Assembly (NCBI GenBank): GCA_950097015.1
Contig: CATNEN010000038.1
Span: forward strand, 558,001-622,000
Source of the DNA: Macrostomum hystrix
Lineage: Eukaryota; Animalia; Platyhelminthes
Direction: 5' to 3'
DNA length: 64,000 nucleotides
Within the stretch, counting starts at the first letter, position 1, and every line of letters begins with the position of its first letter. The position numbers and the translations under genes are program-made. Under the pieces are notes generated by a model that searched no databases, had not been told where the DNA came from, and saw only the letters and a list, made by a program, of their open reading frames with translations. Below are positions 1 through 64,000 of the stretch, piece after piece.

Positions 1-945
1 CAGCAGCTGAAGTTGTGAGTTTCATAAATGCTTGAAACAAAAAAATCTATAGTGCTTTGTTGCTATTATTTGTGCCTAAACTTAAGCTTCGGTTTTTGTT
101 TGTCCAGAAGCTCGGTTTCAATGGAGTCTTTTCAGAATAAACTATACTCACGTAGTGAGCTTAACTTTGAGACTTCAAGTTTATGCTTAAGACCCATTTG
201 ACAGAAATTGGAACGAAAAAACGTTTTTAAGCGAAAGTTCAATGCTTCACAGACTCACTCTTCACACTACCTGATTACTCACAAGTCAACAAGCCATGTG
301 AACGTGAATGATATATATTAGACCATGCTGCCAAATATAGAATATTTGTGATACCATATTGTCCTTTCATAAAGAATTCTGCTATTCGTACCAGCTCGCC
401 ACAACGTGTTATGACAAAAATGGTCACTTGTGACCCCTGCCACAGCCCCGGCCGCGTGCTCAGCGCATCTGGTCCAGGTGCTCAGACGCATAGAACTAGA
501 CTCTAGAATAGAATCAAGTTTATTTATCAGAATACTCTGCGCTCGGAAATATGTACAGTCGGGCACCGGTGCAGAGGCCAGCGTGTGCACTGTATGCTGG
601 GTTTTTGTGCCGAAAAAAGGGCGAGACCGCGAGTTTCTCGGGGTGCGGGGTTGGTCATTCCAGCTGGCAGCTGAGGTGGTTGCGTCTGTATTGTCTGTTC
701 AAGGTGCACGCTCCAATTGTGTGACAATGCTCACATGAATTCCAGTCCTGTGCAATCGGATGCTTTCGACTTATTAATAGCAGCCTCCCCAGTTGACCAG
801 GGGAGGCGGTCACAGACGGTGAGCAAGAAGTCTAGGTCAAAAGGTCTCCTTGCTTGTCAGTATAAATTGTGTCGACAACAAGCCACCCTCTGAGCAACTT
901 AAGGGCCGCTAGAGCTCAACGGTAATCATCAACCCTACTGTGAAA

Positions 946-3900
946 ATGTCTGAGTCCGAGGCGACTCCGAGCCCGAATCGCTGCGTTCGGGCGCTGAAGG
1001 CCGTGCTGCGCCACCGGGCTGTGATAGTCACATTTGTGGTGCCCCTGGCTCTTCTACCCTTGATTTTCTATATTGGAACCAAGGTTTGCCAGTTTGCTTC
1101 CAATCCTTGTGTCCTGAGAATTTTTTTACTCTTGCTTGATTCGCACATTTCGATTGGACCTATGCTGCCTCACAGGAAGCCAAGGCGGCCTTCATCATCA
1201 TCACGATGTCGTTCTACTGGAACTTCGAAGTGGTACCACTCGGCATCACGGCGCTGATGCCGGTGGTGCTGGTGCCAGTCCTAGGCATCATGCCCAGCAG
1301 GGACATCTGTCCCTCTTACTTTAAGGTGTAGTACTGGAATATACTGGAATAGTTATTTATGTTCCCGCATGCAGTTAATCCTGAACTTTTCTTAACCTAC
1401 CTTCTTGCAGGACTCAAACATGCTGTTTCTTGGTGGGCTTATTCTGGCGGTGTCCATTGAAGTCTGGGATCTGCACAAGAGAGTGGCTCTGAAAGTTCTA
1501 CTACTATGCGGTGTTCAGCCCAGGTGGTGAGTGATAATGATGTGCTCTAATTTTACTAAAATATAGAATATTTAAAGCACTATTTGCGAGGGCCGCTTAC
1601 AGCTCAGTCTTGGGTAATTGAGAATTAAGTGTCTGGCTCGAGGACACATACTGTTTCCCCAGAGCTCAGATTCGAACTTAAGACTTCCGATTATGAGTCC
1701 AAAGACCTTACCACTGGTCACTCCATTAACTTCATCATATTTGGCATCAGCCCCTGTTTAAATTATGCTTACAATTCAGTATTAAGGGACTGCTTCGCCA
1801 GACTCAATCATGAGAAATGTCTAAGTTCAACTGAGAGTAAATTAGTCATATAAGAGCCTCATAATAAGTGAAACAGCAAAACATCACATTGTACTAGTAG
1901 CTCGTTATTAGTAAATCCAAAAAATTTCAAGATATACTTGTAATTCTGGTCCGATGTGCACAAAAATTGTTATTTAACTTAATGCCTTTGTTACCATGCA
2001 ATGGATAATATATTAACCGAGCTCATACTGGGGTTGCCTAGAAGAACTGGTTCTAACCGCCTCTTTTGGTAAACTCCTTCTTCACTCTTGCTCATGTCTC
2101 AAAGAAATTCTATGCTAAAGAATTTCTATGAGGTCGTCAAAGCAGCAACCAACTATCAGTTGTGTGTCGCCCTCTCTGACTTATGACTCAAGGCCAGAAA
2201 AACTCGGCGATTCGGTTTAGCAGCGTTCCCTTTGGTTGGGTGTCACATGGAAAGCAGAGCTTTTCCTAGCCTGCTTTGCCTTATTATGCGACCCTATTCA
2301 CTAATTTTTGTGTGAGCTATCAGAGGGCAGAACAGCTCGTAAAAGCTAAAATGTAATGAGACTTGTGCGAAACTTTATATTCTTCCTATTAAACGAAACA
2401 AGAGAAGCCAATGTCTGTGTACAATTACACGGGGTACTATACACAGTCTATGCCTCACTTCTCTCGCTTAGTTCGTGCTCTGTGAAATTCTGAAGTGTGA
2501 GCTAAAAGCTAGTTTTCTATCTAAATTAGTGCGGATGCTTGAAATTTTATTTCGCGGTTTTGAGCACTTTACAATAAATGTGTTTTAGTGGGCTCCAATA
2601 GCAACCAAAATGCGAGTTTTAATCTAAAACAATCGCTTAAAAGTAGAAAGACTTCACCTACTTTTCACCTTGGGGATACCCACTGCCTACTTCACAATAG
2701 CTCCCAGACCGAATGACCGATTTTCTTGAAAGTCCACCCATATGAATAAAAAATTTCACCACATTACTATTCTAGTCGACGACCCTAGAGACAAGAACAA
2801 GTAACTTTTCTCTGTATAAACTCACCACCAGACACTCCAGCGAAAATCATTGAATAACTCAATAATGCTGATGTTTGTGATTCTGGAAATTGTTTCATCG
2901 GGCGGAAAATGTTAGGCCTTGTTCTTGGTTTTCGTGGCGATTGGTTGAATATTCTAGAAGATACAGACAAAAGAAAAACGTGGGTATTGGATCAAAACTG
3001 CCGTGTTCTTTCTACTGTTAAGGAGCAATCGATGTTTAAAAGTTCAATAATTTAGATAAAACCTGACTGCACTCGCCCAGGCTGCTCTTCGGCTTCCTGA
3101 TTCCCACGTGGATCCTGTCCATGTGGATATCCAACACGGCCACCGTGGCCATGATGCTGCCCATTGCGGAGGCGGTGCTGGTGGAGCTGCGCAAGCACTA
3201 CCAGTCGCGGGGCGTCGCACAGAACGGCTCGCGCACCAGCTCACGTCTCAATGGCCACAGTGTTAACCCGGAGGGCGACGACGCCGCAATCGATGCCGAC
3301 AACGGTGAGCCGGCGGCAACGCAGGGTGTAGCCAACCCAGCCTTCGAGATGTCGGCTGCGTCGACTAACAGCGAACCAACCACGGCCACCACATTTGACA
3401 TCGGGATCGGAAACCACTCCGGCAGCTATCGGCGCAGAGGCTTTTACCCAGACAGTGATTTCGAAGGTCAAACCAGAGATCTGGACGACGAGATCGTTGC
3501 GGAAGACCGCACTGACGCTGAGGCGGAGATCGACTCGGCCCACGACATCGACATGCGCATGCCCATGAAGGAGTTCATCGCGCTGAAGGAGAACGCTGAG
3601 TTCGCCAACATCTGCCGCATGCTGATGCTGTCCGTGTCCTACGGAGCTGTGTTCGGCGGTGTTGCCACCCTCACAGGCACCGCTCCGAACGTCATTCTGA
3701 ATGGTATCGTGGCTGAGTACTTCGGCTCGGAGACGTCTCTGAACTACAGCAGCTGGATGTTCTTCGGACTGCCACTGGCTGTTGTGACCCTGCTCACGGC
3801 CTGGGTGTGGCTTCAGATAAGCTTCCTGGGGTTCAGGTTAGTCTCGTGATGCTAGACTATTGCAGTTTCTTTAAGTCTGTTGAATTTTCAGCTTGCAAGA

Positions 3901-6882
3901 GTCAATCTGTCCTGGAGCAGCTTCGCTCATTTTAAGAGCTATCATTCAAATAATTATCATTAAATTTTCAGAAGCTTCGTTCAACCGAATACGCTGCCGA
4001 AAAGCGACGAACAACGGATTAAGGCAACACTGAGAAGGGAATACGAAAAACTCGGACCAATATCGTTAGTAACGATGATGCTGCTGATTTTATTATTTCA
4101 TTTCATTTTCTCAATTCTAAATTTTTCCGTGCTCACTGTCAGTCTCTGGCTGGTTAGCCGTCTTCATTGCCCCGGATCCCAAGCACAAGAGCATCATTAG
4201 GGCTTGAAGCCAAGGGGTTCTGAGCGTTGAACGTTGGACGAGTTTAAGATCCGGGATTCGATTCCCAATCTGAAACTTAAAACATAAAACAGATAACTTG
4301 GGTAAGTTCTGTAGACTGCCGAATGCAGCTTTTAGATGCGACGCGCAATAGTTAGGGCTGCAGTGCTTTCGGCCGTACACCTGACACAATTAGGGCAGGT
4401 GCAAAAATTTATGCTTATCGAGCATCGATTATGCTTGAATCCTAATTAATTAATTTGCTTAGCCAGTCCAATTCAAAGAAATCTTCATCCATTTCAGCAA
4501 GTCTGACATACTAATTAAATTGCTTTATCCTTGCTGGACTGATTGTCGACATTCAGACTCATAAATCAAGTCATTACCTACCCAAACAGGTATGCTGAGG
4601 TAAACGTCATCCTGCTATTCGTGCTCACCGTCGGTCTCTGGATTGGTCGCGAGCCTGGCGTTCGCGGCTGGTCGGCCCTCTTCCTTGGCCCGGATCCGAA
4701 AAACACGGGCACCATTATGTCCTTCACCAGTGATGCTCAACCGTCGATTCTATCCGCCATCCTGCTGTTCTTTCTGCCCTCTAGGAATCCCTTCACCTGC
4801 TGCAGTTGCAAGTGCCCGAAACGGAACGGGAAAAAGTCGTCAAAAAGTCGCAGCAGAAGTACTTCGCACACTATTGACTTCGAGACGCCAGAGATTGAAT
4901 TGAAAATTGACGACCGACCAGACAGGATGATGACCTGGAGACTGATGCAGGACAGAGTGGCCTGGAACATCGTCCTCATGCTGGGTGCTGGTTTCGCTCT
5001 GGCCGACACCTCTAAGGTGAGTCCTTTTGATCAGTAGAAAGACGAAATTTTCTTTTTTGGCTTCTACCAAAATATTCAACCAATCGCAAGGAAAATCAAG
5101 AACATGGCGTAAAAAATTTGCGCTCAGGTGTCTGGTCTATCGGATTGGATTGGTCAGCAGCTGCTGCACCTGAAGGTGGTGCCTCTGGAAGCTCTGATCT
5201 TCATTTTCTGTCTGTTCTCAGCTTTGCTCACCGAGTGGACGTCAAATGGAACCGCGGCTACAATTCTACTCCCCATTTTGGCCAGCTTCGTAAGTTGGCA
5301 GTGCTTTGCGCGCAAGACTGAAAGTGCCTATAGCACGAATGCATTCAACTCTTTCCACTGCAGAGTCAGAACATTGGTGTGCATCCGTTCTACCTTATGC
5401 TCTCCTCGACGGCCTCTTGCTCGTTTGCTTTCATCCTGCCGATTTCAACGCCTGCCAACATTCTCGTGTACTCCAGGGGCTACCTTAGAGCGGTGGACAT
5501 GGTGAGCAGCGGCCCAGTCTGAATAGTGCATGCGCTGGTATCAATCAAGTGATGGTTTTTGCTTTAAGAAGGAATTTCACTAATGCTATTAAACTATGCA
5601 CATTAACGACTTCTCGTCACAGCGAGTAGAAGACCTGAGTTGAAGCAAAGTTAGGAGGATAATTGTAATTAGCATACAAGTAAATCATTGGCCAGCAAAC
5701 CAAGATCACGGGAGTCAGATACCCGATCCGGATAGATGCCAGATAGATACCGGATAGATGCCAGATAGATACAGGATAGATACCGGATAGATACCGGATA
5801 GATACCGGATAGATACCGGATAGATACCGGATAGATACCGAATGGATAATGGAAGATACCAGATAGATACCGGATAGATACCGGAATATACCGGATAGAT
5901 GCCAGATAGCTCGTAGATACCGGATAGATACCGGATAGATACCGGAAAATACCGGTTAGATACCGGAAGATACCGGATAGATACCGAATGGATACCGGAT
6001 AGACATCGGATAGATACCGGAAAATGCCGGTTAGATACCGGAAGATACCGGATAGATGCCAGATAGATACCGGATAGAGACCGGATAGATACCGGAAAAT
6101 ACCGGTTAGATACCGGAAGATACCGGATAGATACCGAATGGATACCGGATAGACATCGGATAGATACCGGAAAATGCCGGTTAGATACCGGAAGATACCG
6201 GATAGATACCGAATGGATACCGGATAGACATCGGATAGATACCGAATGGATACCGTATAGACACCGGATAGATACCGGATAGATACCGGATAGATACCGG
6301 ATGGATACCGGATAGACATCGGATAGATACCGGATAAATACCGGATAGATACCGGATGGATACCGGATAGACATCGGATAGATACCGGATAAATACCGGA
6401 TAGATACCGGATAGATACCGGATAGTTACCGGCCAAATAGCGACCCTGTAGCCCCCTTACAACCATGCTGTTTACTATCTCATCTCTCGATTGTCCAATC
6501 TCTCTCCGGTCTCATCTATCCTCTATCACTCGTCTCCCCGTCTCTTCTCTCTCTTCTCTCTTCTCTTTAATCTCTACCTTGTCTCATCTGTCCTCAACAT
6601 AATCTCTTCTGTACGTGGCTCATCTCAACACAATCCAAGCCACCCCTCTCGGTGCAGGCAGGCATAATAGTAGACTAAACTAAATATTTGAATATTTGAG
6701 AACAAGGGGGAGAACTATTCGTCAAACCGATCGTTCTCTGTCCACAGTTGCGCACAGGCTTCGTCATGTGGCTGATTAGCAACTCCATGGTTGCCGTGGC
6801 AACCATCTCCTACGCGCCGGCCATATTCGGTCTGCGAGAGCTGCCACCCTGGGCGGTGCGGAACCTCACAGCCACCGCCTGA
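946..6882 (+). CDS. SLC13/INDY-family Na+-coupled di/tricarboxylate (or sulfate) transporter, paralog A, 9 exons
   Basis: GT-AG exons 946-1083, 1176-1325, 1411-1526, 3081-3836, 3972-4064, 4590-5016, 5128-5289, 5364-5501, 6748-6882 join in frame. Motifs: [69 protein letters not shown]-terminal LPPWA. Confidence 0.93.
1590..1720 (-). mobile_element. Degraded tRNA-derived SINE (family 1) fragment in intron 3 of SLC13-A
   Basis: Reverse complement shows a tRNA-like head with B-box gttcgaatc followed by gtgtcctcgagccagacac, resembling the copies at 7950 and 31350. Confidence 0.55.
5727..6432. repeat. 11-bp minisatellite (ATACCGGATAG)n with variants, intron 8 of SLC13-A
   Basis: Visible periodicity; explains the [11 protein letters not shown] ORFs. 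Confidence 0.95.
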
Positions 6883-7947
6883 TGTCACAATGTCCCCGAT
6901 GTTCTGGTCCGCTTAATGACAAGTGAGATTTCCTACCGTGAAAATCCTTCTAATCATATTTAACTAGTAAACAAAAGTATTTTGTATGTACCTTGTTAGA
7001 AATTGGGAGTACTTGCCAACTAGCACCCAGTCCACTTTTTTAATATAAGTAATATTCAGAACATAAAAGTACATGCGCACGATGTACACGCGTCCACGCT
7101 AGTAATTGACATAATTTTTAAATTTACTCCTCTAGCTAATTTAACCAGCGTATGTTTTAATTCCAAATGCACTTGCAGCTTCTTAATAATTTTAACTTCA
7201 TTCAAGCTGTATTTATTTACGATTACGCTTGGATTGAATGAACAGATGTGCTAAAAATGGTCCCGAAGTATTTTTGACGAATTCGTGCATTGAATCTGGC
7301 TTTTCATGTTTTCTTACGTCTGTACTTATTAATTTTTAATATTTTCAGACCCATTGATAGTTTCTAGTAAAATTGAATTGCCGTACTTTTTTTATTGTGA
7401 GTTTTTTAGTCTTTGTGAATGTAACAAAGTAATCATTTGTTAAAATGATTAGTCACGATTTCTCCTTTAAAATGCGAGCGCATCTGAACTTTTCCATTTT
7501 AAGCACTTACCGATTTAAAATAGACTTTAATTCAAGTTTTCGTATTAAGCGCATGATTTCTGTGCACATTTAAAAGTAAAATTCTATTTAAAAGTCCAGA
7601 AAGTTATCCATAACAAAGAAATAAAAACTAAGAATAAAAAATGCTTGTTGTTAACTGTCTGCTGTGATAAATACTAAGGTTGTAAAAACTTTACTTTTTG
7701 TTTTACTATTTGCTAATTAATTTTTTTGTCAGTACATTAAAGCTCTGCGAGCTAGCGAGCTTCTCGTGTTTAACACAGAAAATGTTGCATTATATTGACA
7801 CTTACATTTTTTTAATAGATTCTACATGCACAGGGGTTAATATTACACGTTAATAACACAATTTAATATCATTGTGTTATAATCACGTTATCTACTATCT
7901 GTAGTCCCAGAGACAAATATAAAATTTAAGAGGCTTAATTATTTTGT

Positions 7948-8235
7948 GATCTCTAGCCTACTGGTAAGAGCGAGGGACTAACGACTCGAAGGTCGCGTGT
8001 TCGATTCCCGTCTCCACAGGAACAATTTATGTCCTTTAGCAAAGCACTTGACTCTACATTTCTTCAGTTCACCGAAGCTGTTGGCGTCGCATTAGCTGGG
8101 ATAATTGAGGGTGGGTGTGGCGTCCCCCAGTCCATGGACTGAAAAGCCTTTAGATGAGCTGCGCAACAGCTGCGGTTGTGCTTATTTAGACCGCCGGCGC
8201 CTATTGGTGTCCTAAATTATTAAATATCATTACTA
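7948..8235 (+). mobile_element. tRNA-derived SINE, family 1 (CORE-like central domain)
   Basis: A-box-like tagcctactggtaagagc, B-box gttcgattccc, then tgtcctttagcaaagcacttgactct...cagttcacc and the CAGTCCATGGACTG palindrome; dispersed copies elsewhere in the window. Confidence 0.8.
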
Positions 8236-8897
8236 TGAGATTTGAGGCGACTCCTATACGAGTTTCATTTTATGATTTTATCCAATCAGAAATCCACTGA
8301 AGAGCCTAGGGTAAACATTTTGCTCGGTTCCCAGAATGTCTTTGGTGGCGCTCATGCAGCTTGAATCAGCCTGTCCCAGCTGCTGCCAGTGAAGCAGGTA
8401 AAAAAACTAAAAAACAAAGCTGTCACTGCGTATTAATATGATATAATAACATTATTAGAGTTATTTAGTTACAATAAAACCGCATAAGGGAAATACTAGT
8501 AACAGTTTTCACTCTGACTATTTTTAGAAAAGTTCATCAAAATTTCAACAAAAAGACTTCTAAGAATTACTATGTTGTCAGCGGATAAAAAAGTTACTTA
8601 TTAATAAATAACAAGCTATAAAATAGGATCAAGAGTCAGAATTGAAGTTCTATTGTTATGCACTTTTGGTGACATTAAGACGCACATAGGATGCGCATGA
8701 TGTCCAACTTGCTTATAAATGTCGCTCTAGTTCATAGACTAAAGTTTAGTAGACCGCATTCAAGGAATAGCTTATTCAAACATTTTTTTCTATGGTAGAA
8801 AGTGGGGGCTTCGCCTCCACACCCCTTTCTCTTGCCCCTCGCGGTTAATACCCATAGACTAAAGCACATAGCAAAGTTTTTTCTGCACTTTTTGTAG

Positions 8898-9580
8898 TAT
8901 AGCTTTTGCCATTCAATCTCAGTGTTTTGTCATTCATACTCAGCCCCCATAGAATTAATCCAGCCAGTTGACGCGGTTTGGCCCATAGACTATCGCTTTG
9001 TGCCATTCAATCTCGGGTTTTGTCATTCAAACTCAGGCTTAAATGTGGAGAAGGAATGTGGATAAGGAATGAACAGGTTATTATTCCTCAGCTCGGCTCA
9101 TGTAACACAGGACCGAAAAACAGACTTGTTAAACTTGTTAAACATAATGCAGTTCATACACATTACAAGTCAAACACCTCTAGCATCATGGTGAGGAACA
9201 TACGGATTTGAGCGGAATTGTTAAAGTCTTGGATCAGAACAATGACTCAGAGAAAAGGAATTTGCATAATGCACCGTGGATACAGTCGGCTGCAGGCAAT
9301 CTCCCAGTTCAGAGGCGTCAACGTTGCCCAGGCGCTCCATGTAAGCAACTTACTTGTGCCATGTAAGCAAATGCTATGGAAGAAATTTCTAATTTAGCTG
9401 TCTTTGGGAGGACTGCGTTTGAGAGACCGAGCTTATAAAGCCTGAGTTTGAAGGACAAAACCCGAGATTGAATGGCACAGAGCCATAGTCTATGGGCCAA
9501 ACCGCGCCAACTGGCTGGATTAATTCTATGGGGGCTGAGTATGAATAACAAAACACTGAGATTGAATGGCAAAAGCTATA
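8898..9580. mobile_element. MITE / non-autonomous DNA transposon with ~140-bp terminal inverted repeats and TA flanks
   Basis: 8898-9040 is a near-perfect reverse complement of 9438-9580 (tatagcttttgccattcaatctc ... gagattgaatggcaaaagctata); no transposase inside. Confidence 0.85.
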
Positions 9581-9669
9581 TTAGTGTCATTATAGCGCTC
9601 GCGCGAAAAATATATCTTTTTTGTAGACAGCAGACTGTAAACGAATCGTCCTGGTCCCATTTCCGCACG

Positions 9670-12600
9670 CTATGCCGTAGCCGTGACATTTTTCACAGCC
9701 CAGGAAGGAAACTCGCGCAGACCAAAGATGGCCGGCGCGTACGAGATGGTTGCCACGGCAACCATGGAGTTGCTTAGCAACCACATGACGAAGCCAGTTC
9801 GCAGCTGTGGGGACAAATAGACAAATGTTTGTAAAAGAAAATAACTCTGAAATTATTCTGCGTTAAAAACGTTAACTCAACTACGACTAGTTTTACAATC
9901 GACGTTCGTACTGGTCTCTTGTCCTACATCACTGCCTCTTTGTCGGATTCAGATTCAATAAAATCTCAACTTCCGGCAGTTCGCAATATTTCTTGCGAGA
10001 ACAGGATTCCTGAAAAATGACCTTGACACATTCTTAGGACTCCAAGCCACAGTCAGCAACTTCCTCACCATGTCCACCGCCCGTAGGTAGCCCCTGGAGT
10101 ACACCAGAATGTTGGCTGGCGTTGATATCGGCAGAATGAAGGCGAACGAACAGGACGCCGTGGTTGACAGCATGAGGTAAAACGGATGCACGCCTATGTT
10201 CTGACTCTGCAGGACACCAAGAGATGAAAGTTCGTGATTTTGTATCTGCATTCTTCATTCCCTGATCCTTCATTCCCTGATCCTTCATTCCCTGATCCTT
10301 CATTCCCTGATCCTTCATTCCCTGATCCTTCATTCCCTGATCCTTCATTCCCTGATCCTTCATTCCCTGATCCTTCATTCCCTGATCCTTCATTCCCTGA
10401 TCCTTCATTCCCTGATCCTTCATTCCCTGATCCTTCATTCCCTGATCCTTCATTCCCTGATCCTTCATTCCCTGATCCTTCATTCCCTGATCCTTCATTC
10501 CCTGATCCTTCATTCCCTGATCCTTCATTCCCTGATCCTTCATTCCCTGATCCTTCATTCCCTGATCCTTCATTCCCTGATCCTTCATTCCCTGATCCTT
10601 CATTCCCTGATCCTTCATTCCCTGATCCTTCATTCCCTGATCCTTCATTCCCTGATCCTTCATTCCCTGATCCTTCATTCCCTGATCCTTCATTCCCTGA
10701 TCCTTCATTCCCTGATCCTTCATTCCCTGATCCTTCATTCCCTGATCCTTCATTCCCTGATCCTTCATTCCCTGATCCTTCATTCCCTGATCCTTCATTC
10801 CCTGATCCTTCATTCCCTGATCCTTCATTCCCTGATCCTTCATTCCCTGATCCTTCATTCCCTGATCCTTCATTCCCTGATCCTTCATTCCCTGATCCTT
10901 CATTCCCTGATCCTTCATTCCCTTCTACATATTTTATAAGTTCTAGCAGCTCACAAAGCTGGCCAGAATAGGCAAAAGGATGGTGGCCGCGGTGCCATTT
11001 GATGTCCACTCGGTGAAGAGTGCGGCAAACAGGCAGAAGATGAAGATGAGAGCTTCCAGAGGCACAACTTTCAGGTGGAGCAGCTGCTGGCCGATCCAAT
11101 CTGACAGGCCAGACACCTGAATGCGGATGTGAACAAAACTGCTTGAATTGAGCGATTAAAGTTCATTGTTCATTCAGAAGAAATTCTGGACTAGACAAAC
11201 CTTGGATGTGTCGGACAACGCGAACCCGGCGCCAAGCATGAGGACCAGATTCCAAGCCACTCTCTCCTGCATCAACCGGAAAGTCATCATTCGTTGCGGC
11301 ATTTTGTCAGCCTTCATCTCCAGATCGTTTGTGTCAGCCTCCACTGCAGATTGCTCATTCGAAGGGCTTTTACGATCAGCGTTGCATTTGCATTTGCAGC
11401 AGGTAAATGGATTCTTGGAGGGCAGGAAGAACAGCAGGATGGCGGACAGGACCGCCGGCTGGGCGTCGCTGACGTACGACATGATGGCGCTCTTGTTCCT
11501 GGGATCGGGGCCGAGGAACAGAATTGACCAGCCGCGGACGCCCGGCTCCCGCCCGATCCAGAGTCCGATGGTGAGCACAAAGAGTAAGATGACATTCACT
11601 TCAGCGTACCTAAACAATTTTTTTGATAGGATCATAAGTTAGACAGTTCTAGAAAATATGATCACAATCGATCGTATATCTGATCTTCTCTATGCAGATT
11701 GTCAGTTGGGTAAACGAAAGTGAATCTTGTCGTGGTCAGTAACGTTGTCAAGAACAAGGTTTTAGTTTCCCTCACGTGATTGGTCCAAGCTTGTTGTACT
11801 CCCTCAATAGAGTAGCCTTAATACGCTGTTCGTCACTCTTCGGCAAGGTTTTCGGTCGCACAAAGCTCCTAAATATAAGATAGACAATCGTTACTAAATT
11901 ATATCTAACTTATTTGTCATAAAAGTTTGCAGAGTTGTTCGAAATACATAAAACTCGAAAGCACCTTCAATATCATTATCATTCAATCGCGCACCTGAAC
12001 CCCAGGAAGCTTATCTGAAGCCACACCCAGGCCGTGAGCAATGTCACTACAGCCAGTGGCAGTCCGAAGAACACCCAGCTGCTGTAGTTCAGAGACGTCT
12101 CCGAGCCGAAGTACTCAGCCACGATACCATTCAGAATGACGTTCGGAGCGGTGCCTGTGAGGGTGGCAACACCGCCGAACACAGCTCCGTAGGACACGGA
12201 CAGCATCAGCATGCGGCAGATGTTGGCGAACTCAGCGTTCTCCTTCAGCGCGATGAACTCCTTCATGGGCATGCGCATGTCGATGTCGTGGGCCGAGTCG
12301 ATCTCCGCCTCAGCGTCGGTGCGGTCTTCCGCAACGATCTCGTCGTCCAGATCCCCAGTTTGACCATCAACGCCGTTTTCGAGATCGAAGTCGTTTCTGG
12401 CGTTTCTGTCGCTGTTCCCATGTTCCGACCCAGTTTTGTCCTGCAGACCGCGAGTCTGAGCTTCAATGACATTTTCTGAGTCAGAGTCTTGGTAACGTTT
12501 GTTTTCAACGTGATTTTCGACATCGCTTGAGGCGGACGCAGCCGCCATCTCGAAGGCTGGGTTGGCTACACCCTGCGTTTCCACCGGCTCGCCGTTGTCG

Positions 12601-15224
12601 GCGTCGATCACGGCTTCGTCGCTTTCCGGGTTAACACTGTGGCCATTGTGACGCGAGCCGTTCTGTGCGACGCCCCGCGACTGATAGTGCTTGCGCAACT
12701 CCACCAGCACCGCCTCCGCAATGGGCAGCATCATGGCCACGGTGGCCGTGTTGGATATCCACATGGACAGGATCCACGTGGGAATCAGGAAGCCGAAGAG
12801 CAGCCTGTGACAAAATGTTGGATGCCGGACGAATTTAGAAAGTCTTTATCAGCCCCCATCAAAGTATTCCATTGTACCAACATGAGACATAAAAGTGCTC
12901 TTTAGAAGAAGTACAATTCGTTGCTCGTGTCTTATAGCCATCTTAGCCCTTCTTTTAGTTGCTTTGATGCTTGTAAATTAAACTGTCTTACCGATTACAA
13001 TCGCTTAGACCAAAATTTAAGTTCACTTTGCACTTGCTCTACGAGTAGACGTATCTTTTTTAAAAGACTATCGGAATAGAAATATAAAATTTTGTCTTGT
13101 GTTTGTTATAGTGTGGAACAACACAGAGAGATGGCGATATCAGCATGCAGTGGCTTAGGCTATGGTAAGGCTATTCAAAACTAGCGTCTTTATTATCTTG
13201 TCTGTAGTCAAACTGCTCTCGACTATTTTAGCTACTCGTCTCTCTAACTAGAATCATGGACAATGCGATGTGGACAATGGCAAGCATTGTATAGTTGCTT
13301 CTATGGTTGACTGCTCACAGTTCTAATTGTTCTTTGCTGTCGGACTCGCTCTTGGGTCATAAAATGTGATTCAAACAATACGAAATAGCAAATTATTTTA
13401 TGTGATCATCGTTCCATACACATTGTGTGTAGTGCTTACAATGGAAGCAATTTTAAGGCTGAGCTTGTTGGATAGTGGAAATATGTTTTGCGTATATCAT
13501 ACGAAAAAATAAACAAAATACGGTGTGGTTTAAGAGTTAAGTTAATGGGGGGGGGTAGTTTGGTGGTAGTAGACGCGTTTGCCTCTCGCGCCAAGGTCCC
13601 TGAGCTCGATTCCGCGGCGAGACCACATTAATTTGGGATGCGGTAGTGAATAGAAGGCTTGGGAGCTTGTCGTGCAATTTGTGCCCTCGAGGGCCAACCT
13701 CAAAGGCACAGTGAAAATTGACACTTCCTGACGATGAGAAATCAGTGCAGAGCTCACACCTGTGTGAGTGTGTGCCTGCATAAATTATCTGTGTGCGTGT
13801 GTGCTCAGGAGTCCGCGAAATGGGCAGAATTGCCACCTCGCTGGCTGCGGGTCTAGTGTCACCAAATGATGTGCCATGGCCCACAGCCCTCCTGCAGTTT
13901 AAGTTTAAAGCTCACGTTTCTCATTCCAACAGGTGCGTGAATGCATCTCAATATTCACGTAAAAGCACAGAGTAATAACTGAGTTTATCGCTTAATCGCT
14001 AAAAACTCAGAGTAGGAACAGTTAGTCTCACTTACCACCTGGGCTGAACTCCACACAGCAGTAGAACCTTGAGGGCTATTCTCTTGTGCAGGCCCCACAG
14101 CTCAATGGAGACTGCCAGCATCAGACCGCCGAGGAACAGCATGTTGGAGTCCTGCGTTAGTCAAAATTTTACTGCACCTGCTTGAGCTTTATTTTTTGTT
14201 ATATTATCTACCCACTTTTTGTTGCGAGCAGCAAACATTTTGGTCTGAAGCTCGCTGCTATCAAAGGGGAGCCCTGAATGATGCAAGGGCTCTAATACCT
14301 TTTTCTAAATTTTTAGAAAGCTTAAATTTCACTTCGTGGCAATGGCCTTCAGGCAATAGTCTGCCATTGCATAGAGTTAATTGCCCGTGGCAATGGGGTT
14401 GATAGAAGTTTTAACCAGTGATGCCCTTGACACGATCGGCTATCGGCTATCCCCGCTCGTGTCAAAGGCCATTGCCTCAAACTCTGACTTCCAATGAACC
14501 CTGGCCATTGTTGCCAATCTACAAGTACTAAAAATGTATATATGCGTCTCGTCTCGTTTTCGTTAAAGCCAAAGCTTTACTATTGCTAAAACGAATTTAC
14601 CTCCATAAGTTAGAAACCTCTTTCCGAATTTTCCCTTCTAACTTTCTAGAAGGTTCGTTCGTTTTGCTGACCAATGGGCACAAATACTCACGGCAGACGC
14701 ACAATGACTTGTGACACAGTTGTGTTGTTTGATCTTTGATCTCCAAAAAAATCTAAACAAGAATTAAAAAATACCAGCAATACTAAAAATGGGTGATCTC
14801 AAAGAGGATAAATTCAATGCGAACCTTGAAGTAGGACGGACAGATGTCTCTGCTGGGCATGATGCCTAAGACTGGCACTAGCACCACCGGCATCAGCGCC
14901 GTGATGCCGAGGGGTACCACTTCGAAGTTCCAGTAGAACGACATCGTGATGATGATGAAGGCCGCCTTGGCTTCCTGAAAATTTCGAGAGAAATTTAAGA
15001 TTACTTTTACAGATAAAACTCAAACTCTTATATAGTTTCGATGATTTCGTCTGACTGTTACCACAGTTCTCTACCTTTGTTCCAACATAGAATATCAGCG
15101 GCAATAGCGCCAGCGGCACCACGAAGGTCACAATGACTGCTCGGTAGCGCATCACGGCCTTCAGCACCACCAGGCAGCTGTTTCTAGGCCGCGTCACGGA
15201 CTGAGCCTCCTCAGAACCGGCCAT
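9670..15224 (-). CDS. SLC13/INDY-family transporter, paralog B, 9 exons, convergent with paralog A
   Basis: Exons 15224-15075, 14974-14825, 14151-14036, 12804-11995, 11868-11776, 11609-11201, 11116-10955, 10206-10069, 9804-9670. Same intron positions, phases and motifs as paralog A. TAG stop at 9672-9670. Confidence 0.93.
10252..10922. repeat. Perfect 15-bp minisatellite (CCTGATCCTTCATTC)n, ~44 copies, intron 7 of SLC13-B
   Basis: Identical 60-nt lines from 10261 to 10920. Confidence 0.98.
13548..13900 (+). mobile_element. tRNA-derived SINE, family 2, intron 3 of SLC13-B
   Basis: Head acgcgtttgcctctcgcgccaaggtccctgagctcgattccgc and tail gtgccatggcccacagccctcctgca are shared with copies at 40126-40465 (-) and 61454-61825 (+). 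Confidence 0.85.
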
Positions 15225-16268
15225 GACTGCGATTCACTCACCGCAGAGTTTGCTGGAATTACACAATTACACTCTCTTTCGGTGTGCTTTTATTGGTTTT
15301 TATAAAACATGAAACAATGACTTATGACGGCCAGTTATTGCCAGTAATTTCTTCTACACACCAGCGCGCCCCTGGTTAAGCTACGGAATAGAATAGTTTT
15401 GCCTGCTGAAGACAATATTACAAGGTGTGATGGTGTCACGATGCGAAAGTGTGCATGGGCTGGACTGCCCGATAGCTCGGCTCTGCGGGGCAAAACCAGC
15501 CACAGGTCGTTTTGTGCCGTTCCGAAACTTGTTTTGCTAACGTCTTCTTTTGTTGAAACGCACACAATTGAATACCCGAGGTCTGTGTCACCCGCCTTGA
15601 GTCTGTGCTCAATTCACAGCGGCTGCAATCAGTCCAGCGTAGCCCTGAAATACTATTTTTAGTTTTAAGCTAACCCATAAACCCAAGTAAGATATAAATG
15701 CCCATCAATGAATTACCTCAATACACTTGATATAATTATTTTTGTCGCTTAATGCAGCGGTTATTAAAATGTTTAAAAAGCTGCGATTTACAAAGCTGAC
15801 ACATTTGTTTAATTTGTTTAAATTGTTTAATTTTTGTGTAATTGTTTGCCAACGTACTATATACTTACTGTAATTGCCATGGCTTCAAAATTAATAAAAA
15901 CTATAAAAATGGAATAACCATCTCTGAAGTTTCTGTACGGTATTGAAACACAATTTTCATTGCCTTGTATTTCATTGCTTACTACGAATGGTAAGCTGGA
16001 GATGTAAACAGAAAAAAGCAAGACCGCAAACTTATAGGGTCTTGCCAATACAAGTAACGCTTTTAATTAACGAAAACTGCGTTTGCATTCAGTAGTAATT
16101 AGTCTTAAATATGTTTTAGCTCGGCTTGTGAAAATAATGCGACGGTTAATCGAACATGTGCTATTATGTGTTAGATACACTGAGAGGTTTCGCTGGACAA
16201 GGGTCGAGATGATCTGTTTATTATTGTAGCCAGATAGCCCGGCCAGTTGAAAGCCAAGTGTTCATCGA

Positions 16269-17069
16269 TCACCATGACTTCTCTTCCGCATCGCTACAAT
16301 CGCTGCATGAGTCGTAACAGAAGCTCACACTGTCCGATTCAACATCGTCGTGATGATTGTTTATCTGGCGACCCTCATCGAATGACGGCAGGGTAAATGA
16401 ATATTTTATTTGCTCAGATAGAGCCAACACAGGCTTTTGTTGCTGCTGCTGCTGCTTCAGACTAGGGCCAAAGCCGTAGCCTACTTTGGCCTCAGTTGAG
16501 TCATTGCCGAGCACCTGTTCGCCGTCTGACGCCATGGTCAGAGGATGCGACTCAGTCGCGAAGGTGGAGCCGTCTACCCGTACGCTGGGCCGCACAATCA
16601 GCGAGCCATTCTCCGTAATCGACGTCTCGAGTTTGAGGATGAGCCTGAGCTCGCTGGGTTCCATTTGGACTCGAGTGTCGCCACCTACCAAGGGCCTGTT
16701 GACGAACTGCATCCGGCAATGCTGCTGACCCAGTTGCCAATTTTTCTGCGGTAACTGTAGCGTCAGGTGGTGCATTGTATTTTGTTCCTGCTCGTCTAGC
16801 TGACTGCGCTGCGGAACCCTCATCGTCTGATGTTCTTGCTGAAAGTAATGCTGGAGCAGCCCAGAAAGTTGCTGCTTCTGCTGCCGCGCATTCTTCTGGG
16901 ACGCCTCGCAATCTCTAGCCGCCGAGGTCGAGGGAGTCGCTGTTGTCGGTGCTTTTGCAGCTGCTAAGTTTTCTTTTTTCTTTATCTTGTTTATGACTGC
17001 CTCAAACTGGCTAACTAGCATTTCAAAGCTTTGATTAAAGTTTTCGGTGGTTTCATCCACACCTGCCAT
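16269..17069 (-). CDS. Hypothetical intronless protein, 266 aa, Q-rich with acidic C-terminus
   Basis: GC-richer open frame within AT-rich flanks; ATG context ccaATGg; no recognised domain. Confidence 0.55.
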   Translation of the reverse strand: MAGVDETTENFNQSFEMLVSQFEAVINKIKKKENLAAAKAPTTATPSTSAARDCEASQKNARQQKQQLSGLLQHYFQQEHQTMRVPQRSQLDEQEQNTMHHLTLQLPQKNWQLGQQHCRMQFVNRPLVGGDTRVQMEPSELRLILKLETSITENGSLIVRPSVRVDGSTFATESHPLTMASDGEQVLGNDSTEAKVGYGFGPSLKQQQQQQKPVLALSEQIKYSFTLPSFDEGRQINNHHDDVESDSVSFCYDSCSDCSDAEEKSW

Positions 17070-19686
17070 TGGTTATAATTAAGTTATTTAAGAATGAGTG
17101 TCTCAGAAAACCGCTATAATTAGTATTTTCGCCGATGTTTATTATTTCTCAACGTGATTAGCCAGGATCTAAACGTTACTTTTTGCTTCGCAGCCTCACA
17201 GATGCTATAGCAGATTCTGTGACCTTGTGTGTTTTCGCTTTAGGTGGTTTAAAGCCATAGACTATTCCTGCGGCTTAACTCGTTGAATCCCGATGGGCAG
17301 CCAGGCTGTCATCCCTTTCAGTCAATAGTCTTTGGCTACCACCCTCAGGACTCGAACTCAACTTCAATTTACAACTTCAAAATGTCGCAACAGTAGACAT
17401 GTCTGTGAGCATCAACCCAACCATGCTGCTTTGCAAACGTCTTTGCAACGGCTTTGCTTTGCAAATTGTAAAACCTAACAATAGCAGGGGTAAGGAAAGC
17501 AAGCTATCGAGGGTCAAACCCTCGATGAGCTTTCACCGCTGCGAGAACGGGTTTCGGAAAAGTGGCGCCACTCCACGACGAGCTGCAGAAAGTTGTCTAT
17601 GGCCCGCACTGCTGAACGTACGGGTTTTGAAGGTTGAATTAGCTAGGCTTGTTATGAAACTAGTTTTAATGGGTTCTAAATGTGCTCTAGCGCGGCGGAT
17701 TTTTCATGGTCAGCTATTTAAAACTTCGGGGCTCTGAACCACTGGGATAAGGAGTTCGAATGTCAGCCAACAGACAGTTTGTGTCGATGAGCAAGTCAAC
17801 TAATGTTTCCCATTGCTTTAGTTTATCCAGTAGAGAATGTTCTAATGGTCCGAATGCCCCAATGTTTCAATGAAATCTATAATATAAATATATTTATTTA
17901 AAATTTATTAAATTTTAAATTTATAAAATTAAATTTTATAAATTTATAAATATTAAATTTATTTAATATAAACTTTACACAAAAAAGCTAAAGGGCTTCA
18001 TACTTTTCTATTTCTTAAAAGCTATTATTTGGAGTTAATGAGAATCCATCAATTAAATATTTTACACGATTTAGGCTGATAATTGACAGAATAGAAGGTT
18101 TGCAGCTACTTTTGGACTTCTAATTAATGCTGCAACTGTGCATTTTCACGTCTTTTTAATATACCGACATATATCCTGTTTGTAAGCTTGATTTTAACTG
18201 GTAATGAGCATGCGAGAAAAAATTGATTGTTATTTTAGCTGTCGCGACTATGGACCCCATGTTAGTTTGCCATTTTCTACTTTAGTAGTTCTTGCCTGGT
18301 CTGTAAACAAGTCTCTACACACTTCAATTATATATCTGACGATTTTTTTTCTAATTTTTCGATTATTTTGCCATTTAGAGTAATTATAAAACTTAAACTA
18401 TTTATTCCTATCTACACAAAAAGCCAGTTTTGTCGTTTCACTCTATAGTATTTAGCGTAGCACCGGCAAAATAAAAACACTTATTACGTGAACCATTTTC
18501 ATGAAATTCCGCTATCGGGGACGATTTACGCTTTTGTGTATAAATTTAAAATAAAAAAATTCTTCGAATGCGTGCATAAATTACATAAATTGCATACGCA
18601 CGTTGCATAAATTCAATGATTTTGGGGTCCCTCGGTGTCTCCAGGTACATACGTGCTAGGTTTTCGCAGGCTTTTGGCGTTTTTGGATTGAGCTCACGTA
18701 CCTGTTTACTTCTTATATACTGTTATATGCAGTCTCGATAATTGACAGAAATTATCACTTTAGTTTAAAATATGAAAGAACTTAAATAGCGTGATATTAG
18801 TTTGATTTTCCGTTAAGCGACTGATTTGGAATGAAATTAAAATGGGGAAAACACTGCGAATGATTATACTATTACTATCTACCATGTTATATGTGGCTAA
18901 GCAATGAGGTCTTTATTATTTTAAGTTTTATAATTATAAACCCATAACATCATTCAAGTCCATTTTCTTCCAGAAATGATTAAAGTGTCTTTACTTTAAA
19001 GTGTAAAGAAAATAGAAAACAGTATTTTTTAAATATAGTTTTGATATCTAAAATGACTAAACATTTAAAATAGTAATTAAAAAACTGATATATTCGAGAT
19101 ATAGATAACAACATGTAGATAGAAAAACAATTGCATATGTTTTTTTCTAGAATTGAATATATTTTGTAACATTTACAAGCAATATATAGCAGACATGCAT
19201 TGTGTTTTTATTTCATTATTTGAAGTGCTTAAGCTATTTATATACACTGTAACTATGCAGAAGGTTTACTTGGAAACTTTGATTGTTGTGGCAGCCTCAA
19301 CAGTCAATGAACTGAAAAATAAAATGGTATGAAGCCTTAGGAAACACCAAAATACACAACAACTTATAAAAGTAGACAGAAGTAATGTTAATTAAGAAAG
19401 TATTGCTATAGTTTTATGCATTTTAAATGAAATATTTTGTCTCGAAAACACTAATTTGTCACAGATTTTTTATTTTTAAATGTAGCTAATATTCTCGTAC
19501 TGCCATTGAAAGTAGTATGTATCGTGTGCATTTAGAATTTGTGCTTTTTTCAATACATTTTTACTCTCAGTAGTATGTTGCATATGTGACAATGAAATAT
19601 AAAGTGCTGTATTTGCTTAAAAAAGCTGACTTGGGGCATATTAGTCTTCATCTTTTAGACAATTGAATTGACGTCATGAATTGCAG

Positions 19687-20088
19687 TCGAGCACTCGTTG
19701 GCTTTTTCGCACCTCCGCTTGGCTACCTGGCCTCGATGATTGGGGCCGCTGTTTGAGCTGCCTCTCGGCGGAGGAGCGCCAACAGGCTGAGCAGTTTATG
19801 CGCCGCTCAGACAGCAAGGCGGCTCTGGCCAGCCGGCTGTTGGCGCGCCGATTCTCTGCGGATGTCAGCGGACTGGCAAACTACCAGCTGAACCAGGCGC
19901 TGCGCCGTAGCGACAAGGGTCGACCCTTCCTGGCTGACACTGATGCCGATTTCAACATCAGCCATCAGGGCGACCTCCTGATTCTCTGCGGCTCGACTCT
20001 TCCCGGCGTTCGGGTCGGCTGCGATGTCATGAAAACAACTCTGCCTAGTGAGCTCGACTGTCTGTCTGACTGTCTGTCTGCCTGCAAT

Positions 20089-20151
<63 letters not shown>

Positions 20152-21124
20152 GTCTATCTGTCTTTCTATCTGCGTGTCTGTATTTTTTAAAGTTAGAAAC
20201 TGATAAAGATACTAAAAATGACACCATCAGATTTCGATCGCCTGTCTTCACCGAATCTAGTTCTGTGTCCGACTGTCCGCCTGACCATGTGCCTGTCAAT
20301 CTGTTAAATTCTACTTGCCTTGCAGTTTTAGCACGCGTTCCCTATCATTTCACGACCCAACAGGGGGTGAGCAATCCGCCGAGTCGTTTTTTCGCGTCAT
20401 GCGTCGTCAGCTGACCGCGGCCGAGTGGAGCTTTGTCAGATCTCACTCTGACGATGCCAGCCAGTTGGCTGCTTTCTACAGAGTCTGGGTGAGAAGACAG
20501 GCGGTTGTCCGTTTCAGGTTGCCCGGCGCTGTTCGTGATGACAATTGTACAAGTTTTAAGTCGGTACAAATAGATATTGTAGACTTAATAGCAGTCTGAT
20601 TTCGCAAGGGACTCTTTAACGTCACAAATGCGTCTCCTTAACGACTCAAATGCATCACTCTATCGACTCAAACTCTACATTTTCTATAGCTTCTATCTAC
20701 AGCATGCTAATACTCGAAAACCCAATCGCCCCAAATGCAGTGCCTCAAGGAGTCGGTGGTGAAGACCACTGGCGATGGCATCGGCTTCAGCCTGTCTCGG
20801 CTGGACTGCCGGCCTGATCCGGACTTCCGCGTCGCTGCCAGTCAATCGGAAGCGTCGCCGCAGATGACGTCACTATCTACAGTGTACATTGACGGCGCGG
20901 CGCTCTCCGATTGGTCATTCGAGGAGCACCGCCTTCCGCTTGGTCACGTGGCCGCCGTTGCTTGGCAACGCAGCGATTCGTCGCTGGCAGTGCTGCCTCT
21001 GGAGGCTGAGACATTCTGCGAACTGCCGCCCTGTGCGAGCTCTCTGTGCGATGGACTCGAGCCCTTTACCAAGGCCGAACATGTCGAGGCTAGCTATAGA
21101 AATTTCTGTAATAAACCGGCTTAG
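19687..21124 (+). CDS. AASDHPPT: 4'-phosphopantetheinyl transferase (Sfp-type, AASDHPPT/LYS5-like); first coding exon lacks an ATG
   Basis: Exons 19687-20047, 20364-20488, 20741-21124. Motifs RWLF..SAWLP, KGRPFL, FNISHQGD, VGCDVM, FYRVW|CLKES..K..G.GI. Confidence 0.9.
20058..20165. repeat. (TGTC)n microsatellite, intron 1 of AASDHPPT
   Basis: Visible tetranucleotide repeat. Confidence 0.95.
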
Positions 21125-21624
21125 CGCGATAAAAGCTACTCAGAGTAACATGCAGAGCAACTGTGGCCATTTGTGTTTTCTATGCATTTATGGTGTCCAA
21201 TTGTTAAACTACATCTAGTGTGCACTTCAGTCTGATCTGATACTCATTTCCGTGAGGAAGGTTAGGCTGAAATTGTCAAGCTTTTCCGGTCGTTAGCATT
21301 TTTTAGCATGCTCTTCTGCCCAATATATTCATTTCTGTTCAATGCGTTTGTGCGTCAAGCAGCAGTTTTAGATTTCTGGGGCCGGTTTTTGTTGAATCTA
21401 TAAAAATCTCCAGTGGGGTTGTTTCACAAATTTCACTGCGATTTCAACAAAAGCTATCTACAAGTACTCGTAATTACTTTCGAAAAAAAAGAAAATTTTG
21501 CTTCAGCTTATCTGTGCCACATGCAGCGATCCTTCAGAAAGTTTTCAGTTGCCCCTCAGTCATTAAATTTTGTCAAAAGTTCGAGGGTGAGCATTCGCAA
21601 TGCAGTATTCTTTGACACTGCATG

Positions 21625-22945
21625 CCACACCTTCAACAGTGTCACATCTTCAACAGTCGAGTGTCACACCCTCAACAGTGTCACTCCTCCAGCAGTGTCA
21701 CACATTCAACAGTGTCACTCCTCCAGCAGTGTCACACATTCAACAGTGTCACTCCTCCAGCAGTGTCACACATTCAACAGTGTCACTCCTCCAGCAGTGT
21801 CACACATTCAACAGTGTCATACCTTCAACAGTGTCACACCTTCAACAGTGTCACACCTTCAACAGTGTCATACCTTCAACAGTGTCACTCCTCCAGCAGT
21901 GTCACACATTCAACAGTGTCATACCTTCAACAGTGTCACTCCTCCAGCAGTGTCACACATTCAACAGTGTCATACCTTCAACAGTGTCACACCTTCAACA
22001 GTGTCACACCTTCAACAGTGTCACACCTTCAACAGTGTCACACCTTCAACAGTGTCACACCTTCAACAGTGTCATACCTTCAACAGTGTCATACCTTCAA
22101 CAGTGTCATACCTTCAACAGTGTCACACCTTCAACAGTGTCACACCTTCAACAGTGTCACACCTTCAACAGTGTCACTCCTTCAACAGTGTCACACCTTC
22201 AACAGTGTCACACCTTCAACAGTGTCACACCTTCAACAGTGTCACACCTTCAACAGTGTCACTCCTCCAGCAGTGTCACACCTTCAACAGTGTCACACCT
22301 TCAACAGTGTCATACCTTCAACAGTGTCATACCTTCAACAGTGTCATACCTTCAACAGTGTCACACCTTCAACAGTGTCACACCTTCAACAGTGTCACTC
22401 CTTCAACAGTGTCACACCTTCAACAGTGTCACTCCTTCAACAGTGTCATACCTTCAACAGTGTCACTCCTCCAGCAGTGTCACACATTCAACAGTGTCAT
22501 ACCTTCAACAGTGTCACACCTTCAACAGTGTCACACCTTCAACAGTGTCACTCCTTCAACAGTGTCACTCCTTCAACAGTGTCACACCCTCAACAGTGTC
22601 ACTCCTTCAACAGTGTCACACCCTCAACAGTGTCACTCCTTCAACAGTGTCACACCCTCAACAGTGTCACACCTTCAACAGTGTCACACCCTCAACAGTG
22701 TCACTCCTTCAGCAGTGTCACACATTTAACAGTGTCACACCTTCAACAGTGTCACTCCTTCAACAGTGTCATACCTTCAACAGTGTCACACCTTCAACAG
22801 TGTCACACCTTCAACAGTGTCATACCTTCAACAGTGTCATACCTTCAACAGTGTCACACCTTCAACAGTGTCACTCCTTCAACAGTGTCACACCTTCAAC
22901 AGTGTCACACCTTCAACAGTGTCACACCCTCAACAGTGTCACACC
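21625..22945. repeat. 17-bp minisatellite (CTTCAACAGTGTCACAC)n
   Basis: Periodic; the unit has no + strand stop, so all three frames stay open with a 17-aa period. Confidence 0.97.
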
Positions 22946-23315
22946 CAAAAATACACTACTTTTTATTCTTTAATATGATGTGTTGAAAATTCTGAACTTG
23001 AACATTACTTTTAAGTTCAGGGCTATTAATCGGAATGATGAGTAGAGTGACGACTCCCGTTTCGCTTCCATTGGAGCTGGCATGACAGTAGAGATATGGC
23101 TTAACAGCTGATTGATTATCATTCTGGCCAATTGAGCGCTCACTAAACAACACGCTCAACAATGTCCGTTCTGTCTGCCAACCAATTGGCTGCTTCAATT
23201 CAATGCCTCCCCCCTGCAATGAAATGCGCAGCTGATAGACTGTGCGGAACAGAATCCTGCGCGTTTTATAAGGGAGAATACAATTATCAATAGTCCAGCA
23301 GGTTCTGAAGTTACC

Positions 23316-26300
23316 ATGGGCCTCCTACATGTGTTCCGCCAGTTCTGCAGCAGCACGTCGCTCCGCGGCGCCGGGAGGCTCGTGAAGGCTCCGACCCGCC
23401 TGCTGCAGGCCATCTGGGCCGGCTACCTCTGCCTGATGGCAGTGGCCCTGACTGCCTGCGTCAGTTTCATCGCCATCGACTATCTGCAGTACAAGACCAT
23501 CATTCAGACCAGCATTATCTTGAACGACAACGCCATAGCTATACCGGCTGTGACCATCTGCAGCCACTATCCGTTCTCCGAGACGGCGCCTGCTCTCTGG
23601 GCGAGCGGTCACGTTCAGTCGCCGACAAATTTTTCGCACAGACTTCGTCGGACGGCGTTTCAGTTGTTTAACTCGAGCGAGTTCGTCCTGGCTGAGAAAG
23701 TGCTGGCTAGCGACACCAAGCGGATCTACTATCAGTCGCTGGATCACGATGACGCAGTCAACGTCAGCTTCTCCGTCTCGCAGATGTTCATCTTCTGCGT
23801 CACCGGCGTCGGCCCGTTTGTTGAGATTAGCGACTGGAAAGACTGCAGCCTGCTGCTCAAGCGAGTCAGCCTGCCGGCCTATTTCAACTGCTATCAGGTG
23901 CGCTTGGATGAGGTGCTCAAAACCTGACCACTTCTCTTGATTGTTGTTGATTTAATTTCGAGGTGGAAATCAATCATCTGGGACAATTCAAAGGCTACGT
24001 ACGATTCCTGAAGGCAACGGATGATTCTAAATGTTAATTGATGACTGTCAAGGTCAATGGATGATTCTCAAGGTCAATAGATAATTCTCAAGGTCAATAG
24101 ATAATTCTCAAGGTCAATGGATGATTCTCAAGGTCAATGGATAATTCTCAAGGTTAATGAATGATTCTCAAAGTCAATGAATGGTTCTGAAGGTCAATGG
24201 ATGATTCTCAATGTTAATGAATGATTCTCAATGTTAATGGATGACTCTTTAGGTCAATGAATGGTTCTGAAGGTCAAAGGATAAAATTCTCGATGCAAAT
24301 GAATGATTCTGAAGGTCCATGGATGATTCGCAACGTTAATGGATGACTCTGAAGGTCAATGGATGATTCTCATGGTCAATGAATGGTTCTGAAGGTCAAT
24401 GGATGATTCTCAATGTTAATGAATGATTCTCAAGGTCAATGAATGATTCTCAAAGTCAATGGATGATTCTCAAGGTCAATAGATAATTCTCAAGGTCAAT
24501 GGATGATTCTCAAGGTCAATGGATAATTCTCAAGGTTAATGAATGATTCTCAAAGTCAATGATTGGTTCTGAAGGTCAATGGATGATTCTCAAGGTCAAT
24601 GAATGATTCTCAATGTTAATGGATGACTCTTTAGGTCAATGAAAGATTCTCAATTTTAATGGATGTCTCTTTAGGTCAATGAATGGTTCTGAAGGTCAAA
24701 GGATAAAATTCTCGATGTAAATGAATGATTCTGAAGGTCCATGGATGATTCGCAACGTTAATGGATGACTCTGAAGGTCAATGGATGATTCTCATGGTCA
24801 ATGAATGGTTCTGAAGGTCAATGGATGATTCTCAAGGTCAATGAATGATTCTCAAGGTCAATGAATGATTCTCATAGTCAATGAATGATTCTCATGGTCA
24901 ATGAATGATTCTCATGGTCAATGAATGATTCTCATGGTCAATGAATGATTCTCATAGTCAATGAATGATTCTCATGGTCAATGAATGATTCTCAAGGTCA
25001 ATGAATGATTCTCATAGTCAATGAATGATTCTCATGGTCAATGAATGATTCTCATGGTCAATGAATGATTCTCATGGTCAATGAATGATTCTCATGGTCA
25101 ATGAATGATTCTCATGGTCAATGAATGGTTCTGAAGGTCAATGGATGATTCTCAATGTTAATAGATGATTCTCAAAGGCAAAGGACGATTCTCAACGCCA
25201 ATAAATTGATTAAAAAAAATTCTCTTAGACATTGAGCTCTGAATGCAGAACCCGGAGAGACTGGGCGGAAATGGAATTTTGATGAACTACATGGAGAATA
25301 ACACCGATAGCTTCCGTTTTGATTGGAATACTTTCAAAATGTACGTTTTACGAGTACGCCAAAGCTGAATCGCTCAAGAAGATTCTTTTTAAGTTGATTC
25401 TCGTGTAGAATGTTCAGATTTTGGCCAGACTGACGTTGCTTTCATGGAGGAAATCATCCCGATTCTCAGTCACGTGACCCACTCCGTAACCGCAGGTGCA
25501 AGCGCCTCGTGACATCGACTGGCTGACGCTGGTGCTCCGAGTATCCAGCGCGGTGCCCAACGAGTTCGAGGAGGCCTTCGTCCAGGACATCTTTGAACAG
25601 GCCGACGGCATCAGGCTGGAGGTGCACGAGAATGACACCTACCCGGAGCCGACGCTGAAGGGTATCCACGTGGAACCCGGCAAACTAGTTGAGATCAGCT
25701 ACAAGACGGTGCGCTGGGCGGAGGTCAACAGTCCAGCCGATGCCTGCATGTCGACCGAGGCCACCAGTAGGCGTCGTATTCGCGACCTCGACGAAGAATT
25801 CGCGTATTCGTATGAGGCCTGCGTTAGCCAGGAGCTGGGCCGGCTGGTTCTCGAGCGCTGCGGCTGTCACTACGCCCAGTACCTGCGCTTCGGAGTGCCG
25901 AACGCCAGCCATCCGTACTGCGCCGACACTCGCATCGACATGCGGCAGATGCTGGCTCAGATGGACTGCCTCAACCGGCTGAACCTGGACGCAGAACGGG
26001 AGCGAATCAGCGCTAGCGTCTGCCTCATGCCCTGCCGCTTTCACTACTTTGACACTGTGGCCTCTAAAACTGTGTGGCGAGCCACCCAGTGGCAGCTGCA
26101 CTGGCTGATGCAGCACTCCAGGTGCTTCCGCGACCTGGACGAGGCCAGCAGCCGACTGGCTGAAAACGGCCTGGCTCCAGACGAAGTTCTCAACCTGCGA
26201 GCCAAGCTGATGCAGGCCTCTGCCACAATGAGAGGCTTCTTTGAAGCCGACGACATCACCCGGACCGCATCGGGCGGCTTTGACGACTCGGCGGACGAGC

Positions 26301-27266
26301 AAAATCAGCTGAGCCGAATGCTGCCTAAGTGAGCAGTTTCAGTGAAATTTACCTCCTTAAAATCTAAGATTAAGTGCGAAGACACAAATATAGACATTCC
26401 AAGTTAAAAATAGATTGCAAATACTAGTCTTGGATTCCTGATCGCAATTGGATTCCTAATTCCTAATCCTCACCTGAGTACCTGTCCGAGTGTCCTAGTC
26501 CCTGTCCGAATGTCCAAGTTCCTGTCCAAATGTGTCCTAGTCCATGTCCGAGTGTCCTAGTTCCTGTCCAAGTGTCCTAGTCCCTGTCCGAGTGTCCTAG
26601 TCCCTGTCCGAGTGTCCTAGTTCCTGTCCGAGTGTCCTAGTCCCTGTCCGAGTGTCCTAGTTCCTGTCCGAGTGTCCTAGTCCCTGTCCGAGTGTCCTAG
26701 TTCCTGTCCGAGTGTCCTAGTTCCTGTCCGAGTGTCCTAGTTCCTGTCCGAGTGTCCTAGTCCCTGTCCGAGTGTCCTAGTCCCTGTCCGAGTGTCCTAG
26801 TTCCTGTCCGAGTGTCCTAGTCCCTGTCCGGGTGTCCTAGTTCCTGTCCGAGTGTCCTAGTTCCTGTCCGTGTGTCCTAGTTCCTGTCCGTGTGTCCTAG
26901 TCCCTGTCCGTGTGTCCTAGTCCCTGTCCGAGTGTCCTAGTTCCTGTCCGAGTGTCCTAGTCCCTGTCCAAACCTAAATTCTAAATGAGGAAAGGCAGCC
27001 AAGGAGCCGATTCTAATCGACGCAGGGACGGCACCAACTTTGCCTACGTGACCATCAGGCGGCAGTCGCGCAACACAGTCCAGAAGACGGAGACCCTATC
27101 GCTGGGACTGAGCGCCCTGATGAGCCAGATCGGAGGCCTGTCCAGCCTCTTCCTGGGCCTGACCTGCGCTGTGGCCGTGGAGCTGCTTGAGCTCTGCCTG
27201 CTTCGCCGACACCAGGGAAATCAGCGGCGGAGAGCGAACCAGCTGCAGCAGCAGGACGCTCAGTGA
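23316..27266 (+). CDS. DEG/ENaC (amiloride-sensitive sodium channel family) subunit
   Basis: Exons 23316-23897, 25496-26328, 27026-27266. Motifs FCSSTSLRG, TM1, IPAVTIC, FNCY, GIRLEVH...P...GIHVEPG, YSYEAC..CGC thumb, C..PC, TM2 LMSQIGGLSSLFLGLT...VELLE. Confidence 0.88.
24040..25195. repeat. 20-bp minisatellite (TCAAGGTCAATGAATGATTC)n, intron 1 of DEG/ENaC
   Basis: Visible periodicity with variants. Confidence 0.95.
26480..26970. repeat. 20-bp minisatellite (GTCCTAGTTCCTGTCCGAGT)n, intron 2 of DEG/ENaC
   Basis: Visible periodicity. Confidence 0.96.
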
Positions 27267-28184
27267 TGCGCGTCAAGTCCCAGCCAATCAGCTGAGAACA
27301 CACCTTAATTCAACTCATAGCGATGTACACTAGCTTTATTATTTATTCTAATTTTATTTCTGCTTCAAGTTTAGATTTTAATCTAGAATACTGTGCATTG
27401 TGTTAAAAATAGACGTAGGCAATTGTAACTCATTCAATACATGAAAGTTCATGTATACATGTTCATGATACATAAGCTTCAAATAGTTACTCAAATAATT
27501 ACAAATAGCAATGTAGAAATTGTGTTTTCCAGGCAAAAATAGAATAGTTTTACCATTTCTAAAGTGTATAGCTACGGAAAATTTGCCTCATAATATCCAT
27601 TTTTGTTGCTTCTACTCGTAGTTGCTTGTGCGTATCGGTCTGGTACTTCGTAAGTTGAGGGAATATTGTTAAGAAGGGATAGCATCGAGTCTTGGCAGCG
27701 AATTCAAGTTTGACAGCTTAAACTTTCACATTCGATTTAAATAAAGGCCAACTACTAAATGCCAAGCAATATCATGAGTCCTTGGCTGATAAACGATTCG
27801 CCTGAATGTACTCGCAAACTGAAGAGTAACTCAAACTCCGAATTTAGTAACTCTCCAGTATATATAGGCAATTTATCAACATTAAACATGAGTTGCTGAA
27901 TGATTTGGGAATGATGCTGCTGCTAAGTGTCGAGGGTCTGTTGACCTAAACAGCAAGACTCATCGACATGAACTCGGTGCCAAATTTTGATATTTCTCTG
28001 GCAAGCTGCTGATGTCGCCGGAAGTCCACTCGATGAAAACCCAGCCGGAAGGAGCTAAAATTCTGCTAAAACCGAATCGATTTCGACTTTTCACTTCGCT
28101 TTCAACGCTTCATGAGACTTTTAGCATTGGGCTTTTAGATTGACCACTCTGTGATAGATCTAATCAATTTTTCAAAAAATTTAA

Positions 28185-28420
28185 GGCCGGGATTCGATTC
28201 CTGAGTCTATTTAAAGCAAGTGTGTCCTTTAGCAAGACACCAAATTACTCTGCATTGCAATTTAGTTATCCCAGCTGCTAAATGGGTGCCAGCATCAGCT
28301 GGGGTTAATTGAGGGTGGGGCGTGGCGTCTCACCAGTCCATGGACTGAACAGCCGGTCACCAATCCCACTAATTTTCTACCCCAGCTAAGGTACCCATGC
28401 TTACAGCTGAGTGAATGGCA
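28185..28420 (+). mobile_element. SINE family 1 copy followed by an inverted core fragment
   Basis: ggattcgattcc, gtgtcctttagcaagacac, cagctgctaaatgggt and CAGTCCATGGACTG at 28334; 28375-28420 resembles the core in reverse orientation. Confidence 0.7.
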
Positions 28421-29588
28421 GCATTTTGTGGTTTATTTTTAGTGTTTTGTGCTTCGATGACTCGATAAATCAAAAAAAGACTTTAAAAGTACGTCATAAA
28501 TACGTATGTTTGTTAGGTCCAGTGTGATCGTAAAGAAAACAGATTTCCCTAATTTCACCCGCCGAATTTTGCATATCAAAAAGGAAATCCACATTTTACA
28601 TTTTTAATTACAACTTGTAGTTAAATAACAACGAAGCGTCTTTTCAAATGTTTCAAATTTTCTAGTCAACATGCAGACAATCTTCACCGATCTGAAAATG
28701 GTGAAGATTGAATTGAATTTTATTATCGATCCTTGCTTTTTTACATTACTAGATGCTCTGAGACTTGATTGTTCTTAAAATCGAATCGATTGAATCTTCA
28801 AAGCATTAAATGTAAAGTTTAAATAGATTTCGAAACAAATTAATTCTACAAATTGCTGTGTACTTTGAATGCAAATTGCCTACTAAACCGGAAACAGAAA
28901 ACATAAGGTACATTGTGTACAGTTTCTATTTAGCACAAAACCAATCAAGCGTTTCGATTAGAGAGGCATTGTGATTAAATCAACTGCCTCACAGTTGATT
29001 TAGTAGCAATGCGCGAAATGTGCAAAGCATGCAAGAGTTCTACATTCTAGATGTCCTTTTCGCTGACTAAATCTACAAAGCAACAAGCTGTCCTTTTCAT
29101 TTTTACTGATCTGGTATACCTTAATAAAAAAAATTTTTTTCGCGTTTCGCAATCTTCAAGAATATTATAGCTACATAACTTCACCATACACAAATAGGCA
29201 GTGAATGCACCTAAAGAATTACGGCGAGATGTACAGCCATGCAGTGGCATGAAGTAGCAGCTATTAGCTGTGTACTGCTGTTCAGTCTATGGACTGGGAG
29301 GCCACCACAGCCCACGCCAATTTATACCCCAGTACATGCTGGTACCAACTTTCCGGATTAATACAAATTATCAATTATTTATATTGGAATAGTCGTGTGC
29401 TTAAATTATGCAAGCAAAAGTCACGTAAACACCCGCAGGACAAAGTGACATGCGATATAAGCGATAAGCGATATAAGTGATATAAGCGTCAACCTTGATT
29501 AGCAGGATATTCATTGCAAAACAAGCCCAGTCCAGCTTGAAAATCACACAGCAGAAACACCAACACCAACTCATCAAGCGAACTCAAC

Positions 29589-29897
29589 TCAGTCGGAGCT
29601 GAAGTAGACCAGCTCATCAGCTGAGGACTTCTCAGTCTGCAGAGCGTGCAGACTGGGCTGCTCATTGGTGTGCGGCAGCGGCTTGAACACGCGGATGTGG
29701 ATGAAAGAATCCTCTCCGATGTGCACCTTGGCGAAATAGTTCGTGCCAGCCACCACCTGGCTGGCTATGAGGCGCGGCTCAAACTTCTCAAGAGAGCGGC
29801 CCAGACGGGCCTCAACCTGCGGCTTCACGCCGGTCAGCAGCTCGACCTCTTCGGGCGTTGGCTCGCGAGCATCTCCGGTGCCTCCAAGAAGTGGCAT
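29589..29897 (-). CDS. Type-1 cystatin (stefin, cystatin-B-like), copy 1, intronless, 102 aa
   Basis: MPLLGG...SQVVAGTNYFAKVHIG...HIRVFKPLPH...DELVYF; canonical QVVAG motif and N-terminal GG. Confidence 0.93.
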   Translation of the reverse strand: MPLLGGTGDAREPTPEEVELLTGVKPQVEARLGRSLEKFEPRLIASQVVAGTNYFAKVHIGEDSFIHIRVFKPLPHTNEQPSLHALQTEKSSADELVYFSSD

Positions 29898-30894
29898 ATT
29901 GCTAGCTGGTTTAGCTAGAAACGATTGAACCACAGTCCATATAAGAGGGACAGCCTTAAGCTGCGGCAATTGAGGCCCCCAACGGTCAACCCATGATGCA
30001 CAATGCACGCTACCGGACAATGAGAATGCCAGGGCAGATTTACATCCCGGAGTGTTTGCCTCTCATCGTACGCACATCCCCTAACCTGTACATTTACTAA
30101 ATTGCACATTCCCTAACATGTAACCAGTACATTCCTTAACTTGTACATATCTAAATCTGTACATTTACTAGCCAGCACCTTCCTAGATGGCGACAGCTAT
30201 AGGATGCATTGTTTATCAAATTAGGAGGACAATATTAGCCAAGTGGAAAGGTATTTATCAACTGAGGGGGTTGACAGTTTGAAATCATCAGATAAAGCAT
30301 TGCTAACTGAGCTTTTATATGGTCAGAGCTGTTATCAGGGATAAATTGCCCCCTTAAGTGAGGATATTTGCTCTCTGGGAGGCTATTTAACAGATTAATG
30401 ACGGGGCTACTCTAACTTAGGGAGCTGGATCGACAACTGACCGCACATGACAAGACGCAAAAAACAATTGAGGAATTCAAACGGTGACTAAATTCAAGGA
30501 CAATGAAAGCTAAGGCATCACTAATGAAGTTTTGGAATGTGAACTGGAAATAAACAAAACAGAAATCAAACACTAATGTGAATCTACGAGCTAGATCTGG
30601 ATAAGAACGGAAAATTCATATTGATTGATTGGTCAAAAGGTTTCTTAGTTCGATTATAATTAGTTGGTACTCGAAAAACTGTAAAACCTAATCAATGCCA
30701 ATGAAAAAAACGGAATACATTTTACAAATTGCGTTTTGAAAATTTCAATTTCATGATAGAATCAGTAAAAGACGAGCATCACTCCTCGAACGTAAAGCTA
30801 CAAAAGTGACTTTCGACTGTTGCTAAGCGCAAAGTGTATTTATTGTCTGAATAGCAAATATTTAGTCCGGAACCGCTCATCAAGCGAACTCAAC

Positions 30895-31203
30895 TCAGTC
30901 GGAGCTGAAGTAGACCAGCTCATCAGCTGAGGACTTCTCAGTCTGCAGAGCATGCAGACTGGGCTGCTCATTGGTGTGCGGCAGCGGCTTGAACACGCGG
31001 ATGTGGATGAAAGAATCCTCTCCGATGTGCACCTTGGCGAAATAGTTCGTGCCAGCCACCACCTGGCTGGCTATGAGGCGCGGCTCAAACTTCTCAAGAG
31101 AGCGGCCCAGACGGGCCTCAACCTGCGGCTTCACGCCGGTCAGCAGCTCGACCTCTTCGGGCGTCGGCTTGCGAGCATCTCCGGTGCCTCCGCACAGTGG
31201 CAT
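30895..31203 (-). CDS. Type-1 cystatin (stefin), copy 2, intronless, 102 aa
   Basis: MPLCGG...QVVAG; near-identical to copy 1. Confidence 0.93.
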   Translation of the reverse strand: MPLCGGTGDARKPTPEEVELLTGVKPQVEARLGRSLEKFEPRLIASQVVAGTNYFAKVHIGEDSFIHIRVFKPLPHTNEQPSLHALQTEKSSADELVYFSSD

Positions 31204-31349
31204 TTTGGGCTGGAAGAGCATTGTGATGAGCTTTGTACTATGGCTACACCCTAGTGAGATTTTCTGTTGTTAGCGAGAGGTTTGAAGTTCTAATCTCGGC
31301 ACAATCGAACAGCTTTGAGTCGTTTAGCAAACTTAGCTACGCGTTGCTT

Positions 31350-31622
31350 CAGTTCACACCCGCCTTAACTGGGCCAGATGTACAGCCGACAGAACAGCGG
31401 CAGCTATTGCGGGGCGCATCTGAAGGTTGCGTACGGCTGTTCAGTCCATGGACTGGGGGGACGCCACACCCACCCTCAATTATCCCAGCCAACACTGGAC
31501 CCATTTAACAGCCATTTAACAGTGTCTTGCTAAAGGACACAAATTGTCCCAATGGAGTCAGGAATCGAACCCCCCGACCTTCAAGTCGTGAGTCCGATGC
31601 TCTAACCACAAGGCTACAACCT
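31350..31622 (-). mobile_element. SINE family 1, near full length
   Basis: Reverse complement head ggttgtagccttgtggttagagcatcggactcacgacttgaaggtcggggggttcgattcctgactcca, then the shared core and palindrome (31442-31455). Confidence 0.85.
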
Positions 31623-32056
31623 CCTCTATTACTATTACTAGTTAGTACTTACTATTAAAACTATTACTACTAGTGCACAGACTTACTGTAGCATCAATAT
31701 AATTCTGGTGGAAGACAGAACTAACATAAGTGTAAAAACATTTAAGCAACATAAATGCTGAACTACTGAGAAGCACACTTTTTATTTCGACTTTTTTGAC
31801 ACGCAAAGCTACAGAAACTATTTTATTACATCGAAAGTTAATTCAGCGAAGTACAGAAATTGCACATGACATATCAACATTTCTCGAGTTCATATTAGGT
31901 TATAGCTACATCTATACTTCTGGATTTGAGAGATGAATCGAAAGAATGATGAAAACCTTACCGGTGAGTATAATGCAATACACTCTTGTGTCAAATTGTG
32001 ATCTAGCCGATATGTATTGAAAAATATACTTAAAAACTAAGCCTAAGAGAATTCGC

Positions 32057-33664
32057 TCAACCCTTTCCGCTGCGCTTCGATGCGGCATTCGACTTGGCCC
32101 CGGCGCCGGACCTGGCAGCCGCGGCAAAGTAGGCCGGCAGCTGCGGCTTCGGGAATGTGGCGTGGCAGGTGGTGCACAGCGGCGTGTAGCTGCAGTACAC
32201 TGACAGGCAGATTGAGCACACATAGGCTGTGGACACCAGGCGCCGATGACAGAAGCAGGCCGGGCGAGAATCGCTGGGACCAGACGAAGGCGGCAGAGTT
32301 AGAGAAGCCTGCCTTGCAGCTGGCTCAGCTAGGAACAGGCTGAGCAGGCACTGGAGCAGGGCGCTGGGTCTGGGTAGGCGCAGGTAGAAGCCGCCGGACA
32401 GCTCGGCAGCCTGGCGCAGCAGAGTGGAATCGGACTGCGCGAATCATTGGAGACAGGGATAAAAGCCACTTTCACTTTTTGCGTAGCAATGAATGCAATT
32501 TAGTAGTCTACTGCAAGTAGTGCCACTCGAAGCAAATAGGACGAGGCCGAAATAGAGAAGTATCACATAAAAAATCGATAGGATGTGAATAGGCTGTCCA
32601 ATTGACTTTGAGAAGCTGTTAGACGAAATGAGAAGCAGACAGGATGAGAAGTAGACAAAGTGAGAAGTAGAGAAAGTTAGAAGTAGACAGGATGAGAAGT
32701 AGAGAAATTTAGAAGTAGACAGGATGAGAAGCAGAAACAGGTTTAAGACAGAAGAAATGTGGAACATAGTAGTCTGGGCTAGTAAATAGATAGCAAGTAA
32801 CGTACAGCAGAAGAGTTAAAGAGGCCGCAATAGACTCACAGCAATAACACACGCATCGATGGGAATCTGACGCTTCTGAGCGGCAAACACAGCGTTCATC
32901 AGGGCCATGTACTGGGAGGCTTCGTCGCTACAGGCGCGCAGCAGCAGCACCCTGGAGGCCAGTCGAAGTCCCGGGGGAATCTCTCGCTCGCGTCTGGCAA
33001 TGTAGCACAGAGCCTTCACTAGGCAGCCGGCCATACAGACGGATAGGCGCAGCTTCTCTGGCCTGGCTGAGCGCATCAGAGCCTCGGCAGAGTCCTTCAC
33101 GCAATCGTTCATCATAGTGAAGCACTCCAGCTTGGCGCCGTCGGCAGGAGGTGGGCCTTGATGACTAACTTCAACGCTGGCAGCGGGATAGAGAAACTGT
33201 GTCTACGCATAGAGAGACAGGTTTCGAAACAATTTTCTTACAGCGAGGCATGCTGCTGCGAGTAAAACTAAACACACAGGAAGTGGCCTGAGGTCCCCAA
33301 CCTGAAGATCCGAGCAGCCTGAGGTCCCCAATCTGAAGATCCAAGAAGACTGAGGTCCCCATCCTGAAGATTTGAGTAGCCTGAGGTCCCCAACCTGAAG
33401 ATTGGAGAAGCCTGAGGTCCCCAACCTGAAGATCCGAGCAGAAGGGATTTCAGACTAACAAAATTAATTCAGCCTACACACCTGCTCTCCGCAGACGCCA
33501 AGAAAGGCGACCTCATTGCCTGGCTGCACAAGCAGGTGAGCATTGGCAAAGGTGAGCACAGATTGAAGCATGCGGCACACATCAGTGTCTGGCTGGATGC
33601 CCCACCAAGCTGGGTTCAAATCCAGCACAATGACTAGCAGCTGTTTGTCTGCAGTTGTTGACAT
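32057..33664 (-). CDS. GTF2H3: General transcription factor IIH subunit 3 (p34/Tfb4)
   Basis: Exons 33664-33482, 33202-32840, 32434-32057, all phase 0. Motifs LLVIVLDLNP..WG, FANAHL, FLYP, ALCYI, QYMALMNAVFAAQK..IPIDAC, LLRQAAELSGGFY, RPACFCH...YVCSICLSVYC....CTTC. Confidence 0.93.
33287..33440. repeat. 31-bp tandem repeat (~5 copies), intron 1 of GTF2H3
   Basis: Units of cctgaggtccccaacctgaagatccgagcag. Confidence 0.9.
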
Positions 33665-33671
33665 CCCAGAT

Positions 33672-35207
33672 TTAGACAAAGTCCAGCCAAGTCTGTAACA
33701 GCTCAGTCTCTAAATCAGCCAGCTGAACTCGAACGACTGATTTTGACTGCTGTTCTTCTTCGGGCTCAGTTTGTTCCACTTGCAGCGACTGGAGCTTCTT
33801 TCGCTGCTTGGATTCAGCGGCAGTGGCAGCTGAAGCTTTTCGAGCCTTGGCGGCGTTTGCCGCCCTGACGGCGCACTCCTCGGCGAATAGGCGAATCAAC
33901 TCGTTGCACTGCCTGGCTGCCTCAGGCTGGACTGATGGGGTGGGGATGCTGGCGCTTGTGAATGGGATCTGGACTCATTGCTAGAGTTAGTGAATTGGAT
34001 TTGGACTCAGTGCTGTGTTGGTGAATGGGATCAGGACTAATTGCTGTGTTGGTGAATGGGATTTGAACCCATTGCTAGAGTTGGTGAATTGGATTTGGAC
34101 TCAGTGCTGTGTTGGTGAATGGGATCAGGACTAATTGCTGTGTTGGTGAATGGGATTTGAACCCATTGCTAGAGTTGGTGAATGGGATTTGAACCCAATG
34201 CTAGAGTTGGTGAATGGGATCTGGACTAATTGCTGTGTTGGTGAATGGGATTTGAACCCATTGCTAGAGTTGGTGAATGTGATCTGGACTAATTGCTGTG
34301 TTGGTGAATGGGATTTGAACCCATTGCTAGAGTTCGTGAATGGGATCTGGACCCATTGCTAGAGTTGGTGAATGGGATCAGGACTAATTGCTGTGTTGGT
34401 GAATGGGATTTGAACCCATTGTTAGAGTTGGTGAATGGGATCTGGACTAATTGCTGTGTTGGTGAATGGGATTTGGACCCATTGCTAGAGTTGGTGAATG
34501 GGATATGGACTAATTGCTGTGTTGGTGAATGGGATTTGAACCCATTGCTAGAGTTGGTGAATGGGATTTGGACCCATTGCTAGAGTTGGTGAATGGGATT
34601 TGGACTAATTGCTGTGTTGGTGAATGGGATTTGAAACCATTGCTGGAGTTGGTGAATAGGATCATGACTCATTGCTACAATTGGTAAATAGGATCTAGAC
34701 TCATTACTAGATTCGGTGAATGGGATCAGGACTCATTGCTAGAGTTGGTAAATAGGATCTAGACTCATTACTAGATTTGGTGAATGGGATCTGGACTCAT
34801 TGCTAGAGTTGGTAAATAGGATCTAGACGCATTACTAGATTCGGTGAATGGGATCTGGACTCATTGCTAGAGTTGGTAAATAGGATCTAGACTCATTACT
34901 AGATTTTGTGAATGGGATTTGGACCCATTACTAGAGTTGGTGAATGGGATCTGGACTAATTGCTGTGTTGGTGAATGGGATTTGAACCCATTGTTAGAGT
35001 TGGTGAATGGGATCTGGACTCATTGCTAGAGTTGGTAAATAGGATCTAGACTCATTACTAGATTTGGTGAATGGGATCTGGACTCTAAAAAAGCATTACT
35101 AAATGTAAGGATAATAATAATTGGGAATTTATTCACAAAAATATATACCTACTTTTGACTTTGTTTTCTAAAAGAAAACCTTTAACTAGCTCAAGATTTG
35201 CCCAACT
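33672..35207 (-). CDS. CENPX: CENP-X/MHF2/STRA13-like histone-fold protein; no genomic ATG found
   Basis: Exon 35207-35149 (tttttctttccag|SWANLELVKGFLLENKVKS ag|gtatat) splices in phase 2 to an exon starting ~33954 (or 33948) and ending 33672: SVQPEAARQCNELIRLFAEECAVRA...VRVQLADLETELLQTWLDFV*. This matches the CENP-X pattern (EL..F..EA..R...V...LE....QL.LDF at the C-terminus). Confidence 0.78.
33957..35085. repeat. 31/32-bp minisatellite (TTGGTGAATGGGATTTGAACCCATTGCTAGAG variants) filling the CENP-X intron
   Basis: Visible alternating units. Confidence 0.95.
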
Positions 35208-38200
35208 CTGGAAAGAAAAAATGATTGAATATATTATAATAGCTATCAGTTGTGTTTTGCTAGTGATACAAGCACATTTTTAATTTATTTTTTTATATTT
35301 TTATTTTATTAAAATTAAAGGGTCTACAGATACTATTTCAGCATCAGTTCTACTAGTTATTTTAATTTTGTCATTTACATATAAGCATTCATAGATGCAA
35401 ATGAACATATAAATATATATATTTATTAAAGATATGTAGGCCTATAAAAGTTCTCTCAAAATAGGTCAGAGACATTTTTCATAATATACATTTTTGAACC
35501 ATTTAAACAAAGAGCAAAAATTACTTTCTTTTGTATAGTAGTAAAACTATTTGTCACTTCATTTATTGATTTTTTGTGAGGTCTAGAGTCAGACATATTG
35601 GACACTTTTAAAAACAGTATCACTAATAACTGCCATGTCATAGGACTGTAGGACAGGATCAACCTATGCCATCTTTATTACAAGGACGTCTAGAATACTA
35701 AAGTCAAGGACATAAATCTCAAAGACTATGTAAACTTTAGCCTAGCTAGCCAAAAAAGCCAGGGCCTAACCATAGACTATACATAGGCCTAGTCCATGCC
35801 AAAAATGCCAAAACCAATATAGGCTAGCCAATGGCATAAATATAGGCCCTAGGTCTAATCCTAAAGCAAAAATATTTTTTGTATAAAAACTTGGAGCAAA
35901 TTGTACCTCTAACAACTAGGCCTATGCCGCCTATCTAACAATCTTAGGCCTACACATAATTTTTTAAGAGGAACTAATAAACAACAACAGATAGGCCTAG
36001 GCCCTAGGCCTAGTATGTCAACAACCCATAAACACTGACAGTGAGTGAAGTTAGAAGTTTATCAGACAAACCAGACAAAATAGGCCTAGGGCCTATAGGT
36101 CTAGGATTTAGGTTCAAGAACCACAAATGGCTTGGCTTCTAGTCACTAGTGAACAAAAATAGCTAAGAAAAGCAGAATGCTATTTTTTAAACTCAGGGTT
36201 TGTTCACTGCCATAAATTATTGTCAAAACTTTGGCCTTTCTTTTTAAAATGTAGAGCTTATGATTGGATTTATAAAAATAAGAGCCATAAATTACGACAG
36301 GTTTGACCAGTGTCTCAAGAGATAGTAAAGTAACAAGTGTAGTGGTCTTCTTAAATCAGGAAATACTATTTCCGAAATAGCTCGTAATACCACTTGCTTA
36401 CTCCTTCGATAACGCACCATAGGCATCATCATCAGTGATTGGGCAAATGAGCTGCATAAACAACAGTTTAAACTCCTGACAATACGATGAATAAATCACA
36501 AAACACCGATTTATGCAGTTCAGCTTTTACAGAACAGTTAAATGTAGGCCTAACATAAATTCGATTTTATACACCAGTGTTTTGTTTGTCTGCTGAGTTT
36601 TTAAATTATTCAGAAACTTGCCGGTGTTTCAGAACTTGTAACTTATGCCCATCTGTTCTATTATTCGAGAACTTTGGATATGACGATCTGATAATTGGCT
36701 TAGATACTTGTTTTTATGTAATAACCTATCTGGAAACCTTTTCCTGTCACTATAAAAAACATTTAAAACAGATATTTTCGAAGATCAGTTAAAAATACCG
36801 ATTTAAGTCCATCAATCTTAGACTTCGCGTAGGCAACGGCAAGATCGACACCAAACAAGCAAAAATTCAATGATTTTTTTCACTGTAGGCCTATCTCTTT
36901 TAGTCAATTTTAGCTAGAACTATTCTTGAGCGATATCAAAATGAATCGACTCTGAAGTTTTTGAAAAAATATAGAAAAAAGGAGTAGGCCTATTGACTCA
37001 AATTGGTTTTGAAAAAAGTTAGCTATTGACCATTTTAGGTCAAAACCAAACAAGAAATGAGCTATTATCCTGCTTCATCAAGCCAATTACAACAACAAAG
37101 CCGTCTGGCTAGCTAATCTTATGAATCTGCTATTAGCTATGGTTAGTTTTTTATGACCTGAGACCATAGTCAGAGAATAAACAGAACAGCAAATATATAG
37201 TGTAATATAGGCCTATATCAAGGTTTTTGCTAGATTTTATTAAGACTGAGTGCTCAAATTGCTATGTCAATGTAGGTGCTTCTACATTTTTAATAGACCC
37301 TAGGCTAGGCCTATTGGAACAAAGTTTGCCTATATAGGCCCCCTACCTAAAATTGAGAAAGATTGAGAATGATGTGTGCTTTAGCCTTGCTAAGCCAGCT
37401 AGGGCCTAGTGCCACCCAACAACTTTGTAGGTAAATAAATATTCTCTTTTATAATTATATTCAGTTCACTATTTAAAAGCTAAGTTCAAGCAGCAGTAGT
37501 AGGCCTAGTAAAACTAAAGTGCTAGTGCTCTTTATGGAAGTCCTAAAGTCTGCTAGATGCTAGGGGCCTATCCATAGATTCTCAACATTTTCATTGAGTA
37601 GCCCTGTAATTCAGTGACCCAAAATATCATGGGTTATGGGACAATTTTTTATGATTGTTTTTATTCTGTCTGATGATTTTGATAAATTTAGTTTAAAAAT
37701 GCAGAAATTGATTGCATAGGCCTAGTATTATAAAATTTACTATAAGTTTTTTTATCAAATGATAGACAAGTTTTTACTTATTGCAAAGTTAGAATTTAAG
37801 ACTAAAAGAGAAAGTAAAAAAATAGATTTTGTGAAAAAAATGGCATAGTATTTGTGATTTATTTTTACTCACTGAGAAGTTTTTAGATTCAAGAATGTAG
37901 ATATATATTTGCTATGCTGCACCACATGCGACTAACCTTAACTTGGTCAAATTAAAAAATATACTTGGCTTAGTCACGGATAAGCAATAAGTGCTTATAA
38001 TAGTGAAAGAGCTATAGAAACTAGTTGTAACAAGCCAAGCAAGTCACTTGCTAGTCAATGTGCTTTGATGTCAGTTTGGGTTAGTCATCATTACCAAAGC
38101 TCCTATTGATAGTGCCCATTCTCAAATATGCTTGTGACTCACTGTCAATCATAGAAAAACTGTTGAGTATGAAAGTTGCTCCAATACTAGCAAGTAACAA

Positions 38201-39532
38201 GCCTTTCAAATGATGCCATTGCATTGAAATTATATTTATGCTCAATTGGCAATTGGCAAGGATTGCAATAGCACTCAATATACTAAGGTGTTTGGTGGGT
38301 TACACATGATCATACGTTTGCATGATGATTGAAGATTGTAGTTGGATTGGAAATAATTGCTATGATTCACCTCACCCTTCTGGTTCTAGAACTTTTTCTA
38401 ATAGGCTTGGTATATTATATTTAGTATTAACAAAAACAAAAGTCTTTACAAGCCAAAATCTTTATTATATTTAAATGTTGGAAGCTAATTAGCAATGAAT
38501 AAAAAAAATTGCAATTGTGCACATGTGTCAAGTTAAAACTTTTTTGCTTTGAAAATTTACTAAAATCTTGAGTTTGATTACTAACTAATTTTAACTATAG
38601 AAAATTTTCTATTTTTAACTTTCTTACTTGTAACTATCAGAATGTAAGAATCCAGATACAGTTAATGCATACTGCATAAGTTTAAATATGCAGTGATGTT
38701 GTGTAAATCTAGACTAAAAATACCCTAATGCTAAGAAATGGCTAAGAGAGGGGGCCTTTTGTGAAACCTTTAATTAGGACCACTAATTGACAAAAATTCA
38801 AGTAAGATGTACAATCTAGTGTGTGCCCTAATGGAGCAATTTAAAAAAGCTGCGGACACTCCTGCTAGGCGCGCAGGTGCGCAGTTGTTTTCAAGAAAAA
38901 GAGAGCAAATCCGCAATTGCTATATATCTTCAGTCTGACTCAATGTAGTAATTGATTTCATGAAAAAATGTCGAAAGACCTTTTTTGATCTCCGTAGTGT
39001 ATTTCTATAATTAAAACAGCTAAGGTTGTCTTTTTGCACTCGGGCACTGCAGAGCATGTATTCGTGTAGGGGCACAAGGGTGCACTGTTTGTTATACATC
39101 TACATACATATTACAACTTTACACACACGAGGTGCAGCCGCGTGGACAGGAATTTCTTTCTGCGTAGCGGCGCAGGCAATTTTTCACAAGCGCGCCGGAC
39201 GCTGTCCATAAAAACCCCTATTGGCTCCAATAGGGAGTGTGTGTGCCCACATAATGTAAATAGTGTGCTTTTACAGGGCTATTATAATTGGCAGACTGGC
39301 AGCAGGTCCACTGTCACCAATGAATATATAGTCTGTAGTCAAAAGTCCTGCAAAAACGAGTTTTATCCTAGGCTGTCTAGTTGTACAATTGTACATTTGT
39401 CTTGCACTAGCCTATTATTACATAGTCTAGTAAAAAGCATTGTATAATTTTTAGCTTCGATTGCTAAAATGTGACATTTATATTTTCAAATACATGCAAG
39501 TAAAATAATTAGTCAATGCTCTGTATTTGCAG

Positions 39533-42500
39533 CAACAGCAGCCGCAGATGTCAGAGGAGAGCAGCAGCAATGAGGCTGCCACTGTGGCGCCGGCGATCTG
39601 CAAGTGCGGCTGCGGCTTCTACGCCTCCCCCCAGTTTGACGGCATGTGCAGCGTCTGCTACAAGGCTGCAGCAGCCGGTGACACCGCCTCAGTCAGCGTG
39701 GCGACTGCTGCTTCTGGTGCCGCGGCTGAGACAGTTCCGTTATTGGGTGCGAATTTTAATTCTATTGTCTAGCTCTCTGATTAACCTACCCCCCCGAGAG
39801 GATTGTAACCAAGTAGTTAGAGTTCCCAGAGGGCTTAAATACTGGGTGTAAATATTTGTACTTATAAAAACTGTCTCATTGTAGGCAACAGTTCACCTGT
39901 CCCAGTACCTGAGGCTGACATAGCCCAGGCATCAATCGATGAAGGAGAATCTTCTATGCCGCCACCGCCGTTGCCGCCACCTCAGCAGCAGATAGCCCTG
40001 CCCCCAGAGTCCATCGCTGCTATGCTGGCCCTGCCACCCGATGACGGAGCCGCCTCACAAGGAGCTTCGTCTGGTAGGTAGCAATAAGCAGTTGGATGAT
40101 GACTGACCATGAGCAGAAATAATCATTGCGGGAGGGCTGCGGGCAATGGCACATCATTTGGTGACACTAGACCCGCAGCGAGCGAGGAGGCAATTCTGCT
40201 CATTTCGCTGACTCCTGAGCACACACGCTCACAGATACCGTACGCAGGCATACGCTCACAAAGGTATCTACATCTGGCCTGATTCTCATCGTCAGGCAGT
40301 GTACACTTTCACTGTGCCTTGGAGGTTGGCCCTCAAGGGCGTAAATTGCACGACAAGTCCTCAAGCCTTCTCTCCGCAGCTGCGCACAAATAAATTAGGA
40401 ATCGAGCTCAGGGACCTTGGGGCGAGAGGCAAATGCGTTAAACGCTCGGCCACCGACCCCCGACTATGAGCAGTAGACACACCGTCAGATTGCGGGGATG
40501 TGGAATGACTATGACAAATAAACACATCGTTGTTCGAATGTGTTTATAAAGAGCGCAATATTGTGGAAAGTATATTTTTTAAGTGACTGAAACCGATTTT
40601 CACAGTACAATTGTAGTTAAATAAAGATTTCTATTTAATTTTGCGAATATTAACAGAGTTTATTAATTCACTGCATGCCTTCAGACGCCAGCAGCAGCGG
40701 CGGAGGCAGCGTTGGCGGCGGTAGCTGCGAGTTGAAGCGCCGAAATCGATGCCACGCCTGCAAGAAGCGAGTCGGACTCACCGGTCAGTGTCTATTACTC
40801 TGTATATCTATTTTCCTAGATCTACTCAGAACCTGAATACCTGAGCATTTTTGTTGATCTACTCAGAACCTGAATACCTGAGCATTTTTTTTATCTACTC
40901 AGAACCTGAATACCTGAGCATTTTCGTAGATCTACTCAGATCCTGAATACCTGAGCATTTTGTTGATCTACTCAGAACCTGAATACCTGAGCATTTTTTT
41001 TATCTACTCAGAACCTGAATACCTGAGCATTTTCGTAGATCTACTCAGATCCTGAATACCTGAGCATTTTTGTAGATCTACTCAGAACCTGAATACCTGA
41101 GCATTTTTATAGATCTACTCAAAAACCTAAATGCCTGAGTATGTTTGTAGATCTACTCAGAACCTGAATACCTGAGCATTTTCGTAGATCTACTCAGAAC
41201 CTGAATACCTGAGCATTTTTGTAGATCTACTATATATATATATATATATAGACGCAAAAAGTTAGATAGCTTTTGCGCGCACGCGCTCGCAGAACAGTCG
41301 GGAGGGGCAGGCCATGGCGGACTGGGGATCAAGTCCGATAGCCTGCAAGTCAGCCAACAGAGTGGTAATTAGCGTCACAGTTCTTCCTTGGCCGCGGCGC
41401 AGCCGCTCGGTCGGTTGGTGCAGGAGGACCAGCGCAAGCGGGTTTCGCTCGCCGCGACCGTGGCTCCTCAGACAGTGGCCCAGCAGCATCTGGCGGCGCC
41501 GGCGCAGGGTGACGCTCAGGGCTGGGACGCCGGCGCGAACCATCAGGTCTCTGGACGGCAGCCTCTCCGGGTAGTGCACGCCCAGGGCGTGGCGCAGCAG
41601 GGACCTGTATAGCGCGTCCAGGGCTTTCTCTCGCGTGGCGGTCATCGGCACTGCTTCCATGCCGTACAGAGGGATAGGCTCAACGGCAGCGCGGAAGAGG
41701 CGCACCTTCAGGCTGTCTCTTGCAGCAGAGTTGAAGACGTTCCTGAGAAGGTGCGCCGCACGCCAGGCCTGATTCCTTCTGTCGGAGACGATGGAGTCGG
41801 GACTCATCACCAGGGAGCCGAGGTACCGAAAGTCCTCGCACACCGCGATGGCGTCTCCGTTGGGCAGATCTAGTGCCGGGGCGGTATCAGTGCCCACGTG
41901 CAGCACTTCTGTCTTCAGTGCGTTGATCATCAGTCCAAACCGAGCGCCCTCCTCGCAGAGACTTAAGAGAGCGCGTTGGGCAGCAGCTGGATCGCGACAG
42001 AGGAGTGCGATGTCGTCGGCATACGCAAGAGCCGGCAGCGGGACTGCAGGGTGTCGGGAGCTTCGACGTGGGACTAGCACATAGCCGTCGTCATCATGGA
42101 GAGACCGGCGCAGCACGTAGTCCACGACCATGATGAAAAGCAGAGGAGCCAGCGTGTCGCCCTGAAGGACGCCAGAGCTTGTGCTGAACTCATCAGTGGG
42201 GCCGTCGCTCGACTGAACAAATGCCCTGGAATCGCTGTACAGATCCATCACCGCAGCCACCAGTGCAGGGGGGACGCCGTAGTAGGACAGCAGCAATGCA
42301 ATCGCTGGCCTGGCCACCGAGTCAAAAGCCTTCCGGAAATCCACGAAGACAATCGACACGGAGCGCAGGCGGGTCTTGCAGGCCTCAATGATTGAGCGGA
42401 TGGTTGCAACCTGCTCAGTGGTGGACCTGCCTGGCCGAAAACCGCTCTGGAGACTCAGCAGCAGTGGGTTGAGACCTGGCAGGAGGCGGTTGCGCAGCAC

Positions 42501-44644
42501 AGCATTCAGCAACTTTGCCGTGGTACATTCCAGCGCAATGCCACGCTGGTTGTCCAGGCTTGTAGAAGCCCCCTTCTTCGGGATGAAAACGATCTTGGAG
42601 GTGCGCCATTGTGGGGGCGCGCAGGCGGCCGCGTCGCCTCCAAGACTGCAGTGCTTGTTCAGCACCTCGGTGATGGCGGGGGTCAGCTCTGGTAGCTTCA
42701 GGACCCTGGGAGGAATCGTATCCACCCCAGCAGCGGCGTCGGCACGCATGGTCCTCAGAGCCCGGCCAACCTCGCTCGTTGTGATAGGGCCAACGTTGAA
42801 GACGCTAGGTTCTGCTGGGACAAAGTCTGGGATTGGTAAAAGAAGTAAATTTTGTGCAGGAGCATTAAGCACATCGCGGTAGTGGTTGACCAGCTGAGTC
42901 TTGCGATGCTCGATGGAGTCCGCGCCAACAACTGCGCTAGGCCTGGGCTTCCTGCCAGTCAGCTGGTTGATGGCCCGCCAAGCAGCGCTGTGGCGGCAGT
43001 TGTCGGTCGCTAGCTGGATCTCGCTCACTGCCTCTTCAACAAACACCTCGGTTCGCTGGGCATAGATGACTTGCAGCTGGTCCCGGGCAGTGTTGGCCTG
43101 GTTGCTATCATCGCCATGGAGGGCGGTGACGCTCTGCACGTGTCGTCGCGCTTGACTGATTGCAGGATCGTTGTCCCACAGCGCCTTGGGATGGTTTGCC
43201 CTCCGTCTTGGGAGAATGGATGCTGCATCCTCGACAGCCCTGGTGAAGGAGTCGGCCGACTCATTCAAAGCGGGAGTTGCAGCACGCAGCCTGTCCAGAA
43301 AGGCTGCCCGCGTAGCTGGATTCCTCAGGTCAGCCCATAGCGGGTGAGGAGGGGGGCACTTCAGCTTGGACCAGCGCAAGTCAGTGTCGCAGGCCACCAG
43401 ACTATGATCGGACCTCACGCAGCTAGGACGAATGTTGAGCACTCTGCGCACTCTGGACCTGAGGGCAGAGGGGCAGAGTATCCAGTCTAGCCGGGTGGTC
43501 CGTCCATTGGGGCCAAAGAAGGTCGGGATCTTGCAATAGCGCTGCCGCAGAAAGCCATTAACAGGCGTCAGGTCCCTTGCCTGGATGAAGCAGGACAGGT
43601 GATCAGAGTTGGCATTTGGAGTGCCACAGTTGTTCTTCACCAGGCGGCCATCAGCGGGGAGGGGCGCATTGAAATCGCCAACGACAAAAACTGAATCGTG
43701 GGCAGGGAGAGAATCAAGCAGATGACCCAGAGTGTCATACAGGGCATCTGTGTCTGCCGGATTCTCGCTGGTCCGAGGGGCTGTGGGGGCGTAGACACAG
43801 ACGACATGCAGGCGCCGATCCTTCAGGGCAAAGGATGCGTGTCCGAGGCGCTCAGAGATGAATCTGACATCCAGCAGGGCTTTGGATGCGGCGGGCGAGA
43901 GCAGAAAGCCAATGCCTCCGATCCCACGTGGCGTGGCTGGGGCAGCCTTGAATTGCCACCCGAGGCCCAGGTCCGCGCTTTCATCTCTGCTCCTGCGGTG
44001 CTCTTGGATGGCCAGAATAGAGATCTCCAGATCCACCGCTAGCCGAGTCAACTCCTGCAGCCTCCACCAGAGACTGAGGGTGCGGGCGTTGAACGTGGCG
44101 AGTCGAATCTGGTTCGGAAGGTGCGGCCATCTACTCAGATCCTGAATACCTGAGCATTTTAGTAGATCTACTCAGAACCTGAATACCTGAGCATTTTAGT
44201 AGATCTACTCAGATCCTGAATACCTGAGCATTTTAGTAGATCTACTCAGAACCTGAATACCTGAGCATTTTTGTAGATCTACTCAGAACCTGAATACCTG
44301 AGCATTTTTATAGATCTACTCAAAAACCTAAATGCCTGAGTATGTTTGTAGATCTACTCAGAAACGGAATACAGGAGTTTTTTGTGGATTTACTAAAATC
44401 CTGAATACATGAGCATTTTATTTTTTAACTACTCATACTGATGCATCCTATATTACTGATAAGTAGCACACAATACACCGGCTTTCATTCCGCAGGCTTC
44501 GAGTGCCGCTGCGGTGGCACGTACTGTCCGGCCCATCGCTACAGCGATAAGCACGATTGCTCGTTTGACTATCGGACCCACGGCCGACACGAGATTCGCA
44601 AGGCCAATCCGCAGGTTCTGTCTAGGAAAGTTGAGCGCCTATGA
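39533..44644 (+). CDS. A20- and AN1-type zinc finger protein (ZFAND5/6-like)
   Basis: Exons 39533 (ATG at 39548)-39746, 39885-40073, 40685-40783, 44496-44644. A20 finger [22 protein letters not shown]; AN1 finger [12 protein letters not shown]|[26 protein letters not shown]; terminal ANPQV..KVERL. Confidence 0.93.
40126..40465 (-). mobile_element. SINE family 2 copy in ZFAND intron 2
   Basis: Reverse complement matches 13548-13900 and 61454-61825. Confidence 0.85.
40815..41231. repeat. 37-bp minisatellite (AGATCTACTCAGAACCTGAATACCTGAGCATTTTTGT)n, left part
   Basis: Periodic; continues at 44129-44420 after the LINE. Confidence 0.95.
41232..44128 (-). mobile_element. Non-LTR retrotransposon (APE endonuclease + RT, RTE-like), 5'-truncated, (TA)n tail, TSD ATCTACT
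   Basis: TSD at 41225-41231 and 44129-44135; (TA)n at 41231-41250; very short 3' UTR; single ORF. Confidence 0.92.
41262..44128 (-). CDS. LINE ORF: apurinic-like endonuclease plus reverse transcriptase
   Basis: Motifs [35 protein letters not shown]; [47 protein letters not shown]. No stops over >929 aa. Confidence 0.93.
44129..44420. repeat. 37-bp minisatellite, right part
   Basis: Same unit as 40815-41231. Confidence 0.95.
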
Positions 44645-45537
44645 GAATGCACTTCTGGCTTATAATACACATGCAATGTAAATGTATGTTATATGGAATT
44701 ATTTGATTGTTATATTGCAAAGGATATTAATTAACGCTGATTTGTCTATGTAAAACTGAAACTCAATGGCCAGGTAGTAAATTGTAGCTTCTCTGTCATT
44801 AACTGTCCCTTATGTTTCTCATTTTTTACTATTTCCAACGGCACGAAATGTTTAATTTTTCATATTTGTCTCAGTAATTGCCCACTGTGAAAGTACAATC
44901 CTAACAATGCTCTAATCCTGACTTTAACCAGAAAGCGCATACCAGTATGGAACAATAGACTTGTCTAGCTTGGATTATTTAGTTAACCAATTATTAATTA
45001 GCTAATGCACTTTCAGTAGCCTCTTTAACTCCTTGGCCTCCTCTGCTTCTGGGAAAGATTTTATTGTTAAGTTTCTTTCATTTTGCTAATGAATCGAGCT
45101 TGTGTTGGCCTGTTCTCTTTTGTCGAGTCAGTGTTCTCTACTCATTCTTTTCATTTGTGAACTTGTTAACAAATTTGTGTATGTTGACATGTTAGCTTGT
45201 CATGGAACTAGTTCTATCTCCGAAAATACATATTGTATGGCTTTGCTGCTGGAAATGTAACATTTACCCAGATTTATGCATGTCTTAGTATGGACGTATT
45301 AGAGACTCAGTTAAGTGACCTAAATTTGTTTTTCCGCCATTGGTTTTCTCTTTAATTCTCTTTCACTTTTATATTCTGTTATGTGAAAACATTTTTTCTT
45401 TCTTGTTAACATTTAAACATTTAAGCTAATAAATCTTTGCGCTACTAAGTGCTCCAGACCTTGCAAAGTACTTTTGCACTGTATCGTCACATTCTTAACA
45501 TAAAAGCGCGCCTCGCACTATGCAAAGTTCTCGTATT

Positions 45538-45825
45538 TTGTAGAGTACTCCAGTACTCTAGAGTACTCGCGTACTCGGAATAGTACTTATGTACTTTGTA
45601 GAGTACTTGCATACTCTGTAAAGTGCTCACGTACTTTGAAAAGTACTTCTGTACTCTGTAGAGTACTAGCGTACTCGGAACAGTACTTATGTACTTTGTA
45701 GAGTACTTGCATACTCTCTAGAGTGCTCGCGCACTTTTAAGAGTACTTCTGTACTCTCTAGAGTACTCGCGATCTCTGCATATATCTTGCGTGCTCTCTA
45801 AAATACTCGCGTGCTTGGTAGAGTA
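45538..45825. repeat. Degenerate ~20-bp tandem repeat rich in GAGTACT
   Basis: gtactctgtagagtact-like units. Confidence 0.75.
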
Positions 45826-46625
45826 ACGATGTGATTAAAAATTCTAACTAACTTTAACAAAATCAGTTTTTGCTTGGATGAACATGTAATGTGCAAACAT
45901 GTGTCCTATCCTATTGCTTTGAGTAATTGGCTTTTAAGGCAAGTTTTCTTACTAACCCGTTTATTATCTTTTTTAATCTGACCAAGCATAAGCACCGCTC
46001 CAGTAACCGCGAGGTATTCGATGCCTTACTGTGTTCTGGTAGAAATAGTATTACTGATGTTGCTTTAGCGAACAGGCTGCACAACTGGTTTCAATTGTTC
46101 TTTAACTGCCTCAAAATTGTTTACCTCTTTGTGCGCGACTGGCTGATTGAGCATAAACAAAATAGAATCAGTTTTTTGTTTTACTTTAAGTGACAAAATT
46201 TCTTTTATAGTAAAAAAGTGGCGATTTCTACAAAGCCGTTTTTGCTTAGCCATCCGAGTATCGGTTTCTGCTTCTGTGCTTTGTGTTTAGTGCTTACTAT
46301 TGTTTTTTTTCATTCTGTGTATTATTAAATTGCTAAAAAAGCTTTCTTTTGCAAAATTTCACTTTTTTGTTTTATTTAGAATAGAGAACAAGCGTGCAGG
46401 GCCAATCTGGCTTGCGCTTCTGTACTAAGAAGATGTCTAAATTTTGATTGATATTAGTAAGGCTGTTGTATAATTAAACGGAGCAAAGAACTCGCTGTAC
46501 ACTCTGTGCTGCTGTGCATTCTTAAGCTCCAACACTGAACTTAGCGCTCATTGAGTACTGGACTCACTGGCATGCGGCAAATGTGACTGACATTTTTTTA
46601 TTGCAATCTGCTTTTGTTTTTTAAG

Positions 46626-49600
46626 TAAGTTATGGACTGAGACTCACTGAAGGACTGGTAGGTTATGTACTGAAGCTCACTGAAGGACTGGTAGGTTATG
46701 TACTGAGACTCACTGAAGGACTGGTAGGTTATGTACTGAGACTCACTGAAGGACTGGAAAGTTATGGACTGAGACTTGAAGGACTGGTAGGTTATGGACT
46801 GAGGCTCACTGAAGGACTGGTAGCTTATGTACTGAAGCTCACTGAAGGACTGGTAGGTTATGTACTGAGACTCACTGAAGGACTGGTAGGTTATGTACTG
46901 AGACTTGAAGGACTGGTAGGTTATGGACTGAGGCTCACTGAAGGACTGGTAGGTTATGTACTGAAGCTCACTGAAGGACTGGTAGGTTATGGACTGAGGC
47001 TCACTGAAGGACTGGTAGGTTATGTACTGAGACTCACTGAAGGACTGGAAAGTTATGGACTGAGACTTGAAGGACTGGTAGGTTATGGACTGAGGCTCAC
47101 TGAAGGACTGGTAGCTTATGTACTGAAGCTCACTGAAGGACTGGTAGGTTATGTACTGAGACTCACTGAAGGACTGGTAGGTTATGTACTGAGACTTGAA
47201 GGACTGGTAGGTTATGTACTGAAGCTCACTGAAGGACTGGTAGGTTATGGACTGAGGCTCACTGAAGGACTGGTAGGTTATGTACTGAAGCTCACTGAAG
47301 GACTGGTAGGTTATGGACTGAGGCTCACTGAAGGACTGGTAGGTTATGGACTGAGACTTGAAGGACTGGTAGGTTATGGACTGAGACTTGAAGGACTGGT
47401 AGGTTATGGACTGAGGCTCACTGAAGGACTGGTAGGTTATGGACTGAGGCTCACTAAAGGACTGGTAGGTTATGGACTGAGACTTGAAGGACTGGTAGGT
47501 TATGTACTGAGGCTCACTGAAGGACTGGTAGGTTATGGACTGAGGCTCACTGAAGGACTGGTAGGTTATGTACTGAGACTCACTGAAGGACTGGAAGGTT
47601 ATGTACTGAAGCTCCCTGAAGGACTGGTAGGTTATGTACTGAAGCTCACTGAAGGACTGGTAGGTTATGTACTGAGACTTGAAGGACTGGTAGGTTATGT
47701 ACTGAAGCTCACTGAAGGACTGGTAGGTTATGGACTGAGGCTCACTGAAGGACTGGTAGGTTATGGACTGAGACTTGAAGGACTGGTAGGTTATGGACTG
47801 AGACTTGAAGGACTGGTAGGTTATGGACTGAGACTTGAAGGACTGGTAGGTTATGGACTGAGGCTCACTGAAGGACTGGTAGGTTATGGACTGAGGCTTA
47901 CTGAAGGACTGGTAGGTTATGGACTGAGGCTCACTAAAGGACTGGTAGGTTATGGACTGAGACTTGAAGGACTGGTAGGTTATGTACTGAGGCTCACTCA
48001 AGGACTGGTAGGTTATGGACTGAGGCTCACTGAAGGACTGGTAGGTTATGGACTGAGACTTGAAGGACTGGTAGGTTATGGACTGAGACTTGAAGGACTG
48101 GTAGGTTATGGACTGAGACTTGAAGGACTGGTAGGTTATGGACTGAGACTTGAAGGACTGGTAGGTTATGGACTGAGGCTCACTGAAGGACTGGTAGGTT
48201 ATGTACTGAAGCTCACTGAAGGACTGGTAGGTTATGTACTGAGACTTGAAGGACTGGTAGGTTATGTACTGAAGCTCACTGAAGGACTGGTAGGTTATGG
48301 ACTGAGGCTCACTGAAGGACTGGTAGGTTATGGACTGAGACTTGAAGGACTGGTAGGTTATGGACTGAGACTTGAAGGACTGGTAGGTTATGGACTGAGA
48401 CTTGAAGGACTGGTAGGTTATGGACTGAGGCTCACTGAAGGACTGGTAGGTTATGGACTGAGGCTCACTGAAGGACTGGTAGGTTATGGACTGAGGCTCA
48501 CTAAAGGACTGGTAGGTTATGGACTGAGACTTGAAGGACTGGTAGGTTATGTACTGAGGCTCACTCAAGGACTGGTAGGTTATGGACTGAGGCTCACTGA
48601 AGGACTGGTAGGTTATGGACTGAGACTTGAAGGACTAGTAGGTTATGGACTGAGACTTGAAGGACTGGTAGGTTATGGACTGAGACTTGAAGGACTGGTA
48701 GGTTATGGACTGAGGCTCACTGAAAGACTGGTAGGTTATGGACTGAGGCTCACTGAAGGACTGGTAGGTTATGGACTGAGACTTGAAGGACTGGTAGGTT
48801 ATGTACTGAGACTCACTGAAGGACTGGTAGGTTATGGACTGAGGCTCACTGAAGGACTGGTAGGTTATGGACTGAGGCTCACTGAAGGACTGGTAGGTTA
48901 TGGACTGAGGCTCACTGAAGGACTGGTAGGTTATGTACTGAGGCTCACTAAAGGACTGGTAGGTTATGGACTGAGACTTGAAGGACTGGTAGGTTATGGA
49001 CTGAGGCTCACAGAAGGACTGGTAGGTTATGTACTGAAGCTCACTGAAGGACTGGTAGGTTATGTACTGAAGCTCACTGAAGGACTGGTAGGTTATGGAC
49101 TGAAGCTCACTGAGGGACTGGTAGGTTATGGACTGAGGCTCACTGAAGGACTGGTAGGTTATGTACTGAAGCTCACTGAATGACTGGTAGGTTATGGACT
49201 GAGGCTCACTGAAGGACTGGTAGGTTATGGACTGAGACTCACTGAAGGACTGGTAGGTTATGTACTGAAGCTCACTGAAGGACTGGTAGGTTATGGACTG
49301 AGGCTCACTGAAGGACTGGTAGGTTATGTACTGAGACTCACTGAAGGACTGGTAGGTTATGGACTGAGACTCACTGAAGGACTGGTAGGTTATGTACTGA
49401 AGCTCACTGAAGGACTGGTAGGTTATGGACTGAGGCTCACTGAAGGACTGGTAGGTTATGTACTGAGGCTCACTAAAGGACTGGTAGGTTATGGACTGAG
49501 ACTTGAAGGACTGGTAGGTTATGGACTGAGGCTCACTGAAGGACTGGTAGCTTATGTACTGAAGCTCACTGAAGGACTGGTAGGTTATGTACTGAGACTC

Positions 49601-51935
49601 ACTGAAGGACTGGTAGGTTATGTACTGAAGCTCACTGAAGGACTGGTAGGTTATGTACTGAGACTTGAAGGACTGGTAGGTTATGTACTGAAGCTCACTG
49701 AAGGACTGGTAGGTTATGGACTGAGGCTCACTGAAGGACTGGTAGGTTATGTACTGAAGCTCACTGAAGGACTGGTAGGTTATGGACTGAGGCTCACTGA
49801 AGGACTGGTAGGTTATGTACTGAAGCTCACTGAAGGACTGGTAGGTTATGGACTGAGGCTCACTGAGGGACTGGTAGGTTATGGACTGAGACTTGAAGGA
49901 CTGGTAGGTTATGGACTGAGACTTGAAGGACTGGTAGGTTATGTACTGAGACTTGAAGGACTGGTAGGTTATGTACTGAAGGTCACTGAAGGACTGGTAG
50001 GTTATGGACTGAGGCTCACTGAAGGACTGGTAGGTTATGTACTGAAGCTCACTGAAGGACTGGTAGGTTATGGACTGAGGCTCACTGAGGGACTGGTAGG
50101 TTATGGACTGAGGCTCACTGAAGGACTGGTAGGTTATGGACTGAGGCTCACTAAAGGACTGGTAGGTTATGGACTGAGACTTGAAGGACTGGTAGGTTAT
50201 GTACTGAGGCTCACTGAAGGACTGGTAGGTTATGGACTGAGGCTCACTGAAGGACTGGTAGGTTATGTACTGAGACTCACTGAAGGACTGGAAAGTTATG
50301 TACTGAAGCTCACTGAAGGACTGGTAGGTTATGTACTGAGACTTGAAGGACTGGTAGGTTATGTACTGAAGCTCACTGAAGGACTGGTAGGTTATGGACT
50401 GAGGCTCACTGAAGGACTGGTAGGTTATGGACTGAGACTTGAAGGACTGGTAGGTTATGGACTGAGACTTGAAGGACTGGTAGGTTATGGACTGAGACTT
50501 GAAGGACTGGTAGGTTATGGACTGAGGCTCACTGAAGGACTGGTAGGTTATGGACTGAGGCTTACTGAAGGACTGGTAGGTTATGGACTGAGGCTCACTA
50601 AAGGACTGGTAGGTTATGGACTGAGACTTGAAGGACTGGTAGGTTATGTACTGAGGCTCACTCAAGGACTGGTAGGTTATGGACTGAGGCTCACTGAAGG
50701 ACTGGTAGGTTATGGACTGAGACTTGAAGGACTGGTAGGTTATGGACTGAGACTTGAAGGACTGGTAGGTTATGGACTGAGACTTGAAGGACTGGTAGGT
50801 TATGGACTGAGGCTCACTGAAGGACTGGTAGGTTATGTACTGAAGCTCACTGAAGGACTGGTAGGTTATGTACTGAGACTTGAAGGACTTGTAGGTTATG
50901 TACTGAAGCTCACTGAAGGACTGGTAGGTTATGGACTGAGGCTCACTGAAGGACTGGTAGGTTATGGACTGAGACTTGAAGGACTGGTAGGTTATGGACT
51001 GAGACTTGAAGGACTGGTAGGTTATGGACTGAGACTTGAAGGACTGGTAGGTTATGGACTGAGGCTCACTGAAGGACTGGTAGGTTATGGACTGAGGCTC
51101 ACTGAAGGACTGGTAGGTTATGGACTGAGGCTCACTAAAGGACTGGTAGGTTATGGACTGAGACTTGAAGGACTGGTAGGTTATGTACTGAGGCTCACTC
51201 AAGGACTGGTAGGTTATGGACTGAGGCTCACTGAAGGACTGGTAGGTTATGGACTGAGACTTGAAGGACTGGTAGGTTATGGACTGAGACTTGAAGGACT
51301 GGTAGGTTATGGACTGAGACTTGATGGACTGGTAGGTTATGGACTGAGGCTCACTGAAAGACTGGTAGGTTATGGACTGAGGCTCACTGAAGGACTGGTA
51401 GGTTATGGACTGAGACTTGAAGGACTGGTAGGTTATGTACTGAGACTCACTGAAGGACTGGTAGGTTATGGACTGAGGCTCACTGAAGGACTGGTAGGTT
51501 ATGTACTGAGACTCACTGAAGGACTTGTAGGTTATGGACTGAGACTTGAAGGACTGGTAGGTTATGGACTGAGACTCACTGAAGGACTGGTAGGTTATGG
51601 ACTGAGACTTGAAGGACTGGTAGGTTATGGACTGAGACTTGAAGGACTGGTAGGTTATGTACTGAGACTCACTGAAGGACTGGTAGGTTATGGACTGAGG
51701 CTCACTGAGGGACTGGTAGGTTATGTACTGAAGCTCACTGAAGGACTGGTAGGTTATGTACTGAGACCCACTGAAGGACTGGTAGGTTATGGACTGAGAC
51801 TTGAAGGACTGGTAGGTTATGGACTGAGACTTGAAGGACTGGTAGGTTATGGACTGGGACTTAAAGGACTGGTAGGTTATGGACTGAGACTTGAAGGACT
51901 GGTAGGTTATGTACTGAGACTCACTGAAGGACTGA
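46626..51935. repeat. 5.3-kb 30/33-bp satellite (GACTGGTAGGTTATGGACTGAG-ACTT/GCTCACT-GAAG) with higher-order blocks
   Basis: Two unit lengths interleaved; gives the QSITYQSF ORFs on the - strand. Confidence 0.97.
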
Positions 51936-52227
51936 TACGATAGTCTGACCGCAAGTAGGAGCCTTTGAGACCTGCATCGCCAATTCACAAAGCATGTTTC
52001 AACAACAATGGTCAACATTGTCCGCTTCGTGCCAGCGCCCTTATTTGCATTACGCACACTGCAATATCGATTTCCGCCAGTGTCGTTCCTAGCGCCGGAA
52101 GCTGTGTGCCAATTTCTGTCTGAATGGAAGTTCCGGTGGCGAAAAACAGGATAAGCGTAATCTGTTTCTCTGGCTAACAACACGGCCACTTGCGAGTGTG
52201 TTGACAAAATTACTGCTTAGTTCAGAA

Positions 52228-54940
52228 TGTCTAATGTACAGTTGTGTCCTTATGTCTGTAATGTACTGTTGTGTCCTTATGTCTGTAATGTACAGTTGTG
52301 TCCTTAATGTCTTTAATTTACTGTTGTGTCCTTATGTCTGTAATGTACTTATGTGTCCTTATGTCTGTAATGTACTGCTGTGTCCTTTTGTCTTTAATGT
52401 ACTGCTGTGTCCTTAATGTCTTTAATTTACTGTTGTGTCCTTATGTCTTTAATGTACTGCTGTGTCCTTATGTCTTTTAATGTACTGCTGTGTCCTTATG
52501 TCTGTAATGTACTGCTGTGTCCTTATGTCTGTAATGTACTGCTGTGTCCTTATGTCTGTAATGTACTGCTGTGTCCTTATGTCTGTAATGTACTGCTGTG
52601 TCCTTATGTCTGTAATGTACTGCTGTGTCCTTATGTCTGTAATATACTGCTGTGTCCTTATGTCTTTAATGTACTGCTGTGTCCTTATGTCTGTAATGTA
52701 CTGCTGTTTCCTTAATGTCTTTAATTTACTATTGTGTCCTTAATGTCTTTAATTTACTATTGTGTCCTTATGTCTGTAATATACTGCTGTTTCCTTAATG
52801 TCTTTAATTTACTATTGTGTCCTTATGTCTGTAATATACTGCTGTTTCCTTAATGTCTGTAATATACTGCTGTTTCCTTAATGTCTTTAATTTACTATTG
52901 TGTCCTTATGTCTGTAATGTACTGCTGTTTCCTTAATGTCTTTAATTTACTATTGTGTCCTTATGTCTGTAATGTACTGCTGTGTCCTTAATGTCTTTAA
53001 TTTACTGTTGTGTCCTTATGTCTGTAATGTACTGCTGTTTCCTTAATGTCTTTAATTTACTGTTGTGTCCTTATGTCTGTAATGTACTGCTGTTTCCTTA
53101 ATGTCTTTAATTTACTATTGTGTCCTTATGTCTGTAATATACTGCTGTGTCCTTAATGTCTTTAATTTACTATTGTGTCCTTATGTCTGTAATGTACTGC
53201 TGTGTCCTTATGTCGGTAATGTACTGCTGTGTCCTTAATGTCTTTAATTTACTATTGTGTCCTTATGTCTGTAATATACTGCTGTGTCCTTATGTCTGTA
53301 ATGTACTGTTGTGTCCTTATGTCTGTAATGTACTGCTGTGTCCTTAATGTCTTTAATTTACTATTGTGTCCTTATGTCTGTAATATACTGTTGTGTCCTT
53401 ATGTCTGTAATATACTGCTGTGTCCTTATGTCTGTAATGTACTGCTGTGTCCTTATGTCTGTAATATACTGTTGTGTCCTTATGTCTGTAATATACTGTT
53501 GTGTCCTTATGTCTGTAATATACTGTTGTGTCCTTATGTCTGTAATATACTGCTGTGTCCTTATGTCGGTAATGTACTGCTGTGTCCTTATGTCGGTAAT
53601 GTACTGCTGTGTCCTTATGTCTGTAATATACTGCTGTGTCCTTATGTCTGTAATGTACTGTTGTGTCCTTATGTCTGTAATGTACTGCTGTGTCCTTTTG
53701 TCTGTAATGTACTATTGTGTCCTTATGTCGGTAATGTACTGCTGTGTTCTTATGTCTGTAATATACTGTTGTGTCCTTATGTCTGTAATATACTGCTGTG
53801 TCCTTATGTCTGTAATGTACTGCTGTGTCCTTATGTCGGTAATGTACTGCTGTGTCCTTATGTCTGTAATATACTGCTGTGTCCTTATGTCTGTAATGTA
53901 CTGTTGTGTCCTTATGTCTGTAATGTACTGCTGTGTCCTTATGTCTGTAATGTACTATTATGTCCTTATGTCGGTAATGTACTGCTGTGTTCTTATGTCT
54001 GTAATATACTGTTGTGTCCTTATGTCGGTAATGTACTGCTGTGTCCTTATGTCTGTAATATACTGCTGTGTCCTTATGTCTGTAATATACTGCTGTGTCC
54101 TTATGTCGGTAATGTACTGCTGTGTCCTTATGTCGGTAATGTACTGCTGTGTCCTTATGTCGGTAATGTACTGCTGTGTCCTTATGTCTGTAATGTACTG
54201 TTGTGTCCTTATGTCTGTAATGTACTGCTGTGTCCTTATGTCTGTAATATACTGCTGTGTCCTTATGTCTGTAATGTACTGTTGTGTCCTTATGTCTGTA
54301 ATGTACTGTTGTGTCCTTATGTCTGTAATGTACTGCTGTGTCCTTATGTCTGTAATATACTGCTGTGTCCTTATGTCTGTAATGTACTGTTGTGTCCTTA
54401 TGTCTGTAATGTACTGTTGTGTCCTTATGTCTGTAATATACTGCTGTGTCCTTATGTCGGTAATGTACTGCTGTGTCCTTATGTCGGTAATGTACTGCTG
54501 TGTCCTTATGTCGGTAATGTACTGCTGTGTCCTTATGTCTGTAATATACTGTTGTGTCCTTATGTCTGTAATGTACTGCTGTGTCCTTATGTCGGTAATG
54601 TACTGCTGTGTCCTTATGTCGGTAATGTACAGTTGTGTCCTTATGTCGGTAATGTACTGCTGTGTCCTTAATGTCTTTAATTTACTATTGTGTCCTTATG
54701 TCTGTAATATACTGCTGTGTCCTTAATGTCTTTAATTTACTATTGTGTCCTTATGTCTGTAATGTACTGCTGTTTCCTTAATGTCTTTAATTTACTATTG
54801 TGTCCTTATGTCTTTAATGTACTGCTGTGTCCTTAATGTCTTTAATTTACTATTGTGTCCTTACGTCTGTAATATACTGCTGTGTCCTTACGTCTGTAAT
54901 ATACTGCTGTGTCCTTATGTCTGTAATGTACTGTTGTGTC
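52228..54940. repeat. 27-bp minisatellite (ATGTACTGCTGTGTCCTTATGTCTGTA)n
   Basis: Periodic; explains the VMYCCVLMS ORFs. Confidence 0.97.
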
Positions 54941-55019
54941 CTCATATCTAAATGGCATTGTCATACATGTATAATTTTATGTCCCGCCCACACTGTGCAG
55001 TGTCTTCTTAATTCCTGTC

Positions 55020-55640
55020 TATCCTGTCTCTCTACCTACCTCTCTACTTCCCTCTCCCTAGCTACCTCCCTCTCTCTCTACCTACCTCCCTCTCTCTCTA
55101 CCTACCTCTGACTTACTTGACTTAGCGGCAGGGAGCCTCCATGACGGACGCAACGAGGAGGCGGCTGATGCCTTTCTCTCTAACTACCTCTCTACCTCCT
55201 ACCTATCTCTCTCAGCCAACCTCTCCCTATCTACCTACCTCTCTCTCACTACCTGTCTCTCAACCTACCTCTCCCTAACTACCTATCTCTCTCTACCTAC
55301 ATCATACTCTACCTACCTCCTTCTCTACCAGCCTCTTTCTCTACCTACCTCTCTCTCTACCTACCTCTCTCTCTACCTACCTCTCTCTACCTACCTCTCG
55401 CTACCTACCTATCTCTCTCTACCTACATCATACTCTACCTACCTCCTTATCTACCAGCCTATTTCTCTACCTACCTCTCTCTCTACCTACCTCTCTCTCT
55501 ACCTACCTCTCTCTACCTACCTCTCGCTACCTACCTCTCGCTACCTACCTTTCTACTTCCTACCTATCTCTCTCAACCTACCTCTCCCTACCTACCTATC
55601 TCTCTCTAACTACCTCTCTCTCTACCTACATCTGTACCTA
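55020..55640. repeat. CT-rich low-complexity repeat (CTAC/CT)n
   Basis: Pyrimidine-rich; a related block lies at 59255-59740. Confidence 0.9.
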
Positions 55641-56005
55641 TGTACTGCTGTGTCCTTATGTCTGTAATATACTGTTGTGTCCTTATGTCTGTAATATACT
55701 GCTGTGTCCTTATGTCTGTAATATACTGCTGTGTCCTTATGTCTGTAATATACTGCTGTGTCCTTATGTCTGTAATATACTGCTGTGTCCTTATGTCTGT
55801 AATATACTGTTGTGTCCTTATGTCTGTAATATACTGCTGTGTCCTTATGTCTGTAATATACTGCTGTGTCCTTATGTCTGTAATATACTGTTGTGTCCTT
55901 ATGTCTGTAATATACTGTTGTGTCCTTATGTCTGTAATATACTGCTGTGTCCTTATGTCTGTAATGTACTGTTGTGTCCTTATGTCTGTAATGTACTGCT
56001 GTGTC
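55640..56005. repeat. 27-bp minisatellite, second block
   Basis: Same unit as 52228-54940. Confidence 0.95.
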
Positions 56006-56754
56006 CTCATATCTAAATGGCATTGTCATACATGTATAATTTCATGTCCCGCCCACTGTGCAGTGTCTTCTTAATTCCTAATTTAGAAGTACTTCAGCCA
56101 CACTGTCTTGTTTATTTGAGTAGCCATGACTTCTGCCCACCGCTAATTTCACATCCGAGTTTAGCCTAGGTGCTCATCCGAGACCCAGTCTGGTCACGTG
56201 ACCGCCGTGGAAAGTCGGCCTAAAAATTCGCAGTTCTTGGCCAAGGCGACTCGCTTGGTCGAACAGAAAATATCCCATTTATTTCTCTACCTTATATTTC
56301 CTAAGCTACTAATCCCCATGCATGGCAGCTACCCATACGGCTTCTTACTTTATAAGGATCTGAGCTGTCCAACGCAGCTCATGAATTTGAAAAGAAAATT
56401 AGTTCAAAGCGGAACTGACGAGGCCGCCGCCATATTTTTCAAAGGAATTGTGCGGATGAAGAAATTGAAAAATATAATTGAAACTATTTTCTTCTTTTTT
56501 ATATTTAGTCTTGGTGGATTTGAAAAAAAAACGGATTTGGCCCATTTCTGTAACGAAAAGCATTTTAAAGATCAAAAGAAATAGAAGTTTTGCTGTTTTA
56601 AAAAAAGCTTACCACCTGTTTAATGAGCATTCGCTTGAATAATTTGAATGCTTTTCTTCTGAACGTCTGGTTTTGAAAAAAATGAAAGTATCTAGCTTAC
56701 CTAGCCAAAAAGTTTTTTAAAGCACTTCTAAAAAATTTAAGTATCTGATTTTGA

Positions 56755-58690
56755 AGCAGACACTCTCCCAAATCCTCAGGTTGAGCGGTCACTCTCCCAG
56801 ATCCTCAGGTTGAGCGGTCACTCTCCCAGATCCTCAGGTTGTTGAGCGGTCACTCTCCCAGATCCTCAGGTTGTTGAGCGGTCACTCTCCCAAATCCTCA
56901 GGTTGAGCGGTCACTCTCCCAGATCCTCAGGTTGTTGAGCGGTCACTCTCCCAGATCCTCAGGTTGTTGAGCGGTCACTCTCCCAAATCCTCAGGTTGAG
57001 CGGTCACTCTCCCAGATCCTCAGGTTGTTGAGCGGTCACTCTCCCAAATCCTCAGGTTGAGCGGTCACTCTCCCAGATCCTCAGGTTGAGCAGTCTCTCT
57101 CCCAGATCCTTCTGTTGAGCAGTCACTCTCCCAGATCCTAAGGCTGTTGAGAAATCTCTCTCTCAGATCCTCAGGTTGAGCAGTCTCTCTCCCAGATCCT
57201 CAGGTTGTTGAGCAATCTCTCTCTCAGATCCTCAGGTTGAGCAGTCTCTCTCCCAGATCCTCAGGTTGAGCAGTCTCTCTCCCAGATCCTCAGGTTGTTG
57301 AGCAATCTCTCTCTCAGATCCTCAGGTTGAGCAGTCTCTCTCCCAGATCCTCAGGTTGTTGAGCAGTCTCTCTCCCAGATCCTCAGGTTGAGCAGTCTCT
57401 CTCCCAGATCCTCAGGTTGAGCAGTCTCTCTCCCAGATCCTTCTGTTGAGCAGTCACTCTCCCAGATCCTAAGGTTGTTGAGCAATCACTCTCCCAGATC
57501 CTCAGGTTGAGCAGTCTCTCTCCCAGATCCTCAGGTTGTTGAGCGGTCACTCTCCCAGATCCTCAGGTTGTTGAGCGGTCACTCTCCCAAATCCTCAGGT
57601 TGAGCAGTCACTCTCCCAGGTCCTCAAGTTAAGCAATCACTCTCCCAGATCCTCAGGTTGAGCAGTCTCTCTCCCAGATCCTTCTGTTGAGCAGTCACTC
57701 TCCCAGATCCTAAGGTTGTTGAGAAATCTCTCTCTCAGATCCTCAGGTTGAGCAGTCTCTCTCCCAGATCCTCAGGTTGAGCAGTCTCTCTCCCAGATCC
57801 TCAGGTTGTTGAGCAGTCTCTCTCCCAGATCCTCAGGTTGAGCAGTCACTCTCCCAGATCCTCAGGTTGTTGAGCAGTCTCTCTCCCAGATCCTCAGGTT
57901 GAGCAGTCACTCTCCCAGATCCTCAGGTTGAGCAGTCTCTCTCCCAGATCCTCAGGTTGAGCAGTCACTCTCCCAGATCCTCAGGTTGAGCAGTCTCTCT
58001 CCCAGATCCTCAGGTTGAGCAGTCTCTCTCCCAGATCCTTCTGTTGAGCAGTCACTCCCAGATCCTTCTGTTGAGCAGTCACTATCCCAGATCCTAAGGT
58101 TGTTGAGCAATCACTCTCCCAGATCCTCAGGTTGTTGAGCAATCTCTCTCTCCCAGATCCTCAGGTTGTTGAGCAGTCTCTCTCCCAGATCCTCAGGTTG
58201 AGCAGTCTCTCTCCCAGATCCTCAGGTTGTTGAGCAGTCTCTCTCCCAGATCCTCAGGTTGAGCAGTCACTCTCCCAGATCCTCAGGTTGAGCAGTCTCT
58301 CTCCCAGATCCTCAGGTTGAGCAGTCTCTCTCCCAGATCCTTCTGTTGAGCAGTCACTCCCAGATCCTTCTGTTGAGCAGTCTCTCTCCCAGATCCTTCT
58401 GTTGAGCAGTCACTCCCAGATCCTTCTGTTGAGCAGTCACTCTCCCAGATCCTCAGGTTGTTGAGCAGTCACTCTCCCAGATCCTCAGGTTGTTGAGCAG
58501 TCTCTCTCCCAGATCCTCAGGTTGAGCAGTCACTCTCCCAGATCCTCAGGTTGTTGAGCAGTCTCTCTCCCAGATCCTCAGGTTGAGCAGTCACTCTCCC
58601 AGATCCTCAGGTTGTTGAGCAGTCTCTCTCCCAGATCATCAGGTTGAGCAGTCACTCTCCCAGATCCTCAGGTTAAGCAATCGTTAAGCA
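56755..58690. repeat. 29/32-bp minisatellite (CACTCTCCCAGATCCTCAGGTT[GTT]GAGCAGT)n
   Basis: Visible periodicity. Confidence 0.96.
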
Positions 58691-59254
58691 GTCAGTCTCT
58701 GGGATCCTAACTAGTATATTTCCTTCATTCATGGTCCATAATTAAGTTGGCACTTCGCTGAAGAGTGCATGAGACTCGACAGATGTCGGGTTCTGCTGCT
58801 GGGTCTTCATCTAGCATGCAGATGGCACATTTGAGCAAGTCTCCCCAGCACTGCACAGACTCCTAGCCTGAGGACCAATTAGCATGTAAAAAATATTACC
58901 CCATGCCAAGTGACGAAGGGACTGTTCATTTACTGACGAGACAGTGAAATTTTGCTTCAGAAATTTGATGTTTTTTCCGCACGAGTGGCGCTCATTGTAA
59001 AAGTGCGAGTGTGGCACAGGATTACGTGCTCATTCTGCTACTCAAAATATAATGGCTCCGGGGAAAGCAGATGCTCATATACTCGATTGGCTGAGGTTAA
59101 GTAACCGACTCATATATATGCTTTGAAACTCTGGGTCAGTCAGTGCAATGTTGTGGCACAGAATACCATTTTAATTTTTTGTCGAAATCACTTTTCACAA
59201 ATGAACTTCTGTCTATAACTTTGCCTGCCCTGCCAATCTCCCCCTCGTTACTTA

Positions 59255-59740
59255 CCTTACCTCTCTCACTACCTGTCTCTCTACCTACCTCTCTACTTCC
59301 CTCTCCCTACCTACCTCCCTCTCTCTCTACCTACCTCTCTACCTCCTACCTATCTCTCTCAACCTACCTCTCCCTACCTACCTCCCTCTCTCTCTACCTA
59401 CCTCCCTCTCTACCAGTCTCTCTCTCTACCTACCTTTCTACATCCTACCTATCTCTCTCAACCTACCTCTCCCTACCTACCTATCTCTCTCAACCTACCT
59501 CTCCCTACCTACCTATCTCTCTCAACCTACCTCTCCCTATCTACCTACCTCTCTCTCACTACCTCTCTCTCTACCTACATCGTACTCTACCTACCCTTCT
59601 CTACCAGCCTCTTTCTCTACCTACCTCTTTCTCTACCTACCTCTCTCTCTACCGACCTCTCTCTACCTACCTCTCCCTACCTACCTACCTCTCTCTAACT
59701 ACCTCTCTCTCTACCTACATCTGTACCTTGACTCTCTGTC
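59255..59740. repeat. CT-rich low-complexity repeat
   Basis: Same motif family as 55020-55640. Confidence 0.9.
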
Positions 59741-60274
59741 TACATTTCTGTCGACCTCTCTCGCTCTTCCTCCCCCTCTCAACCTCTGTATCTTCCTACC
59801 TACTTTTCTTGAGTGCTTATTTGCATCCTTTCTCTCGATGAATCTCAGAGTCCGCTCTCATATATCTCTGCGAAGTCTGGGCTGAAAGTGTTCAGTGAGG
59901 ATGCATGGCTTGAGCATAGCAGAGTAATCCCTGCCTTGTGTTTGCAGGATGCATAATCCAGCTCTAATGCCATAGATGTCTGCAGCTGATATTGGAAACA
60001 TGAGCAGTCCACTATATGAGCAGACTGATTTTTGGTAACACGAGAGTTGGGAATAATGTGCCCTGCATTTGCTGGCACATCTCACAGCGGACGGTGCAAG
60101 ATGTAGGAAATTTTCTGCTCTTTTCGGGCACTCTCGGGAAATTGCAAGTATTTTAATTTAGCAGGCAGATTATTGGTGATCTAGATATGGAAATGCATTT
60201 AGGCCTCTAAGAATGATGACGGAAATTATATGCCACTAAAATGCCAAGACAGCATCATACAATGGCGCCTGTGA

Positions 60275-60550
60275 TCTACGAGCTACGAGGTCGGTCGTAG
60301 GTCGAGGGTTCGATTCCCGACTACCCAGGAAAAATGTGTCACTTTGAAAGACAATTGACTCTGCACTGTTTCAGTTCACTCAGCTGATAAAAAGGTACCA
60401 GTATTTGATGGAATAATTAGAGACTTCTGGGGCCTCATCCCCAGTCCATGGACTGAACAGCCTTCGCAGTCTTCAGCGCCGCGCAATATCTGGCCCAATT
60501 GGGGCAGGTGTAATGTTCTCAGAAATAACTGATTATATTATTATTATACT
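60275..60550 (+). mobile_element. SINE family 1 copy
   Basis: ggttcgattcccgact, core cagttcactcagctg, palindrome at 60442-60455, (TTA)-rich tail. Confidence 0.75.
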
Positions 60551-61138
60551 ACTTTATATTAGTACTCCTCTCTGAACGAAGCTTTAGTAAGCCCACAATT
60601 TATGAAGATTAATCTTTGCCGCCGGGTATGTGACAGGTGGTCCCATGGAGCAGACGCTAGGGCTGAATGAGGAGGCCTTTATAATTTATTGGAGCTGATA
60701 TTAACACCGCTGCGCTACTTATCATGGCCGGGAAGGCGGCGCCCTTTGATTCCGATCGTTGAACTCATTTTAAAGGGCTGGAACTAAGGGTGTACAACTC
60801 GCTTTTTATGATGCGTTTATCATTCCATTCTGTTATTAACGACTTCATAGGCCGTTTTAGACTTTGATATTGTGTTCAGTAAAGTGTGTAATATTAGTAC
60901 TTTAAAAATCGGTGGCCAAAAGTTTAAAGGAAAACAAAACTATAAATTTAACAATTTAGATTGAAGCATTTAAAAATACCTTTTTTGTTTTTGTAGAAAT
61001 TAGCTTTACTTCTTAAGCATTTTTAAACAATTTTATGACTTTATAATACATTTGCTACACAATGTTAGATTCCATGTTGATCTATTGGAATAACATGTTA
61101 GACTAATTACATGTTAGCATGTTAGTTGCAGAATTTGT

Positions 61139-61229
61139 TCATTTCCGATCTTCAGCATGTTGAATTGGCATCAGTTCCATGGCTTCATTCGCCTGCTTTG
61201 TCTCGTGTAATTTTTCTCGCTGCTGCTGT

Positions 61230-61260
<31 letters not shown>

Positions 61261-62543
61261 TCTGCTTAATACCGAGCAGGCGAAATGCCTCGGCCTTGAA
61301 AGTCGGTCCCACGAGGCAATACAGCAGAAAGTGCATCGCATAGCTCAACGTGAACAGCAGGTAGGACAGGATCTGGTAAGTTGGAATTGAAAATCTAATT
61401 TAGGGTTGCTGAGCTGATTAAATACAATTAAAGAAAGATGTAAATCGTATCACGGGGGTCGGTGGCAGAGCGGTTAACGCGTTTGCCTCTCGCGCCAAGG
61501 TCCCTGAGCTCGATTCCGCAGCGATGCCACATTTACGAGGCTCAGCCGCGTATTTGGGGCGCCGCTACGGAGACAAGGCTTGGATGCTTGTCGTGAAATA
61601 TACACCCATGAGGGCCTAGGTCCTAGGCACAGAGAGTGTACACTACCTGATGATGTGAAAGTCAGGGCAGCTGTACACACCTGTGTGAGCGTATGCCTGC
61701 GTACAGTATCTGTGTGCGTATGTGCTCAGGAGTCAGCGAAACGGGCAGAATTGCCTCCTCGCCGGCTGCGGGTCTAGTGTCTCAAAATAATGTGCCATTG
61801 CCCGCAGCCCTCCTGCAATTATTAATATTATTAAATATCGCACAAGTTCCACCAGCCGCACCAAGGTGAACAGAGCAGAGTTAATTGTGTTGCTAGAGAG
61901 CACAAATCGTTTCAGTGGAGTCATGAATCGAACCCTCGATATACGAGCTATTTAAGTCGTTAGTCCGACGCCCTTACCACAACAATAGTAGACTGGAGAC
62001 TGAAGCACTAGTATAGGAAATCAAGTACCAATGCTCTAGGATTTCTTCCCTTAGCTCAAGATTCGAACCCCCGACCTTTCCGGTTTGGAAGCTTGAATAA
62101 AATGAATTGATAAATGTGGTGGAAACGTGAGCCGAACCTGGACAGCGTAGACACAGTTGATGACGGAGGACGATTTGGCTAAAATCTCGGCTCGCTTTGC
62201 ATCCAGCAGCTTCATGACTAGCAGGTAGGGCAGAGACGAGACCAGGTAGAACACATTCGTGCTCAGCAGCATCTTCGTCAGGTTGCCGCCCCAGCCGCCG
62301 CCGCCGCCTCCGGTGCAGCCCACGCCCTTCGGTCGGCGCCTCTTTCGCTGCTTGTTCAAGCTGGCTTCGCGCCTGATTCGAAGACTGCGCAATCGCCTGG
62401 CGATCAGCAGATTGGCGCCCAGCATGATCAGGAAGGGGCCGACGGTGACAAGGGCGGGGTCAACGAAGGTCACGTAGGAGTGTAGAATCAGCGGGTCGTG
62501 AATGTGACACTTGGTCAGGTTCGAGTTCTGCTTCAACCGGAGC
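61139..62543 (-). CDS. Class A (rhodopsin-like) peptide-type GPCR, last two exons (TM5-TM7); 5' exons not located
   Basis: Exons 62543-62138 and 61372-61139: VGPFLIMLGANLLIARRL (TM5), LTKMLLSTNVFYLVSSLPY (TM6), LSYAMHFLLYCLVGPTFK (TM7 and helix 8), poly-Q tail. Confidence 0.82.
61454..61825 (+). mobile_element. SINE family 2 copy in the GPCR intron
   Basis: Head gggggtcggtggcagagcggttaacgcg...gagctcgattccgc; body matches the 13548 and 40126 copies. Confidence 0.87.
61850..61985 (-). mobile_element. Degraded SINE family 1 head fragment
   Basis: gaatcgaacc (reversed B-box) and gtcgttagtccgacgcccttaccac resemble 31560-31615. Confidence 0.55.
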
Positions 62544-62611
62544 CTGCGATGGGAAGGTATTTGGCTCCACGGCATTGAAACACTCGCTGCGGATGACGCT
62601 AACAACTCTAC

Positions 62612-63175
62612 ACTTGACAATCTACCAGTTCTACCATTGAAAATCTACCAGTTCTACCATTGACAATCTACCAAAGCTACCAATGACAATCTACCAAAGC
62701 TACCATTGACAATCTACCAAAGCTACCATTGACAATCTACCAGAGCTATCATTAACAATCTACCAAAGCTACCATTGACAATCTACCAAAGCTACCATTA
62801 ACAATCTACCAAAGCTACCATTGACAATCTACCAAAGCTACCATTGACAATCTACCAAAGCTACCATTGACAATCTACCAAAGCTACCATTGACAATCTA
62901 CCAAAGCTACCATTGACAATCTACCAAAGCTACCATTAACAATCTACCAAAGCTACCATTGACAATCTACCAAAGCTACCATTAACAATCTACCAAAGCT
63001 ACCATTGACAATCTACCAAAGCTACCTTTGACAATCTACTAAAGCTACCATTGACAATCTACCAAAGCTACCATTGACAATCTACCAAAGCTACCATTGA
63101 CAATCTACCAAAGCTACCTTTGACAATCTACAAAGCTACCATTGACAATCTACCAAAGCTACCTTGACAATCTAT
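62612..63175. repeat. 23-bp minisatellite (TTGACAATCTACCAAAGCTACCA)n
   Basis: Visible periodicity; lies in the GPCR intron. Confidence 0.96.
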
Positions 63176-63521
63176 GCTACCATATACACTATCCTATCTA
63201 CTAAAAGATCACTGGACAGCAACAGTGAAAACATTTCCTATTTCTAAATCGGACAAACAAGAAGAGTGTACGTTTGGCGAAATCAAAAATTATTTTATGG
63301 GTACGCATTTTTATGAACAAACTTTACTAGCATATCCTGGTTCTTAGTATAGGGATAAACATAGGCCTATCTTGATGTTTGTGCATCAAGTGGAAGCGCT
63401 GGCAGTTGATATATACAATATTCAATCTACAATGAAATATCCCAAAACCAGCGCTGTAGACACTCGATGGCCCGTCATGCTTAATCATGTCTGCTTCTGG
63501 CTGAACAAATTGATCCTAATC

Positions 63522-64000
63522 TTACACACTGACAAATCCTACCTGTCACACACTGACCAATCCTACCTGTCACACACTGACAAATCCTACCTGTCACACA
63601 CTGACCAATCCTACCTGTCACACACTGACCAATCCTACCTGTCACACAATGACCAATCCTACCTGTCACACACTGACCAATCCTACCTGTCACACACTGA
63701 CCAATCCTACCTGTCACACACTGACCAATCCTACCTGTCACACAATGACCAATCCTACCTGTCACACACTGACCAATCCTACCTGTCACACACTGACCAA
63801 TCCTACCTGTCACACACTGACCAATCCTACCTGTCACACAATGACCAATCCTACCTGTCACACACTGACCAATCCTACCTGTCACACAATGACCAATCCT
63901 ACCTGTCACACACTGACCGATCCTACCTGTCACACACTGACCAATCCTACCTGTCACACACTGACCAATCCTACCTGTCACACACTGACCAATCCTACCT
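63522..64000. repeat. 24-bp minisatellite (CACACTGACCAATCCTACCTGTCA)n running off the window
   Basis: Visible periodicity. Confidence 0.96.

What the first reader, a model, noticed from the sequence alone, without database searches (positions are those of the whole stretch)
32057..35207. Candidate dicistronic CENP-X to TFIIH-p34 unit: stop and start only 7 nt apart
Seen on the - strand: GAC TTT GTC TAA atctggg ATG TCA ACA. The CENP-X-like ORF stops at 33674-33672 and the Tfb4 ATG is at 33664-33662, in a different frame. The 7-nt gap holds no AG acceptor and cannot fit a poly(A) signal or promoter. Known: trans-spliced operons are normally resolved at an intercistronic acceptor preceded by a 3'-end signal; CENP-X/MHF2 (FANCM-MHF, kinetochore) and p34 (TFIIH/NER) are both genome-maintenance subunits. 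Inference: either one mature mRNA carries both cistrons (termination-reinitiation or leaky scanning), or Tfb4 is released by splicing to ttacag inside the last CENP-X codons (~33693), which would make the two products mutually exclusive.
Basis: partly seen in the sequence, partly recalled or inferred. Interest (0 to 1): 0.85.

Follow-up and report, generated by a model that had tools for sequence, protein, structure and literature searches.

The report
Two flatworm genes on one mRNA
In the flatworm Macrostomum hystrix the genes for the histone-fold protein CENP-X and the TFIIH subunit p34 lie 7 bases apart and appear on one spliced RNA with no processing site between them, a rare layout for an animal, although how the second protein gets translated is still untested.

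Summary
On the minus strand a CENP-X reading frame ends at TAA 33674-33672. Seven bases later (ATCTGGG, no AG) comes the ATG (33664-33662) of a complete three-exon Tfb4/p34 gene in another frame.

The genome is the published M. hystrix assembly. It carries the 35-nt Macrostomum spliced leader, which ends in ATG. CENP-X has no ATG of its own. Its 55-nt first exon opens in phase at a TTCCAG acceptor, so the leader most likely supplies the start.

RNA-derived contigs from one study are spliced at both p34 introns. They run unbroken from the p34 3' end through the ATG, the gap and all of CENP-X exon 2. No leader junction appears at the proposed TTACAG acceptor. No poly(A) signal lies between the CENP-X stop and the p34 3' end.

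The 322 nt ahead of the p34 ATG contain no ATG (P about 0.05).

Two M. lignano gene models place the same CENP-X exon directly against p34. Their linker peptide can encode LDFV-stop plus a 4-nt gap, so the abutment looks conserved.

Most likely this is an unresolved bicistronic mRNA read by leaky scanning. The contigs also retain the tail of CENP-X intron 1, so the transcript's 5' end and the translation mechanism remain open.

The parts
35153..35207 (-). CENP-X exon 1: 55 nt, 18 codons plus 1 nt (SWANLELVKGFLLENKVK), with no ATG. It begins in phase directly after the acceptor tttctttccag|AGT (AG at 35209-35208) and ends at the donor A|GTAGGT.
   Evidence: It is 78% identical to residues 1-18 of the M. 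lignano partial CENP-X P0001, which also starts at SW without a Met. The acceptor fits the published trans-splice motif [T/C]TNCAG (PMC8629364).
33932..35152 (-). CENP-X intron 1 (1221 nt, GT..AG). Most of it is a 32-nt tandem array at 33958-35085, about 36 copies.
   Evidence: RNA contigs of X5 and X6 include at least its last 29 nt (33932-33960) and 27 further unseen letters. The 31-mer at 33988-33958 occurs 4 times in the genome, all inside this intron.
33672..33931 (-). CENP-X exon 2. TC completes the split Ile codon, then come 85 codons (QPEAARQCNELIRLF...LLQTWLDFV) and TAA at 33674-33672.
   Evidence: Pfam PF09415 scores 23.3 bits, profile 18-74/74. The exon start is 100% identical to P0001 residues 20-38. 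It is covered by RNA contigs with no differences.
33693..33698 (-). The exon would start at 33692, 28 nt before the Tfb4 ATG.
   Evidence: Motif scan. There is no joint, loose end or contig break here in runs X1, X2, X5 or X6.
33665..33671 (-). 7-nt inter-ORF spacer ATCTGGG.
   Evidence: It holds no AG, no ATG and no 3'-end signal.
33482..33664 (-). Tfb4/p34 exon 1 (61 codons, MSTTADKQLLVIVLDLNPAWWG...).
   Evidence: PF03850 scores 38.6 bits, profile 2-53. RNA joint 33482^33202.
32840..33202 (-). Tfb4/p34 exon 2 (121 codons).
   Evidence: PF03850 scores 78.2 bits, profile 58-181. RNA joints on both sides.
32057..32434 (-). Tfb4/p34 exon 3 coding part: 125 codons including the Cys-rich zinc-binding end, with stop TGA at 32059-32057.
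   Evidence: PF03850 scores 93.1 bits, profile 186-273. RNA joint 32840^32434.
31774..32056 (-). Shared 3' UTR with AATAAA at 31827-31822 and 31786-31781. The RNA contigs end at 31800 (X5) and 31774 (X6).

Best explanation
CENP-X and TFIIH p34 (Tfb4) of Macrostomum hystrix form one transcription unit with a single 3' end. No RNA-processing site separates the two reading frames.

The CENP-X-coding mRNA is made by trans-splicing the 35-nt spliced leader onto the TTCCAG acceptor at 35208. The leader's terminal AUG becomes the CENP-X start codon. This mRNA necessarily carries the whole p34 ORF behind it, so it is a true bicistronic mRNA.

p34 is translated from the first genomic AUG (33664). That AUG is reached by scanning 40S subunits which skip the leader AUG, because the leader AUG sits in a poor context: U at -3 and A at +4. 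They then cross 322 nt that contain no AUG in any frame. This is leaky scanning. The same AUG-free leader would serve any 5' variant that lacks the CENP-X start.

Shown: gene identities, splice sites, the 7-nt gap, a contiguous spliced RNA, the absence of internal 3'-end signals, and the presence of the leader in the genome.

Inferred: that the leader is joined at 35208, that both proteins come from one molecule, and that scanning rather than reinitiation reaches the second AUG.
For: - RNA contigs of X5 and X6 (1504 and 1530 nt) are spliced at both p34 introns. They are colinear from 31800/31774 to at least 33960, with no differences, joints or loose ends at the junction. All four runs X5-X8 hold every sampled word of 33482-33950.
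- No AATAAA-like hexamer lies in any exon between the CENP-X stop and 32018. The canonical signals are at 31827 and 31786, where the contigs end.
- Exon 1 has no ATG and starts in phase at an acceptor. The M. lignano orthologue is annotated as a partial protein starting at the same SW residues.
- The M. lignano leader ending in TTGCATG (PMC8629364) occurs exactly at 23 or more places in this genome. Leader AUGs as start codons are documented for flatworms (PMC12582326).
- There are zero ATGs in exon 1 plus exon 2 plus the gap (322 nt). Dinucleotide shuffles give a mean of 2.2 and P(0) = 0.05.
- p34 is single-copy and CENP-X has no other detectable copy. The partner CENP-S is present at 85 bits. 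Both ORFs are therefore expected to be expressed.
- The abutment recurs in two M. lignano models. Their linker WILFN is the only peptide that can encode LDFV-TAA in the +2 frame, with a 4-nt gap to the ATG.
- Weak first-ORF start contexts, AUG-poor first ORFs and short inter-ORF spacers are the hallmarks of bicistronic loci in green algae shown experimentally to use leaky scanning (PMC11892635).
Against: - A contig across two genes does not prove a single molecule.
- The bridging evidence comes from one study.
- The X5 and X6 contigs do not switch to exon 1 at the exon-2 acceptor. They run on into intron 1, so in those libraries the exon1-exon2 join is rarer than intron-containing RNA. The mature leader-exon1-exon2-p34 form was not seen directly.
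- Given a Met-free protein, the lack of out-of-frame ATGs is not significant (synonymous permutation P = 0.47).
- The start context that favours initiation in Macrostomum has not been measured.
- In runs X1 and X2 coverage fades upstream of the p34 ATG, although coverage there is patchy everywhere.
Confidence: 0.45

Rival explanations
1. p34 is made mainly from a monocistronic mRNA created by trans-splicing the leader to an acceptor inside CENP-X exon 2 (TTACAG, exon start 33692). This destroys the CENP-X message, so each primary transcript yields either CENP-X or p34. It would resemble the C. elegans SL1-type operons that have no intercistronic space (the C. elegans comparison is from my own knowledge).
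For: TTACAG fits the published acceptor motif [T/C]TNCAG (PMC8629364). It lies 28 nt before the ATG, a usual distance: the cystatin gene downstream has TTCCAG 6 nt before its ATG. TTA is used for Leu at this spot. In runs X1 and X2 the contigs thin out upstream of the p34 start.
Against: There is no joint, loose end or contig break at 33692 in any of the four runs, and the X5 and X6 contigs pass straight through. The leader AUG would open an in-frame 7-codon mini-ORF (MTWLDFV-stop) ending 7 nt before the p34 AUG, so skipping or reinitiation would still be needed. CENP-X would still lack a 3' end of its own.
Confidence: 0.2
2. The main p34 mRNA has its own 5' end inside CENP-X intron 1, either from a start site in or near the 32-nt array or from a leader joined to an acceptor in a repeat unit. 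CENP-X exon 2 then serves only as an AUG-free 5' leader. CENP-X comes from a minor isoform that begins at exon 1.
For: The X5 and X6 contigs continue past the exon-2 acceptor to 33960 plus 27 letters. All four runs of that study hold the words across the intron-exon border. The contig start coincides with the first 31-mer that is unique beside the array.
Against: The same picture arises from plain retention of a slowly spliced repeat-rich intron. Array units carry ATGs, the nearest at 33978 opening an 18-codon uORF. These would burden translation if the 5' end lay further upstream. No start or leader junction was observed.
Confidence: 0.15
3. Ribosomes translate CENP-X, terminate at TAA and reinitiate 7 nt downstream at the p34 AUG (termination-reinitiation).
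For: The stop and start are 7 nt apart. The spacer plus start reads UCUGGGAUG, which contains UGGGA, the core of the calicivirus reinitiation motif (the motif is from my own knowledge; the sequence is).
Against: The first ORF has about 105 codons, and reinitiation efficiency falls steeply with ORF length (discussed in PMC11892635). No significant RNA structure surrounds the junction (z = 0.23). A 5-nt motif overlapping the AUG is easily chance.
Confidence: 0.05
4. The CENP-X frame is an untranslated relic and the region is just the 5' UTR of p34.
For: Exon 2 alone scores just under the Pfam cut-off. The exon1-exon2 join was not seen in the contigs.
Against: Both exons are conserved at the protein level with M. 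lignano at 78% and 100% over the comparable parts, and the orthologue passes the Pfam cut-off. The frame is open to the family's natural C-terminus. No other CENP-X copy was found, while CENP-S is present. The one variant seen in RNA (33702) is synonymous in the CENP-X frame.
Confidence: 0.05

Closest known systems
Bicistronic nuclear loci of green algae translated by leaky scanning (e.g. TOM22, OST4, REX1S_REX1B; PMC11892635)
   Same: Two unrelated ORFs in different frames sit on one capped, polyadenylated mRNA. The inter-ORF spacer is very short (14 nt in REX1; 7 nt here). The first ORF has a weak start context, and there are few or no AUGs ahead of ORF 2.
   Different: This is an animal that also has leader trans-splicing. 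The first start codon is not encoded at the locus but donated by the leader. Nothing has been tested experimentally, and AUG depletion is only marginally significant.
Spliced-leader operons of flatworms (M. lignano: PMC8629364; parasitic flatworms: PMC12582326)
   Same: The organism group, the leader and the acceptor motif at the first gene are the same. The genes share a strand and are co-transcribed.
   Different: In M. lignano, repeat-adjusted distances between trans-spliced genes peak at about 100 bp, and the downstream gene has its own acceptor. Here the spacer is 7 nt without AG, no 3'-end signal serves the upstream gene, and the RNA contigs are not cut between the ORFs.
Flatworm spliced-leader AUG used as initiator methionine (Cheng et al. 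2006, as cited in PMC12582326; slORFfinder, PMC9851317)
   Same: CENP-X lacks a genomic ATG and begins in phase at a trans-splice-type acceptor. Many such genes have been noted in this genome by the scan.
   Different: Here the leader-started ORF is followed on the same RNA by a second complete ORF.
Drosophila dicistronic genes such as stoned, where the second cistron depends on an AUG-free first cistron (from my own knowledge, not checked in the library)
   Same: It is an animal dicistronic mRNA with an AUG-poor first cistron.
   Different: Drosophila has no leader trans-splicing, and its spacers and ORFs are longer.
C. elegans SL1-type operons without intercistronic space (from my own knowledge)
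   Same: There is no room between the genes. If the internal acceptor were used, the two products would be mutually exclusive.
   Different: In C. elegans the UTRs abut, not the coding regions. Here the acceptor would lie inside the upstream coding sequence, and no use of it was seen.

Membership tests
Tfb4 / TFIIH p34 (Pfam PF03850) | Profile match above the gathering score over the full domain | tested here: met
   The three exons score 38.6, 78.2 and 93.1 bits (cut-off 27) and cover profile 2-273/273. The genome-wide search finds only this locus. The closest relative, P0002, is named General transcription factor IIH subunit 3 by UniRef.
Tfb4 / TFIIH p34 (Pfam PF03850) | Natural N-terminus at the proposed ATG | tested here: met
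   The profile starts at residue 8 of exon 1. The Tfb4 frame is closed 15 codons upstream and holds no other ATG. The M. lignano models have a Met at the same place.
CENP-X / MHF2 (Pfam PF09415) | Profile match above the gathering score | tested here: inconclusive
   Exon 2 alone scores 23.3 bits against a cut-off of 25, covering profile 18-74/74. The 20-aa exon 1 gives no hit on its own. The M. lignano orthologue P0001 (exon 1 plus the start of exon 2) passes at 29.4 bits, profile 7-50. The joined two-exon protein was not searched, by instruction.
CENP-X / MHF2 (Pfam PF09415) | Partner CENP-S/MHF1 encoded in the same genome | tested here: met
   PF15630 scores 85.2 bits at G000:C37:1523586-1523804.
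CENP-X / MHF2 (Pfam PF09415) | Histone-fold structure and binding to CENP-S | not tested
   No structure or complex prediction was run. A PDB sequence search with exon 2 gave no hit.
Resolved spliced-leader operon | Trans-splice acceptor between the upstream stop and the downstream start | tested here: not met
   The spacer ATCTGGG has no AG.
Resolved spliced-leader operon | 3'-end formation signal for the upstream gene | tested here: not met
   No AATAAA-like hexamer lies in CENP-X exon 2 or in p34 exons 1-2. The first exonic hexamer is at 32018, and the canonical ones are at 31827 and 31786.
Resolved spliced-leader operon | Leader junction on the downstream gene in RNA | tested here: inconclusive
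   No loose end or joint was seen at 33692 or elsewhere in four runs of contigs. Contigs drop rare variants and cannot show 5' ends.
Bicistronic mRNA read by leaky scanning | Both ORFs on one mature polyadenylated molecule | tested here: inconclusive
   Spliced contigs bridge both ORFs in X5 and X6. A contig is not a single molecule, and its 5' part carries the intron-1 tail instead of exon 1.
Bicistronic mRNA read by leaky scanning | Weak start context at ORF 1 and no AUG between the two starts | tested here: met
   The leader ends TTGCATG (U at -3) and is followed by A. There are zero ATGs in 322 nt, with shuffle P = 0.05.
Bicistronic mRNA read by leaky scanning | ORF 2 output falls when the ORF 1 start is strengthened or an AUG is inserted upstream | not testable with these tools
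   This needs a reporter assay. Transgenesis exists for M. lignano (PMC8629364).

The most novel reading that the evidence does not exclude
Macrostomum keeps a conserved, deliberately unresolved bicistronic mRNA even though it has the leader trans-splicing machinery that normally separates co-transcribed genes. The leader donates a weak AUG for CENP-X. The AUG-free CENP-X frame lets most ribosomes pass to the essential TFIIH subunit p34. One message therefore sets a fixed low-to-high ratio of two genome-maintenance proteins. In M. lignano the same junction may have gone a step further, to an in-frame CENP-X-p34 fusion.
Probability: 0.3. Interest if true: 0.7.

Novelty: new variant of a known kind. 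Interest (0 to 1): 0.55.

Why it matters
Flatworm polycistronic units are generally described as resolved into monocistronic mRNAs by leader trans-splicing. A gene pair whose coding regions are 7 nt apart, with no acceptor, no 3'-end signal and a contiguous spliced RNA, would show that true bicistronic mRNAs coexist with trans-splicing in an animal. It would also tie two known flatworm features into one translational design: the leader-donated AUG and its poor start context.

The case matters practically too. Gene predictors fuse or truncate such pairs. The two M. lignano UniProt models read CENP-X into p34, and the NCBI model of CENP-X is a 59-aa fragment.

The pair is testable, because transgenesis exists in the sister species M. 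lignano.

Tried and rejected
- **Closed or capped tools.** The 27 letters at the 5' end of the X5 and X6 contigs, and the exon 1 region, could not be examined.
- **Joined protein models.** Every exon was searched separately by reference.
- **A second CENP-X gene.** The only other genome hit (C39:3092580, 21.7 bits) is a tandem repeat, not a gene.
- **RNA structure at the junction.** Folding gave z = 0.23, so there is nothing IRES-like or TURBS-like.
- **Programmed frameshift or read-through fusing the frames.** No slippery heptamer sits at the junction, and the RNA shows no indel.
- **CENP-X-p34 fusions outside Macrostomum.** Ten Tfb4 homologues with N-terminal extensions carry no CENP-X domain, and two of them gave no alignment to exon 2.
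- **AUG depletion as strong evidence.** It is only marginal: P = 0.05 by dinucleotide shuffles and 0.47 once the Met-free protein is taken as given.
- **PDB sequence search with exon 2.** No hit.
- **Literature.** A search for bicistronic mRNAs in flatworms found no report. This covers the held library only.
Full report
**What is there**

On the minus strand the sequence reads GAC TTT GTC TAA atctggg ATG TCA ACA. The TAA is at 33674-33672 and the ATG at 33664-33662. The seven bases between them (33671-33665) contain no AG. The two frames differ.

**Organism**

The window is G000:C38:558001-622000 of an assembly of 220,453,370 bases in 42 contigs. These figures are exactly those of the Macrostomum hystrix assembly of Wiberg et al. 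2023 (PMC10468722). The 35-nt M. lignano spliced leader, CGG...TTGCATG (PMC8629364), is present without mismatch at 23 or more places, including tandem arrays.

**The downstream gene**

Three exons (33664-33482, 33202-32840, 32434-32060, stop 32059-32057) each pass the Pfam gathering score for Tfb4. Together they cover profile positions 2-273 of 273. Both introns are confirmed by RNA joints. It is the only Tfb4 locus in the genome.

The ATG is the natural N-terminus. The profile starts at residue 8, and the frame is closed 15 codons upstream without another ATG.

**The upstream gene**

The open stretch ending at the TAA matches Pfam CENP-X over profile 18-74 of 74 at 23.3 bits, just under the cut-off of 25. 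A database search returned a partial M. lignano protein, PAA55129.1 / BOX15_Mlig014280g1 (P0001). It starts SWSNLDLVKSFLQENKVKIQPEAARQ.

- Its residues 1-18 match a 55-nt exon at 35207-35153 (78% identity).
- Its residues 20-38 match the stretch from 33929 (100% identity).
- Residue 19 is a codon split by a GT..AG intron at 35152-33932.
- P0001 passes the CENP-X cut-off at 29.4 bits.

Exon 1 has no ATG, and the frame upstream of it is closed without one. It starts in phase right after tttctttccag, which fits the trans-splice motif [T/C]TNCAG. The leader's terminal ATG would give a 105-aa CENP-X. Leader-donated start codons are known in flatworms (PMC12582326; PMC9851317). Other readers of this scan noted many ATG-less genes in this genome.

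No second CENP-X copy was found; the one other hit is a tandem repeat. The partner CENP-S is present at 85 bits.

**Surroundings**

Upstream of exon 1 lie about 4 kb of AT-rich DNA without minus-strand coding. Beyond that is a plus-strand A20/AN1 zinc-finger gene interrupted by a non-LTR retroelement. CENP-X is therefore the first gene of its unit.

Downstream, about 600 nt past the p34 poly(A) signals, come two cystatin genes on the same strand. The nearer one has a TTCCAG acceptor 6 nt before its ATG.

**RNA evidence**

Eight public runs hold the junction region. Four runs of one 2020 study hold every sampled word of 33482-33950. I laid four runs on 31600-33960.

- Runs X5 and X6 each give one contig (1504 and 1530 nt). 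It is spliced at 32434^32840 and 33202^33482, so it derives from RNA.
- These contigs are colinear with the genome from 31800/31774 to 33960, with no difference, no joint and no loose end anywhere near the TAA-gap-ATG or the TTACAG at 33693.
- The contigs end close behind AATAAA at 31827 and 31786.
- No AATAAA-like hexamer lies in CENP-X exon 2 or in p34 exons 1-2. CENP-X therefore has no 3' end of its own, and any polyadenylated CENP-X message must carry the whole p34 ORF.
- Runs X1 and X2, from another study, give only short, patchy contigs.

**A complication**

The X5 and X6 contigs do not change to exon 1 at the exon-2 acceptor (33932/33931). They run on to 33960, the end of the stretch I laid, and have 27 more letters. 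Position 33987 is exactly the first 31-mer that is unique next to the 32-nt array. The preceding 31-mer occurs four times in the genome, all within this intron.

The simplest reading is that intron-1 RNA is present in these libraries and outweighs the exon1-exon2 join. This could be a slowly spliced, repeat-filled intron, or a p34 transcript with a 5' end in the intron. The alternative readings, leader or exon 1 joined to acceptors in the repeat units, would give the same break.

The mature leader-exon1-exon2-p34 molecule is therefore inferred, not seen.

**Features bearing on translation**

- Exon 1, exon 2 and the gap (322 nt) contain no ATG in any frame. Dinucleotide shuffles give a mean of 2.2 and P(0) = 0.05. 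Given the Met-free protein, the out-of-frame absence alone is not significant (P = 0.47).
- The leader AUG has U at -3 and would be followed by A, a poor context by the usual animal rule (my own knowledge). The p34 AUG has G at -3.
- The junction is not structured (z = 0.23).
- These are the traits of the green-algal bicistronic loci for which leaky scanning was shown in vivo (PMC11892635).
- Reinitiation after a 105-codon ORF is expected to be inefficient (same paper).
- If the leader were joined at 33692, its AUG would open the mini-ORF MTWLDFV-stop, ending 7 nt before the p34 AUG. Skipping would be needed in that case too.

**Conservation**

An exhaustive protein search with p34 exon 3 returned one close relative, P0002 (89% identity, 393 aa). 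P0002 and its cluster mate P0171 are UniProt models A0A1I8GS65 and A0A1I8JGG5 of M. lignano. Both begin at the start of CENP-X exon 2 ((Q)PEAARQCNELIRLF). Both read in frame into p34...VRLSDLDS GWILFNL MSSSTPDRHLLVLVLDLNP.

The linker corresponds to the p34-frame reading of the window's junction (GWTLSKSGM). W-I-L-F-N is the only pentapeptide pattern whose codons can spell L-D-F-V-TAA in the +2 frame. It occurs nowhere else among about 49,000 windows of the fetched proteins.

M. lignano DNA therefore very probably holds the CENP-X end LDFV-stop just 4 nt before the p34 ATG. The abutment then predates the split of the two species.

Compared with M. hystrix, the models lack 16 nt (the ELLQT codons plus one base), which puts the two ORFs in one frame. 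Without M. lignano DNA I cannot decide whether this is a real deletion (a natural fusion protein), an error of the older assembly, or a modelling artefact. Extended Tfb4 homologues from other organisms show no CENP-X part.

**Verdict**

The finding is real and both genes are correctly named. The evidence favours an unresolved bicistronic unit with one 3' end, over a classical operon resolved between the cistrons.

- Leaky scanning past the leader-donated AUG is the best-fitting mechanism, at about 0.45.
- The internal-acceptor route (0.2) and a p34 5' end in the intron (0.15) remain open.
- Reinitiation and a dead CENP-X are unlikely.

Bicistronic mRNAs, leader-donated AUGs and flatworm operons are each known. 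Their combination, a leader-started first cistron that is not cut from the second, was not found in the literature I could search. I class it as a new variant of a known kind, of moderate interest, and readily testable with long reads.

Noticed in passing
P0002 and P0171 (UniProt A0A1I8GS65, A0A1I8JGG5; M. lignano): Both gene models read CENP-X exon 2 in frame into TFIIH p34 (..DLDS|GWILFNL|MSSS..). Relative to M. hystrix they lack 16 nt. The linker is a frame-shifted reading of LDFV-stop. This could be a natural fusion, an assembly error or a model artefact. The NCBI model of the same CENP-X (PAA55129.1) is a 59-aa fragment partial at both ends.
   Followed up: partly
window 33958-35085: There is a 32-nt tandem array of about 36 copies inside CENP-X intron 1. 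One of its 31-mers occurs only in this intron genome-wide. The array appears to be represented in RNA, because the contig breaks exactly at the first unique word.
   Followed up: partly
window 33286-33438 and 32620-32735: Both p34 introns also hold short tandem arrays: a 31-nt unit with about 5 copies, and a 16/32-nt unit with about 7 copies.
   Followed up: no
window 33176: Run X1 shows an alternative acceptor for p34 intron 1, joint 33482^33176, which lies 26 nt inside exon 2. It would shift the frame and is probably a non-productive isoform. It rests on one low-depth contig.
   Followed up: no
window 33702: There is a C>T difference on the plus strand in a run X1 contig. It is GAG>GAA, synonymous in the CENP-X frame.
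   Followed up: no
window 30898-31269 and 29592-30062 (minus strand): Two tandem cystatin-domain genes (Pfam 34.9 and 34.2 bits) lie on the same strand downstream of p34. The nearer one has a TTCCAG acceptor 6 nt before its ATG, so they may be further members of the same transcription unit.
   Followed up: partly
window 39509-44641: A plus-strand A20/AN1 zinc-finger gene lies here (zf-A20 at 39.5 kb, zf-AN1 at 44.4 kb). Between its parts, on the minus strand (41265-44171), sits a 969-aa open frame with endonuclease and reverse-transcriptase domains, a non-LTR retroelement.
   Followed up: partly
G000:C15, C17, C42 and C39:12.667-12.686 Mb: Exact spliced-leader copies sit in tandem arrays with a period of about 11.6 kb. 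A separate array with a period of about 927 bp carries a 3-mismatch leader variant (..CTCTCTTTTTTGCATG).
   Followed up: no
window 31550-31640 (minus strand): A tRNA-like stretch (..GGTTAGAGCATCGGACTC..GGTTCGATTCC..) lies between p34 and the cystatin gene. ARAGORN calls no tRNA there, so it may be a tRNA-derived repeat.
   Followed up: partly
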